Part shown: one piece after another, positions 1-64,000 of the stretch
Layout of the letters: every line of letters starts with the position of its first letter
Position numbering within the stretch: position 1 is the stretch's first letter
Assembly (NCBI RefSeq): GCF_037042905.1
Contig: NC_087250.1
Coordinates: 1,612,001-1,676,000 of the forward strand
Source of the DNA: Lytechinus pictus
Taxonomy: Eukaryota
DNA: 64,000 nt
Reading direction: 5' to 3'
Notes under the pieces: model-generated
The model's input: only the letters and a program-made list of their open reading frames with translations
What the model was told of the DNA's origin: nothing
Database searches by the model: none
Program-made: the position numbers and the translations under genes

Positions 1-141
1 TATTTCATATGTATTTTTAATGTTTTTATACTTGTTTTTATCATGTATGCCAGGGCCCCACGGGAGACCAGTTTATTGCTGAGTGGGCTACCCTGGTTAA
101 ATATATTGAAATAAATAGATAAATAAATAGATAAATAAATA
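1..141 (+). mobile_element. 3' end of an L2/CR1-type LINE with (AAAT)n tail
   Basis: GC-rich hairpin-like stretch (ccagggccccacgggaga...tgagtgggctaccctgg) followed by aaataaatagataaataaata tail. Confidence 0.5.
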
Positions 142-1462
142 AGCAACTGATGCGAGCGCGAAGCTCAAGCTGAAAAAATCGAGATTTTAGACCTGAAAAC
201 GGGACACTATATTCATGTTTTGTAAATCATGAAAAGAATGAGTAAACATGGCAAAAGGGGATCTTCCTACATTAATAACGCGCCCACAAAATGCGATCAG
301 AAAATGTTTGATGTTGTGATTTGACACTGGATAATGATTTGAATAGAGAAGAGGTTGAGTATCTGAATAAACATGCGCGCGTGTTTCATATTTAGACCTA
401 GAATCTAGGCACTCTAAATACATCTTTTGTCATGAAAATCAAAGCGAGCGCGAAGCGCGAGCTTAAACTATTTGATATTCCGATCTGAAAAAAAAGTCGA
501 TTTCAGCTCTATATTTCAAGCACTTTGTAGGAATATTGTGAGGTGGATATGGATCACACATTACTATTATAACTTTGAATTTTAACATAGGGCAGGGACA
601 TCCTCAGGACATGCATATGAAAATGACGACTATCTTCCTATTCCTCTTTCTTAGCGCGAGATGAAACAAGGGACAATTTGATTAATATCTTATTCATTAA
701 TGCCTAATGAGGGTGCAAAATCTTATGATATTATGGCCTGAAAATTGGAAATTTCAAGCACTTATGTAATTATGAATAGGATGCATTAGTGAATATATTT
801 TAACCATTGAAGCGAGCGCAAATCGCCAGCCAAATTTTTTGATAAACTGTCATGAAAAGGGGATTTTAAGAAGTTTGTTGTATAATCAATATTGAGACAA
901 ACATAACTCGCCAATCAAAATGCGAGCATGCAGCGGTAGCTGATACGTTTTGACAATCAGACCTGAATAGGGATATTTTGAAAACTTTATGGAATACACA
1001 AAAATAATAGGTACCTAAAAAAATCAAATTTTTACGAGCGCGCAGCGCGAGCAGAAAATGTTAATACTCAGATCATAAAACTAACACTTTTACAAAGCAC
1101 TTAAAAAAAAAAATTGTAAATCACACAAAATAATGAAAGTTCGATTTCCGAGGTGAAATATGTTTTGTATATTGACTTCTAAACTTGACTTTTAAACTTC
1201 ATATTGAACAAGATATTAAAATCACCTAACAGGCAATGCGAGCGCGAAGCGCGAGCGAAAATTTTACATAGTGACCTGAAAGATTCTTTTTATTTTCCAA
1301 GTCTTCCCAAAATCTTATTCTATTTATTCGTCTTCCTCTTCTTTTTTCTTCTCTCTATTCCCTCCTTTTCCACCTTTTTATTTCTTTCCTTCCCTTCCCC
1401 CCTTTTTTTTGCTCCGCCAATAGGGGGGGGGGGCGGGACCCTCGGCCCCCTGGTTCCACCTA
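142..1462. repeat. Interspersed repeat built from degenerate GCGAGCGCGAAGCGCGAGC-containing subunits
   Basis: Motif recurs at ~152, 445, 812, 1035, 1238; same family at 6270-7900 and 28400-29600; ends in G-run/ggccccctggttccacctatg terminus. Confidence 0.6.
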
Positions 1463-1861
1463 TGCACTCGTCAATGACAGTGCCCCCCCCCACCGGGCCT
1501 GAATGGGAGACGGAATGGAGAGATTTGTCGAGGATGTTGAAAATCCGAGCATCTGCTATCCACTCTCCCCGGGCCCTCCATTCACTCTCTGTCACCATGG
1601 ACACTCCTGAATAAACTTTCACGATATCAATTAAAGTTTCATCCATGGAAATTGATAATTTCCAAAGTATTTTTCTTCAAGTTTGGGTTTGGGAAGGCAA
1701 CAAAGAACTGAGAAACTGAATTTTCCAAGCTACAAGTGCACCACGCCACCAATTGGATTCATTTTGGCAAAGCATTGATCTACACTATAGGATATTATAA
1801 GTGATACTGCGATACTTTATTGACCTTAGCTGTATAAGTTTAAATCAGATTAATACATTAC

Positions 1862-2045
1862 CGCATTTAATGTATGACGTCAATATAACGTCATCTTCTC
1901 TGACATCCATGTTTCTAATTCCGACCAGAGTATCTGGTGTGGTGTAGGCTGGAAAGAGAATCCCTTGGTACTCGAATGTATTCATGAGTCCGGCAGCCAT
2001 GCTTTTTAGAGCACTGCTTGTCATAGAATCCTGACTATCCGCCAT
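1862..2045 (-). CDS. First coding exon of a cytosolic sulfotransferase (SULT family)
   Basis: MADSQ...FEYQGILFP...IRNMDVREDDVILTSYIKCG matches the SULT N-terminal pattern (VRxDDVxxxSYPKxG, start of the PAPS-binding loop); ends at donor G|GTAATG; later exons not recognised in window. Confidence 0.75.
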
Positions 2046-2577
2046 ACTGCTATTAACCTGTATGCTTCGCTATTATCTTCGGACTGCGATCTCGATCTTT
2101 CTTGAAGTTGGTCAGTTTAAGAGCCTGTATGTTTTGGGAGAATAGATTGAGAGAGGGGGGGGGGAGAGAGAGAGAGAGGGAGGGGGAGAGAGAGGGGGGG
2201 GGGTGAAAATAACATTCTCGTGTAGACATCAGCCAAAAATTGTGATATTGTATCGCAAAATGCAAGTATTTAACAACCATGTGTGCAAAGAATAATGGTC
2301 TGGAGAAAAAAAATGGAAAGTAATTTATATTCAATTTCAACAATAGCGGACCTAGTATGAAGTACTGGGATACATTGCTTGTTGTATTTCCTACACTGGA
2401 TGAACCATTGTGGGTTTGTCTTTATTTCCTCTCACATTCAAAGTCCTTTTCCTGATTCTTTATTTATGTAACTACATGTTCATCTTTAGTCACAAGTGTC
2501 AAAGGAGGGAACTAAGGTCAGAAATATGAAGACTTTGGTAAAGTAACATTGTCCATTAGACGGAATACCACATCATC

Positions 2578-5423
2578 TTAAAGGATAAGTCCACCCCTAC
2601 AAAAAATTCATTTGAATAAAACGAGGAAAATCCAACATGCATAACACTGGAAATTTTATCAAAATCAGATAGTTTTGGTTAAATTCACAAAAATAGTAAT
2701 ATGGACAACCTGTTCAGTATTTATTTACTTTTATTTTTTTTATTAAAATATATTTATACAGGATAACAGGCTTGGTCCTGTTAACATAAAATAACAATAT
2801 ATACATAATAGATAAAAGAGTAACTTGGGTAATGTACAGTAATGAGTGAATTCAATAACATTTAAAATCAGAATTATCATTAATACAAAATTGTTTAGAG
2901 ATAAAATAGACTACCAGTCACAATTCCCAGACTCAGCACTACCTGCCTCAGCCAGAGAACAATAGAATCAGTGGACCAAATCCATTGCTCTCCGGCCGAA
3001 ACAGGCAATAGTGATTCAAAGAATGGTGACTGGTACTGTATTCATTTTTTTTAATTGACGAAATGTGAAGACTATCCTGTAGACAAAACAATAGCTGTGA
3101 AATATAAATTAAGATGTATGATATCATTGACATAGTAAATACAAAATTCCACAAGATTTATGAAGGAAATTAAGGATATAATTATCTTTGAGCATATCAT
3201 ACTAGATTTAAGTATAAGATTTTACAAAATAAATATCGCCAAGTTAAGTAATGGAAGCTTATTTACTAAGAGTACGAATTATATTACATAAAAATTATTC
3301 GTTCCAACATATTTGATATCCCAAATCATTAACACAATTCAAAACGAGAAAAATAAAGTAAAATGGAACAAAAAGCATATAATATTAATTATTGAAATAA
3401 AACTTCTTATAAATCAATTTAAATGTTTCGAAAGTTTGTGCATTTTGAATATTATTGGGTATGTCGTTCCATCGTTTGGCATCGGAAAATCTGAAAGGTG
3501 AACAGCGGGTGCAACTACGTTAAGGCTATCATTATTTCTTGTATGGTAATTATGTCGGTCACATACCATTTCAATGTCATTACAAAGTTGGGGAGGGGCT
3601 AATCCATGTATACATTTAAACATTTGTGTGGCAAGAAAGAATTCTTTTCGTTCATCCATATCAGTCCAGGTTAGGTTTTTTACAAGTGTTTTAAGAGAAA
3701 TATTTTGATCAAAGTTTCCAGTTAGAAACGTGCAGCTCTTTTTTGTAATCTATACATTTTGCTTTTGTTTTTATCAGTAGTATTTCCCCAAATAGGTAGT
3801 CCATAATCGATGCAAGGTTGTATTGTAAATTTATAAAGGGTGTTTAATAATGAAAGACTTAAAAATGTTCTTAATTTTCCAAGGGAACGGATCTTGAATC
3901 CAATGGATTTGCATAAGTTATTGACGTGAATGTCCCATTTAAGATTTTCATGTATTAAAACCCCTAAATAACGAATTGACTTAACTTGCTCAATTTCAAT
4001 CCCATCAATAAATATTTTCATTACATCATGGGAGCGTGTTTTTTAAAACATACATTTTATTTTGTCGACATTTATCTTTAAATGGTTAAGTTTATACCAG
4101 TCATTAAGAGAATCCATATTTGATTGCAATTTTGAAGTTATTGTCTCAACATCTTTACCAGTCTCAAATATAATAACATCATCAGCATGAATTGCTATAA
4201 CACCAGACTTAATTGATTGTGATATATCATTTATAAACAGCAAGAAAAGCGTGGGAGCAAGAACTCCCCCTTGATGTACCCCTACAAAAAGTTCTTTCTT
4301 GGCAGAAAGCTTTCCTTGTGAAAAAACAAACTGATTTCTATTTTTAAGGTAACATGTGAACCACTTAAGCATATTTCCTACTTTACCATATTGTTGCATC
4401 TTAAATAGTAGAATCTCATGGTCTACACAATCGAAACATTTCGATATATCTAAAAGACATGCTCCTATTTTTTCTTTTTCATTAAATGCATCAAGGAATT
4501 CATCAATGACTCTGTGGAGACACGTAGTCGTTGAGTGGTGTGGTAGGAACGCACGCTGTTCAGTATTGATGAGATTGTGTTTAAGGAGATATCGGAGCAA
4601 TTGCTCTTGAATTTCCTTTTCTATTATTTTAGAGATATGACTAAGTACAGATATTGGGCGAAAATTTGCTTCTTCATTCCTTGGGCCTTTCCCTTTATAG
4701 ATTGGAGTTGTTCTTGCCAATTTCCAATCTTCTGGTACATCACCACATTTTATACTTAGATAAAAAATTTGGGTTAAGGATTTATGAATATATGGTGCTG
4801 CTATTTGAAGTAATCTTGAATCAAATCCTAGTACATCAATATTACTTGTTTTATCTAAATGAAGTAAATGTTAAAGGATTTTCTCCTCTTTTAAATATTC
4901 TATTTCAAATTTGTAAATACAGGAGGGATTTTTCCAATTTACACATACAATTTGAGGAAAAGATTGGGATATACTTTTACCAACAGTACGTAAACAAGGG
5001 GACTGATGACATCACTCACTCAGTATTTCTTTTATATTTTATTATATGAAAACTTCTAATTTTCTCCTCATTCTCCTGTGAAACAATTCACCCTTCCTGA
5101 ATATGTGGAATTAAATTGTTTTATCTTTGTATGGTTCATATTAGGTTGGTCCCAACTGCCAAATAAGTATAAAAAAATAATATTGTATAATTCAAACAAC
5201 AAAAACAGAAGAAATAGCGAGAGAGGGACATCATCGACTCTCTCATTAATTGCATGTCACCAAGTTGTGCATTTAACTGTTTTGTGAAAAAATATTGCAA
5301 AACTTTAAAATGTCATAACTTTCTTATTTTACATCTGATTTTGATGAAACTTTCAGTGTTATTCTTGTTTGATTTTCTCTTTTGATTCAATCAATATTAC
5401 TTTGGGGTGGTCTAGACCTCTAA
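2578..5423. mobile_element. Non-autonomous DNA element (TTAA-flanked, Kolobok-like) split by a LINE insertion
   Basis: Left ttaaaggataagtccacccc (2578) is an imperfect inverted match to right ggggtggtctagacctctaa (~5404-5423); subterminal arms also inverted (gaaattttatcaaaatc / gattttgatgaaactttc). Confidence 0.55.
2720..4750 (-). mobile_element. 5'-truncated, frameshifted CR1/L2-clade LINE (reverse transcriptase relic plus 3' UTR)
   Basis: ORFs 4043-4720 (PIYKGK, NFRPISVL, LDISKCFDCVDH, GVHQGGVLAPTLFLLFIND, HADD), 3722-4021 (YLGV, WDIHV, RLQKRAAR), 3414-3659; A-rich tail on minus strand near 2720. Confidence 0.9.
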
Positions 5424-5796
5424 TGAAATTAGGAGGAGACGAAAAAAAAATCCACCAAGTGCAATGAGCAATTGTATTTCATGTTATTCAAGAAAGGTGG
5501 AATTTGATTATCAACGAGAAGGGAAAAATGTGATAGATGGGAGAAGAGAATTTTTTTTTTTTAAAGGTTAACCAGATGATCAAGAAATGTCTTTTAGCAG
5601 GTTTAGATTACATGAGAAGAAGCAGCTGACGTTCCGAATGACTGAAAAGGTGTGTGCAGGGACCGGCAAGGACATATTGAATGACACTGGGGACGACAGA
5701 GCATTGACCTTGGAGAGGAAGAGGAACTGGCGTAGGGACTCACTAGCAAATATCGTCTTCAGTGACGTTATCAAGCCATTACAAAGAAAGTACAAA

Positions 5797-5961
5797 CCTG
5801 AGGGGCGTTTCATGAAAGGACTTGTCGGACGTTTTATCCGACAAGTCCCATTTTATCCGACAGTTACTATAGTAACAGCGCCTCTGAGCCAATCAGAATC
5901 AAGGAAAGATGTCAGATCTGACAACTTGTCAGACAAAAATGTTGATGAAAAGGTCCCCTGG
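5797..5961. mobile_element. Short MITE with imperfect terminal inverted repeats
   Basis: cctgaggggcgtttcatgaaa ... gttgatgaaaaggtcccctgg; internal ggacttgtcgga/tccgacaagtcc palindrome. Confidence 0.5.
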
Positions 5962-6269
5962 TCTCAACTTTCATTTTAAGATATACATGTATACATGTAT
6001 ATTGCATTGATAGAAATAAAATTTTGTCTCCCACAGTAAATTACTACATACAATTTGATGGGAAAAAAGTAAAAATCATCGTTTTTCAGGCAAAAATTTG
6101 AGACATTTTCATTCATTGTTAATATACTAGACTACAGTCTTAAACTGGGGTTAAAACATAAAAAAGTCAAGGGTGCAATGAACTAACAAAAGTCATAAAA
6201 CGAACAAAATATTTTAGTCACTGCTCACTTAGTGGTTAAATTTTTGTACAAATTTACCCCAAACAAAGA

Positions 6270-7900
6270 CATTGTTATGACTATTTTTTAGGAATACGTT
6301 AAGAATATACATATCTCACAATAGTCATCTAATGCGAGTGCTAAGCGCTTGTTGATTTTGTTGGAATTACATCTATACCCATTAAGCACTTTTTGTAGTC
6401 ATTGTAATCATGATTATCATCCGCATCTCACTAATCAGATATTGCGAGTGCGAAGCGCGAGCTGAAAATTTAGGAAATTCAGACCTGAAAATTCTAAAGC
6501 TTATTTGTAGGAATTCACTAAGACCATACGTATTTCACCAACCAAATGATGCGAACGCAAAGCGCGAGCTGAAAATTTTTGATATTCAGATCAGAAAAAG
6601 GGACATTTTAAGGACTGGTTTTAGGAATTCATGAAGAAAATGGCGTAACTACGGGGGGGGGGGGGGCATTTTCTTATTATGTTAGTATGTTATTATGTTA
6701 TTTTGTCTTGTACTGTTCTTTTTCATAAATAATTAACGTAATTGCCCCTTTTTAAGGTCTTAATATGAAATTTTGCCTATCCGCATTCGCATTAGTGGAT
6801 TAGTGAGATATGTCTGCTCTTCGTGAATTCCTAAAATCAGTCCTTTAAATGTCCCTTTTTCTGATCTAAATATATAGAAAATCATTTGGTTAGTGAAATA
6901 CGTATTGTCTTAGTGAATTCCTACAAACAAGCCTTAGAATGCTCCCCAAAGGTCTGAATTTCCAGTTTTCAGCTCGCGCTTCACACTCGCAATATTTGAT
7001 TAGTGAGATGCGTATGTTCATCATGATTACAAAGACTATAAGTGCTATAAGTGGATTAGTGAGATATGTCTGCTCTTCGTGAATTCCTAAAATCAGTCCT
7101 TTAAATGTCCCTTTTTCTGATCTAAATATATAGAAAATCATTTGGTTAGTGAAATACGTATTGTCTTAGTGAATTCCTACAAACAAGCCTTAGAATGCTC
7201 CCCAAAGGTCTGAATTTCCATAGTTTTCAGCTCGCGCTTCACACTCGCAATATTTGATTAGTGAGATGCGTATGTTCATCATGATTACAAAGACTATAAG
7301 TGCTATAAGTGGATTAGTGAGATATGTCTGCTCTTCGTGAATTCCTAAAATCAGTCCTTTAAATGTCCCTTTTTCTGATCTAAATATATAGAAAATCATT
7401 TGGTTAGTGAAATACGTATTGTCTTAGTGAATTCCTACAAACAAGCCTTAGAATGCTCCCCAAAGGTCTGAATTTCCATAGTTTTCAGCTCGCGCTTCAC
7501 ACTCGCAATATTTGATTAGTGAGATGCGTATGTTCATCATGATTACAAAGACTATAAGTGCTTCACGGGTTTAGATGCAATTCTAACAAAATCAACCAGC
7601 GCTTGACACTCGCATTAGATGACTATATGGTGAGGTATTATACTCTCAATGGATTCCTAAAATACAGTCCTTAAAATATCCCTGTTTGGGGTCAATATAC
7701 ACAAAAATTTTAGCTCCCGCTTCGCGCTCGCATTGTTTGTTAAGAGAGAAAGTTACGTATCATGATTACAAAAAATTGCTTATAGTGTCCCTTTTTAATT
7801 ATTTGATCAGTGAGATACACGGGGAGATACATATCCGTTTAATGGCACTGTCCTTAAAATGCCTCTATTAGGTCAGTAACTCAGTATACTTAGCAACTGA
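6270..7900. repeat. Fold-back arrangement of the GCGAGC-family repeat with three tandem ~257-bp near-identical copies
   Basis: agtggattagtgagatatgtc restarts at 6794, 7050, 7308; left arm 6270-6636 is an inverted homolog (taggaattcactaagac vs gtcttagtgaattccta). Confidence 0.85.
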
Positions 7901-8099
7901 GTGCTTCAATAAGCAATAAGTGACTCAATATTTTGGTGTCCCCACTTACACGTGAAACAATCAAAATAATTTTTCCGGCATATTGTATTCTAAGAACAAG
8001 TATTTTGATGATCACTGACCTGCATTATGACCACTCTTTGTGAAATGAACATAAACATTAGGGCCTAAACTTAACCATGTTAACTTGTTCTGGAGTGCA

Positions 8100-8324
8100 C
8101 ACTGTAAAAACTGTGGTGTTAAATATGACACCAGTTGGTGTTAATAGAGGACCACACCCTGAGGTGTTAAAATTACACCCTAGAGATTGGACATAACACC
8201 AAAGAGTGTAAATGTAACAACCAAAGGTGTTGTACTAACACCTATAGATGTTAAACTAACACCGGAGTAAAATAACTGGTGTGGTCCTTTATGTACACCG
8301 GTTAACACCACAGTTTTTGCTGTG
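8100..8324. mobile_element. CACT-terminated MITE (CMC/EnSpm-like), 2-bp TSD CA
   Basis: TIR cactgtaaaaactgtggtgttaa / ttaacaccacagtttttgctgtg; flanked by ca on both sides; internal ggtgttaa/taacacc repeats. Confidence 0.8.
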
Positions 8325-9178
8325 CATAAATGTGAATTTTGCAGTTTGGTGTCCCCCATTATATGAGAAACACATTTTTCCCGGCAGTTGACCAGTATGG
8401 GGATTTTTTTTATGGTTTAATTTTATTGTAACTCCCTATTGGGCATAATATCTCTACCTCATCTTCACTCCCAATGGAATGGTATTGGAATAATCATTCA
8501 ATGTTTTGACACGTTGTAAGCCTAAGACACGTTGTAGGCCTATAGCTTTACACATATCCATATATTTGGTTTATTCTTATTCTGAAAGGACTTTCTCAAT
8601 AAGATCATATCTAATGTTGACTGATTTTAGGGCCAAAATAAACAGGTCACAAAGTACACGTAGGCCCCTTATTGATGGCAGTACCCATATTTCAAAAAAA
8701 TATTAACGAAACTCTCCTGTAGGTGACGAGCCACCAGAGCTTGAAACAGAAGTATACGATCGACTAGAGATGACAATCGTGAAGCGGGTGGCCAAACCCG
8801 GATGAAGTGCTTAGTTCACAAGTTCATTTAGGGACTTTTCACACGAGAATCTTGAATCATCATCGTAATGATTATTGCAATTCGTCTTTAGAATCCCACC
8901 ACTCACACTCTCGCTCGAAAACTGTGATTTGAATTCTATTTTTTTTTAGCGAAGGCGGTATTGTATCATTGGTGACTTGTTAATCAAACCCAATCAAAGC
9001 ACCGCATCGCAAAAAAGAAACAGCGATATGAGTGCATGGCAATTGTATTATCTACGGAAGTGCTTAAAAGGTAAGGTAAGCTCCGCCCCAAAAGTAGGTT
9101 TTGGAGGTCAAGCCTTTTACACGTGAAACTTAACTGGAAACCACCTCCAGAGTAGAATTTGAATTCATGATTGTGAAT

Positions 9179-10703
9179 GTTCCTTCTGTGCTGAAAACTG
9201 CCCACATCATTCCTGTACTTAAAAAGCCTAATCTTGATCCAGAAATTCTGTCTTACTATCGCCCTGTCTCCAACCTTCCATTTTTGTTTAAATTGCTTGA
9301 AAGAATAGTTTTTGCTAGATTAACAGACTACTGTCTTGAAATAACCTACTCGATCCATTTCAATCTGCCTACCGTCCCCACCACAGTGTAGAGACTCTCC
9401 TTCTTAATGTAGTAGTTCCATTCTCCATGAAATGGAGGTAGGAAAGGTGACTGCCATGATACTCTTCGATCTGTCTTCTGCCTTCGACACTGTTAACCAT
9501 AATGTTTTGTTGAATTATCTTAAATCTCTCGGAGTAAAAGGTAGAGCCTTAGAGTGGTTCAGGTCATATTTGTCATGTCATTCACAAGCAGTCATGATCA
9601 ATGGATGTTCTTCTGAGTTTTTACCTCTGACCTGTGGTGTTCCGCAAGGCTCTGTGGGCGGGCCGGTCCTCTTCTCATTATACCTGATAGGACTGAAAAA
9701 CGTTTTCCGGAATTACTCTCTGCATTATCATATTTACGCAGACGATATCCAGATTTTTGTATCCTTCAAGGCCCATTCAGCCGCTGGCGCGATTTACAAT
9801 ATTGAAAGATGTGTAAGAGATGTTCATACTTAGTTAAGTTCACATTCTTTGAAGTTAAATCTTGCTAAATGTGAATTCTTATTGTTCGGTTCGAAGAGTC
9901 AGTTGTCTAAAATAACTGTTACATCTATTAACATTGCAGGTCATAATATTGCCGTATCTCAAGCTTGTCGTAATCTTGGCGTGTTCCTTGATTCAAGCAT
10001 GACTATGTCTTCTCATATTCAACATGTTTGCAAATCTGTCCGTTACCAGTTACGTAACCTTGGTTTCATACGTAAATACCTGACCCGTAGTGCTACAGAG
10101 AAGATTGTACATGCTTTAATATCATCTAGACTTGATTTTGGCAATGCCCTACTGTTCAACCTTCCCAAATCTCAATTAACATCTTTACAGAAACTTCAGA
10201 ATGCTGCTGCTCGTATAATATCATTGAGTACCAAATCAAGCCACATCATCCCTGTACTTAAAGATCTGCACTGGTTGCAAATTAGGGATCGTGTAATATT
10301 CAAAATTCTTTTGCTTGTTTATCACTGTGTTCACGACACCGCTCCACAGTACAATATCACTCTCATTAATAGATATACCCCTTCTCGATCCTTACGGTCC
10401 CAAAACTCAGGATTTCTGTTTGTTCCCAAATGTACATCAAAATGGGGGATAGGGCTTTCATACATGCGGGTCCTTCACTCTGGAACTCTCTTCCTCTTGT
10501 TATCCGTGACACCAAGTCTGTAGAATTATTTTAAAAAAAAATGAAAAAATACTTGTACAATGCTGCATACACATGATTAACCAATATTGTTTTTTACCTC
10601 TATATATGCTATTTTTTCTCACTCTTCTCACTTTTTCACCTGTGCGCCTTGAGCATTATATTTTTAATGGATTTGGCGCCTTATGAATTGCATATATCAT
10701 TAA
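9179..10703 (+). mobile_element. 5'-truncated L2-clade LINE with disrupted RT ORF
   Basis: ORFs 9167-9391 (PVLKKPNLD, YRPVSNLPF), 9432-9833 (DLSSAFDTVNH, GVPQGSV, YADD), 9849-10523 (KLQNAAAR, LHWL); 3' gcgccttgagc...ggcgccttat stem and short ATT-type tail. Confidence 0.92.
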
Positions 10704-10919
10704 TAGCGTTCGTGATTCTAGTTTGGTTACACACGGGCTAAAAATTCGTCATTTGAATTCATGATTGTGATTAGCGTTCGTGATTCTACTTTGGTTACAC
10801 ACGTTCTAAAAAAGTCGTCATTGGAATTATTTTTCGCTGGAGTCATCATTCAAATTACGATTTTGGTACTGTGTGAAAGGGCGGTTAGTGGTTTGGTAGT
10901 GATTTTTTTATCGCTAAGA

Positions 10920-11090
10920 AAGCATGAACGCTTGTAAGCGAGCAACCAGAGGACCGACGGTAATGAAGATTTAAATGCCTTAGCAAAGGGCACTAAACTA
11001 GCCCATCAAGTTGGAAGCGAACCCGGGTCACCGGAATACGAAACCCCCGCTCTATCTAATGAGCTATTTAGCACCTCCTGAGCTATCGCA
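10920..11090 (-). mobile_element. Degenerate tRNA-derived SINE
   Basis: Minus strand reads atagctcattagatagagcggg...ccgggttcgc (A/B-box-like) then gtgccctttgctaaggcattt core. Confidence 0.55.
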
Positions 11091-11809
11091 CCCATCTGAT
11101 GACATTTCCAAAGGTACTCCAGGCTGACAATAATGAAATTTGAACATATAAAGTAAAATCAGACAAGAACAAAACTCTGAAAATTTCATCGGAATCAGTC
11201 AAGGAATAATCGAATTATGACAATTTAAAATTTGTTTGCATTATTTTGATGAAGCAGATCTATGCATGATTTGATTTATTTAAACACGGTAAAAAGCCCT
11301 CGAGCAGCCAGTGGTTAGTTTTCAAAGAGATCGTGCAATATATAAACAACACAAAGAATAATAAATCATAACAAAGTAAACAAAAAAAAAAAACCAACAG
11401 CTTTATGAAACGAACCCCAGATCAACGATGAATGGAGGGTCATTTCTTACAGAGAGTTAAAACTGTATCATGGTAATAACTAGCCAAGGTGACAACGATC
11501 AGCAGCCAATTGCAATCAAAGTTTCTATGGTATAGTTTCAAAAATAGTGAAGTTATATCATAATGGATCGTCTTTATGAAATGGGCTGATTGATAATTCA
11601 CTTTTATTCATTATAAAATCACCGGTTGAACCATATCAAATTACGAACCATCCGCAGAAGTGGAATAACAATGTCATAGCATAGGAACCAGTTTTATAAA
11701 AGGTTTCGTCAGTTAAGCACACACATCCCCCTCGTTGCATCTGTGTCCTCCATCTACATCTATCTCTCTTGTGGACTAGATCCATCTTTTCTCCCCCCCC
11801 CCCCCCCTT

Positions 11810-11849
<40 letters not shown>

Positions 11850-13878
11850 CCTCACACACACACATACCTTATCTTTCCATTCCTGTATCTTGTATCTGAA
11901 CAAAAGTTTATATCAGACATCTCCAGCATTTTCACGAAGTTTTTATCATTTAATGTGGGTTTAGATTTCCTTTTCATTTAATACTTGTTTCTCCACACTT
12001 TTCCCGAGCTTGAAAATGATTAACCAAAAAAATAAAGCCTACGCCATTTCATGTAAATCACAGCTCAGTGTAAAGCAAATATCGTCACGTTGGCCTCGGT
12101 GTGAGGGGGAGAGGGGTGGGGGCAATGCACTTTTGAAGTGTTTTGGGCAAGGAAACAAGTTAAACAAGGCAAGATATATCTTCAAATGATTTTTACTTGC
12201 TAAATACCACATGTTCTCCACGATTAAGGTCTACTTTTATTCGCATAACTGTTTCAAAGTTCTGCGCAAATCATTTTCACTAACTTTTCAAAAGTAAGTA
12301 GTGCTCACCCAAGAGGACATATTTTTCAACAATTATACCGTCATTTGCTTAAATGGATCTGTACCAATGTTAAAATGTGGATAAATCTTCAGGATATTAC
12401 AAATGTATAATTTTACAGGATTGTTTTCCAAGTGTAACCTTTTTTGATACTCACTGAATTAACATTCTCCCCTCCCCCGTCCTTGTATCTCTGTCCTCCA
12501 TCTACATCTATCTCTCTTGTGAACTCCATCCACGTTTTTCTCACACGCCACACTCTCTCTATACTCTAGTAACATTTTCCCATTTCCTCTTCCTCGCATC
12601 TCTGTCCTTCATCTATATCTGTCACTCTTGTGGACTTCCTCTTCAACACACACATAAACACACACTCACACAAACACTATGTATCTCTCAAATCAATCAT
12701 CCTTCTCTTCTTCATTCCCCCTCTCTCTCTCTTTCCCTCTGTATAAAATGTGATATTAATGATCATAGAGCTATCCACGGATGACCATAAAACAGTGCAC
12801 TTAACCCGCTCACTCAGCTCACCACTCTCATTAATAGCCAATAATAGTGTCTTCAGTCACATCACATCACATTGCAGTAAATGTTGCTCGTAAAACTGAT
12901 TGCTTTCATGTACATACACCAAATATCACATATACCTCAGACACAAAGTTAATGTGAAGCCGATCTTATTATTTACAAATATTCACAAGTTTACAGATAT
13001 CATGGAACAAAGCAAACGAGAATTAATGTGTGTCTGCATTCAGCCATAAAGAAGTGATTTAACAACAGAGTCCAATGTACAACTACGATCAGGACCTCGT
13101 AACACACACACATTTACGATCAATATCTCATTGTAAGTTTTGATTCGGGTCAGTTCATTCTAATTATTCTGAACAATTATGTACCTTCAACCATGATCTT
13201 GATTTGCCATTGCCACTTACGATTGATCGCATATTTTTGTGTGAAATGATGACCGAATTGGATTTCCCAATACGTTTCTCTTGCTCACAGACTGTGAACA
13301 ATTGCTCTCAATTATTGTTCGAAATCAGCTTGCTCAAAATACACATTGACAAAAAGGCAAAACTACTGTGATATGAAGCCACCATTCCCAAAGGCAATAG
13401 ATTACGCGCAAATGAATCAGAGTGAGAAAGAAAATAATAGAAGTTATTCAAGTTGAAATTCTTTTGACGCCATGTAGGTTCTCTGAAAGGCTAGAAACAA
13501 ACGAGAAATATATCATTCAATGTTGGGCGGAAATACATTGAATAAAACAATTTCTCCTAGTTTGTATCTTAAATGGCCAGCGACTCACAAACCTACCTCA
13601 TAAATAAACTGAAATGAATTTTCTAATTTACGATTCATGTCGATTAAATATTCAGTGGTGCTTAAAAGTAAGTAAACCACACCAGAAAGTGGACTGGTGC
13701 ATATGGATTGTTAACCAAACTATATTACGTTTTATTTTGTCACCTAACTGCACAATAAAATATTTCAAACGATGACAGAATTTGAACACTTTCAAATATA
13801 TATGTTCATTTTCTGGTGGGTTCACTATTTTTTTTAGCACTACTGTACTTCCTTTTTATTAGAGAATATATCTCATTA

Positions 13879-14078
13879 CACTCTAAAAACACTGAGTAAA
13901 ATTTTACCCACTATTAGGTAGAAAGGCAACATGCATGTTTGCTGGGTATTTTTTTACCCCATATTGGGTTATTTCAACGCAACATTGCGTTAAATTGACA
14001 CCATACTGGGTATCTTTTTACCCAACCAACATGCATGTTACCATTTTACCCAATATTGGGTAAACCTTTTTTAGAGTG
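13879..14078. mobile_element. 200-bp CACT-terminated MITE, 2-bp TSD TA, specific to unit 1
   Basis: cactctaaaaa...tttttagagtg; empty site cattaaggaataata present in unit 3 (~55858). Confidence 0.9.
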
Positions 14079-14644
14079 TAAGGAATAATATTACTTACAT
14101 CATGCGCTTATCATAAGAAATTATACATTAAGGGCTTAACATGAAACGTTGGACATAACATTAACACATTATATAATCATTTGATAATTCTTTCTCATAT
14201 TTGATAAGGAGATACGATATGATGATTTTAAAACAATTTTTTAAACAAGTTTTTTACCAAGTGATCTCTGCACTTCGCTGAGGACGAAAGAGTGTCAAAG
14301 TTGCAAAGTTATTATTGAATGAACTGTTTTCAATTAAACTCACTGTAAAAAAAACAAGCATTATGATTTCTACCAAATTGAAAGAGTATGAGGTTATGTA
14401 ACATGGTTTTCATCATATCAAATCATTGGACACGTACAAACTAAAACCATTGGAGAAGAATAATAATCTCACCGACAAAAAATAGCATTAATATTATTAA
14501 CAGAATTAAGAATGAATTAATTCAAAATTTCTACGCGCATATTGTTCTTTACCGTTCACCTATTTTTTTTTAAACAAGTGCACACCTAGTTACCAATAAT
14601 GCACAAAGCATTTCCATCTATTTGAAAGCAGGATAAAAGAGAAT

Positions 14645-14745
14645 TTTAGATTGAATGCCTTGCTCACGGGTATAGGTACCGCGGCCTGGGATCGAACCCC
14701 GGACTTTCAATGTATAGCCAGGCGCCTTAGACCCCTCGGCCACGA
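14645..14745 (-). mobile_element. tRNA-derived SINE head (also at ~34985-35085 and ~56445-56545 in the sister units)
   Basis: Minus strand gtggccgaggggtctaaggcg (A box) ... ggttcgatccc (B box) followed by cccgtgagcaaggcatt core. Confidence 0.75.
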
Positions 14746-14869
14746 CAAGTTTATAAAATACAATCGATAACAACATTATTTGTACAGTTATCTTTTATCT
14801 TTAAATAACAGATTAAAATTCTTATACTAGTCACTGTATTCTTTGCCGTCACCATTATTATCAATATTA

Positions 14870-15085
14870 TCTCCATCGTCATCATCATCATTTTCATCGT
14901 CATCACCACGATCATCATCATCATCATCATCATCATCATCTTCATCATCACCATCACCATCACCATCACCATCGTCATCTTCATCATTATCATCATCACG
15001 ATCATCATCATCATTATCATCATCATCATCACCATCACCATCGTCATCATCATCATTATCATCATCATCATCATCATTGTCACCA
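14870..15085. repeat. (CAT)n microsatellite (paralogous at ~35210-35346 and ~56798-56862; another at ~27950-28148)
   Basis: Direct reading; produces the spurious poly-Met/poly-Ser/poly-Asp ORFs. Confidence 0.95.
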
Positions 15086-17183
15086 TATTGAGCAGTATGG
15101 TATCATGAATATAAAGAATAAGGTATAATATATAAACCTTATGTTAAAACAAAAATCACTTAAGTCTCATGTATAAGAGAAATACACATAATTTCCCAAA
15201 TATATGTTTATATTGTGCATAAAAGATTGAACCAATTTGCAGTTTGATTTTGCTATGGAACCATCAACATCAATCAAAGACGAATTCTTATTACATAATG
15301 ATAGTTTCATAACTATAAAAAAAACTGAACTATTTACAGTACTACATTTCAAAACAAAATATTTCTTACGCAAGGCTTACAATTCTTTATGTAAATAAGG
15401 CCAAGATGAATAAACATTTATTTTACATGATTCTGATATTGATCATTATTGTTAATGGTCTGATTGAAAACAAATATCCAAAAGCAAACTGTTATTTTAA
15501 AATTCACCATTTTCAGTTATACTGTACATAGTGGGTCTGCCTTTCATAAAGGTTGTTTAAAAAATGGCTGAATATATTTCGTGTAAATACAATGATTTTA
15601 TCATAACTTTATCAAGTGTTAGTTCACTGGTTTCTCAGTATATGAATTATGTCAAAATATAGAATTTTTTTCTCGAATAAACATTCTATTGAAAAAACAA
15701 TGCACAACTTTTAACCCTCTCAGTAACGGTTTTAGCAAACTCAATTGACCTACTACACATAGACATGACTATACAGTATATTAAGGGATCGATGTATATT
15801 GTTGAAACAGATTCTACTCATCATCTTCTCCCTCCTTTCTTTCTGTCCAATCATCTTACATTTATCTTCCTATTAGCCCCCGCACTCTCTCTCTCTCTCC
15901 ATGCCAGTCAACCATGCAACATAACATAAGCATGTGAAATATCCATGTGTCCCCCTTTAATAAGTATTGTGCATATTTATGTTCCATATCTGTATTTGCA
16001 ATTAGCAGTCGACTTGGCGCGCCAAGTTCCCTTAATCTTATACGTTATTTACTTTATATACACCGTTGAATTCATGAAACCTTGTATTATATTTCTTAGT
16101 TTATTTGATAAAAGAATGATGCTAAAAGGAAAACATATTTAAGAAAAACGCTCTTGGCCAATATTTGGGCTAAAAGTGAATATTTTTTATACGACGGGGT
16201 CCCTTATGTTTGCACTTAAAAGGCCAAAATTAATAAATCTACATTGAATCGTATTCCAATCAGTCTTGTTAGTGTTTTGCTCTTAGTTTGTTCGCTGATA
16301 GAAACCTAATTGCTATTAGGATGGCAAGTGAAACAGATGAGATTGAAACAGAAATGTGACACCAATGTTTAAATTAGAAGTCTGACAGGCTCATGGCACA
16401 TTTTTATGGAAGTAATTTAAACCTTGTCCATAAAAAGAATGCATATTTCATTCGCTAAGTGAGGATTACCAGTCCAATTGAGAGAAAATGATTAATCTGT
16501 ATTGATTTATATCTCTTTGTTAAATTTTACGATAAATCTATGGATTCTTGTACATTCTTTAATTAAGTTGTTCAGCCACTGCACTCAGTAGAATCTGATC
16601 AATGTCTGCACCTTCAAATCGGAAGTGTGTTTGGTTATCTATCTTTCAAATACCAGAAAATATGGAAATATAAAATATGGCATTATGCCACTATGACTTT
16701 ATTTATTTTGATTTCCTTTTATTTCTGCATTCACATCGGTATCAGAATGTCAAAATATACAAAGGTATTATATAACAAAACTGTAGTATTAGTCGTAATA
16801 TAAGTTGTGAAAATAAGTATTACAAGATGTATTATACATTTTGCAAAGCAATACTTTCTAAAGGAAATCCATCGTGGCGTGTAGGCTTGATGATGATGAC
16901 GGCTCGTCATATTTTATGCAATATGACCTCGCCAATAATATTTTCAACCAATGATATAGAAACCCATTTCCACATGCATGATACATGTTCTTTGATACGG
17001 GAGTTTTGGGGTTTATTATTTTTTTTAGAAATGCCTATTGTTAACCGTGATGTTTTAAATAGATCAGAGTTATTAGGTCATAATAGGCCTCACTGCTACA
17101 GATATTTCAATTATCCAAAGATGGTATTATTCTGGTCAGTGTGTCTCATATTCATCATAGTGAATGATCCGACATATCATCGT

Positions 17184-19001
17184 TTAGAATGTGAGCCGCT
17201 TTTCGAAGACGAGAATACTGTCTCCATCAGAAGTAATTATCTTGCCTGATGATGAGATCATTACACGAGATAAGAAAAGGTGATATCGCCTATGCACCAC
17301 AGTCCATTGATCAGTCATTCTAGTTGATAGAGGGAATGACGTCACTCTTCTCTTCTTCACTTCATTCTCAATCATCACCTGATCAATCATACATGTCTTG
17401 TACTCGTCGTCTAATGTCACAACGTACATGTCATCTGTTATAGGATCAACACTGACATTATAGATGTCATCATTGTGGGGGATTTCCCTTTGACCACCCT
17501 GTCTGTCTATGATTAGTACTCTCTTACCAAGAGGGTAAGGTTGAGCGATGATGTGACCTGATGATAGCACACCTCGCATCACTACATCCTGTTTACATGT
17601 GATGGTATTCACGATCTTACTATCAGCTGGGTTGATGACGTATATAATAGACTGACCCCTCTCAGCAGCGATGATCATCCCATCACGGTCAACAGCTACA
17701 TGCACCGATGAGGTATCGTGCGTTGTGTTTCTTTGTATTGTGACGTCATTGATGCGCATCCATTGTCTGTCATACACACTGATGCATCCAGTCAAACTGT
17801 CCCCTGTACAACCTTTATAGCGTCTACCACACACTATATTGCCACCATTCAGTAATGCACAGGAGATTACCAATGATGTATTAGTACCCGTTATCACTCT
17901 CTGGATGTGGTTAGTGTTAATATCTAACATGTATGTATGCGGGCTACCTGAGACTATGCCATTGATGATCACATTACATTCATCTATGCAACCCACAATA
18001 ATTGGGTATGTGATTTTATCTTTGACACTGATTGTATCACTAAGCATCCACTCGCCATCATACCCACCAATCCTACCATCATACTTTTCTCTCCCAACAC
18101 TCTTCACAAACCTCACACATGATATTCTATCAGTGATTTGTTTCACATCATTCTTATAAAGTGGTTTCTTTAGTTTATCACTCACTGACATGTTCACACT
18201 ATGACCATCTTTAACAATGTTTTTATCGTCTTCTAGTACTGTATCTATGGTTTGTATTGCATTCTCTATTGTTTTTGTGTCATCCTGTAATGATTTCATC
18301 AACTCTCTGATCTTCCTATCCTTCTCTTTAACAATGTTATCAATGTCTCTATGAAGACCAATCTTCTTACTGTCCATGTGTCTTTGTCTAATCTGTGCAT
18401 TTGTATGGATTAATTCAAGTTGTTTCTCCCTCTCTTCATTGTTCTTTCTAATCTTCTCATTGATCTTCATAATCTCCTCTTGAAGTACTTGATTCTGATC
18501 ATCAAATTCTTGGTTGATTTTGTCAGCCTCCATCTTCTCCTTGACTTTATCTAAATTGATCGCATCCTTGATTATGGAATTAACTTCATCTGTCAAAGCT
18601 TGTAGATGTGTGTCTGTGTCTTTCGTGCATTGGTCAATTTCACCTTCATAAAGACGACCTTCTTTTAATTTGTCCCGCCCTTTTTCTTTTATACTTGTAA
18701 GATTTGCTTGAAGGTCTCCAATTGCGACATCCATATTTTGTCGCACACATGGGTCTAAATGATCTAATGCACAAAAAGCACACAACGGTTTACCATGACT
18801 TTTACAATATAATTTTACCTTTTCATCATGTTCTTCACAATAAATATTTGGTACACCTCTTTTAACTCTTGCGACGCATCCTTCTTTTGAGGCGCAGTCA
18901 TCACAGAGTCTCTTCTTCTCCTACACGTAGTACGTCACATCTGTGATTGATTGACACTCATTTCCTTCACATTGTTGGTCTAGGGTGAAGTTAGTTGCCA
19001 T
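17184..19001 (-). pseudogene. RING-less TRIM-like gene copy 1 (B-box1, B-box2, coiled coil, NHL-like beta-propeller) with premature stop at codon 27
   Basis: accATGg at 19001 (MATNF); CEGNEC...CDDC; CEEHDEKVKLYCKSHGKPLCAFCALDH; E/K-rich coiled coil; VAVDRDGMII, VSVDPITDDMYV beta repeats; TAG at 18921-18923 where copy 3 has GAG; 606-codon frame otherwise open. Confidence 0.85.
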
Positions 19002-20146
19002 GGTAATCAGAGTAGTGATCTGATGAAAATGGAATACAAAAACATATTTAAAAAAGGGAAGATAGATAGATAGAGAGAGAGAGAGAGAGTGAGAGAGTAG
19101 ATGGAGTGGTAAAGATTTATAAAGAGGGAGAGTTAGACTGGAGGGGGAGAGAGAATGCAAACAGAGATAGGGGTGAATTGAATAAGGGGGGTAGAGGTGG
19201 AGGGAGTGAGACAGAGTAGCGGTTAAAAATAGAAAAAAAAGAATAAATAAGAATGAGAGTAAGAATAGGGAAGAGATAAAGGGAGAGTAGGATGAAAAAG
19301 TTAGAAAAAGAGAGAAAGAGTGAGAGAGAGACAGAGATAAATAATAAGTCATAGAAACGACTTCTCTCCTTACGTTGGCAAATGACTTTATTGTGATTTT
19401 TTTTTCTTTTTAATCTTGAAAGATTTAAATTAGCGATGACATAAATTACAAGAACAAATATTTCTGAATGTTGTGATAAAATGAGAAAACATTTGTTTCT
19501 CACAGTTTGACATACTACCTGTTGTGGTAAGCTCTCCAAGATGCCTTATTCACCTAATATTTGCCGAAGATGGCGTGGTTACTTATGCAGCAGAAGGTTG
19601 AAAGTTTACTCCAGGCTGAAAATGATATGAATTGAATAGAATAAAAAGAATAATGTCAGACAAATATTACAATGAAAATAGGGAATAATACAACTACGAA
19701 ACCCTTCTCGGCATGGCTTTGTTAATATAAATCTCCCGACCGTCTGGTTGTTATTACCTTACGAAATGAATGTAAGGTGATTTACTCAAGGTTTTTTCAC
19801 AAAGAATGAGAAAATTGGAGTGACTTTTGATTTTATAAGTAAGATCATCTTTGCTTATTTTGTTACTGGGAGACATGTTGCACACGCATATACCATCAGT
19901 TGCATATTATAGTCCTACCAGTTTTCAAAAAATATTGTCAAGTTTAAAAATTCAGTTTCTCCGTTATTTTTAAAACTATAAATATGTTAGTCGAGTAGGC
20001 ATTAACACTTTAAAATGTGACTACAAGATGTGGAATGTATCATACCCACCCCCCCCCCCTCCCCATCTACCCCGATCATGGCTCACGAATTGAAGTTTGC
20101 GCTTGGTAGCTCCGTTTTTTTTATAACGGATATTCTCTTGCTTTTA

Positions 20147-21068
20147 CAGTGTGTATCAATAAATAGTTTACACTTTGAAAAAGACACAACTTGGTGGGTA
20201 ATCTGTTAACATATATTGTTGGGGTTGTGTCTCATCTTTCAAATGTAAAAAGATAATTTGACAGAATGTTACACTAAATTCAGCACTTTCCATGCTCATT
20301 TTCCACGCTGTGCCAATAAAAAAAGGGCGAAAACAAACTGACCGTGCGGTTCATTTCTCTTTTTTTTTTTGCATTTTCAGTCAAATGAATTTAAGGATAC
20401 ATTTGAACGTTCTGTGACAATGTTGCTAACAAACTAACATTTTTTACCCGAGGTAAGCACAACCATTACCCTTTTTGTTCCAGCTGGATCTGAGGAAATA
20501 TATGAATGTAAACGCCAAAAAAATATTTGAGATATTTCCAGCATTTTTTACTAAGCTATCATTTTTAGTGCATGAGTTTTCATTTCATTTTTCATTTTAA
20601 TTCTTGTTTCTCGACACTTTTTTCGAGCATGACAATGATTAAGAGAACGAAAATCATACCAAGCCATTTCATCTGAATCACATCTCCGTGAAAAGCCAGT
20701 TGCCATTATAATGACCTCGGTGTGTGGGGGACAGGGGCGCATTGGCGCTCTATGAACTATCGGGCAAGGAATAAAATTTAAAAAAGTAAAACATATTTTC
20801 AAACTACTATTCTTATAAAGTCAATGTTCTCTTCACGATCAATGTTTACCTTTATCCATATAACTATTTCTAATTTCTGCGCAAATAATTTTTCACGAAC
20901 TTTTCAAAAGTAAGTGGTGCTCACTCAAGCACATTTTTTTAAGCAGTTATATCGTCATTCTATTAAAGAGACTTGTACCAATTTTTAATTGTGGAAAAAG
21001 CTTCAGGATAACATGAATATATTAGTATCATTTTTATTCCCCTAAGTGGAAACCTTTTATACGCACTA
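20147..21068. mobile_element. Tc1/mariner-like non-autonomous element
   Basis: TA|cagtgtgtatcaataaatagtttacacttt ... aagtggaaaccttttatacgcacta|TA; body homologous to 31401-32369. Confidence 0.65.
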
Positions 21069-24000
21069 TAAAGGAAAGGAAGAGATGAGCAAGAAGAAGT
21101 CATATCCCTTTTAACTGATATTAAAAAAAACATGCATCTGCAGACATTACTTACAAATCAGCTATAGTTTGGAATTATAACACTACACATATTCATAAGT
21201 ACTCAATATAATAAGATAAGAGCCGTATTCTTCCTAGAGATCACCAAGATTGATAAGGGAAACAAAATACTCATCTGAAAACCTAAACTACAAGAGCGTT
21301 TCCTCTATCCCATGGACAATTCTTTACTTTTAGTCTCTTAATGTTCCAAACAGACTATAAATATAAATTCCGGCCAATATCGTTCTCTCAGAAGAGCATT
21401 TTATGAAGTATCATTTTCTCATGATCATTGGTATACCGCCATCAACGACACAATGTGGAGAAGCCACTAGTTAGAGGAGATCCTCCTCAGTTAGGTACAA
21501 AATCATTTCATCAAGTATTAAAACAAACATTTTCATGAATTAACCAATCAGCTAGATAATACTCAAGATGATCAATAAACTCTTTTGCGGGTAACAAGAC
21601 GAACAAAATGTATTAAAATTTTATACAGAATCGAAGTAGATGTTGTACATGTTGTAGGAGTGTCTATTCTTATCGCATGAATTTGGGGATTGTTTCTTTT
21701 GGCACAAATATGATGAAATGATATTCACTCTTTATTTCAATTCAAACATAATACAACGTAATATGTATCAGATACAAACTAGCGGGCTTATACGAAAAAC
21801 AGTAGAACATACAATGCATGGAAATTGAGACAGATAAACTGATCGTTCTCAATACTTATGTAAAATATTGTTTATTTCCTCGATAACAACCGATAAAATG
21901 ACGTTGTAGGGTGTATCGACCTTTATAACTCACCTTGTTTTTATTGATCCTCTTTTATGTATTATGACGTCACCTTCTATGATGATCTCTTGGAAAGAAT
22001 GAATCTTTTTTAACGTTACTTTTAAACTTTATATAAACTTGGGATATCGATGAGTTGAACGACATCTAAGCTGTGTGACAAGATGGCGTGTATACATGAT
22101 CAATGTCGTTACACGTCTATGGATTACGCAGTGGTAATTCCCTTATTTCGGGGGTAATTTTTCACACATGGCTAGGCTGTACTACAGTGAGTTGAATAAA
22201 TATCAAATATGAATTGAGAGGAATGTCACAATCAAATATTTGTCAGTAGTCACATGATTGCATGGAACATGAGAATAATAGCTTCATGGTGGGAGCGTCG
22301 ACAGGGGATGAACTTCAATAATTCTTCTGAATAGATTGATATGAATATGAATTAGAATAAAGAGAAGGGGAAAGAGAGACAGTGACAGTAATGAGTATAG
22401 CAGTTAGATTGAGGAGAAGAGATAAGGAAAGAGACAGAGAGAGAACCAATCTATGAAATATCTGACATTTCCCAAAGTAAGAAAGAAACGGTAAGTATAT
22501 TTTCGGCATCTGACGAGGTCTTTTTCACACCTCATATACAGTACGCCCCCAACCCCCCCCCCCTGGATTCCCGTGTCTTTTCAATTCAAAGGCAAAAAAG
22601 TCTTATATTACATCATCAAATAATTCAACGATTCCTCTTTATATTGATACCTAATATGAACCGAACACCTCGTGCATTAATGAGCAAGACGAGTTTGAAA
22701 TTTTAATGTCAAATCCAGATTACGCAGAAAAATTGGACAACATCGTTGGTGATAAGACGACCGCGCATATTTGACGACTGGCTCATTATCATTCTTTTTT
22801 TAATTCTCTGTTAAGTTTTTCTCAAATGATCCCTGAAATGAGAGTGGATTCAGTTTCACACGTAGGTTTTTGTGCAAATCGTTTCTGATATTCCTCAATA
22901 TTTTGTAATCTGCCATGCGTAAGAGATTTGCTAAGCTGTGGATTTCAAAATGAGAGATGAGATTCCACTCTCGACATGAGTATCAAATTCATAATGAAAA
23001 AAAAATATTCATTTTGATTGTAAGAACTGAAAACGGGCTTCCTTTTTTGTGGGACGCACTATATCATAGGCAAAATGGGTAAACGTCATGATTCAACAGA
23101 GGTCACATGATTAGAGCGTTTCTGATTGGAGGAGTTATCAGCCACGATGGGAGCATCGATGAGAAACGTGCTTCAGTGTTTCTTGTGAATAGATTAACAT
23201 GAATATGAATCAAAGCACAGGAATATTTATAAAAAGGGAATGAAAGGAGAGACACAAGGAACTTCCTAAACATTGAACACTTCATAAAGAATTAAGCAGA
23301 GAAAGGGAGAAGAGAAAAAAAGGAGAGAGAAAGAGGCAGGGAGTGAGATAACAAACTAATGAAATATTTGACATTACACCAGCAAAATAGGAAATAAACG
23401 TGGATTGTATAATCGGTACATGGCATTGTCCCATGTGTACGGTGAAGTGGCGATAGGAAAGGCGGGGCACTGGTAGTGCTGAATCACCTCACCCCAGGGA
23501 TTTGTCTATGGTGTGTTGTGTATTACTAGTACCTATAGGCAACAAGCATCAACTTGAATTCAAGCGGGTATGCCGAAATATAGAAATTTAATCTAAATCA
23601 TCTTATATTTTATATCAGTCTTTGCTCTTTAAATGTAAAAATAATAACTCTTTAACAATCATTTCCAGGCCCCTTGGGAAACGTCCCAATCACACCCTTT
23701 TCACTGGTCATATGATTGGAGCTGGTATGAGCTTCACAATAGATGTATCGATGAGGGCGTGCTTCGGTGCTTGTTGTGAATATATGAATATAAATATGAT
23801 TTAAAGCAAAAGAATGTTTATTAAACGGGGAAAAGAGAGACATAAGGAAGGTGAGCCAGCATTCGAAATGTTTTAAATTCCATAAAGTAAGAAAGGAACA
23901 GTGAGTGTATAATGAACGCATATGTCATGTATGTAGGTGCATTTACATGAGAACCAGAGCAGAGTAACTGTTCTAGTAGGTTCTAGTAACTGCTTCAGTT

Positions 24001-24479
24001 TAAACTGGTTAAAAATTTATTACAATAAAAGCGGATGTGATAAAAGAGCTACGTGGTGAATAAAAAAACTTCATTTTAATGATTCCATCTTAACTAATAT
24101 ACCTTTCCAATCCTGTTGGAAATTTGATTGCATCTTGTATTAAATACATGGGGGGGGGGAGAAGCAGCGACCAAAATAAAAACTTTTGAATTGCTGTTGA
24201 CCTGCACTTGTTCAAGTGATATTATTTTGTGTTGAATTTCACCATATCATGGTAAGACCCTCTATCCAGGCTTAATACTTTAATAAGAATTCAATTCTGA
24301 CCTTCTCTATGGCTAACAAATGACAGGATTAATTCAATGTATTAAGATAAGGATGGTGGACATTTTGACCGTAAACAAGCCTTCACTCTTTAGAACGTTG
24401 TCCTCTTGAACTAATTGACAAACTTCTTTTATGTTGACTCGTTTTGTTTCAAATTTGAAATTTGACATCAATATTCCTC

Positions 24480-27400
24480 CCACCCTATCACACACACAAG
24501 TACCCGCGCACACACCCACTCAAACTCTTTTCTCTCTCCATTGTATTAACTTTCTTCCATTCTCTACCCCTCATCTCTGTCCTCCATCTATATCTCTCCT
24601 TCTTTTGTAATCCATCCTCCATTCACACACACACACACCCTCACATAAACATTGTCTCTCTCTGCTAAATCATTCGTCTATCTCTTTTTCATCCCATCTC
24701 TTTCGACAATAACCCCTCAGCTGTCCTTTGTGATTTGACTTGTAATAAAATGTTAAAATAATTTCTGTGTTGTAGAAAGCGTCATTCTAATACCCCTCCA
24801 TACCCCTTCGCCATCTCTGTTCGTCATCTTTATATTTCCTCTTGTTCTCCCTTCTCCCCCCCTCACACACCCACATACACACACACACTCTCTCTCTCTC
24901 CATTCTAATACACCTCCATTCCCCTTCGCCATCTCTGTTCTTCATCTTTATATTTCCTCTTTTGTTTTCCTTCCCCGCCCCACACACACACCCAAACTAT
25001 CTCAAATCAATCATCTTTTCTCACAAGCTATCTCTTTCTCTCTGTATAACCATTGCACTCTCCCCTCTCACTCTACTCCCTTACACACAAACACACCCAC
25101 ACACTCTCTCAAATCAATCGTCTTTAACAAACTATCTCTGCCCCTCTGTTTAATCAATGCACTAGCTCTCTCTCACTCGCTCTGCTTCTTTGTACCCTCT
25201 CATCAATAACCAACGGCAGTGTCTTGTAACATAATGAAATAAAATCAATCTTACGATCAGTCATATCACATTGCAATAAATGTTGCTCGTAAAATTTGAT
25301 CGCTTTCATATAATACATATAACATATACCTCAGTCACAATATGAATCCGATCAGTGTAGTTCTATTTTTTAAAATCGTTCACAAGTCTTCATATATTAT
25401 TGAACAAATCAAACGAGATTTAATGTATGTCTGCATTCAATCATAAAGAAGTGATTTAACAACAGAGTCCAATGTACAACATCTACGATCAGGGCCCCGT
25501 AACACACAAGTTTACAATCAATTTCTCATTGTAAATATTGATTCTGGTTGGTTCATTGTGATTATTATGAACAATTATGTACATTCAACCATGATCTTGT
25601 TATGCCATGGCAATTTTACGATTGACTGTAAACTTTTGTGAAACGGTGACTAAATTGGGTATTCCCAATACGTTTCTCGTGCTCAACAATAACAACATTT
25701 TGCTTCCAATTATTGTTCGAAATCAGCTTGCTGTAAATATAAACTGACAAAAGAGAAGAGACTGTGATTTATGCCCAACATTCCCCAGAACAATATATTT
25801 CACGCTAAAGAGTCAAAGTGCGATAGAAAATGAAAAAAAAAATCAAAGGGAAAGGTCCCACTGACGTCATGGTGCTTCTACACAAGACAAAAATTAACAT
25901 GAGACATATAAATTTAATAGGCGGAGATACATCAAGTAAAAGAACTACTCATATGTTGTGGCTTCCATTACCAGCTACTCAAAAACACAACTTTATAAGC
26001 TTGAATAAATTTCCTAATTTATGATTCATGATGAATAAATATACCTCATTTTAATTACAACTTATATCATATTAAGGGATAGTATTATTTAGATCATGCA
26101 CATATCATCCGAAACGTATATTATTATTTTTTCTTGAAACATTGGGCATGGCAGATTGGCGGTCATGTCGAAAATAGCATTAACTCATCATCATTATTTT
26201 GATATATTATAGTTAAAATTATATCGATAAATCTCTTCCATTAAAGATAAATAAAAAAGGAGTTGCTGTAAACACTCATTTTACTAAAAATCTGCTAAAA
26301 AAAGATAATCCGTACATGTTTTTTTTAATATATACAATATGACATCGCATAGAACTGAAATTTAAGAAATCAGGGGCGGTATTCTGAGGTCATTTTATCT
26401 TCAAATATTTTATTTTATTTCTTAAATTTAAACTGGTATTCTGAGATGACAATTTATCTCTCAGATAAAATTTAAAATTTTATCAACAGAGCGGTGGCTG
26501 CGTAGACATTACCATTGCCTATATGGCCATTGCAACGTGGGTGATGTGCTTGCGCCCAAGTTACTTTGAAGAAAAATCAAAATAAACTTAAAAGAGGGTA
26601 GGGTCTATTTTATCTCCGCTACTTTGATTTCGTCAATATTTCTAGGTGAATTAACTCCAAATGTTGACATGAAAATGAAGAAAAACTATATATTTATTGA
26701 GAACAACACCTTAACGTAATCCTGTCTAATCAGGAAGTATTTCATAAGACTTGTCTTGACTAATATTGTCTTTGAAATGATGCTTGAAAAAATGCAATAT
26801 AGACATCGAAAAAAAGATGAGAGTTGTCAATTTTGTTAAAAAGAAATATCCGTAAAGACGCGCAAGCGTATAGTGCAAGCGTATTGAAATCAATATATTG
26901 ACGCAATCTCACTCCTTCGCCACACCTTCCAGCGGAATGGATTTTCATTAGTTGAGTGATATGAGACAGCTATAAAAGCGAGTTTCTAATTGGATATTGA
27001 TTTTTTTTTTAAAGATGTGTCTTACAGAGATAAAATGAAGAGAGATTTTAAGGGTATTTTATCTCACTGATTTTAACGGAGATAAAATGTTTTATTTTAT
27101 CTTAGATAAAGTGGATCTCAGAATATTACCCCATTATTTTGCTGAAACCAATGGTATACTTATAATCTCCCACTAGTAATCTGCCCAACGCTTAGACTGA
27201 CCAATGAGATCTCTACATTATATTCTGAAGGTGAAAGGGTTTCAAAATTACAAAGGAATTTAACTTGGTTTCATATTAAATTCGTTAATATGATATTTTT
27301 TTTTCCAATTATCAACACTATAAACACAATTATCATAAATTCTTACAAATTGATAGATTACGAGGTTATTCATAAAATCATATCACTGAATATATACGTA

Positions 27401-27930
27401 CAAACTAACACCATTTTCGAACAATAATAAGCTTATTACACCAATTCGAAAACAAGTATATACATGTAACCACAAACATATTAAGTGTAATTCGATGATA
27501 AGTGCCTAATTGTTCTACACTATATAAAATGCAATCCAATACACAATTATCTTAGTCTAAGCTCGGTATTATAAAGTCATGTGCACTTTGCTAAGAATAT
27601 GTATTATAATGTTAACACTATTATTGACCCTTCTTACGAATAACAAATTAGTATACTAGACACTGTATTCTGGACCGTCGTCTACATCACTATCATTAAC
27701 ATTACCGTCATTGTCACCATCATTGTCACCATGTCACCATCTTGAGCAGTATAGTATCAGGAATATGAAGAATAAGATAGGCCTAATTTTCAAAGAACAA
27801 TCACTTGAGTCCCATTCATCAGATAAATATAAACATTTCCCAAAATATATTTTTATATTGTGTATGAAAAAAATTAACTAGTTTTCAGTTCGATTTAGCT
27901 ATTGAACCATCAATCAAAGACGAATTCTTA
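24480..27930. repeat. Fourth, more diverged copy of the unit's downstream flank, without a TRIM-like gene
   Basis: 25240-26045 aligns with 12860-13650 (aaatgttgctcgtaaaa, aaagaagtgatttaacaacagagtccaatgtacaa); 27640-27930 aligns with 14820-15290 (gaaccatcaatcaaagacgaattctta). Confidence 0.8.
26373..27131. mobile_element. ~760-bp MITE with terminal inverted repeats
   Basis: gggcggtattctgaggtcattttatct / agataaagtggatctcagaatattaccc; internal ttttatct/agataaaa repeats; absent from units 1-3. Confidence 0.7.
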
Positions 27931-28399
27931 TCATCAACATAAAAATAATAATAATCATCATCGTCATCATCATCATAATCATCAATCATTATCATCATCA
28001 TCATCATCATCATAATCACCATTATCATCGTCATAATCATAAAAATCATCATAAACATAATCATCATCATAATCATCATCATCATAATCACTAACATCAT
28101 CACCATAATAATAATAATAATCGTCATCATCGTCATCATCATCATCATGATAGGTCCGTCATATTACGGCTGCAATTTTTCTCCTGGAGGTGGGTACGTA
28201 ATGTTTATTTGTTCACTTCTCTCGTCCAGCGCTCAAAATGATATAGATTTTGCTTCTTAAACTCACTCCCATGCGATTTTGTCCACAAAAAAAACTTGAC
28301 AACCAATAATTAGAACCCAATTTCAAAAAAACCTCTTGGCGATGACTCTACAAACCTGCTTCTGCTTCCCAGGGCGAACGGGATTTACTTATTACCGTT

Positions 28400-29600
28400 C
28401 ATAATGCAATAATACATGTTACCGTTTCAAGTCAGTATATCACTTATTTTCATCTCGCTCCTCGATCGCATCGATTGTTAAGTTCAATGACTATCCTGTT
28501 CATCGTTTCAAAAAGTGCTTATAGAATCCAAGCTTTTGGGTCAGAATATAATTTTGGTCGCCCTTCGCGCTCGCATCAATTGCTTAGATAGATTCCCATT
28601 CCATACCTGTTCACAAAAGCGCTTTAGAATTTTGAGGTTTTGGTCGGACTATCAATTATTCTAGGCTCGCGCTTTGCGCTCGCATAAAATGTTTAGTTCG
28701 ATGGCCATTCTGTTCATTATTACCAAAATAGCCTACAATGTCAAAGTTTTAGGTCAGAATATCAACATTTTTTCAGCTCAGGCTTCGCGCTTGCATCAAT
28801 TGTTTAGATAGATACACATTCCATTCATGTTCACAACAAGTTTTTTAGAATCTCAAAATTTTTCAGCTCTGGCGCTACACGCTCGCATAAAATGTGTAGA
28901 TACCCATTCTGTTCACGATTATCAATAGTGCTTAGAATGTCCAAATGTTAGGTCAGAATATCAACAATTTTCAGCTCGCGTTTAGTTTTTGCATAAAATG
29001 TTTAGTTAGATAGCCATTCTGTTCATGATTACCAAAAGTGCTTAGAATGTCCACACTTTAAGTCAGAATACCAAAAACATTTAGCTCGCGCCTTACGCTT
29101 GCATCAATTGTTTAGATAGATACCTTTCCTGTTCATGGTCCAAAAAGTGCTTTAGAATCTTGAGGTTCGGTTAGGCATATCAAAAATATTTATCTCGCGC
29201 TCGCATGAAATATTGAAACAGATAGCCTTATTGTTAATGGCAACAAAAGTGCTTAGAATGTCCAGTTTTGGCTTGGAATAACTGTTAACATTAATTTTCA
29301 GCTCGGGCTACGCGCTCGCATAAATTGTCTAGTTAGATACCCCTTCTGTTCATGATTACCAAAAGTGCTTACAATGTCTAGATTCTAGGTCAGAATATCA
29401 AAACTTTTCAGCTCGCGCTTCGCGCTCACATCATTTGTTTAGATAGATAGGCCTACCCATCCTGTTCATGGTCACAAAAGTGCTTTAATAGAAAGTCCAG
29501 ATTTGTTTTGGAATAACAAAAATGTTCAATTCGCTCTACGCGTTCGCATAAGATGTTTAGTTAAATACCTATCCTGCTTGATGACCAAAAGTGCTTAGGT
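28400..29600. repeat. Tandem ~115-bp degenerate subunits of the GCTCGCGCTTCGCGCTCGC repeat family
   Basis: Recurring aaaagtgcttagaatgtcca...tcagaatatcaa...ttttcagctcgcgc. Confidence 0.75.
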
Positions 29601-30340
29601 CAAATTGTTTTCAAATTTTTAGTTTGTACACGTTCGTAATGAATGAGAAGAGTAACATGCAATTTTGGGAGATTTAACACAACTAAATACAGGCTTTAGA
29701 GCGAAACTGATCAAACGCAATATGGGTGTTTAACTGTCAACATGTTCAAAACTATTTTTAAAACTCAAATTAGGTAGAGAAGGCAACCTTAATTTCACTT
29801 TCAACAGACCAACGCCCTTAGACTTGAAGTCAACCACTGCTATCAGTTCTGGGTTAGAATAAGTGACATTATAACACATTCCGGTAGCTACACAGTATCA
29901 TACAGTGTGATCACAATGTGTTCACATAGTGGACTACATGTATGTGAAAATATTATTCACACTGTTCAAATGCTAAATTCAACAGGTGAAGATTTTCACG
30001 CGGTGGACACCTCACAGGGACTGTACACAGCGTGTTCACATGTTCGACTATGTAGGATAGGATGACCTTTATAGTAGGGGAGGGAGGGAAAGAGAGAGGG
30101 GGGAGGGGGAGGGGGAGACGATGGGGGTAAACAGGAACTATTAGTACAATTGGTTGCAAGTTTTAAGTATATGGTTTGCAGAAATTGATTTTATAATTTC
30201 TGAACTGTTTTGTGTTACAGAGTATATCAATAACATAAACATGTTAAAGTAAGGGAAGTTTGCATTCTTCAATGTAATTGGTATGCAGGGACAGGCATTC
30301 GATACGTTTACCCTACTCTATAGTTATGCTCTCCATATAA

Positions 30341-30750
30341 AGAATTTAGTTGCAAAAGGGGTTAGGTCCACTTTGGACCATTTCGAGATAAACCATGTTT
30401 TTTATTCTCACTTATTGCAATATTCTTATGTGAAACTAACTTGTCATGATGCACTACCCTATCATGTGAACATAAAATTGGGTATAAAAGAAATCTACCT
30501 GTCTTCATATCTTTTAAGATATTCTTTTCCAAAAAAATAAGTGTGGACCTAACCCCTTTTGCAACCAAACTGAAATGTACCTAACCCCTTTTAAAAAGTG
30601 ATTTTTATTTACCATTTTAGTTCACTTTTTAATGGGAATTTCAACTTCTCTTTAGTATCATCTTAAAGAGTTACCAAACATCTATACATTGAGACATACA
30701 AATCAATTTTGATGAAAAATGGACCTAACCCCTTTTGCAAGTGAGCTCTT
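30341..30750. mobile_element. MITE with TIRs
   Basis: ttgcaaaaggggttaggtcca / tggacctaaccccttttgcaa; motif repeated internally at 30544 and 30579. Confidence 0.7.
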
Positions 30751-31400
30751 TATATGCCCCAACTCTCTCCCTCTCTTTCACCAACTCTCTTTTTCTATCC
30801 TGTTCTTTCTTACATATGTCACTTTCTCTGATCATCATGGCAGTTGAATTATAATCAGACCACGTAGAGGTGCTGTGGACAAGTGGATAAAAGTCTCCAG
30901 AATACTAACCACGATTTCAGGGTTCGAATCTTACCAACAGCTTTATGAAACGAACCCCAGATCAACGAAGAATGGTGGGCCATTTCTTACTGAGATTTAA
31001 AACTGTATCATGGTAATAACTAGCCAAGGTGACAACGATCAGCAGCCAATTGCGATCAAAGTTTCTATGGTATAGTTTCAAAAATGGTGAAGTTATATCA
31101 TAATGGGTCGTCTTTTATATGAAATGGGCTGATTAATAATTCACTTTTATTCCTTATAAAATCACCGGTTGAACCATATCAAATTACGAATCATCCGCAG
31201 AAGTGGAATAACGCTGTCATAGCATAGGAACCAGTTTTATAAAAGGTTTCGTCAGTTAAGCACACACATACATTATCTCTCCATTCTTGTAACATTCTCC
31301 CATCCCCCCTCCTTGCATCTGTGTCCTCCATCTACATCTATCTCTCTTGTGGACTCTATCCATCTTTCCTCACACACACTCACCTCATCTCTCCACTTTA

Positions 31401-32369
31401 CAGGGCGCATAAATAAAAAGTTAACACTTTGAAAAAGCCCTTGGAATTAAGAAAATACACAATATGTAATATTTTTTTCACATATTATCTTGGGCTTGGG
31501 TCTTATCTATCCAATGAAAGAAAAACTTTCGTCAGAATGTTACACTTGAGTGAGCACTGTCCATTTTTTGTAAAGCTCGCATAAATCTGTTTGCGCAGAA
31601 ATGCTCGTTTTCACATGTGTCAAGGGGAAAGGGTGAAATCAAACTTACCCTGCGAAACATTTCTCATACATTTCCCTTGAACTTTTAGTCAATTGAAATA
31701 AAACAGATACATTCAAGCATTTGTAACAATTTTGCCACCCAAATTGAAATTTCAACACTTAGGAAGCACAACCTTTACCCTTTTTGTGCCAGCTGGATCT
31801 GAATCTGAACAAAAGTTTATATCAGACATCTCCAGCATTTTTCACGAAGTTTTTATCATTTAATATGGGTTTAGATTCCTTTTCATTTAATACCTGTTTC
31901 TCCACACTTTTCCCGAGCTTAAAAATGATTAACCAAAAAAAAAAAATTCAAGCCTACGCCATTTCATGTAAATCACAGCTCAGTGTAAAGCAAATATCGT
32001 CACGTTGGCCTCGGTGTGAGGGGGAGTGGGGTGGGGGCAATGCACTTTTGAAGTGTTTTGGGCAAGGAAACAAGTTAAACAAGGCAAGAGATATCTTCAA
32101 ATGATTTTTACTTTCTAAATACCACACGTTCTCCCCGATTAAGGTCTACTTTTATTTTCAAAGTTTCAAAGTTCTGCGCAAATCATTTTCACTTACTTTT
32201 CAAAAGTAAGTAGTGCTCACCCAAGAGGACATATTTTTCAACAATTATACCGTCATTTGCTTAAATGGATTTTTACCAATGTTAAAATGTGGAAAAATCT
32301 TCAGTATATTACAAATGTATAATTTTACATGATTGTTTTCCAAGTGTAACATTTTTTTGATACTCACTG
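31401..32369. mobile_element. Tc1/mariner-like non-autonomous element (left half deleted in unit 1, 11890-12455)
   Basis: TA|cagggcgcataaataaaaagttaacactttgaaaa ... ttttccaagtgtaacatttttttgatactcactg. Confidence 0.65.
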
Positions 32370-32915
32370 CATTAACATTCTCCCCTCCCCCTCCTTGTAT
32401 CTCTGTCCTCCATCTACATCTATCTCTCTTGTGGACTCCATCCATCTTTCCTCTCTCACACACACACCCTCGCATCCCCCCACTCACTCACTCACACATC
32501 TCCTCTCTCCACTCTTATAACATTCTCCCCTTCCCCTCCTTGCATCTGTGTCCTCCATCTACATCTATCTCTCTTGTGGACTAGATCCATCTTTTTCTCA
32601 CACACCCACTCTCTCTCTGTACTGTTGTAACATTCTCCCATTCCCTCTTCCTCGCATCTCTGTCCTTCATCTATATCTGTCACTCTTGTGGACTTCCTCT
32701 TCAACACACGCATAAACACACACTCACACAAACACTGTGTATCTCTCAAATCAATCATCTTCCTCTTCTTCATTCCCTCTCTCTCTCTCTTTCCCTCTGT
32801 ATAAAATGTGATATGAATGACCATAGAGCTATCCATGGAATGACCATAAAACAGTGCACTCAATCCGCTCGCTCAGCTCACCACTCTCATTAATAGCCAA
32901 TAATAGTGTCTTCAG

Positions 32916-33429
32916 CAGTGTTGCCATTTGGGGATCTCCATCCCCAAATTTTGAAAAAAATTGGGATTTTGAGAAGCCTTTGGGGATGGAAAAAATTATT
33001 TGGGGATTAAAATAAATTTGGGGATTTTTCATGCAGTTTAGGGGATTTTTGAAGGTTTTGATGAAAAGTACCAAGATTCGTTATTTTTCAGTAATATGAT
33101 GCTAAAATACAGAGAGATTATCTCTCCTATGCTAAAATACGATCTATAGCTACATGTAGATCGTCAGCAATTCAACCGATGAATCCATTGGTTGTAAGAT
33201 AAATGGTGGGGTTGCCAATCTACTTTGCATCAAAACCTTAAAAAAAATTAAAAATTAAATAAAAATCTGCTGTGTATATGGTGTGAACAAATGAACACAT
33301 ATTAACTAATTTTAGGCAATAACCATGATAAATGTCCTCACTTTTTCAGAATTTTTTGTGATTTTAAAAATTTGGGGATTTTTCGAGTGCCTTTTGGGGA
33401 TTTTCTTCAGCTCGGACCTGGCAACACTG
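32916..33429. mobile_element. 514-bp hAT-type MITE, perfect 11-bp TIR, 8-bp TSD
   Basis: CAGTGTTGCCA/TGGCAACACTG; TSD gtcttcag at 32908-32915 and 33430-33437; empty site in unit 1 (~12849); subterminal ttggggat repeats. Confidence 0.95.
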
Positions 33430-35249
33430 GTCTTCAGTCACATCACATTGCAGTAAATGTTGCTCGTAAAATTGATTGCTTTCATGTACATACACCAAAT
33501 ATCACATATACCTCAGACACAAAGCTGTGAAGCCGTGTGAAGCCGACTCTATTATTTACAAATATTCACAAGTTTACAGATATCATGGAACAAAGCAAAC
33601 GAGAATTAATGTGCGTCTGCATTCAGCCATAAAGAAGTGATTTAACAACCGAGTCCAATGTACAACATCTACGATCAGTGGCCCCGTAACACACACATTT
33701 ACGATCAATTGCTCATTGTAAATATTGATTCGGATCGGTTCATTCTAATTATTCTGAACAATTATGTACATTCAACCATGATCTTGATTTGCCATTGCCA
33801 CTTACGATTGATCGCATATTTTTGTGTGGAATGGTGACCGAATTGGATTTCCCAATACGTTTCTCTTGCTCAAAGACTGTGAACAATTGCTCTCAATTAT
33901 TGTTCGAAATCAGCTTGCTCAAAATACACATTGACAAAAAAGGCAAAACTACTGTCATTTAAAGCCACCATTCCCAAAGGCTATAAATTAAGCTCAAACG
34001 AATCAAAGTGAGATAGAAAATAAAAGAAGTTATTCAAGTTGAAATTCTTTTGACGCCATGTAGGTTCTCTGAAAGGCTAGAAACAAACGAGAAATATATC
34101 ATTAAATGTTGGGCGGAAATACATTGAATAAAACAATTTCTCCTAGTTTGTGTCTTAAATGGCCAGCGACTCACAAACCTGCCTCATAAATAAACTGAAA
34201 TGAATTTTCTAATTTACGATTCATAACGATTAAATATACAGTGGTGCTTAAAAGTAAGTGAATCTCACCAGAAATGCACTGATGCACGTCATGTGGATTG
34301 TTAACCAAACTATACTGAACATTATATTTTGTCACCTGACTGCACAATAAAATATTTTAAAAGATGGCAGAATTTGAACAATTTCAAATATATGTTCATT
34401 TTCTGGTGGGTTCACAATTTTTTTTAGCACTGCTGTACTTCATTTTATTTATTTAAATCATACGTTGGACATACCATTAACACATTATATAATAATTTTA
34501 TATATTTTAACCAAAATTATATTGATAATTCTTTCTCATAGTTGATAAGGAGATACGATATGATGATTTTAAAACAATTTTTTAAACAAGTTTTTTACCA
34601 AGTGATCTCTGCACTATGCTGAAGATGAAAGAGTGTCAAAGTTGCAAAGTTATTATTGAATGAACTGTTTTCAATTAAACTCACTGTAAAAAAACAAGCA
34701 TTATGATTTCTACCAAATTGAAAGAGTATGAGGTTATGTAACATGGTTTTCATCATATCATATCATTGGATACGTACAAACTAAAACCATTGGAGAAGAA
34801 TAATAATCTCTCCGACAAAAAATAGCATTAATATTATTAACAGAATTAAGAATAAATTAATTCAAAATTTCTACGCGCATATTGTTCTTTACCGTTCACC
34901 TATTTTTTTTAAACAAGTGCACACCTAGTTACCAATAATGCACAAAGCATTTCCATCTATTTGAAAGCAGGATAAAAGAGAATTTTAGATTGAATGCCTT
35001 GCTCACGGGTATAGGTACCGCGGCCTGGGATTGAACCCCGGACTTTCAATGTATAGCCAGGCGCCTTAGACCACTCGGCCACGACAAGTTTATAAAATAC
35101 AATCGATAACAACATTATTTGTACAGTTATCTTTTATCTTTAAATAACAGATTAAAATTATTATACTAGTCACTGTATTCTTTGCCGTCACCATTATTAT
35201 CAATATTATCTCCATCGTCATCATCATCATTTTCATCGTCATCATCACG

Positions 35250-35294
<45 letters not shown>

Positions 35295-37528
35295 TTCATC
35301 ATCACCATCATCATCATCATCACCATCACCATCGTCATCTTCATCANNNNNNNNNNNNNNNNNNNNNNNNNNNNNNNNNNNNNNNNNNNNNNNNNNNNNN
35401 NNNNNNNNNNNNNNNNNNNNNNNNNNNNNNNNNNNNNNNNNNNNNNNNNNNNNNNNNNNNNNNNNNNNNNNNNNNNNNNNNNNNNNNNCAGTATGTCTCA
35501 TGTATAAGAGAAATACACATAATTTCCCAAATATATGTTTATATTGTGCATAAAAGATTGAACCAATTTGCGGTTTGATTTTGCTATGGAACCATCAACA
35601 TCAATCAAAGACGAATTCTTATTACATAATGATAGTTTCATAACTATAAAAAAAAAACCTGAACTATTTACAGTATTACATTTCAAAACAAATATTTCTT
35701 ACGCAAGGCTTACAATTCTTTATGTAAATAAGGCCAAGATGAATAAACATTTATTTTACATGGTTCTGATATTGATCATTATTGTTAATGGTCTGATTGA
35801 AAACAGATATTCAAAAGCAAATTGTTATTTTAAAATTCACCGTTTTCAGTTATACTGTACATAGTGGGTCTGCCTTTCATAAAGGTTGTTTAAAAAATGG
35901 CTGAATATATTTCGTGTAAATACAATGATTTTATCATAACTTTATCAAGTGTTAGTTCACTGGTTTCTCAGTATATGAATTATGTCAAAATATATAATTT
36001 TTTTCTCGAATAAACATTCTATTGAAAAACCATGCACAACTTTTAACCCTCTCAGTAACGGTTTTAGCAAACTCAATTGACCTACTGCACATAGACATGA
36101 CTATACAGTATATTAAGGGATCGATGTATATTGTTGAAACAGATTCTACTCATCATCTTCTCCCTCCTTTCTTTCTGTCCAATCATCTTACATTTATCTT
36201 CCTATTAGCCCCCGTGCGCGCTCTCTCTCTCTCTCCATGCCAGTCAACCATGCAACATAACATAAGCATGTGAAATATCCATGTGTCCCCCTTTAATAAG
36301 TATTGTGCATATTTATGTTCCATATCTGTATTTGCAATTAGCAGTCGACTTGGCGCGCCAAGTTCCCTTAATCTTATACGTTATTTATTTTATATACACC
36401 GTTGAATTCATGAAACCTTGTATTATATTTCTTAGTTTATTTTATAAAAGAATGATGCTAAAAGGAAAATATATTTAAGGAAAACGCTCTCGGCCAGTAT
36501 TTGGGCTAAAAGTGAATATTTTTTACACGACGGGGTCCCTTATGTTTGCACTTAAAAGGCCAAAATTAATAAATCTACATTGAATCGTATTCCAATCAGT
36601 CTTGTTAGTGTTTTGCTCTTAGTTTGTTCGCTGATAGAAACCTAATTGCTATTAGGATGGCAAGTGAAACAAATGAGATTGAAACAGAAATGTGACACCA
36701 ATGTTTAAATTAGAAGTCTGACAGGCTCATGGCACATTTTTATGGAAGTAATTTAAACCTTGTCCATAAAAAGAATGCATATTTCATTCGCTAAGTGAGG
36801 ATTACCAGTCCAATTGAGAGAAAATGATTCCAATCTGTATTGATTTATATCTATTTGTTCAATTTTACGATAAATCTATGGATTCTTGTACATTCTTGAA
36901 TTAAGTTGTTCAGCCACTGCACTCAGTAGAATCTGATCAATGTCTGCACCTTCAAATCGGAAGTGTGTTTGGTTATCTATCTTTCAAATACCAGAAAATA
37001 TGGAAATATAAAATATGGCATTATGCCACTATGACTTTATTTATTTTGATTTCTTTTTATTTCTGCATTCACAACGGTATCAGAATGTCAAAATATACAA
37101 AGGTATTATATAACAAAACTGTAGTATTAGTCGTAATATAAGTTGTGAAAATAAGTATTACAAGATGTATTATACATTTTGCAAAGCAATACTTTCTAAA
37201 GGAAATCCATCGTGGCGTGTAGGCTTGATGATGATGATGACGGCTCGTCATATTTTATGCAATATGACCTCGCCAATAATATTTTCAACCAATGATATAG
37301 ATACATATTTCCATATGCCTGATACATGTTCTTGGATACGGGAGTTTTGGGGTTTATTTATGTTTTTTAAAGCAATGCCTATTGTTAACCGTGATGTGTA
37401 AAATGGATCAGAGTTATTAGGTCTTATTAGGCCTCACTGCTACAGATATTTAAATTATCCAAAGATGGTATTGTTCTGGTCAGTGTGTCTCATATTCATC
37501 ATAGTGAATGATCCCGACATATCATCGT

Positions 37529-38107
37529 CTAGAATGTGAGTCGCTTTTCGAAGACAAGAATACTGTCTCCATCAAAAGCAATTATCTTGCCTGATGATGA
37601 GATCATTACACGAGATAATGAAAGGTGATATCGCCTAAGCTTTACAGTCCATTGATCAGTCAGTCTAGTTGATAGAGGGAATGACGTCACTCTTCTCTTC
37701 TTCACTTCATTCCCACTCATCACCTGATCAATCACACACGTCTTGCGCTCATCATCTGATGTCACAACGTACAGGTCGTCTGTTATAGGATCAACACAGA
37801 CATTCAAGATGACATCACTGTGGGGGATTTCCCTTTGACCACCCTGTCTGTCTATGATTAGTACTCTCTTACCAAGCGGGTAAGGTTGAGCGATGATGTG
37901 ACCTGATGATAGCACACCTCGCATCAGTACTTTCTGTTTACATTTGATGGTATTCACGATCTTACTATCAGCTGGGTTGATGACGTATATCTTAGACTGA
38001 TTCCACTCAGCAGCGATGATCATCCCATCACGGTCAACAGCTACATCCACCTTTGAGGTATCGCGCGTTGTGTTTCTTGGTATTGTGACGTCATTGATGC
38101 GCATCCA
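37529..38107 (-). pseudogene. TRIM-like gene copy 2, only the C-terminal ~192 codons of the beta-propeller remain
   Basis: WMRINDVTIPRN...VFEKRLTF open frame, closely similar to copies 1 and 3; N-terminal part not found elsewhere in window. Confidence 0.88.
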
Positions 38108-38477
38108 CTGTAAATACATAATGCATTCTAATCAATCATTCTATTCTATACAATGTTTTTGAAATATAGTCATAGATTAAAGTTTCAACATAATTCTCTA
38201 CTGCATGTCTATTACAGAGAACAAAAAGGTGACCTACTTCAGTAAAGCCATTCGAATCAATTTTTTGTTTAATGCTATATACACTCTTATTTAATTCTAA
38301 GTTTAATTCCCAAGGCAAGAATATATTCTTAGATTGCAAATAAAAAATATAAAAAATAATAGAATAAAATAAGATGAATAAAACAAATTAAAGACCCCAC
38401 AAGCTCTGTATACATAGAATTCAGTGTACACTTCTCTACTTCTCTACTCCGAGATTGAGAGGGTATTTAGAGTGGAT

Positions 38478-41400
38478 CTAACTGAACTTATTGTAATTTG
38501 AGGGGCTACTTAATATCCACTGATTTTTTACACATTGTATATTGAGTTTGAGGTCATCGTTGTAGCCCCTCAAATCTCTTGAAATGTTGTTGAGTTGGCA
38601 GTGGACCGACTCTCCCCCTTGTTCACCCATCATCCCAAGGCTTGCTCTCCAGTCTCTGAACCAGGGGATGACATGATACTGCAATAGATGCTGTTTGGGG
38701 GTCACGCTCTCTGTGGGGAAGTTCTGACGGTAGAACAACATATACTCTTTGATGTCTTTGTCTGTCAGTAAATAAACGATACAAAAAAAAAAAATAGAGA
38801 TCTATAAATGTTATTTTCTAGTAATATTTTTGCTTCTTCAGTGTCAATTGATATTTTCTTGCTCTGTCACTCTTTATTTATTTGATATGAAAATTACTTG
38901 CATTTCATTTTTTTTTTGCAGCTGACCTTTATGATCATGATCTCTTAGACTCTTACCCAGCTTGTCGATGACTGAGTCGTCCAGGAAAGTACCCGTGTTT
39001 ATACCCCGGTGGCATGCCCCGAACAGCTTTAGCAAAGTATTATACTTGCTGGCTATCTCTTCTGCCTTCTGGATGAGGTCCCGGTCGTTGGGGCAGAGTG
39101 ACTGTACCTTCTTTGATATAGCAGCAGTGATCAGATCAGTGTTCTCAGGCTGTTGGAACAAGGTACACGAGGATAGGTTCAAAGTAAAAGGATAGTGACA
39201 TTTACTATTAGAATAAAGTGGACATTAGGCAAGAAGCAAACATCTAGAATTTATATTTTCTTGTATTATTCAAAAGAAAGACAATGTGAATTACTATAAT
39301 TTGTGTAAATATAGTAGTATATTTCAGGAATGTTCTTACTTTTCATGATATACTCTACTCACCTGTAAACATTTATGTACATGGTTCCCTACAAATGAAC
39401 GACCATGGTACGCCTGTCTGCTCACTCTCAACTGCTGTAGTGCTTCTTCTAGACCAACATTAGTTGGTCCAGAGTGAACTGTCATTTCTGGTATTTTGCC
39501 TATTTCCTTCTCCTACAAATAAAAAAGAGATTTTATATGTTAAATTTTATATTAATTTTAGTTAAAGATGCATTTGGTACATCTATACATGATTTAAGAT
39601 TAAAACGTATGCAACTCGTATTTACAATACTGCCAGTGTGACATCCAAGATACTAACCAGTGTAACTTTCTCTCTCTTCTTCTCTTCAGCCATTTCCAGG
39701 ATGAGGGTGGGCGGTTCAGCTTCAGGGTAAAGAAGTCCAACCATTATGTGCTGGTCCATGAGGTCGTGGAGTTCTTCCTCAGCAAGCTTCAGTCTTGACT
39801 GGAGACTCAGCTTCTTCAGCTGCTGTTTGAAGGCCTCTTTTGCTTCCAGTTGGTCTGTAGGACTTTTTGCCAAGGACTGGCCAATCTCCAGGTCCAGAGT
39901 GTGACATGCTTGGCAGAGCGAGTTGAAGTGCTTCAAGAAGACCCCGAGGGAGATATGGAGCCCAGGAGGACAGACCTGATAAATAAGAGAAAAGGGCTTA
40001 TAATATCAGAGGTATTAATAACAATTTTCATTGTCATCATTGCAGATGAAATTAAGATTTCACTTTTGAATGTTCTGAATGTTTGTCTTCCTGAGGGGTT
40101 TAAAGTAGCTATAACCCGATAAGCATAAAGGTCTGTGGTAAGATACAGATCCGATTACACACCCACCCCACCCCTGGTGAGAGTTATATTCTGGCTACTG
40201 ATTAAGCATTTGGCTATTGAAATCATTTTTTTCTTAAATATCTTACCCTATTTATTGGAATGTCAAAGAATGGGGATCTGATGACGTTATTAGATTCCTT
40301 TGGGATGCCACAGGTTTTGAAGTGGTTCAGGGATTCCTTGAGGGTCTGCAGGCTTCGCTGACGGGGGACAGCCATTGGTGGGTCAGCCATTTCCTTCTTG
40401 GTCATCTCACAGTAGAGACAGCAATGACGGCCTGGTGAAGAAAAAAAAAATGGGGATACAAGTCAAGAGAATTTTTTTTTTTTTTTTTAATTACCTCTAT
40501 TCAATCAAAATAATATATATGTATATATAATGTTTATGAAAGTAAGGCTTACCATTGGGGCCAGTGAGTCCATACATGCGGGTCAGATATTCATAGTCGC
40601 CGAAGGCAAAGACTTTCATGGTTTTCCCTCTGTATAAAGACAAAATATGAGATAGACACAATAAAATTCACATACCAAATAACTACATTCACATTAGAAA
40701 TCTTACTCATTGAAATTTTATAGGTTCTGGTTATCTTTTTGATTTTTATGGATATTAATATTTTATTCAACAGAAGAAGAAAACACACCGCCATGACATT
40801 GACTCCAAATCAGCAATTTGGCATCTAATGGTCTCCAGAGAGACATCGAGGTTGTAAGTGGAGTCAGATCCAGGGAACAACATGATCACCCGGGTGTTGT
40901 GGAGGCTATTGGGTCGCTTCACATTGGCCAATTGCACCATTAGCTTGAAAGTTCCTCCCCCTTTGTCGCCTCCCACTTTCAACCAAATTTCTCCTTCGGG
41001 GATGTGGTCGTCATGCCAGGTGAGCTCTCCAAGTCTGTAGATATGTAGAAATAGGATATTATTGCATTATTCAAAGGGCTATTTAATTTGATTTAAATGG
41101 GTTTAATTAATAAAATTATATTACCAGAATAAAATCATAATGCTTCTGAGGATAAGGAATAGATATCAATATCAGAAACACTATGGCCCAAATTCACAAA
41201 GGAGGTTTAAAACTCTCTTGTGAATTCATCCCTATCATTTTTTTTGTAATTGGTGCATTCAGTAATCATTTTTAATGATATTTAAAATATCTTTCTTCTT
41301 TTGTTATGTTAATGATTTGCTTTAATGGTTTTGTTTACATTATCACAGGTAGAACTCACCGATCATATTCCTCTAGTAAGTCCTTGACAAGGGCACTGAG

Positions 41401-42159
41401 GCTTCTTACTGTTACTACCGGGGTCTCCTTAATTTCCATGCCAGTCTCACTTGAGCCTTGTTGGAGAGGCAACAGTTCCCCGGTAATGTTGTTTTTTACC
41501 ACATCATCTTGGAGTCTCCTCACTTCCCTCTCATTTCCTGTAGAAATTCTCCGTTCTTTTAGCCAGATGTTAAGAAATATATTTAGGTATTGTATTTTTA
41601 TTGTATTAATGACTTAATCTAGTATGAGGTGTAATTCCTGGTGGGGTGGGGGGGGGGGGGGAATACTCATCTTATAAGGTATATGGGGATATGTGCCACT
41701 CTAATGGGTCACTTTTTTAAAAGAAATCCCAAAGCATGGGGTAATGTTTTGTGCCAGAAAACCTCCAAAACATGGGTAACTTTATTGTTAAGAATGATAT
41801 TCTCGCCCGTATATATTCTCGTCGTTTGAGAATATCATTCGAGATGCAAAAGTGGTCTTTACAAAAAAATGAAATCCCTTTTAATTGGTACCCTGTAAAG
41901 GTGCTGTGGATAAGTCAAGGGAATGTGAACCACGAGATCTGGGGTTCAAATCCCACCACAGTACCAATGTCCTTTAGCAAGATATTAATCTACATTTGCC
42001 ACACTCGACCCAGGTGTTGTAAGTGGGTACCTGGTAGGATTCATTCCTTGAATGCACTGAGATCTGTATAAAGGCTCCAGGGGCTAAAGCCGGGGTAAGA
42101 ACATCCAAAGTACTTTAAAAGTCCATAGAGACGTATCATGTGATGCAAATGTTGAGCAG

Positions 42160-42213
<54 letters not shown>

Positions 42214-44247
42214 GTTATTATTATTATTATTATTGTTATTATTATTATTCCTTTCTGACTAAATGACCCATTAAATTAATAAGTATGGGTATGAACTCTT
42301 CAGCTGCAGATCCCCGTCCAAACCAAATCTGAGTACCCTATTCCGGGGTGTAATTACATGAATGTCCATAACAAAGATTGTTCAAGTCACCTCTTCAAAC
42401 GTCGTAGCTTTCTCCAACTCAAGCTGAAGAAGCTTTTCAGCTCCATAATGTCTCTTGATGGAATATGGAGGGGTTGTGGGCCCAAGATCCCTGTGATGCT
42501 TGCAGATTGGGAAACTTCATGTTGCTGTTGAGTATCGGCTGCCTCTCTCCCACCAGAAACCTCTTGCCTTACATGATGTATTATTGACGTTCTTTTACGG
42601 AGGGTGGATGATGAACAGGTTGTACTTGGTACGATGCTGCTTGGAATTTTGAAAGCTCTCATAGGCTGTAAGAATATATAGATGGCAAGTTACCGCTGAA
42701 GTTTCATTTTCAAAATAACATTATATTATTCAAGATAATGGTGTAAAATTATTAAAATCTTTTAGAATACATGTATATCTAATGAGGATTCAACATACAG
42801 GGTTGTGTATCTAGAAAATAGTTAAACTATAGCAATTAAATGATATCTATGACTTTCTAGAAATCCATGTTTTCTTTTGTTATTTTTAGTTTTGTTTGGT
42901 GGGGGGGGGGGGGGGGCAAAGTTTTGTTGTTATACTTACATGATATATGCACCATTATGATTATTTTATTTGTTTCTTATACTGTGAACTAAAATACATT
43001 AATGGCTAATTTCTTTACAGTATGAAAACTTAAATGTATGAAACTGAAATTATATATATAATATGTATATAATAAAATACATATTTACTAATATTACTTG
43101 GGTAATATATACCCAATCATTTGCCTTTATATGTGAATTCAACCTGATCAACCTTGCATAATTCAAATCTACTGGGACTATTGAAATAACTTTTTTAAAT
43201 GTTGAAACTTCTGAAATAAATTTGACTGACAATGATAAAGAGAATGATATATTTTGAGACCCTAACTTGTTCGTCTTCCACAAAATCTTCTGCAAGTTTG
43301 AAATATGTGATGATGATTGTTACTTTAAACTACCGGTAGCTAGGAGATAAGACTTTTGCATTTACCTTTCCACGACCTGCTAAACCTATGCTGGCTGACA
43401 TACCATCATGTGACTTGGCCATCTGACATTTGAGGTATTCAGAGGCTATCTGCCGGCGTTGTTGGGTGTTGAGGTCCATTTGCGTACATTTTGCGTATGT
43501 ATGGTCACAGTTTACACGAGTATGACACGAATGGCCTGATGTTTGGGTGTAGTGAAGGGATGTTTTACAATGTGAACACTGAACATGAAGATTTTGTAGT
43601 AATGTGATGATGTATGCGGCTGGTGTGTGTGTTTGAGAATAATGAAATTGAATGTTACAAAGAGGACAGCTAACAGACACTTTGACAAAGAGAGACGATA
43701 TACAGTCAAGACAAAACAGGTGGTTACAAGGTGACTCGACAGGACATGACACAACAGACCTACAAACACAACACAAAAGGAATTGTAGTGAATTATCAAT
43801 GTGAAATGTGTCTTGATTGATGTTGTATTTTTGATTGTCTGTTGTTCCTGATAGTGATAGGCCTACTCCTAATTGAGAAAAGTGAGACTGGGGTGTTGTT
43901 GTTGCAGGGGGGCGGCCACCAGCTTTTCTTTTCTTTGGTCTGCCTGGTGTTTGTGTTTCTTTAAAATGTGTACATGTATGACAGTGTGATGTTCTCCTAT
44001 GTGTGTCCCAGTTTTTTGGTGTCCAATGTAATGGTTTCTTGATTGTGAGATGGCAATAGCATGTGCTGCAAAATTTGTTTGGGTGTATATCTAAAGTGTC
44101 CTCTGAAATGTCAATATTAAATTTCTCTAGAATTATCTGATGGTAGGTTGATACACTATACGAATGCCCCTTCTTTCCCAATTCAGTTATAACCCTCCTC
44201 CCACAAAATCTACACAACAATGACAAACACTTAATATGCTGTTCCAT
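38478..44247 (-). CDS. 10-exon RAG1-like (Chapaev/N-RAG-TP-type) DDE transposase with N-terminal zinc domain and RING finger, ~938 aa
   Basis: Exons 44247-43366, 42665-42391, 41566-41360, 41034-40789, 40629-40553, 40431-40247, 39975-39658, 39512-39363, 39149-38957, 38761-38478 (2817 nt, phases all compatible, GT-AG except the exon-3 acceptor AT). Motifs: HxxxxxxxCRFCG...DxxxxHPxxFCxxC...WxxH..CxxC; RING CCVC..CNHLFCLDC..CPLC; IWLKVGGDKGGGTFK; FGDYEYL..GL.G..GRHCCLYC; PPGLHISLG; FVGNH; TPKQHLLQYHV; GEQGGESVH. Confidence 0.9.
41898..42249 (+). mobile_element. tRNA-derived SINE with long (ATT)n tail inside transposase intron 2
   Basis: ggggttcaaatccc B box, tcctttagcaagatatt core, tgggtacctggtaggattcattccttgaatgcactgag shared with SINE at 47286; (TTA)n 42161-42249. 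Confidence 0.8.
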
Positions 44248-44749
44248 GCATTTAAATGTGTGTACAGTACAGTAAGAACAAATAAAACCACCACACAAGG
44301 TCAAAATCAACAACACAAGATGAGTGCACAAAAAACTGTAGGATAGCTAGAAATGAAAGACAGTTTAAACAATACCAGTCAATTTTGATATAAAACCAAA
44401 ACAAAGGTATGAAAAATTGTAGATTGGTAATATTTTTTTTTAAAGAAACCTCATAAATACTGATAATATTGACTGTGATATCCTACGAGTATATGGGACC
44501 GACACACCCCGCTTGCCGCCGGCTAATTCAAAGTTGATTGCCGGTGTTTTGATTTCTTGTTTTGAATGTTACCATTGTTTTCTACGAATGTATGTGTATC
44601 ATATATTTGATTTTCATTACAAGATGAGGTTGGCCACCTCTCTGGGGTTTCCCCAAATGAGCTAGATGTGAGAGCAATATCGCGCAAAGCGTCAGTAGCA
44701 ACCCGGTAGCAACAAGTTCGAGTTTCGCGGGGGTATTTAAATTTTAAAG

Positions 44750-46380
44750 ATGAGTGAGCCCTCTCTCGGTCAAGACGCTATACATATGCATAGGGAGCTT
44801 GCACCTGCATTCACATACGTGCCATTTTCAGTAATTAAAAATGTAAGGTGGCTGCAACAGCCCCATCCCAAAGGAATCCCTGATTTCTTCTTCGCTCAAA
44901 GTACACATGATAAGTTTTGACATGATTTTTTTGGTATTATTCAGGTCATTGCGGATGCCAAGAGATATGAAAGTAGTCACCCAGCAGGTGTAGTATCTCG
45001 ACTAAGGCCTATTAATTCAAAGCTGCCACGATTTTTAGATGAACAACGGGAAGGTATCGGTCGAGATGACACGTCAGTATCACCAGCTAGAGGCCGTAGA
45101 GGCATTCAATCCTCTTCAAGTCAACGGAAGAATCCAAAGGAACGACAGAAGCGACATCATGAATCAACAACAAAGACTATCAGAGGACAAGGGAGACAGC
45201 GATCAAAGAGTGAAGGTGATACTGAGCTGAGGTATAAATACAGTTCATAGATTCATTTATCTTTAAGTATGAAACAAATGTTTGCGGCAGGAACGATATC
45301 CAGCATTTCATGGAAGTGAATCAGCTGTCTGATTAACATATTATTTTATCTGATATAAAGATCTGATTACCGGAGCAGTCAAGATGTATAAAGATGGACC
45401 TTCTTGTCTTTCGCCTCTTGAATTGTCAGGTTTCACACTTCATAACCTCGTTTAGTGTTGTTTCTTCTTTGCCGTTATCTCATATTCTTAATTTATTGTA
45501 ATGTATTTTTGTCCTCTCTTGCGGCATCTCCAATTGCGTATTTTGGTGGATCTACCTTTCCTTGATACATTTTTCAATGACAATAGTGCTCTTACTATTT
45601 CATTGTTATTTTTGACGAGTCGGTTAAGTCGGTTTGCATAAAGAAAATAATTCAATTACTTTCATATTATACATGCCGAGTCTGGTACTGATTTTAATGC
45701 TTCGTATTTCTTGCAGATCCTCGGAACTCACTAAGCTTCCTTCTATCAAACAAAAAAGTTCAACAAAACCCAAGACGTTCTATGAGATAGCTAAAGAGGA
45801 GCAAAATGTCAGAGAAACAGCGCCCTCTGCGTTGGATCTTATATATCGTCAGTTTGGTGCAGTCAAAAAGGTAAGATTGATAACCTCTTTCTCAAATTAG
45901 GTCGTATTTCCCCCCTCCCTCATACCAAGGTGACAACCCTGATCAACGGATAATTCATCGAAACAGATAAAAATGCTGGTTTAGAAATGTTTACGTCTTT
46001 CGACCTCGGACTGCGAGAGGTTTCTGTTTACCTATTTGAGGAAATAAAAAAAAAACAAGTAATGCGCTAGTCACACATAAAGTTTCTGAATCTACGTGAA
46101 AATAGCCGTTAACACCGTAATTGATATAAACATAAATGGAATTTTTGACAATGTTCATAAATTTGTAAAAGTATAAAATTTGAATTGTATATAGTATATT
46201 TTAATTTTCATTCTGAATAACTTAGAAAAGTTGGTGATGATTGTAATCGTAAACTTGTTTATGTTTTTTTTTTCACAGATGAAGGCCAGACGTCAGTATA
46301 GTGAAGACGATTATAAGAAACTGAAAGACATGCTTAGAGCTCAACAAAAACGATACATCAGATATAAGATAAACCTTTAA
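44750..46380 (+). CDS. Predicted 4-exon gene, ~211-aa basic Arg/Lys/Ser-rich protein of unknown function
   Basis: Exons 44750-44842, 44945-45231, 45717-45870, 46279-46380; all GT-AG, phases 0/2/0 compatible, no stops: MSEPSLGQ...VIKN/VIADAKRY...EGDTELR/SSELTKLP...FGAVKK/MKARRQYSEDDYKKLKDMLRAQQKRYIRYKINL*. Confidence 0.65.
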
Positions 46381-46796
46381 ATAGAGTTTTATAGACCATG
46401 GCCCTGGGAAGCAAACTGAAAAAGAAAATAATTGGTTAGTCATACCTATACATTCTGAATCTACATGAGAATGGCCTTTTGAATGTGGTTTGAATGTCGT
46501 TTTAAAGGGATGATCCGGGCTGAAAGTATTTATATCTTAAATAAATGGAGTAAAATTTAAAGAGCAAAATGATGAAAATTTGATCAAATCGGAAACAAAT
46601 ATTAAAGTTATTGAATTCTAAAGATTTGCGTTATTCCGGTGAAACAGTTCCAGGAATGTCTTTATGAATATTCATTAGGTGGACAGTTGATGTCACATCC
46701 CCACTTTCATTTATTTCATGTTATTACATGAAATGATATTTTTTTTTCATTATTTCACAAATGTATAAATGATTTGTCTCTTTTATAATGAAATAG

Positions 46797-46915
46797 GAAA
46801 GCCAGGCGTCAGTACAATAAAGACTATTATAAGAAACTTAAGAATATTTTTAGAACTAAGAAAAAGCGATACATCAGATATCAGATAAACCTTTTAGATA
46901 GATTTTCAAAGACCC
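46797..46915 (+). pseudogene. Degenerate duplicate of the last exon of the 44750-46380 gene
   Basis: KARRQYNKDYYKKLKNIFRTKKKRYIRYQINL vs KARRQYSEDDYKKLKDMLRAQQKRYIRYKINL; in-frame acceptor missing. Confidence 0.8.
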
Positions 46916-47285
46916 CATTACATTATGTGATTTCCCGTGATCCTATTTTATTTTCATAGCTACAGATCACACGAATCTTACATGTACTGATGTAAGTATT
47001 ATTTTCACTTATCAAATACACCCGATTCAGATTGCTCCTGTGACAATTTCTCTTGGCTTTATTTTGTCTTATATAGGGTTAGTGTCGCAATGGGTTTTAT
47101 GTTAGGTTTAGACGAAGGTTTATGATAGGGTAAAGTGTTATATCCAGGGTTTAAGTTGGCAATTCCATTAGTGTGTATCATTCACAGCGGAGTAAATGTC
47201 ATGGAGCCGGTCAAAATAACCAGTTGGTGAACATTTATCTGACTGATTAAATCGATCAGTATCAAGCAACTGACTCTACCATTGT

Positions 47286-47585
47286 GGAGCGCTGTGGCCC
47301 AGTGGATTAGTCTTCTGTCTTTGAAACAGAGGGTCATGGGTTCGAATCCCACCCATGGCGTAATTTACTTCAGCAAGAAATATATCCACATTGTGCTGCA
47401 CTCAGCCCAGGTGGGGTGAATGGGTACCCGGAAGGATTAATTCCTTGAATGCACTGAGCGCTGAAAGGAAGCTCGAACTAAAGCCGGGTGATTATAATTA
47501 TAATAAACAATGCACCTCAGAATAGATAATTTCCAGATAGATGGTGGTATATCAATGCCTATTATTGTTTATTACTATTATTATT
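47286..47585 (+). mobile_element. Near full-length tRNA-derived SINE
   Basis: gtggcccagtggattag A box, gggttcgaatccc B box, ttcagcaagaaat core, ATT-type tail. Confidence 0.85.
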
Positions 47586-47803
47586 TCTTCAAAAAGATCT
47601 TTTCATTCCAAATACCCATTCGATCTGCAAGATAAAGTATTAACATTAACACAACAAAAACTCAGAAGAGCATATCCAGTCATGACACTACATGATTGTT
47701 TGTCAAATCATAATACTTCAAGATTTATGAAGTCAAAATATGAAGAGTTTAAATGCAAAAATGGACTAAGCCCACTTTTGCTCATTTTTCACAAATCAAG
47801 TCA

Positions 47804-47934
47804 ATTGCAAACTTCCTTTCTAGTGAGGGCGATATCCCAGAACTTCAAATTAGAGCACCACTTCCAGATTCCCACTTTAGGTGATGTTCCTTCAAGAAGC
47901 TAGCGAGGCCTATTTGGTGTGTCTATTTGAAAAC
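47804..47934 (+). pseudogene. Histone H3 pseudogene fragment (histone-fold region)
   Basis: With two frameshifts reads KLPF / LVRAISQNFKLEHHFQ / [18 protein letters not shown], matching H3 KLPFQRLVREIAQDFKT(D/E)[25 protein letters not shown]. Confidence 0.85.
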
Positions 47935-49439
47935 GACGTTTTTATAAAAAAAAAACGTTTCCATTCACGAGGTTCTATGTTTTAGCGTCATCAGTAAATG
48001 TACCAGAAATCACAATAAAAATTACCTCTGGATTTATTCAATTTTATACGAGCTTTTGATATTCATTAATATCATTTTCATCTAATCCCTTTTGTAATAA
48101 AATTGATTTAAAGTTGTTGCTCTATCAGCCAAATTTTTCTAAATATAACTACGTAAGGGAAGAGAGAAGTACCATCATGTTAACGTTATACCTGGTATTT
48201 ATTTGTTACCAATCGGGACTTTTCATGTAGAACATCGGACTGAATTCAATATACTTATAAAAACCTATAAAATATATTACATTTTCAGGATCTTTTTAAC
48301 TGTAATTTTTGTTACCTAAGATTCTTAAACATCGTGGAAGAACTTCTAATCTATGGAAACATAGATTTGTGAAGGTATGAAGAATAAGCAAAAGACGATT
48401 TAGTCCCTTTCGCATGAAAACGTAAATTTCATTTCCATTTTTAATGGAATTCTTGAAACTTTTTGGTACTTGGACTTCGATGTATCTGATGCATATCGTA
48501 AAAGTCTTTTAAAAAAAAAACGCACATGAGACCTTTACTTTAAGTTGTCAATAAAAATGTCATAAGCACAAACGAACCTGTATTGTGTCGTCTTGTCTTT
48601 TTGTCTTTTTTACAACATTCTTGTCTGATAGCAATTAACGCTTCAAAATAGGCGACATGTAGTTCAACTCATACAAGCTTTATGGTATTATTTGTCACAA
48701 CAACTTGCATGTTCACACTGGTAGTATTGATAATTTTCGTAGACACACCATTACATGAAGAAATATGAAAATATGCTTGCACCATAAATCATATACAGCA
48801 ATCTTTACAGTTGTAACATGATTAAATACAATACAATGTCGGGCATTTTTTTCAATTTGTTTTTCTTAATTTAACGCTGAAAACTATCTTCTTCGATCAC
48901 CATTGCGATTTCAAGGCAAACTAAAGATGCTGCCCTCTTTGAAAACAATCTAAACATTCTCGTAATTATTTTTTGCCTATGACGTCAGGCACATCACTAT
49001 AATAACTAAACTTAATTTCTAACACATACATAGGCATTTACTTCGATTAAAACAGTTAACTAGATAAATTGAAGTTATTAATCTGGCATCCAGAGCAAGC
49101 GTAAGTAAGAACCCTAAATCATAACAGAGGTTATGGCAAAATATTGGTCGCCATACTGTGGTGTACAGGCGGGATGGTTACCATACTATCACATTCTAAG
49201 CTGTAAGTAATAAGTTTTCCTAAATACAATGTGACTTGCCACCTCCAAACCAACAATAAATAACAAAAAGTTTGATTATTAAAGCTTGATAAAGCACATC
49301 ATTAACTTTGGAAATGATATGTAACTTGTCGAAATCCATCAACAAGAAGTACTTGTTTGAAATGTAGAAGAATTTCAGCGAGAGGTTTAAAGAAAAATTA
49401 AGTAGAAATAAGGTTTAAAGTTCGGGGGTCACTCAAAGA

Positions 49440-50458
49440 GTTTTCCTTTAAGATTTGCTTTTGCATTTTTAATGCATTTTATGGACCGAAGTTATGGAAC
49501 TCACTTCATAATGATATAAGAACTGCAAAATCTTTGAACTCTTTTAAGACTAAATTCAAATTATCTCTATTAAAATCTTACAATATACTCCCAAGTTAAG
49601 TCTAATTCATCATCTCTGTCAAGTCATCATTATTTCTATAAAGACTATAATTAAAACATAAAATAATCATTATCCTTTTTTTCATTGAAAAAAAAATCTG
49701 ACACAAGTCCTTCTCAGATGTGCTCGTTATACATTTTTGTGTCCATCCTCTCCTCTATTTTCTCTTTCTTTCCTGTCCGCTTATCCGCCTTCCTCCTGGT
49801 TATTTGTTTACGGCATCAATCACATTTTTCGTGCATTATATTCTTTCCAGGTATTTTATATATTTTTCCTCCTTTTGTACACATCATTGAATCCAGTTTG
49901 CTTGAGTCTACGATGGCATGTGTTCTACCGACGTTCAGCAGCACCCATCCATCTTCTCAGGGCATTCTCCCCTTTTTTCTTCTCTTTTTCTGCAGGGGGG
50001 GGGGGGGGGGAGGGGGGGTGGGGAAGGGTGGATATATTTTAGGACGGGTTGTTTTGTCCTTTATCAAACTATATTTTTCATAACTTCGTATTTATTTTGT
50101 GAGTATTTTTTCTCTCTCATTTATTTTTTTTCTCATTTGATTACATATATCTGTATTTGTACTTTGTTATTTTGTTATTTGTTGTGTTATCTATTTTTTG
50201 AGGGGCCCACGTTGTACAAGCATTGCTTTTTAGTGGGTCCCTCCATTTCCATCCTAATTTAATTTCTATTGAAAAAATAGTATACATATTTAAAACCTAC
50301 AATGTGTTGCCCAAATTGTCTAAGTGTTTTTTTTTTCAAAACATACGTATTATAATTTTTTTTTTCAACGGATACATGTATTTATGTTTATAAATGGTAA
50401 ACAATTTGTTTTTGTTTGATGGAAGTGAAATAAATAAATTTGAATTTGAATTTGAATC
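49440..50458 (+). mobile_element. 3' fragment of a CR1/L2-type LINE
   Basis: GPKLWNSLHNDIRTAKSLNSFKTKFK C-terminal ORF2 motif at ~49483-49570, T-rich UTR with gaggggcccac...gtgggtccctc stem, aaataaataaa(tttgaa)n tail. Confidence 0.7.
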
Positions 50459-51488
50459 TACCAAATTATTTTTATTTATCATTTCCCTCGATTCGAATCC
50501 AGTCCGATTTGCAGGTGAGTTTTGTTTTCACAGTCAGATTTCACACAGTAGTTGATGAGTTACCCTTGCGGGATTGTTGGAGAGAAATTAATATCTTAAT
50601 TCTAGCCTTGTTCACCCAACGAATGAATTCTTCTGACTTATTGGTGGTATTTGGATGACTGAATAATGACAATAATAATAATGATAATAATATTAACAAT
50701 GATAATAATAATAATGATTTCATTTAGATTAGATTTAGATTTATTTATTTCAATAAAACAAACAAATATAATCGAAGTAATAGTAATTATTCAAAACAAT
50801 AAAGACAGTTTAATGACATTTTATTTTTATTTTATAGAAGATGAATTAACTGAACGGAGGGATTTGCTAAGAAAAGCAATGCTTGTATAAAAGGCACGTC
50901 CCTAACTTAGTTTCAATACTAATCGACAAATCTATATACAATAATGGAGACGGTAAAAACAAGTAATCTATAAAAACAAATCAAAATAAAGAATAAAGGA
51001 ATTGATTTAAATGATGACAATAATGATAAATTCGAATTATAACAATTTAATAAGGAGAAAAAAAAAGAGGCAAAGGAAAGAGGATGGAGAGAAGGATGGT
51101 GCAAATAAAGATGAAAATAAAAAGAATAACATTGCAGGTTCACATGTAATTATTTAGAATATGTTTATAATATTTGACATATTTATTGGTAATAGTAATA
51201 ATAGTCAATGATAATAGTAACAATAATAATAATAATAACAATAATTATAATAATGATAATAATAATAATTATAATAATTGTATTTTAATGATAATGATAA
51301 TTATGATAATAAAATGATAATGATAATGAAAATAATAATAATAATAGTAATAATCATAATGATAATACTTTGATGAGGAATCATCTTGGTTATACCAAAA
51401 AAAGATGAGGTAGTAGGCTTTACAATGACAGGTCATCTGTGAATTATGAGTAGGACAGGATAAGTCAAAGATGATTATCGCTTTGACA

Positions 51489-53766
51489 ATCTTGTCATAT
51501 GATTCATCATAAGCAATATCATGTTCGAATGTAAATCTTGTCATATGATTCATCATAAGCAATATCATGTTCAAATGTAAATCTTGTCATATGATTCATC
51601 ATAAGCAATATCATGTTCGAATGTAAATCTTGTCATATGATTCATCATAAGCAATATCATGTTCGAATGTAAATCTTGACATATGATTCATCATAAGCAA
51701 TATTATGTTCGAATGAACTATTATTAAATCTTGTCATATGATTCATCGTAAGCAATATCATGTTCGAATGTAAATCTTGTCATATGATTCATCATAAGCA
51801 ATATCATGTTCGAATGTAAATCTTGTCATATGATTCATCATAAGCAATATCATGTTCGAATGTAAATCTTGACATATGATTCATCATAAGCAATATTATG
51901 TTCGAATGAACTATTATTAAATCTTGTCATATGATTCATCGTAAGCAATATCATGTTCGAATGTAAATCTTGTCATATGATTCATCATAAGCAATATCAT
52001 GTTCGAATGTAAATCTTGTCATATGATTCATCATAAGCAATATCATGTTCGAATGTAAATCTTGTCATATGATTCATCATAAGCAATATCATGTTCGAAT
52101 GTAAATCTTGCCATATGATTCATCATAAGCAATATCATGTTCGAATGTAAATCTTGCCATATGATTCATCATAAGCAATATCATGTTCGAATGTAAATCT
52201 TGTCATATGATTCATCATAAGCAATATCATGTTCAAGATTTATATTCGAACATAATATTGCTTATGATGAATCATATGACAAGATTTACATTCGAACATG
52301 ATATTGCTTATGATGAATCATATGACAAGATATACATTCGAACATGATATTGCTTATAATGAATCATAATGACAAGTGTGATCATGATAGTAATAATAGT
52401 AGTAATCATAATGATAATACTTGGATGAGGAATCATCTTGGTTATACCAAAAAAAGATGAGGTAGTAGGCTTTACAATGACAGGTCATCTGTGAATTATG
52501 AGTAGGACAGGATAAGTCAAAGATGATTATCGCTTTTGTCTTTGTGGGACGCACTTAAGTCAGAAACATCTTTTCCAATCAGGTGAAAGTTTTTTTGTAA
52601 CTTGAATTGAACATCTAATAATTGATTTGTTGATTTATTCATATATTCTGATCATGGGTGCCAGATCACTTGGGGGGGGGGGGAGTTGGGAAGAGATATA
52701 TCCCCCAATATTTCAGGTGGGTGTGGCCTGTGTTATCATCCCCAAATAATTTACGTTCGGACATGATATTGATTATGATGAATCATAAGACAAGATTTAC
52801 ATTCGAACATGATATTGCTTATGATGAATCATATGACAAGATTTACATTCGAACATGATATTGCTTATGATGAATCATATGACAAGATTTACATTCGAAC
52901 ATGATATTGCTTATAATGAATCATAATGACAAGATTTACATTCGAACATGATATTGCTTATAATGAATCATAATGACAAGATTTACATTCGAACATGATA
53001 TTGCTTATAATGAATCATATGACAAGATTTACATTCGAACATGATATTGCTTATGATGAATCATATGACAAGATTTACATTCGAACATGATATTGCTTAT
53101 GATGAATCATATGACAAGATTTACATTCGAACATGATATTGCTTATAATGAATCATATGACAAGATTTACATTCGAACATGATATTGCTTATAATGAATC
53201 ATATGACAAGATTTACATTCGAACATGATATTGCTTATAATGAATCATATGACAAGATTTACATTCGAACATGATATTGCTTATGATGAATCATATGACA
53301 AGATTTACATTCGAACATGATATTGCTCATAATGAATCATATGACAAGATTTACATTCGAACATGATATTGCTTATGATGAATCATAATGACAAGATTTA
53401 CATTCGAACATGATATTGCTTATAATGAATCAGAATGACAAGATTTACATTCGAACATGATATTGCTTATAATGAATCATAATGACAAGATTTACATTCG
53501 AACATGATATTGCTTATAATGAATCATAATGACAAGATTTACATTCGAACATGATATTGCTTATGATGAATCATATGACAAGATTTACATTCGAACATGA
53601 TATTGCTTATAATGAATCATATGACAAGATTTACATTCGAACATGATATTGCTTATGATGAATCATAATGACAAGATTTACATTCGAACATGATATTGCT
53701 TATGATGAATCATATGACAAGATTTACATTCGAACATGATATTGCTTATAATGAATCATAATGACA
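51489..53766. repeat. 46-bp minisatellite in two opposite orientations
   Basis: Unit aaatcttgtcatatgattcatcataagcaatatcatgttcgaatgt: ~16 copies 51489-52234, reverse complement ~3 copies 52235-52375 and ~22 copies 52750-53766. Confidence 0.95.
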
Positions 53767-54347
53767 AGTGTGATCATGATGATAATGGAGGAGTATATGA
53801 TGATCATGATGGTAATAATAATTGTCGTATTAATGCATGATGATCATCTATCTGTTTTCTCCCTATATTATTATGTTTATTGTTATTGAGTGACACAATT
53901 TTTTCAGGTCTTAATTCGAGTCTGTTATTTACCCGAACAATGAACGTCGATCGACACTCATGGTCCTGATAGAAATATTCCCCCCCCCACACACACTTTC
54001 CCTCTCTCCATTGCACTAATCTCCCCCATTCGTTATTCCTCATCTCTGTTCTCCATCTATATCTATTTCTCTTGTTGACTCTCTCCTCATCACACATTCA
54101 CTCACACACCCACACACACCTCTCTCTCCACTCTAATAACATTATCCTCTTCCCTCCTCCTCGCATCCCTATCCTCCATCTATATATGTTCCTCTTGTTG
54201 ACTTCCTCCTCATCATACGCGCACACACACACATCCACACACACACACACACACACCTCTCTCTCCCTCAAATCAATCATCTTTCTCTTCTTCATTTTTC
54301 TCTCTCTCTTTCCCTCTGTATAAAATGTGATATGAATGATCATAAAA

Positions 54348-54780
54348 CGGTTACACTTCGTAATTCCGAAGGGTCTTTATTCCGAAACACGTAAATTGCC
54401 TATACCTCGGTGTTCGTTAATCCGGAAACGTAAAAGGGTTCGTTAATCCGAACATTTGTGGCGTTATTCCGAAGGTTCGTTATTCTGAAGGTTTGATAAT
54501 CCGAAAACGAAATAAGGTTCGATGTTCCGAAGGTTCGTTAATCCGAAAACGAAATAAGGTTCGTTAATCATTTAGTTTTCGGACTAACGAACATTCGGAA
54601 CTACGAATCTCATTTCGTTTTCGGATTAATGAACCTTTGGAATTACGAACCTCACTTCGTTTTCGGACTAACGAACCTTCGGAATTACGAACCTTCGGAA
54701 ATACGAACCGTCGGAATAACGAACTTTCGGAATATCCGAACCTTCGGAATAACGAAGCTTCGGAATTACGAATGTATGCG
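54348..54780. mobile_element. ~430-bp fold-back DNA element with 7-8-bp TSD, specific to unit 3
   Basis: ttcgtaattccgaag / cttcggaattacgaa TIR cores; arms of ccgaaggttcgtta repeats; cataaaac at 54341 and 54781; empty site cataaaacagtgcact in units 1 and 2. Confidence 0.88.
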
Positions 54781-57779
54781 CATAAAACAGTGCACTCTTC
54801 CCGCTCGCTGTGCTCTATTATACCCCCTCAGTAGTGTATTGCAACTTAAGGAAATAAAATCAATCTTACGATCAGTCATATCACATTGCAGTAAATGTTG
54901 CTCGTAAAATTGATTGCTTTCATATACATAGAACATATACCACAGTCATAATGTTAATGTGAAGCCGATTTTATTATTTACAAATTTTCACAAGTTTTCA
55001 GATATCATGGAATAAAGCAAACGAGATTTAATGTGTGTCTGCATTCAGCCATAAAGAAGTGATTTAACAACAAAGTCCAATGTACAACATCTACGATCAG
55101 TGGCCCGGTAACACACAAATTTACGATCAATATGCTCATTGTAAGTATTGATTCGGATCGGTTCATTTTAATTATTCTTAACAATTATGTACATTCAACC
55201 ATGATCATGATTTGCCATTGCCACTTACGATTGATTGCATATATTTTTGTGAAATGGTGACCGAATTGGATTTCCCAATACGAATCTCGTGCTCAAAGAG
55301 TGTGTACAATTGCTCTCAATTATTGTTCGAAATCAGCTTGCTCAAAATACACATTGACAAAAAGGGCAAAAGACTGTGATTCAAAGCCAACCATTCACAA
55401 AGGCAATAGATTACGCGCAAACGAATCAAAGTGAGATAAAAAAAAAATAAAAGAAGTTATTAAAGTTAAAATTCTCTTGAGGCCATGTAGGTTCTCCGAA
55501 AGGCTAGAAACAACTGAGAAATATATCATTAAATGTTTGGCGGGAAAAATATTTTTCATAGTTTGTGTCTCAAATGGCCAGCTACTCAAAAACCCGCCTC
55601 ATCAATAAACAAATGATTTTTTCTAAATTTACAATTCATGACGATTAAATATACAGTGCTGCTTCAAAGTGAGTGAATCCCACTTCACCTGGATTGTTAA
55701 CCAAACAATATTGAATGTTATATTTTGTCACCTGACCGCACAATAAAATGTTTTAAAAGATGGCAGAATTTGAACAATTTCAAATATATGTTCATTTTCT
55801 GGTGGGTTCACTATTTTTTTAGCACTACTGTACTTCATTTTATTAGAGAATATATCGCATTAAGGAATAATATTACTTACATCATGCGCTTATCATACAC
55901 ATTAAGGGCTTTAAATGATACGTTGGACATACCATTAACACATATAATCATTTGATATATTTTAACCAAAATTATATTGATAATTCTTTCTCATAGTTGA
56001 TAAGGAAATACGATATGATGATTTTAAAACAATTTTTTAAACAAGTTTTTCACCAAGTGATCTCTGCAGTACGCTGAAGACGAAAGAGTGTCAAAGTTGC
56101 AAAGTTATTATTGAATGAACTGTTTTCAATTAAACTCACTGTAAAAAAAACAAGCATTATGATTTCTACCAAATTGAAAGAGTATGAGGTTATGTAACAT
56201 GGTTTTCATCATATCATATCACTGGACACGTACAAACTAAAACCATTGGAGAAGAATAATAATCTCACCGACAAAAAATAGCATTAATATTATTAACAGA
56301 ATTAAGAATGAATTAATTCAAAATTTCTACGCGCGTATTGTTCTTTAACCGTTCACCTATTTTTTTTTTAAACAAGTGCACACCTAGTTACCAATAATGC
56401 ACAAAGCATTTCCATCTATTTGAAAGCAGAATAAAAGAGAATTTTAGATTAAATGCCTTGCTCACGGGCATAGGTACCGCGGCCTGGGATCGAACCCCGG
56501 ACTTTCAATGTATAGCCAGGCGCCTTAGACCCCTCGGCCACGACAAGTTTATAAAATACAATCGATAACAACATTATTTGTACAGTTATCTTTTATCTTT
56601 AAATAACAGATTAAAATTCTTATACTAGTCACTGTATTCTTTGCCGTCACCATTATTATCAATATNNNNNNNNNNNNNNNNNNNNNNNNNNNNNNNNNNN
56701 NNNNNNNNNNNNNNNNNNNNNNNNNNNNNNNNNNNNNNNNNNNNNNNNNNNNNNNNNNNNNNNNNNNNNNNNNNNNNNNNNNNNNNNNNNNNNNNNNTAT
56801 CATCATCACGATCATCATCATCATTATCATCATCATCATCATTATCATCATCACGATCATCANNNNNNNNNNNNNNNNNNNNNNNNNNNNNNNNNNNNNN
56901 NNNNNNNNNNNNNNNNNNNNNNNNNNNNNNNNNNNNNNNNNNNNNNNNNNNNNNNNNNNNNNNNNNNNNNNNNNNNNNNNNNNNNNNNNNATGGTATCAT
57001 GAATATAAAGAATAAGGTATAATATATAAACCTTATGTTCAAACAAAAATCACTTAAGTCTCATGTATAAGAGAAATACACATAATTTCCCAAATATATG
57101 TTGATATTGTGCATAAAAGATTGAACCAATTTGCAGTTTGATTTTGCTATGGAACCATCAACATCAATCAAAGACGAATTCTTATTACATAATGATAGTT
57201 TCATAACTATAAAAAAAACTGAACTATTTACAGTATTACATTTCAAAACAAAATATTTCTTACGCAAGGCTTACAATTCTTTATGTAAATAAGGCCAAGA
57301 TGAATAAACATTTATTTTACATGGTTCTGATATTGATCATTATTGTTAATGGTCTGATTGAAAACAAATATTCAAAAGCAAACTGTTATTTTAAAATTCA
57401 CCATTTTCAGTTATACTGTACATAGTGGGTCTGCCTTTCATAAAGGTTGTTTAAAAAATGGCTGAATATATTTCGTGTAAATACAATGATTTTATCATAA
57501 CTTTATCAAGTGTTAGTTCACTGGTTTCTCAGTATATGAATTATGTCAAAATATAGAATTTTTTCTCGAATAAACATTCTATTGAAAAAACAATGCACAA
57601 CTTTTAACCCTCTCAGTAACGGTTTTAGCAAACTCAATTGACCTACTGCACATAGACATGACTATACAGTATATTAAGGGATCGATGTATATTGTTGAAA
57701 CAGATTCTACTCATCAAATCTTCTCCCTCCTTTCTTTCTGTCCAATCATCTTACATTTATCTTCCTATTAGCCCCCGCG

Positions 57780-57814
<35 letters not shown>

Positions 57815-59109
57815 CATGCCAGTCAACCATGCAACATAACATAAGCATGTGAAATATCCATGTGTCCCCCTTTAATAAGTATTGTGCATATTTATGTTCC
57901 ATATCTGTATTTGCAATTAGCGGTCGACTTGGCGCGCCAAGTTCCCTTAATCTTATACGTTATTTACTTTATATACACCGTTGAATTCATTAAACCTTGT
58001 ATTATATTTCTTAGTTTATTTGATAAAAGAATGATGCTAAAAGGAAAATATATTTAAGAAAAACGCTCTTGGCCAATATTTGGGCTAAAAGTGAATATTT
58101 TTTATACGACGGGGTCCCTTATGTTTGCACTTAAAAGGCCAAAATTAATAAATCTACATTGAATCGTATTCCAATCAGTCTTGTTAGTGTTTTGCTCTTA
58201 GTTTGTTCGCTGATAGAAACCTAATTGCTATTAGGATGGCAAGTGAAACAGATGAGATTTAAACAGAAATGTGACACCAATGTTTAAATTAGAAGTCTGA
58301 CAGGCTCATGGCATATTTTTATGGAAGTAATTTAAACCTTGTCCATAAAAAGAATGCATATTTCATTCGCTAAGTGAGGATTACCAGTCCAATTGAGAGA
58401 AAATGATTCCAATCTGTATTGATTTATATCTCTTTGTTCAATTTTACGATAAATCTATGGATTCTTGTACATTCTTGAATTAAGTTGTTCAGCCACTGCA
58501 CTCAGTAGAATCTGATCAATGTCTGCACCTTCAAATCGGAAGTGTGTTTGGTTATCTATCTTTCAAATACCAGAAAATATTGAAATATAAAATATGGCAT
58601 TATGCCACTATGACTTTATTTATTTTGATTTCCTTTTATTTCTGCATTCACATCGGTATCAGAATGTCAAAATATACAAAGGTATTATATAACAAAACTG
58701 TAGTATTAGTCGTAATATAAGTTGTGAAAATAAGTATTACAAGATGTATTATACATTTTGCAAAGCAATACTTTCTAAAGGAAATCCATCGTGGCGTGTA
58801 GGCTTGATGATGATGATGACTGCTCGTCATATTTTATGCAATATGACCTCGCCAATAATATTTTCAACCAGTGATATAGAAACCTAATTCCACATGCATG
58901 ATACATGTTCTTGGATACGGGAGTTTTGGGGTTTATTTTATTTTTTTTATAATAATGGCCTATTGTTAACCGTGATGTGTAAAATGGGTCAGAGTTATTA
59001 GGTCTTATAAGGCCTCACTGCTACAGATATTTAAATTATCCAAAGATGGTATTGTTCTGGTCAGTGTGTCTCATATTCATCATAGTGAATGATCCCGACA
59101 TGTCATCGT

Positions 59110-60916
59110 TTAGAATGTGAGCCGCTTTTCGAATACGAGAATACTATCTCTATCACAAGCAATTATCTTGCCTGATGATGAGATCATTACACGAGATAAT
59201 AAAAGGTGATATTGCCTAAGCTCCACAGTCCATTGATCAGTCACTCTAGTTGATAGAGGGAATGACGTCACTCTTCTCTTCTTCACTTCATTCCCACTCA
59301 TCACCTGATCAATCACACACGTCTTGCGCTCATCATCTGATGTCACAACGTAGAGGTCGTCTGTTATAGGATCAACACAGACATTCAAGATGACATCACT
59401 GTGGGGGATTTCCCTTTGACCACCCTGTCTGTCTATGATTAGTACTCTCTTACCAAGAGGGTAAGGTTGAGCGATGATGTGACCTGATGATAGCACACCT
59501 CGCATCACTACATCCTGTTTACATGTGATGGTATTCACGATCTTACTATCAGCTGGGTTGATGACGTATATCTTAGACTGACCCCACTCAGCAGCGATGA
59601 TCATCCCATCACGGTCAACAGCTACATCCACCCATGAGATATCGCTCGCTGTGTTTCTTGGTATTGTGACGTCATTGATGCGCATCCATTGTCTGTCACA
59701 CACTGATGCATCCAGTCAAACTGTCCGCTGTACAACCTTTGCACCATCTACCACATACTATCTTTTCATAATTCAGTAATGCACAGGAGATAACACATGA
59801 TGTAATCGTACCCGCTATCACTCTCTGGATGTGTTTAGTGTTCATATCTAACATGTATGTATGCAGGCCACCATTGATGATCACATTACATTCATCTATG
59901 CAACCCACAATAATTGGGGATGTGAATTTATCTATGACACTGATTGTATCACTAAGCATCCACTCCCCATCATATCTACCAATCCTACCATCATACTTCT
60001 CTCTCCCAACACCCTTCATAAACCTTACATCTGATATTCTATCAGTGATTTGTTTCACATCATTCTTATAAAGTGGTTTCTTTAGTTTATCAATCACTGA
60101 CATGTTCACACTATGACCGTCTTTAACTATGTTTTTATCGTCTCCTAGTACTGTATCTATGGTCTGTATTGCATTCTCTATTGTCTTTGTGTCATCCTGC
60201 AATGATTTCATCAACTCTCTGATCTTCCTATCCTTCTCTTTAACAATGTTATCAATGTCTCTATGAAGACCAATCTTCTTATTATCCATGTGTCCTTGTC
60301 TAATCTGTGCATTTGTATGGATTAATTCAAGTTGTTTCTCTCTCTCTTCATTGTTCTTTCGAATCTTCTCATTGATCTTCATAATCTCCTCTTGAAGTAC
60401 TTGATTCTGATCATCAAATTCTTGGTTGATTTTGTCAGCCTCCATCTTCTCCTTGACTTTATCTATATTGATCGCATCCTTGATTATGGAATTAACTTCA
60501 TCTGTCAAAGCTTGTAGATGTGTGTCTGTGTCTTTCGTGCATTGGTCAATTTCATCTTCATAAAGACGACCATCTTTCACTTTGTCCCTCGCTCTTTCTT
60601 TTAGAACTGTTAGCCTCGCCCCACTTTCTTTTATTGCATCATTAATATCTTGTTGCACACAAGGCTGTTGATGTTTGATCATAGCGCATGAATAACACAA
60701 TGGTACACCATGAGTTTTACAATATAATTTTACCTTTTCATCATGTTCTTCACAATAAATATTTGGAACGCCTCTTTTAAGTCTTGCGATGCATTCTTCT
60801 TTAGAGGCGCAGTCATCACAGAGTCTCTTCTTCTCCTCCACGTAGTACGTCACATCTGTGATTGATTGACACTCCTTTCCTTCACATTGTTGGTCTGGGG
60901 TGAAGTTAGTTGCCAT
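59110..60916 (-). pseudogene. TRIM-like gene copy 3 with a 2-bp frameshift deletion at ~59698
   Basis: ORFs 59696-60916 and 59110-59703 join into the copy-1 protein; plus-strand tgtcacacactg vs copy 1 tgtcatacacactg. Confidence 0.88.
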
Positions 60917-60957
60917 GGTGATCAGAGTATTGATCTGATGAAAATGGAATACAAAAA

Positions 60958-61267
60958 NNNNNNNNNNNNNNNNNNNNNNNNNNNNNNNNNNNNNNNNNNN
61001 NNNNNNNNNNNNNNNNNNNNNNNNNNNNNNNNNNNNNNNNNNNNNNNNNNNNNNNNNNNNNNNNNNNNNNNNNNNNNNNNNNNNNNNNNNNNNNNNNNNN
61101 NNNNNNNNNNNNNNNNNNNNNNNNNNNNNNNNNNNNNNNNNNNNNNNNNNNNNNNNNNNNNNNNNNNNNNNNNNNNNNNNNNNNNNNNNNNNNNNNNNNN
61201 NNNNNNNNNNNNNNNNNNNNNNNNNNNNNNNNNNNNNNNNNNNNNNNNNNNNNNNNNNNNNNNNNNN
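60958..61267. other. Assembly gap or masked run of N (others at 35347-35488, 56666-56797, 56863-56990)
   Basis: N runs, all at positions that are simple repeats in unit 1. Confidence 0.98.
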
Positions 61268-64000
61268 TTATAAAGAGGGAGAGTTAGAGTGGAGGGGGAG
61301 AGAGAAAGCAAACAGAGAAATAGGGGTGATTTGAATAAAGGGGGGGGGGGTAGAGGTGGAGGGAGGGAGACAGAGTAGCAGTTTAAAAAAAAGAAAAAAA
61401 AAGAATAAGTAAGAATGAGAGTAAGAATAGGGAAGAGAGAAAGGGAGAGTAGGATGAAAAAGTTAGAGAGAGAGAGAAAGAGAAAGAGGGAGAGAGAGAC
61501 AGAGAGAAATAATAAGTCATAGAAACGACTTCTCTCTTTACGTTGGCAAATGCCTTTATTGTGATTTTTTTTTCTTTTTAATCTTGAAAGCTTTAAATTA
61601 GCAATGACATAAATTACAAGAACAAATATTTCTGATTGTTGTGATAAAATGAGAAAACATTCGTTTCTCACAATTTGACATATTACCTGTTGTGGTAAGC
61701 TCTCCAAGATGCCTTATTCACCTAATATTTGCCGAAGATGGCGTGGTTACTTAAGCAGCAGAAGGTTGAAGGTTTACTCCAGGCTGAAAATGATATGAAT
61801 TGAATAGAATAAAAAGAATAATGTCTGACAAAATTGCAATGAAAATAGGAATCATAAAACTATGAAACCCTTCTCGGCTTGGCTTTGTAAATATAAATCT
61901 CCCGACCGTCTGGTTGTTGTTAACTTACGAAATGAACCTTAGGTGATTTACTCAAGGTTTTTTTCCACAAATGAGAAAATAGGATTGACTTTTGATTAAA
62001 TATGTAAGATAATCTTTTTCTTAATTTGTTACTGGGATACATATTGCTCACGCATATACCATCAACTGCATTTATAAACCTACCCTTTTTCACAAAATAT
62101 TGTCAAATTTTGATATTTCCGTTACTTTTTAATCTATAAGTTGATCGATTTTTTTTTTGTGCGCGTTGAAGCTTTCTTGGTTTATATACATGTATATATA
62201 CATTCATATTATTTATGCTTCGAGTAAGCATAAGCAGTTTGATAATATTATGTGACTGTGCGTAAGCCTCGATGTGAAATGTATCATATCCCCCCCCCCT
62301 TCCCCAAACATTGTTCTCACGAACTAAAGTTTTATAGCTCAGTTTTTAACGGATACTTCATTCTCTCACTTATACAGTACGTATCGATAACAAGTTTACA
62401 CTTGGATATCAATGTCTTCACAAAGTGTTCGATAAAGTCCTTCAAAACAATGGTTATAATGACTGAATTAAATGAGAAATACAACAATCATTGGAACTTT
62501 TTTTTTTGTGTAATCACATTCGAGCAACTGTCTGTATGCAATGTCATAAAATAATTCATTAGAACCCCAGTTTGAAATGGTTTAAGATCCTTTAGTGTGA
62601 ATCATATATTATTCCTGGTGATATATTGAATGCCAAGGTATTTTTTTTCTTCATATTTAATGAAACAAATTATGTATGGAAGTTATGTCACATGGCGAAT
62701 AGGGGGTGGCACACTCATAATACTATCACTGAATTTTCCACGAATCTGTTAGTCCTATTTTTTGGAACGGATATTGGTATTAACGTTGGTTACATTGTTA
62801 TATTAATATTATTTCCACTATTAATTTGATCTCGTATCGAAATTAATGTAAGGATCACACACCTTCAATCAATATTTACAATAAATCGAAAAAATTACAC
62901 TGGTATTATTAGAATATACTTCGTACCTTTCAATAAATGTGTTTCATTATATCCTCTAAGATATTGTGACGAAATCACAGAATTACCTTAATCTAAAACA
63001 GACTTTTAGGCAATTTTGTCATCAAATTGGAGACTTAGATTCAGCGAATTGATACACATTGTAGTTTTAGCACGGAGATCACATTGCTATATCTTGGATG
63101 TTGGCTACTTACTGTAATTTCAGTGTTTCCAGCTGGTATGTTATGACGTCACCATATAATGATATCTGAACAAGAATAGGTCGTCGAGATGTTTCTTTGA
63201 TGTTTTTTAATCTTTTATCTCAAGGAAATGAAATTGCATTAATAACGCATACAAGAGTATTGTCCAAAACGGAAACTTTTGACACGATCACATCTCGCTA
63301 CAATGCACAGTGCGAACCAATTTTCTAAAACTGAAGGGGCGTTTCCTGGGTTGATTATATACACTCCATTGAGAACCCATAGAGACAAGAAATGTCACAA
63401 CCAAACAATTTTCAAGTAGTCACATGATGTAGGTGTCCTCGATGTTGTGCTTTGACCCTAAAATGATGGAACCATGATGGCCCCCCCCCCCCCCCCCCGA
63501 CAATGTTAAGCCGAAAATGGCTTTTCATACTTTGCCTACAAAGTCTATGGGACATGAAATTTATATCTAGAAAAAGCGATCAAAGAAGATTATCTGATGA
63601 AAATATTTTTATTATCAACTAAGGGCCTCTTAGTCACCTTTAAATCATGTTTTCTTCCTTTTATGATCCATTCCCTTTCCCCCTTTTTAATTTTCTTTTT
63701 GTATCACTCGAACATTCAAAGGAAGCGTTTGGCACCCACACCCCGTGGAGGCGCTCATTTATGATAGATATTATAGAAAAATGGACTTTATTAAAAACAT
63801 CATGTCTCGCAGTACAAACTGAAATGAACATGAATTACAGAAAAAATAATTACAAGACAATAAACAATATACAGTGTTAACATAGGAATCTAAATTAAAG
63901 GGTCACTCTCGCAGTGCACTTAATTTCAGTAAGGAGAAATACAAACAGAAAACTAGGTAATGTATCCAGGCACTCCAAAAGGGGTACCTGTAGAAAATTA

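What the first reader, a model, noticed from the sequence alone, without database searches (positions are those of the whole stretch)
38478..44247. Nearly intact 10-exon transposase with RAG1-like domain architecture (zinc domain + RING + zinc finger + DDE core)
Seen: nine scattered ORF fragments and unlisted short exons splice into one stop-free 2817-nt frame. Known: HxxxxxxxCRxCG...DxxxxHPxxxCxxC...WxxH..CxxC is the Chapa domain shared by Chapaev transposases and the RAG1 N-terminus, and RAG1 follows it with a C3HC4 RING and a zinc finger, as here. Core motifs line up in RAG1/Transib order: GGD (first Asp), GDYE (second Asp), CLYC, LHISLG, GNH, HxxxxH, EQGGES (Glu). Inference: the first-Asp context (KVGGDKGGGTFK, not KESCDG) puts it in the Chapaev/N-RAG-TP group, so it is relevant to how RAG1 acquired its non-core region. 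All predicted catalytic and zinc-binding residues are present.
Basis: partly seen in the sequence, partly recalled or inferred. Interest (0 to 1): 0.9.

Follow-up and report, generated by a model that had tools for sequence, protein, structure and literature searches.

The report
Chapaev transposon copy with RAG1-like transposase
This is a damaged copy of a young sea-urchin "Chapaev" jumping gene whose enzyme has the same domain layout and predicted fold as the immune recombinase RAG1; the family is already known, but the genome also holds intact-looking copies.

Summary
The 10-exon, 2817-nt stop-free frame on the minus strand (44247 to 38478) is real. An 88 % identical Strongylocentrotus purpuratus RefSeq protein and nine other full-length homologues align without gaps at the junctions they cover (E1/E2 rests on the nine, since the RefSeq model starts in exon 2).

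Two defects were missed:
- The intron-2 acceptor is AT in this copy (T at 41567). Three paralogous copies have AG.
- The copy (38109-44821) lacks the last 2.45 kb of the 9.1-kb element, including the 3' terminus. It is fused there to a TRIM/NHL-like host gene.

Two full-length copies elsewhere (C7, C15) are about 99 % identical to this one. They have CACGTA...TACGTG ends and 4-bp target-site duplications, one confirmed by an empty site. Their frames are intact and every junction is GT-AG.

The protein has a Chapa/NZD zinc domain, a RING, a zinc finger and a DUF1280 core. The predicted core of the S. purpuratus homologue superposes on mouse RAG1 459-1004 (Z 28.3, rmsd 3.5 Å, 453 residues). It also superposes on BbRAG1L and HzTransib. 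All DDE and CxxC/HxxxxH residues are present.

Pfam RAG1 (PF12940) finds other loci in this genome but not this family. This is therefore a Chapaev element, not RAG1L.

Verdict: a new member of a known kind, of moderate interest. No transcript evidence was obtained.

The parts
38109..44821 (-). 3'-truncated copy (6.7 kb) of a ~9.1-kb Chapaev-type DNA transposon
   Evidence: About 99 % identical over this exact span to copies on C7 and C15. Flanks differ beyond 44821, and the other copies continue 2.45 kb past the position of 38109.
44816..44821 (-). 5' terminus CACGTA (the 3' terminus TACGTG is absent from this copy)
   Evidence: The same terminus occurs in the C7 and C15 copies, where the reverse complement of the 3' end also starts CACGTA. 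The TIR is short and imperfect, about 10 of 14 bases.
43366..44247 (-). Exon 1 (aa 1-294): Chapa/NZD zinc domain (about aa 1-100, 44247-43948), RING (aa 159-198, 43773-43654) and zinc finger (aa 224-241, 43578-43525)
   Evidence: Pfam RING E 2e-4 and RAG1_imp_bd E 0.006. Best PDB sequence hits are RAG1. AF2 pLDDT 87.7; the RING plus zinc finger matches TRAF6, LNX and RAG1 1RMD.
42391..42665 (-). Exon 2 (aa 295-386, phase-2 end); helical region corresponding to the RAG1 NBD/DDBD start
   Evidence: Acceptor TTACAG, donor GTGACT. Homology. VIA rows with model 7-58 against RAG1 390-458.
41567..41568 (-). Defective intron-2 acceptor (AT instead of AG)
   Evidence: The window has T at 41567; copies C7, C15 and C6b have G.
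41360..41566 (-). Exon 3 as required by homology (starts ...S WLKERR)
   Evidence: Gap-free alignment to P0159 and nine homologues across the junction.
40789..41034 (-). Exon 4 with the first catalytic Asp D478 (GAC 40967-40965) in KVGGDKGGG
   Evidence: Pfam DUF1280 E 2.5e-13. D is invariant in 22 homologues.
40553..40629 (-). Exon 5 with the second catalytic Asp D548 (GAC 40598-40596) in FGDYEY
   Evidence: Invariant D. It lies 19 residues before CxxC, as D708 does before C727 in RAG1.
40247..40431 (-). Exon 6 with CLYC (C567/C570, 40420-40409)
   Evidence: Invariant cysteines. They align to RAG1 C727/C730 in the HMM alignment.
39658..39975 (-). Exon 7 with VCPPGLHISLG (H631) and a long helical insert
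   Evidence: Invariant L, H, L and G.
39363..39512 (-). Exon 8 with RQAYHGRSFVGNHVH (N773, H774)
   Evidence: Invariant G, N and H.
38957..39149 (-). Exon 9 (helical)
   Evidence: Homology and GT..AG sites.
38478..38761 (-). Exon 10 with H869/H874 (38690-38673), catalytic Glu E895 (GAG 38612-38610) in GEQGGES, and stop TAG 38480-38478
   Evidence: Invariant H, H and E. They align to RAG1 H937, H942 and E962.
38079..38109 (-). Rearrangement junction: transposon interior joined to a TRIM/NHL-like tandem-family gene copy
   Evidence: Sequence from 38108 downward matches two other copies in the window (17734-17763, 59660-59689) and about 15 on C6. There is an ACA microhomology at the joint.

Best explanation
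Window 38109-44821 (minus strand) is one copy of a young, low-copy autonomous Chapaev-family cut-and-paste DNA transposon of a sea urchin.

The element:
- The full element is about 9.1 kb, with CACGTA...TACGTG ends, and makes 4-bp target-site duplications.
- It carries one 10-exon gene and no second gene.
- The 936-938-aa transposase has a two-zinc Chapa/NZD domain, a C3HC4 RING, a zinc finger, and a RAG1/Transib-type catalytic core. The core carries the DDE triad D478/D548/E895 and a CxxC...HxxxxH zinc site.

Inferred mechanism, by analogy with RAG1 and Transib: the core binds the CAC-terminated ends, cuts them with the DDE site and integrates with a 4-bp stagger. The N-terminal zinc and RING module would add regulation or ubiquitin-ligase activity. 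None of this has been tested.

This particular copy is probably inert as a mobile unit:
- It has lost its 3' 2.45 kb, including the 3' end, in a rearrangement that fused it to a TRIM/NHL-like host gene.
- Its intron-2 acceptor is AT, so correct splicing is doubtful even though the reading frame is still open.
For: Shown:
- Exon model of 2817 nt with no internal stop.
- Junctions gap-free against an 88 % identical S. purpuratus protein and nine other homologues.
- Four copies at 98.7-99.9 % identity to one another. Two are full-length with different flanks, TSDs AACC and GGAT, and a paralogous empty site for the C7 insertion.
- The C7 and C15 copies have stop-free 2811-nt frames with all GT..AG junctions.
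- DUF1280 in the window's exon 4; DUF1280 with RAG1_imp_bd and/or RING in full-length homologues.
- Family profile against RAG1 101-421 at E 1.8e-32, with collinear weak core matches placing CxxC, HxxxxH and E on C727/C730, H937/H942 and E962.
- AF2 model of the 88 % identical homologue at pLDDT 91.3. Foldseek's top 49 hits are all RAG1, BbRAG1L or HzTransib (best E 4e-15).
- VIA-align Z 28.3, rmsd 3.5 Å, 453 residues against RAG1 459-1004. BbRAGL gives 25.5 and HzTransib 25.4; the next hits are P element at 14.2 and Hermes at 8.5.
- Chapaev hallmarks as published: CAC/GTG termini and a 3-4-bp TSD (PMC4079192).

Inferred: the mechanism and the inertness of this copy.
Against:
- The core structure was predicted for the S. 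purpuratus homologue, not for the window's own joined protein.
- No named Repbase Chapaev sequence was available for a direct comparison or tree.
- The single-base acceptor difference could be an assembly error.
- No CACTA/Mirage structure exists in the PDB, so the fold result cannot separate the 'CMC' and 'Transib superfamily' classifications.
Confidence: 0.88

Rival explanations
1. The window copy is still a working transposase gene. It would be spliced at or near 41566 despite the AT acceptor and able to act in trans on the full-length copies, even though it cannot move itself.
For: The frame is open over all 938 codons. It has only four substitutions and a 2-aa insertion relative to the C7 and C15 copies, and all catalytic and zinc residues are intact. 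The 574 bp upstream of the ATG and the 5' end are retained.
Against: AG-to-AT at an acceptor normally abolishes its use. The only in-phase AG nearby (exon start 41548) has no pyrimidine tract and deletes the conserved WLK. No RNA evidence was obtained.
Confidence: 0.15
2. It is a domesticated host gene, a RAG1-like recombinase or E3 ligase conserved among sea urchins, rather than a transposon.
For: An 88 % identical predicted protein exists in S. purpuratus, and relatives are annotated as ordinary 'uncharacterized protein LOC...' genes in many echinoderms.
Against: There are four near-identical copies on three contigs, two of them with defined CAC...GTG ends. Two have 4-bp TSDs and one has a matching empty site. 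Older decayed copies with stops lie on C3.
Confidence: 0.04
3. It belongs to the RAG1L/TransibSU (ProtoRAG-type) lineage rather than to Chapaev.
For: The predicted core superposes best on RAG1 itself (Z 28.3). The N-terminus has RAG1's NZD-RING-ZnF order.
Against: PF12940 does not detect these copies, while it finds genuine RAG1-like loci elsewhere in the same genome at up to 250 bits. Profile-profile comparison with the genome's own RAG1L core gives E 0.011 over the C-terminal 110 columns only. Identity to RAG1 in the structural alignment is 12-14 %. The TSD is 4 bp, not 5 bp. No second (RAG2-like) gene is present in the 9.1-kb element.
Confidence: 0.02

Closest known systems
[quoted passage not shown]
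   Same: CAC...GTG termini and a 4-bp TSD. N-terminal Chapa zinc domain followed by a RING. DDE core with the GGD / GDY / CxxC / HxxxxH / E pattern. Distribution in echinoderms, cnidarians, sponges, lancelets and molluscs.
   Different: Nothing tested contradicts membership. This family and species copy is not named in any paper I could search. No Repbase sequence was available for a tree.
Chapaev3
   Same: A Chapa/NZD-like N-terminus related to the RAG1 N-terminus.
   Different: Published Chapaev3 elements make a 3-bp TWA TSD between A and T (PMC4079192). Here the TSDs are 4 bp (AACC, GGAT).
RAG1 / RAG1L (ProtoRAG, TransibSU) and Transib transposases
   Same: Predicted core fold over RAG1 459-1004. 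Spacing from the second Asp to CxxC is 19 residues in both. HxxxxH lies about 20 residues before the catalytic Glu. NZD-RING-ZnF order in RAG1. CAC-starting ends.
   Different: Only 12-14 % identity in the core, and not detected by Pfam RAG1. The first-Asp context is GGDKGGG, not CDG. TSD of 4 bp versus 5 bp. No RAG2-like partner gene. There is a roughly 100-residue helical insert between the LHISLG and GNH motifs.
Pfam DUF1280 (PF06918)
   Same: The window's exon 4 and all full-length homologues match it.
   Different: Pfam gives it no function. Here it corresponds to the part of the Chapaev core that runs up to and includes the first catalytic Asp.

Membership tests
Chapaev (CMC-Chapaev) DNA transposons | Terminal inverted repeats with invariable 5'-CAC ... 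GTG-3' termini (PMC4079192) | tested here: met
   Full copies on C7 and C15 start CACGTATG and end ...AATTACGTG. The window copy has the 5' CACGTA only.
Chapaev (CMC-Chapaev) DNA transposons | 3-4-bp target-site duplication | tested here: met
   AACC (C7) and GGAT (C15). An empty site for the C7 insertion carries a single AACC.
Chapaev (CMC-Chapaev) DNA transposons | N-terminal Chapa zinc domain (HxxxxxxxCRxCG...HPxxxCxxC...WxxH...CxxC) | tested here: met
   H4, C12, C15, H55-P56, C60, C63, W80, H83, C89 and C92 are present and invariant or nearly so across 55 homologues. The family profile hits the RAG1 NZD structure 21WB at E 7.5e-14. The ligand pattern fits 'type I' of bioRxiv 10.64898/2026.01.24.700457; this is inferred from the pattern only.
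Chapaev (CMC-Chapaev) DNA transposons | DDE transposase clustering with named Chapaev transposases in a tree | not testable with these tools
   No Repbase or RepeatPeps sequences were available. The indirect support is that the homologue set covers the taxa from which Chapaev was described: Hydra, Branchiostoma and C. elegans DUF1280 (PMC4411706).
Chapaev3 (Aplysia Chapaev-3Aca group) | 3-bp TWA TSD inserted between A and T | tested here: not met
   The TSDs are 4 bp, AACC and GGAT.
RAG1 / RAG1L (Pfam PF12940) | Core recognised by the RAG1 family model | tested here: not met
   No PF12940 hit at E<=1 on the window's ten exon pieces, nor at E<=0.1 on full-length homologues. The genome-wide PF12940 scan hits 17 other places and none of the four copies.
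RAG1 / RAG1L (Pfam PF12940) | Adjacent RAG2-like (Kelch/PHD) gene within the element | tested here: not met
   No ORF or Pfam signal in the 2.45-kb 3' part of the full element. The 574 bp 5' of the ATG belong to the element, which ends at 44821.
Transib superfamily in the broad sense of Kapitonov & Koonin 2015 (Transib, TransibSU, Chapaev, Chapaev3) | RAG1/Transib-type core architecture: RNase H fold with interleaved CxxC / HxxxxH zinc module and C-terminal domain | tested here: met
   Z 28.3 against RAG1, 25.5 against BbRAGL and 25.4 against HzTransib, compared with 14.2 for the next family. Zinc ligands and the DDE triad are collinear. Tested on the 88 % identical homologue P0159.
Canonical Transib | 5-bp TSD | tested here: not met
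   4-bp TSDs.

The most novel reading that the evidence does not exclude
The whole RAG1 architecture may exist in a Chapaev element that looks recently active and has intact-framed full-length copies. That architecture runs from the NZD through the RING, zinc finger, NBD-like helices, DDBD and RNase H with its ZnC2/ZnH2 module to the C-terminal domain. If so, the N-terminal module and the RAG1-type core were already joined in a common ancestor of Chapaev and the Transib/RAG lineage, rather than RAG1 having picked up its N-terminus later from a Chapaev-like element. This sea-urchin family would then be a tractable system for testing what the NZD-RING module does in a transposase.
Probability: 0.35. 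Interest if true: 0.65.

Novelty: new member of a known kind. Interest (0 to 1): 0.42.

Why it matters
How RAG1 got its non-core N-terminus is still debated. One view is a later fusion with a Chapaev/N-RAG-TP element (PMC8355894). The other is an ancestral fusion followed by loss in Transib (PMC4411706). The 2026 NZD structure paper states that experimental validation of Chapa-domain function in Chapaev systems is lacking.

This sea-urchin family adds a concrete case. The element is very young and has defined ends, TSDs and an empty site. Two copies have intact frames. The predicted core is RAG1-like over its whole length. The same genome also carries genuine RAG1-like loci, one of them (C4) with an NZD-like match 2.3 kb upstream.

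That makes side-by-side biochemical comparison possible. It does not reveal a new kind of system. The window copy itself is defective.

Tried and rejected
I first read the 0.40-0.48 word share of 16 runs guessed to be RNA as exon-only content, because exons make up 49 % of the stretch. That reading is rejected: the same runs hold 60-79 % of intron 1's words. There is no splice or expression evidence either way.

2. A second gene (RAG2-like) in the element. The 2.45 kb downstream of the transposase in the full copies has only short ORFs without Pfam matches, plus about 100-bp fragments of high-copy repeats. Rejected.

3. The idea that the window copy sits in its original target with an ATGG duplication. 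The 5' flank (...AAAATGG) and the 3' junction (GTGGATGCGC; paralogues read ATGGATGCGC) looked like one. However, intact TRIM-like copies have different sequence upstream of ATGG. The joint is a rearrangement with ACA microhomology, not a TSD.

4. Direct sequence relationship of the core to the genome's own RAG1L. hhalign gave E 0.011 and probability 4 %, too weak to use alone.

5. Fold match of the NZD part to the RAG1 NZD structure. The exon-1 model search was dominated by the RING plus zinc finger.

6. Separate trees for the N-terminus and the core. These were not built because no RAG1, Transib or Repbase Chapaev sequences were available by reference.

7. The joined window protein could not be handed to the search or fold tools because it has no reference. 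The 88 % identical P0159 was used as proxy.

Full report
**What is there**

The gene lies on the minus strand. Ten exons join into 2817 nt, which is 938 codons plus TAG, with no internal stop. They are 44247-43366, 42665-42391, 41566-41360, 41034-40789, 40629-40553, 40431-40247, 39975-39658, 39512-39363, 39149-38957 and 38761-38478.

Eight introns have strong GT..AG sites. The model is supported by homology:
- tblastn with three full-length relatives found by an exhaustive profile-free search (P0016 of 951 aa, P0024 of 975 aa, P0061 of 994 aa) covers every exon in order.
- The S. purpuratus RefSeq model XP_794084.3 (P0159, 638 aa) is 88 % identical to model residues 296-938. Its only gap is a 5-residue indel inside exon 2, and no gap falls at a junction.
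- Nine further homologues are gap-free at all nine junctions.

The host is therefore an echinoid fairly close to Strongylocentrotus. This is an inference from that identity.

First, intron 2 ends in AT. The window has T at 41567, while three paralogous copies have G, which gives the canonical AG. The only in-phase AG nearby (exon start 41548) lacks a pyrimidine tract and would delete six residues, including the conserved WLK.

Second, the copy is incomplete. Whole-genome search with exon 1 found three more copies. Alignment shows the repeat unit in the window is 44821 to 38109, at about 99 % identity to copies on C7 and C15. A 5'-truncated, otherwise damaged copy lies elsewhere on C6.

The C7 and C15 copies continue 2.45 kb beyond the position of 38109, giving elements of 9126 and 9169 bp. 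In the window, the transposon interior is joined at 38109/38108 to a copy of a TRIM/NHL-like gene. That gene is tandemly repeated about 15 times on this contig and three times in the window. The joint shows an ACA microhomology. The 3' end is nowhere else in the window.

**It is a transposon**

- The full copies begin CACGTATG... and end ...AATTACGTG. The inverted repeats are short and imperfect.
- Their flanks are unrelated, and they carry 4-bp duplications: AACC on C7 and GGAT on C15.
- The C7 insertion lies in another repeat. An uninterrupted paralogue of that repeat, near the second C6 copy, reads straight through with a single AACC. This is an empty site.
- The C7 and C15 copies have stop-free 2811-nt frames with all junctions GT..AG. 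They differ from the window protein by four or five substitutions and a 2-aa indel.
- Older decayed relatives with stops (C3) and more distant family members (C18, C19, C10) also exist.
- The 2.45-kb 3' part holds no detectable gene, so the element has one gene.

**The protein: N-terminus**

Exon 1 carries H4, C12/C15, C60/C63, H83 and C89/C92. It also carries a C3HC4 RING (C159-C197) and a further C-C-H-C finger (C224-C241). All are invariant or nearly so in 55 homologues.

- A profile of 22 full-length relatives matches mouse RAG1 101-421 at E 1.8e-32 and the isolated NZD structure 21WB at E 7.5e-14.
- The window's own exon 1 has RAG1's RING as its best solved-structure hit (E 1.6e-07).
- Its AF2 model (pLDDT 87.7) matches RING-plus-zinc-finger modules of TRAF6, LNX and RAG1 1RMD.

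**The protein: core**

The window's exon 4 matches Pfam DUF1280 at E 2.5e-13. Full-length homologues score up to 7.5e-23.

The following residues are invariant in the family alignment: D478, D548, C567/C570, H631, N773-H774, H869/H874 and E895. These numbers are window numbering, mapped from P0016 numbering.

In the HMM alignment to RAG1, the CxxC falls on C727/C730, the HxxxxH on H937/H942 and the Glu on E962. The second Asp lies 19 residues before the CxxC, as D708 does in RAG1.

AF2 of the 88 % identical homologue, built with a 41-sequence alignment, gave pLDDT 91.3:
- Foldseek's 49 significant PDB hits are all RAG1, BbRAG1L or HzTransib (best E 4e-15).
- VIA-align gives Z 28.3 (rmsd 3.5 Å, 453 residues) against mouse RAG1 459-1004.
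- BbRAGL scores 25.5 and HzTransib 25.4. The next families are P element at 14.2 and Hermes at 8.5.

**Family**

The core is not RAG1/RAG1L by sequence:
- PF12940 finds 17 other places in this genome, including 612-624-aa open frames at up to 250 bits. One of these (C4) has an NZD-like match 2.3 kb upstream. None of the hits is at the four copies.
- Profile-profile comparison with that RAG1L core gives only E 0.011.

CAC...GTG termini and a 3-4-bp TSD are the published hallmarks of Chapaev (PMC4079192). Chapa followed by a RING is described for two Chapaev subgroups (PMC4411706). The 4-bp non-TWA TSD argues against Chapaev3.

Relatives occur in echinoderms, Hydra, sponges, lancelets and molluscs, all annotated as 'uncharacterized'. 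The literature already discusses its relevance to the RAG1 N-terminus (PMC4411706, PMC8355894, bioRxiv 10.64898/2026.01.24.700457).

**What is inferred, not shown**

- The cut-and-paste mechanism, by analogy with RAG1 and Transib.
- Zinc binding.
- Any E3 activity of the RING.
- Recent mobility, inferred from about 99 % copy identity, the TSDs and one empty site.
- That the window copy is non-functional.

No transcript evidence was obtained.

**Earlier scan notes**

One note proposes a gene at 44247-46380 as a two-gene module with the transposase. The element ends at 44821, and the other copies share nothing beyond it, so that gene is not carried by the transposon.

Another note describes about 16 kb of foreign sequence replacing part of a TRIM-like copy. 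This agrees with the junction found here, but only 6.7 kb of that sequence is this element.

Noticed in passing
window 37529-38119 (minus) and 17734-17763, 59660-59689: A TRIM/NHL-propeller-like gene family is tandemly repeated on this contig, with about 15 copies at 92-96 % identity between C6:1.24 and 1.82 Mb. The copy next to the transposon keeps only its 3' part. Its listed ORF borrows its ATG from the last 11 bases of the transposon fragment.
   Followed up: partly
window 38079-38108 compared with L015 about 4597-4666 (3' end of the full element): The host sequence right at the junction shares a 12-mer (AATGGATGCGCA) and a 9-mer (ATGACGTCA) with the 3' subterminal 70 bp of the full element. 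My rough estimate puts the joint chance probability near 1e-7. However, the break in the transposon lies 2.4 kb away from that region, and no longer homology exists. Unexplained.
   Followed up: partly
L005, L006, L008 (G000:C17:10.327-10.337 Mb): Three tandem intronless ORFs (open frames of 362, 613 and 576 aa) carry a clear Chapa/NZD domain (hhalign probability 98.6 %, E 5.5e-16; Pfam RAG1_imp_bd). No RING, DUF1280 or Chapaev core was detectable. They may be a Chapa-domain protein family without a transposase.
   Followed up: partly
L010 and L020 (G000:C4:15.672-15.677 Mb); L018, L019: Genuine RAG1-like loci in the same genome. A 624-aa open frame matches Pfam RAG1 (227 bits) with an NZD-like match 2.3 kb upstream (35 % identity to the window's residues 1-76). 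Two identical 612-aa open frames lie on small contigs C182 and C233.
   Followed up: no
G000:C6:26781013-26798532 (L014, L017): The fourth copy is 5'-truncated. It has an 8-bp insertion in exon 1 and a 15-bp deletion that removes KVGGD (the first catalytic Asp). It is interrupted by about 9.1 kb before its last 438 bp.
   Followed up: partly
The transposon's 5' end is at 44821 and the paralogous copies have unrelated sequence beyond it, so that gene is not part of the element.
   Followed up: partly
P0009 (1239 aa, from the representative search): A predicted protein elsewhere in the databases combines five CXXC zinc fingers with repeated Chapa-like plus RING units. It is either an odd fusion or a mis-assembled gene model.
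   Followed up: no

What the first reader, a model, noticed from the sequence alone, without database searches (positions are those of the whole stretch)
44247..46380. Orphan 4-exon gene head-to-head with the transposase: a possible two-gene module
Seen: a phase-consistent GT-AG gene model starts 503 bp from the transposase ATG on the opposite strand; the spacer is locally CpG-richer (44497-44730). The protein is small, basic and low-complexity with a helical-looking C-terminus, and is not RAG2-like (no kelch repeats or PHD). The ORF track shows only pieces of it. Inference: it may share a bidirectional promoter and be an accessory or cargo gene of the element, or an unrelated host gene brought in by the same rearrangement.
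Basis: partly seen in the sequence, partly recalled or inferred. Interest (0 to 1): 0.72.

Follow-up and report, generated by a model that had tools for sequence, protein, structure and literature searches.

The report
Gene fragment beside a transposon end
The "orphan gene" is the last three exons of an ordinary sea-urchin gene for a cyclic-nucleotide-binding protein, left headless next to the end of an inserted transposon, and it is not a partner gene of the transposase.

Summary
The two-gene module is refuted. The transposon ends at window 44821. Two other copies, 99% identical (contigs C15 and C7), stop at the same base and have unrelated flanks with 4-bp target duplications.

They recur in at least eight paralogous units on the same contig, none beside this transposon end. 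They are better conserved than their introns. They match, junction for junction, the last three coding exons of RefSeq models in Lytechinus pictus and L. variegatus. The full-length paralog (891 aa, "cyclic nucleotide-binding domain-containing protein 2-like" family) has cNMP-binding domains. The window holds only its residues 709-891.

"Exon 1" (44750-44842) is 72 nt of transposon end plus 21 nt of host intron. Its frame depends on a 1-bp insertion found only in this copy.

Compared with an intact unit, about 13.6 kb of host DNA and the left 2,452 bp of the 9,169-bp element are missing. The left junction shows 3-bp microhomology. The element looks Chapaev-type: CAC...GTG ends, 4-bp duplications, a RING region most like RAG1's.

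A chimeric transcript is therefore unlikely but not excluded. This scan has notes on this same window only, none from other DNA.

The parts
38109..44821 (-). Truncated copy (right 6,713 bp) of a 9,169-bp Chapaev-type DNA transposon. It holds the transposase gene and the right terminus. The left 2,452 bp, including the left terminal repeat, are missing.
   Evidence: 99.0-99.1% identical to C15:25651885-25658601 and C7:22900540-22907220. Those two copies stay homologous to each other for 2,452 bp further left; ends CACGTAATTT... and ...CACATACGTG, with 4-bp target duplications ATCC (C15) and GGTT (C7).
43330..44247 (-). First coding stretch of the transposase, with a RING finger and a region like the RAG1 N-terminus.
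   Evidence: zf-C3HC4 E 1.8e-4, and RAG1_imp_bd E 4.5e-3, which is below the Pfam cut-off; the best solved-structure matches are RAG1 (3jbw E 1.6e-7; 6oem residues 146-364 aligned to query 31-231).
44497..44730 (.). CpG-richer segment. It lies wholly inside the transposon, between the transposase ATG and the right terminus, so if it is a promoter or 5' UTR it belongs to the element.
   Evidence: CpG observed/expected 1.08 against 0.40 for the element. (element boundary at 44821).
44750..44842 (+). Most likely not an exon.
   Evidence: junction; the host part is only 85-100% conserved, like intron; in the C15 and C7 copies the same ATG reads a different frame after codon 13, because this copy has a 1-bp insertion; shuffle controls.
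44822..44944 (+). 3' remainder of the host intron that the element inserted into.
   Evidence: in the intact copy L002 the same sequence lies inside a 494-nt intron between the long exon (donor at L002 1129/1130) and the next exon.
44945..45231 (+). Host exon, the third from last coding exon of a CNBD2-like paralog (about residues 713-807 of P0009).
   Evidence: 96-100% conserved without gaps in most paralogs, with AG/GT kept; the same junctions in RefSeq models; tblastn 97% identity.
45717..45870 (+). Host exon, the second from last coding exon.
46279..46380 (+). Host last coding exon, with stop TAA.
36159..38111 (-). 3' part of a TRIM/NHL-like paralog, cut off at the left junction. 38109-38111 (TGT) is microhomology shared by the TRIM paralogs and the element interior.

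Best explanation
The stretch is a junction between two unrelated things, not a gene.

Host side. Positions 44822-46380 are host DNA: the tail of an intron plus the last three coding exons (residues 709-891 of 891) of one copy of a tandemly repeated sea-urchin gene. The full-length product has cyclic-nucleotide-binding domains followed by a long disordered, charged tail (RefSeq: LOC129263605; family named CNBD2-like).

Transposon side. Positions 38109-44821 are the right 6.7 kb of a 9.2-kb Chapaev-type cut-and-paste transposon.

Inferred history. The transposon inserted into that intron. A later deletion, joined at 3 bp of microhomology, removed its left 2.45 kb together with about 13.6 kb of host DNA. 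The lost host DNA comprised the 5' four fifths of the CNBD2-like gene, the intergenic spacer and the 5' part of the neighbouring TRIM/NHL-like gene.

Consequences. The remaining three exons have no start of their own. The fragment is most likely a young, non-functional gene remnant. Its exons look intact only because the whole unit is still 98-99% identical to its paralogs.

Shown: the boundaries, the copies and the identity of the exons. Inferred: the order of events and the lack of function.
For: Element boundary
- the match pattern breaks sharply at 44821/44822. 44250-44821 matches only C15 and C7 (99%). 44822-46400 matches eight or more places on C6 (87-99%).
- the element boundaries, terminal repeats and 4-bp target duplications. 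There are three different flanks at the right end.

Exons 2-4 belong to a host gene
- exons 2-4 are conserved at 90-100% and mostly without gaps. Introns in the distant paralogs are 75-89% identical with many gaps. AG/GT sites are kept.
- RefSeq proteins of L. pictus and L. variegatus carry the same exon junctions. The contig length 28,517,652 equals that of C6.
- P0009 has cNMP_binding, E 1e-19.
- tblastn finds only residues 709-891 of P0009 in the window. A reference unit has residues 183-891 in order.

Deletion
- the colinear reference unit gives a gap of about 13.6 kb and TGT microhomology at the left junction.

Exon 1 and annotation
- the exon 1 frame is not shared by the other element copies.
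- no database protein corresponds to the window copy.
Against: - No RNA evidence could be obtained.
- The ATG at 44750 is in phase with a good GTAAGG donor and with exon 2. Only 3.5-6% of shuffles give this when a GTRAG donor is required.
- Exons 2-4 of this copy have no stop or frameshift.
- The order of events (insertion, then deletion) is inferred, not observed. The left junction was not checked against reads.
Confidence: 0.86

Rival explanations
1. Chimeric transposon-host gene. Outward transcription from the CpG-richer right end of the element starts upstream of 44750. The ATG at 44750 and the intronic GTAAGG at 44843 form a new first exon spliced to exons 2-4. The product would be a 211-residue protein with 31 new residues fused to the basic C-terminal tail of the CNBD2-like protein.
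For: - The model is phase-consistent with a good donor. With a GTRAG donor required, only 3.5-6% of shuffles produce one.
- A copy-specific 1-bp insertion puts the ATG in frame.
- Exons 2-4 are intact.
- There is a CpG-richer segment just upstream.
Against: - No read evidence.
- No such protein among the database relatives of 105-334 aa, nor in the cluster of the family.
- The intactness of exons 2-4 is expected from the 98-99% identity of the whole unit, introns included.
- The model was found by looking for one, so the shuffle figure is post hoc.
- The tail alone has no recognisable domain.
Confidence: 0.07
2. Two-gene transposon module. The small gene is an accessory or cargo gene carried by the element and expressed from a promoter shared with the transposase.
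For: Only the head-to-head arrangement, the 503-bp spacing and the CpG-richer spacer.
Against: - Exons 2-4 lie outside the terminal repeat, which ends at 44821.
- Both other element copies have unrelated flanks there, with their own target duplications.
- The exons occur at least eight more times, never beside this transposon end, and belong to a larger host gene.
- The left 2.45 kb of the full element shows no ORF above about 100 aa.
Confidence: 0.01
3. Assembly artefact. The left junction at 38108/38109, or the whole arrangement, is a mis-join in a repetitive tandem cluster. The real locus would then hold a complete CNBD2-like gene with a complete element in its intron.
For: The region is a cluster of 87-99% identical units, which is hard to assemble. 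The junction was not checked with reads.
Against: - The right junction is an exact transposon terminus, so it is a true insertion.
- The left junction joins two unrelated sequences through only 3 bp of shared letters. That is typical of end joining, not of an assembler collapsing repeats.
- Even if it were true, exons 2-4 would still be host exons outside the element.
Confidence: 0.05

Closest known systems
CNBD2-like genes of Lytechinus (RefSeq LOC129263605, LOC129263600 and LOC129263067 in L. pictus; LOC121417567 and LOC121417903 in L. variegatus). The mammalian namesake, CNBD2, gives sperm midpiece and motility defects when knocked out in mouse (table in PMC7054227, citing Krahling et al. 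2013).
   Same: Exons 2-4 are 89-97% identical in protein to residues 709-891 of P0009 and use the same splice junctions.
   Different: The window copy lacks residues 1-708, including the cNMP-binding domains, so it is a fragment. Whether the urchin family is orthologous to mammalian CNBD2 rests only on NCBI's name and was not tested.
Chapaev transposons (CMC superfamily). The hallmarks are a 3-4-bp target duplication and 5'-CAC...GTG-3' termini (PMC4079192). Some subgroups have a Chapa domain followed by a RING finger, as in RAG1 (PMC4411706).
   Same: The neighbouring element has CAC...GTG termini and 4-bp target duplications in its two complete copies. It encodes a RING region whose best solved-structure matches are RAG1.
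   Different: The catalytic core was not tested for the CMC signature here. The window copy has lost one terminus. No second gene belongs to the element.
RAG1-RAG2 / ProtoRAG / TransibSU two-gene transposons
   Same: The transposase has a RAG1-like N-terminal region, and a small gene lies next to it.
   Different: Pfam finds no kelch propeller or PHD finger in any exon. The neighbour lies outside the element. The target duplication is 4 bp rather than the 5 bp I recall for Transib/RAG (from memory). The pairing is an accident of insertion.
Transposon-initiated chimeric transcripts (a transposon end supplying a promoter or first exon to a host gene)
   Same: The geometry would allow it: an ATG inside the transposon end, in phase with a downstream donor and host exons.
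   Different: There is no expression evidence, and the host part is a domain-less tail of a truncated paralog.

Membership tests
Accessory or cargo gene of the transposon (two-gene module) | The gene lies between the element's terminal repeats. | tested here: not met
   The right terminus is at 44821, and exons 2-4 start at 44945.
Accessory or cargo gene of the transposon (two-gene module) | The gene is present in the other copies of the element. | tested here: not met
   The C15 and C7 copies end at the same base and have unrelated flanks with their own 4-bp duplications.
Accessory or cargo gene of the transposon (two-gene module) | Homologs of the gene occur only with the transposase. | tested here: not met
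   At least eight paralogous copies on C6 match only from 44822 onward, not the transposon end. Relatives are annotated in L. variegatus.
Accessory or cargo gene of the transposon (two-gene module) | Shared bidirectional promoter or co-expression. | not testable with these tools
RAG2-like partner | Kelch-type propeller and PHD finger. | tested here: not met
   No Pfam match in any exon at E up to 1, and none in the family's proteins.
CNBD2-like gene family of Lytechinus | Sequence identity and identical splice junctions with annotated members. | tested here: met
   89-97% protein identity to P0009 residues 709-891, with the same junctions as in the RefSeq models.
CNBD2-like gene family of Lytechinus | Cyclic-nucleotide-binding domains are present, meaning a complete gene. 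| tested here: not met
   P0009 has cNMP_binding at E 1e-19. tblastn finds none of residues 1-708 anywhere in the 64-kb window. It is a fragment of a member, not a complete member.
Chapaev (CMC) transposon, for the neighbouring element | 5'-CAC...GTG-3' termini and a 3-4-bp target duplication (PMC4079192). | tested here: met
Chapaev (CMC) transposon, for the neighbouring element | Chapa zinc domain followed by a RING finger (PMC4411706). | tested here: inconclusive
   The RING finger is clear. The region before it matches RAG1 residues 146 onward only weakly (E 6.9e-5 for the combined stretch; Pfam RAG1_imp_bd is below its cut-off).
Chapaev (CMC) transposon, for the neighbouring element | DDE core with CMC-specific residues. 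| not tested
   This is outside the finding. Two core pieces gave no PDB match.

The most novel reading that the evidence does not exclude
The truncated CNBD2-like paralog has been rescued by the transposon. The CpG-richer right end of the immobilised Chapaev-type element would act as an outward promoter. Its ATG at 44750, put in frame by a copy-specific 1-bp insertion, plus an intronic GTAAGG would form a new first exon. The result would be a very young chimeric gene expressing only the basic, helical tail of the protein.
Probability: 0.06. Interest if true: 0.35.

Novelty: not a real feature. Interest (0 to 1): 0.1.

Why it matters
It matters mainly as a correction. A RAG1-like transposase with a divergently transcribed partner would have been interesting for the origin of the RAG1-RAG2 pair, but here the pairing is an accident.

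The exons belong to an ordinary host gene family, and the transposon is a single-gene Chapaev-type element. The element boundaries set here (38109-44821, with the complete element being 9,169 bp) also correct two other notes on this window. The "CAC terminus" near 38100 is TRIM-gene sequence. The "16 kb of foreign sequence" is 6.7 kb of transposon followed by resident host DNA.

The case also shows how a transposon insertion followed by a deletion can leave a gene fragment that passes a phase-consistent GT-AG test.

Tried and rejected
- RNA support. The look-up of sequencing runs listed runs. X1-X4 hold 20-25% of the sampled words, close to the exonic share of the stretch, but their kind is only guessed to be RNA.
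I sent no reference covering 43045-43084 to any search tool afterwards.
- The joined four-exon protein was never built or searched. Exons were searched one by one by reference, and natural database proteins (P0005, P0009, P0010) were used instead.
- Pfam on all four exons and on family proteins: nothing.
- The protein atlas gave only a noise-level lead (score 0.76, TEX33).
- PDB searches with two transposase core pieces: nothing.
- The fold of P0010 had low confidence (pLDDT 46.6), so no fold search was made.
- A second gene in the missing left 2.45 kb of the full element: no ORF above about 100 aa.
- I first took the exon 1 donor to be 44848/44849 after misreading the ruler. The correct donor is 44842/44843.
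- The large protein-representative search was not used, because the word search had already found the family.
Full report
**What is at the coordinates**

An ATG at 44750 lies 503 bp from the minus-strand transposase ATG at 44247. The four phase-consistent GT-AG exons are:
- 44750-44842, donor AAT|GTAAGG
- 44945-45231
- 45717-45870
- 46279-46380, stop TAA

I first misread the exon 1 end as 44848 and corrected it. The spacer 44497-44730 has 13 CpG, observed/expected 1.08, against 0.40 for the transposon and 0.68 for the window. Counted exon by exon, the product is basic (net about +20 over 210 residues) and serine-rich. No exon has a Pfam match, so there is no kelch or PHD.

**The boundary that decides the question**

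I searched the window's own genome with 44250-46400. The match pattern breaks sharply at 44821/44822.
- The left 572 bases match only two places, on contigs C15 and C7, at 99%.
- The right 1,579 bases match eight or more places on the window's own contig C6 at 87-99%.

Local BLAST of fetched flanks shows that window 38109-44821 is 99.0-99.1% identical to C15:25651885-25658601 and C7:22900540-22907220. Window 44822-51484 is 98.3% identical to C6:1383858-1390528.

At 44821 the three copies share the end ...CACATACGTG and then run into three unrelated flanks. C15 and C7 remain homologous to each other for a further 2,452 bp on the left. The complete element is therefore 9,169 bp. It starts CACGTAATTT... 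and is flanked by 4-bp direct repeats, ATCC in C15 and GGTT in C7.

So the element ends 124 bp before exon 2. Exons 2-4 are outside it, and the other copies do not carry them.

**What exons 2-4 are**

In the paralogs on C6, exons 2, 3 and 4 are 90-100% identical to the window and mostly without gaps. The introns of the more distant copies are 75-89% identical with many gaps. The AG/GT sites are kept, and the frames are open in five of seven copies.

In an uninterrupted copy (L002), the sequence equivalent to 44822-44944 is the 3' part of a 494-nt intron. A long coding exon precedes it and ends ...KKFLVK|GT in phase 0.

A word search with that long exon found RefSeq proteins of Lytechinus pictus and L. 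variegatus.

The cluster of the best hit contains an 891-residue protein, P0009 (LOC129263605, L. pictus). It is encoded on a contig of 28,517,652 bases, the length of C6. This identifies the genome as L. pictus. P0009 has cyclic-nucleotide-binding domains (Pfam cNMP_binding, E 1e-19). An N-terminal fragment model of the same family is named "cyclic nucleotide-binding domain-containing protein 2-like" by NCBI.

There is also a diverged duplicate of the last exon at 46798-46893. A reference unit shows residues 183-891 in order.

The "orphan" is therefore the C-terminal fifth of a CNBD2-like paralog.

**What exon 1 is**

Exon 1 consists of the last 72 nt of the transposon (44750-44821) plus 21 nt of host intron.
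- The host part is no better conserved among paralogs than intron.
- The donor GTAAGG is intronic in every intact copy.
- In the C15 and C7 copies the same ATG reads a different frame after codon 13, because the window copy has a 1-bp insertion there. The frame is not a property of the element.
- In-phase ATG-to-GT models of at least 60 nt upstream of exon 2 arise in 78% of dinucleotide shuffles with any GT donor. With a GTRAG donor they arise in 3.5-6%. That is mildly unusual, but it is a post-hoc figure.
- No database protein corresponds to this copy.

**How the arrangement arose (inferred)**

The region C6:1.22-1.82 Mb alternates CNBD2-like genes on the plus strand with TRIM/NHL-like genes on the minus strand.

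A colinear reference unit (C6:1432000-1461999) aligns with the window up to 38111 on the TRIM side and from 44822 on the CNBD2-like side. About 13.6 kb lies between these points in the reference.

At the left junction the TRIM paralogs read ...CCATTGTCTG... and the element interior reads ...TATATGTAAAT.... The join therefore has 3 bp of microhomology, TGT.

The simplest history is this. The element inserted into the intron. A later deletion by end joining then removed the element's left 2,452 bp, the 5' four fifths of the CNBD2-like gene, the spacer and the 5' part of the TRIM-like gene. One breakpoint lies inside the element rather than at a terminus, so a transposase-made adjacent deletion is less likely.

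The "CAC" at 38106-38108 is TRIM sequence (CAT in the paralogs), not a terminus.

**The neighbour**

CAC...GTG termini and a 3-4-bp target duplication are the stated hallmarks of Chapaev transposons (PMC4079192). A Chapa domain followed by a RING finger, as in RAG1, is described for two Chapaev subgroups (PMC4411706).

The first coding stretch of the transposase has a RING finger, and its best solved-structure matches are RAG1. I did not test the catalytic core. The left 2.45 kb of the complete element has no ORF above about 100 aa, so the element looks like a single-gene one.

**What could not be done**

There is no read evidence for or against a transcript that starts in the transposon end.

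I sent no reference covering those places to any search tool afterwards.

The joined four-exon protein was neither built nor searched. I used single exons by reference and natural database proteins instead.

A single-sequence fold of the natural fragment P0010 had low confidence (pLDDT 46.6). It was mostly disordered, with helices in the parts that match exons 3 and 4.

**Verdict**

Exons 2-4, the spacing, the CpG content and the composition hold. "Orphan", "4-exon gene" and exon 1 do not.

The two-gene module is refuted.

The remaining novel reading, a transposon-started chimeric transcript, has a probability of about 6%.

Earlier notes of this scan concern this same window. I found none describing the same thing on other DNA.

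Noticed in passing
window 46798-46893 (+): A diverged duplicate of the last coding exon (69% protein identity to P0009 residues 860-891) lies about 420 bp downstream of the stop. It is present in the reference unit too, so it may be an old exon duplication or an alternative last exon of the family.
   Followed up: partly
window 51488-53768: A large array of a roughly 46-bp tandem repeat, in two blocks of opposite orientation. It is shared with the paralogous units on C6.
   Followed up: no
window 38109-44821; C15:25649433-25658601; C7 about 22900540-22909665: There are three copies of the element, 99% identical. Two are complete (9,169 bp, with 4-bp target duplications), so the family was active recently. 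The window copy keeps the stretch noted as the transposase gene (38478-44247) but has lost the left terminal repeat, so it should be unable to move on its own.
   Followed up: partly
Host DNA resumes at 44822, so the foreign block is 6.7 kb, not 16 kb.
   Followed up: yes
L002, L004, L006-L009 (C6 paralogs): Many CNBD2-like copies are decaying. L002 has a nonsense codon in the long exon, L004 and L006-L009 have frameshifts, and L006 has a GT-to-AT donor change. RefSeq gives several of them short models that start at internal methionines (for example the 215-aa P0010).
   Followed up: partly
window 44781-44795: The window copy has a 1-bp insertion relative to the C15 and C7 copies, inside the last 72 bp of the element (CATATGCATAGGG against CATATGCTAGGG). 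This is what puts the ATG at 44750 in frame with the downstream donor.
   Followed up: yes
G000:C3:30897992-30898184: A weak match (70%) to window 44571-44773, possibly a distant relative of the element's right subterminal region.
   Followed up: no
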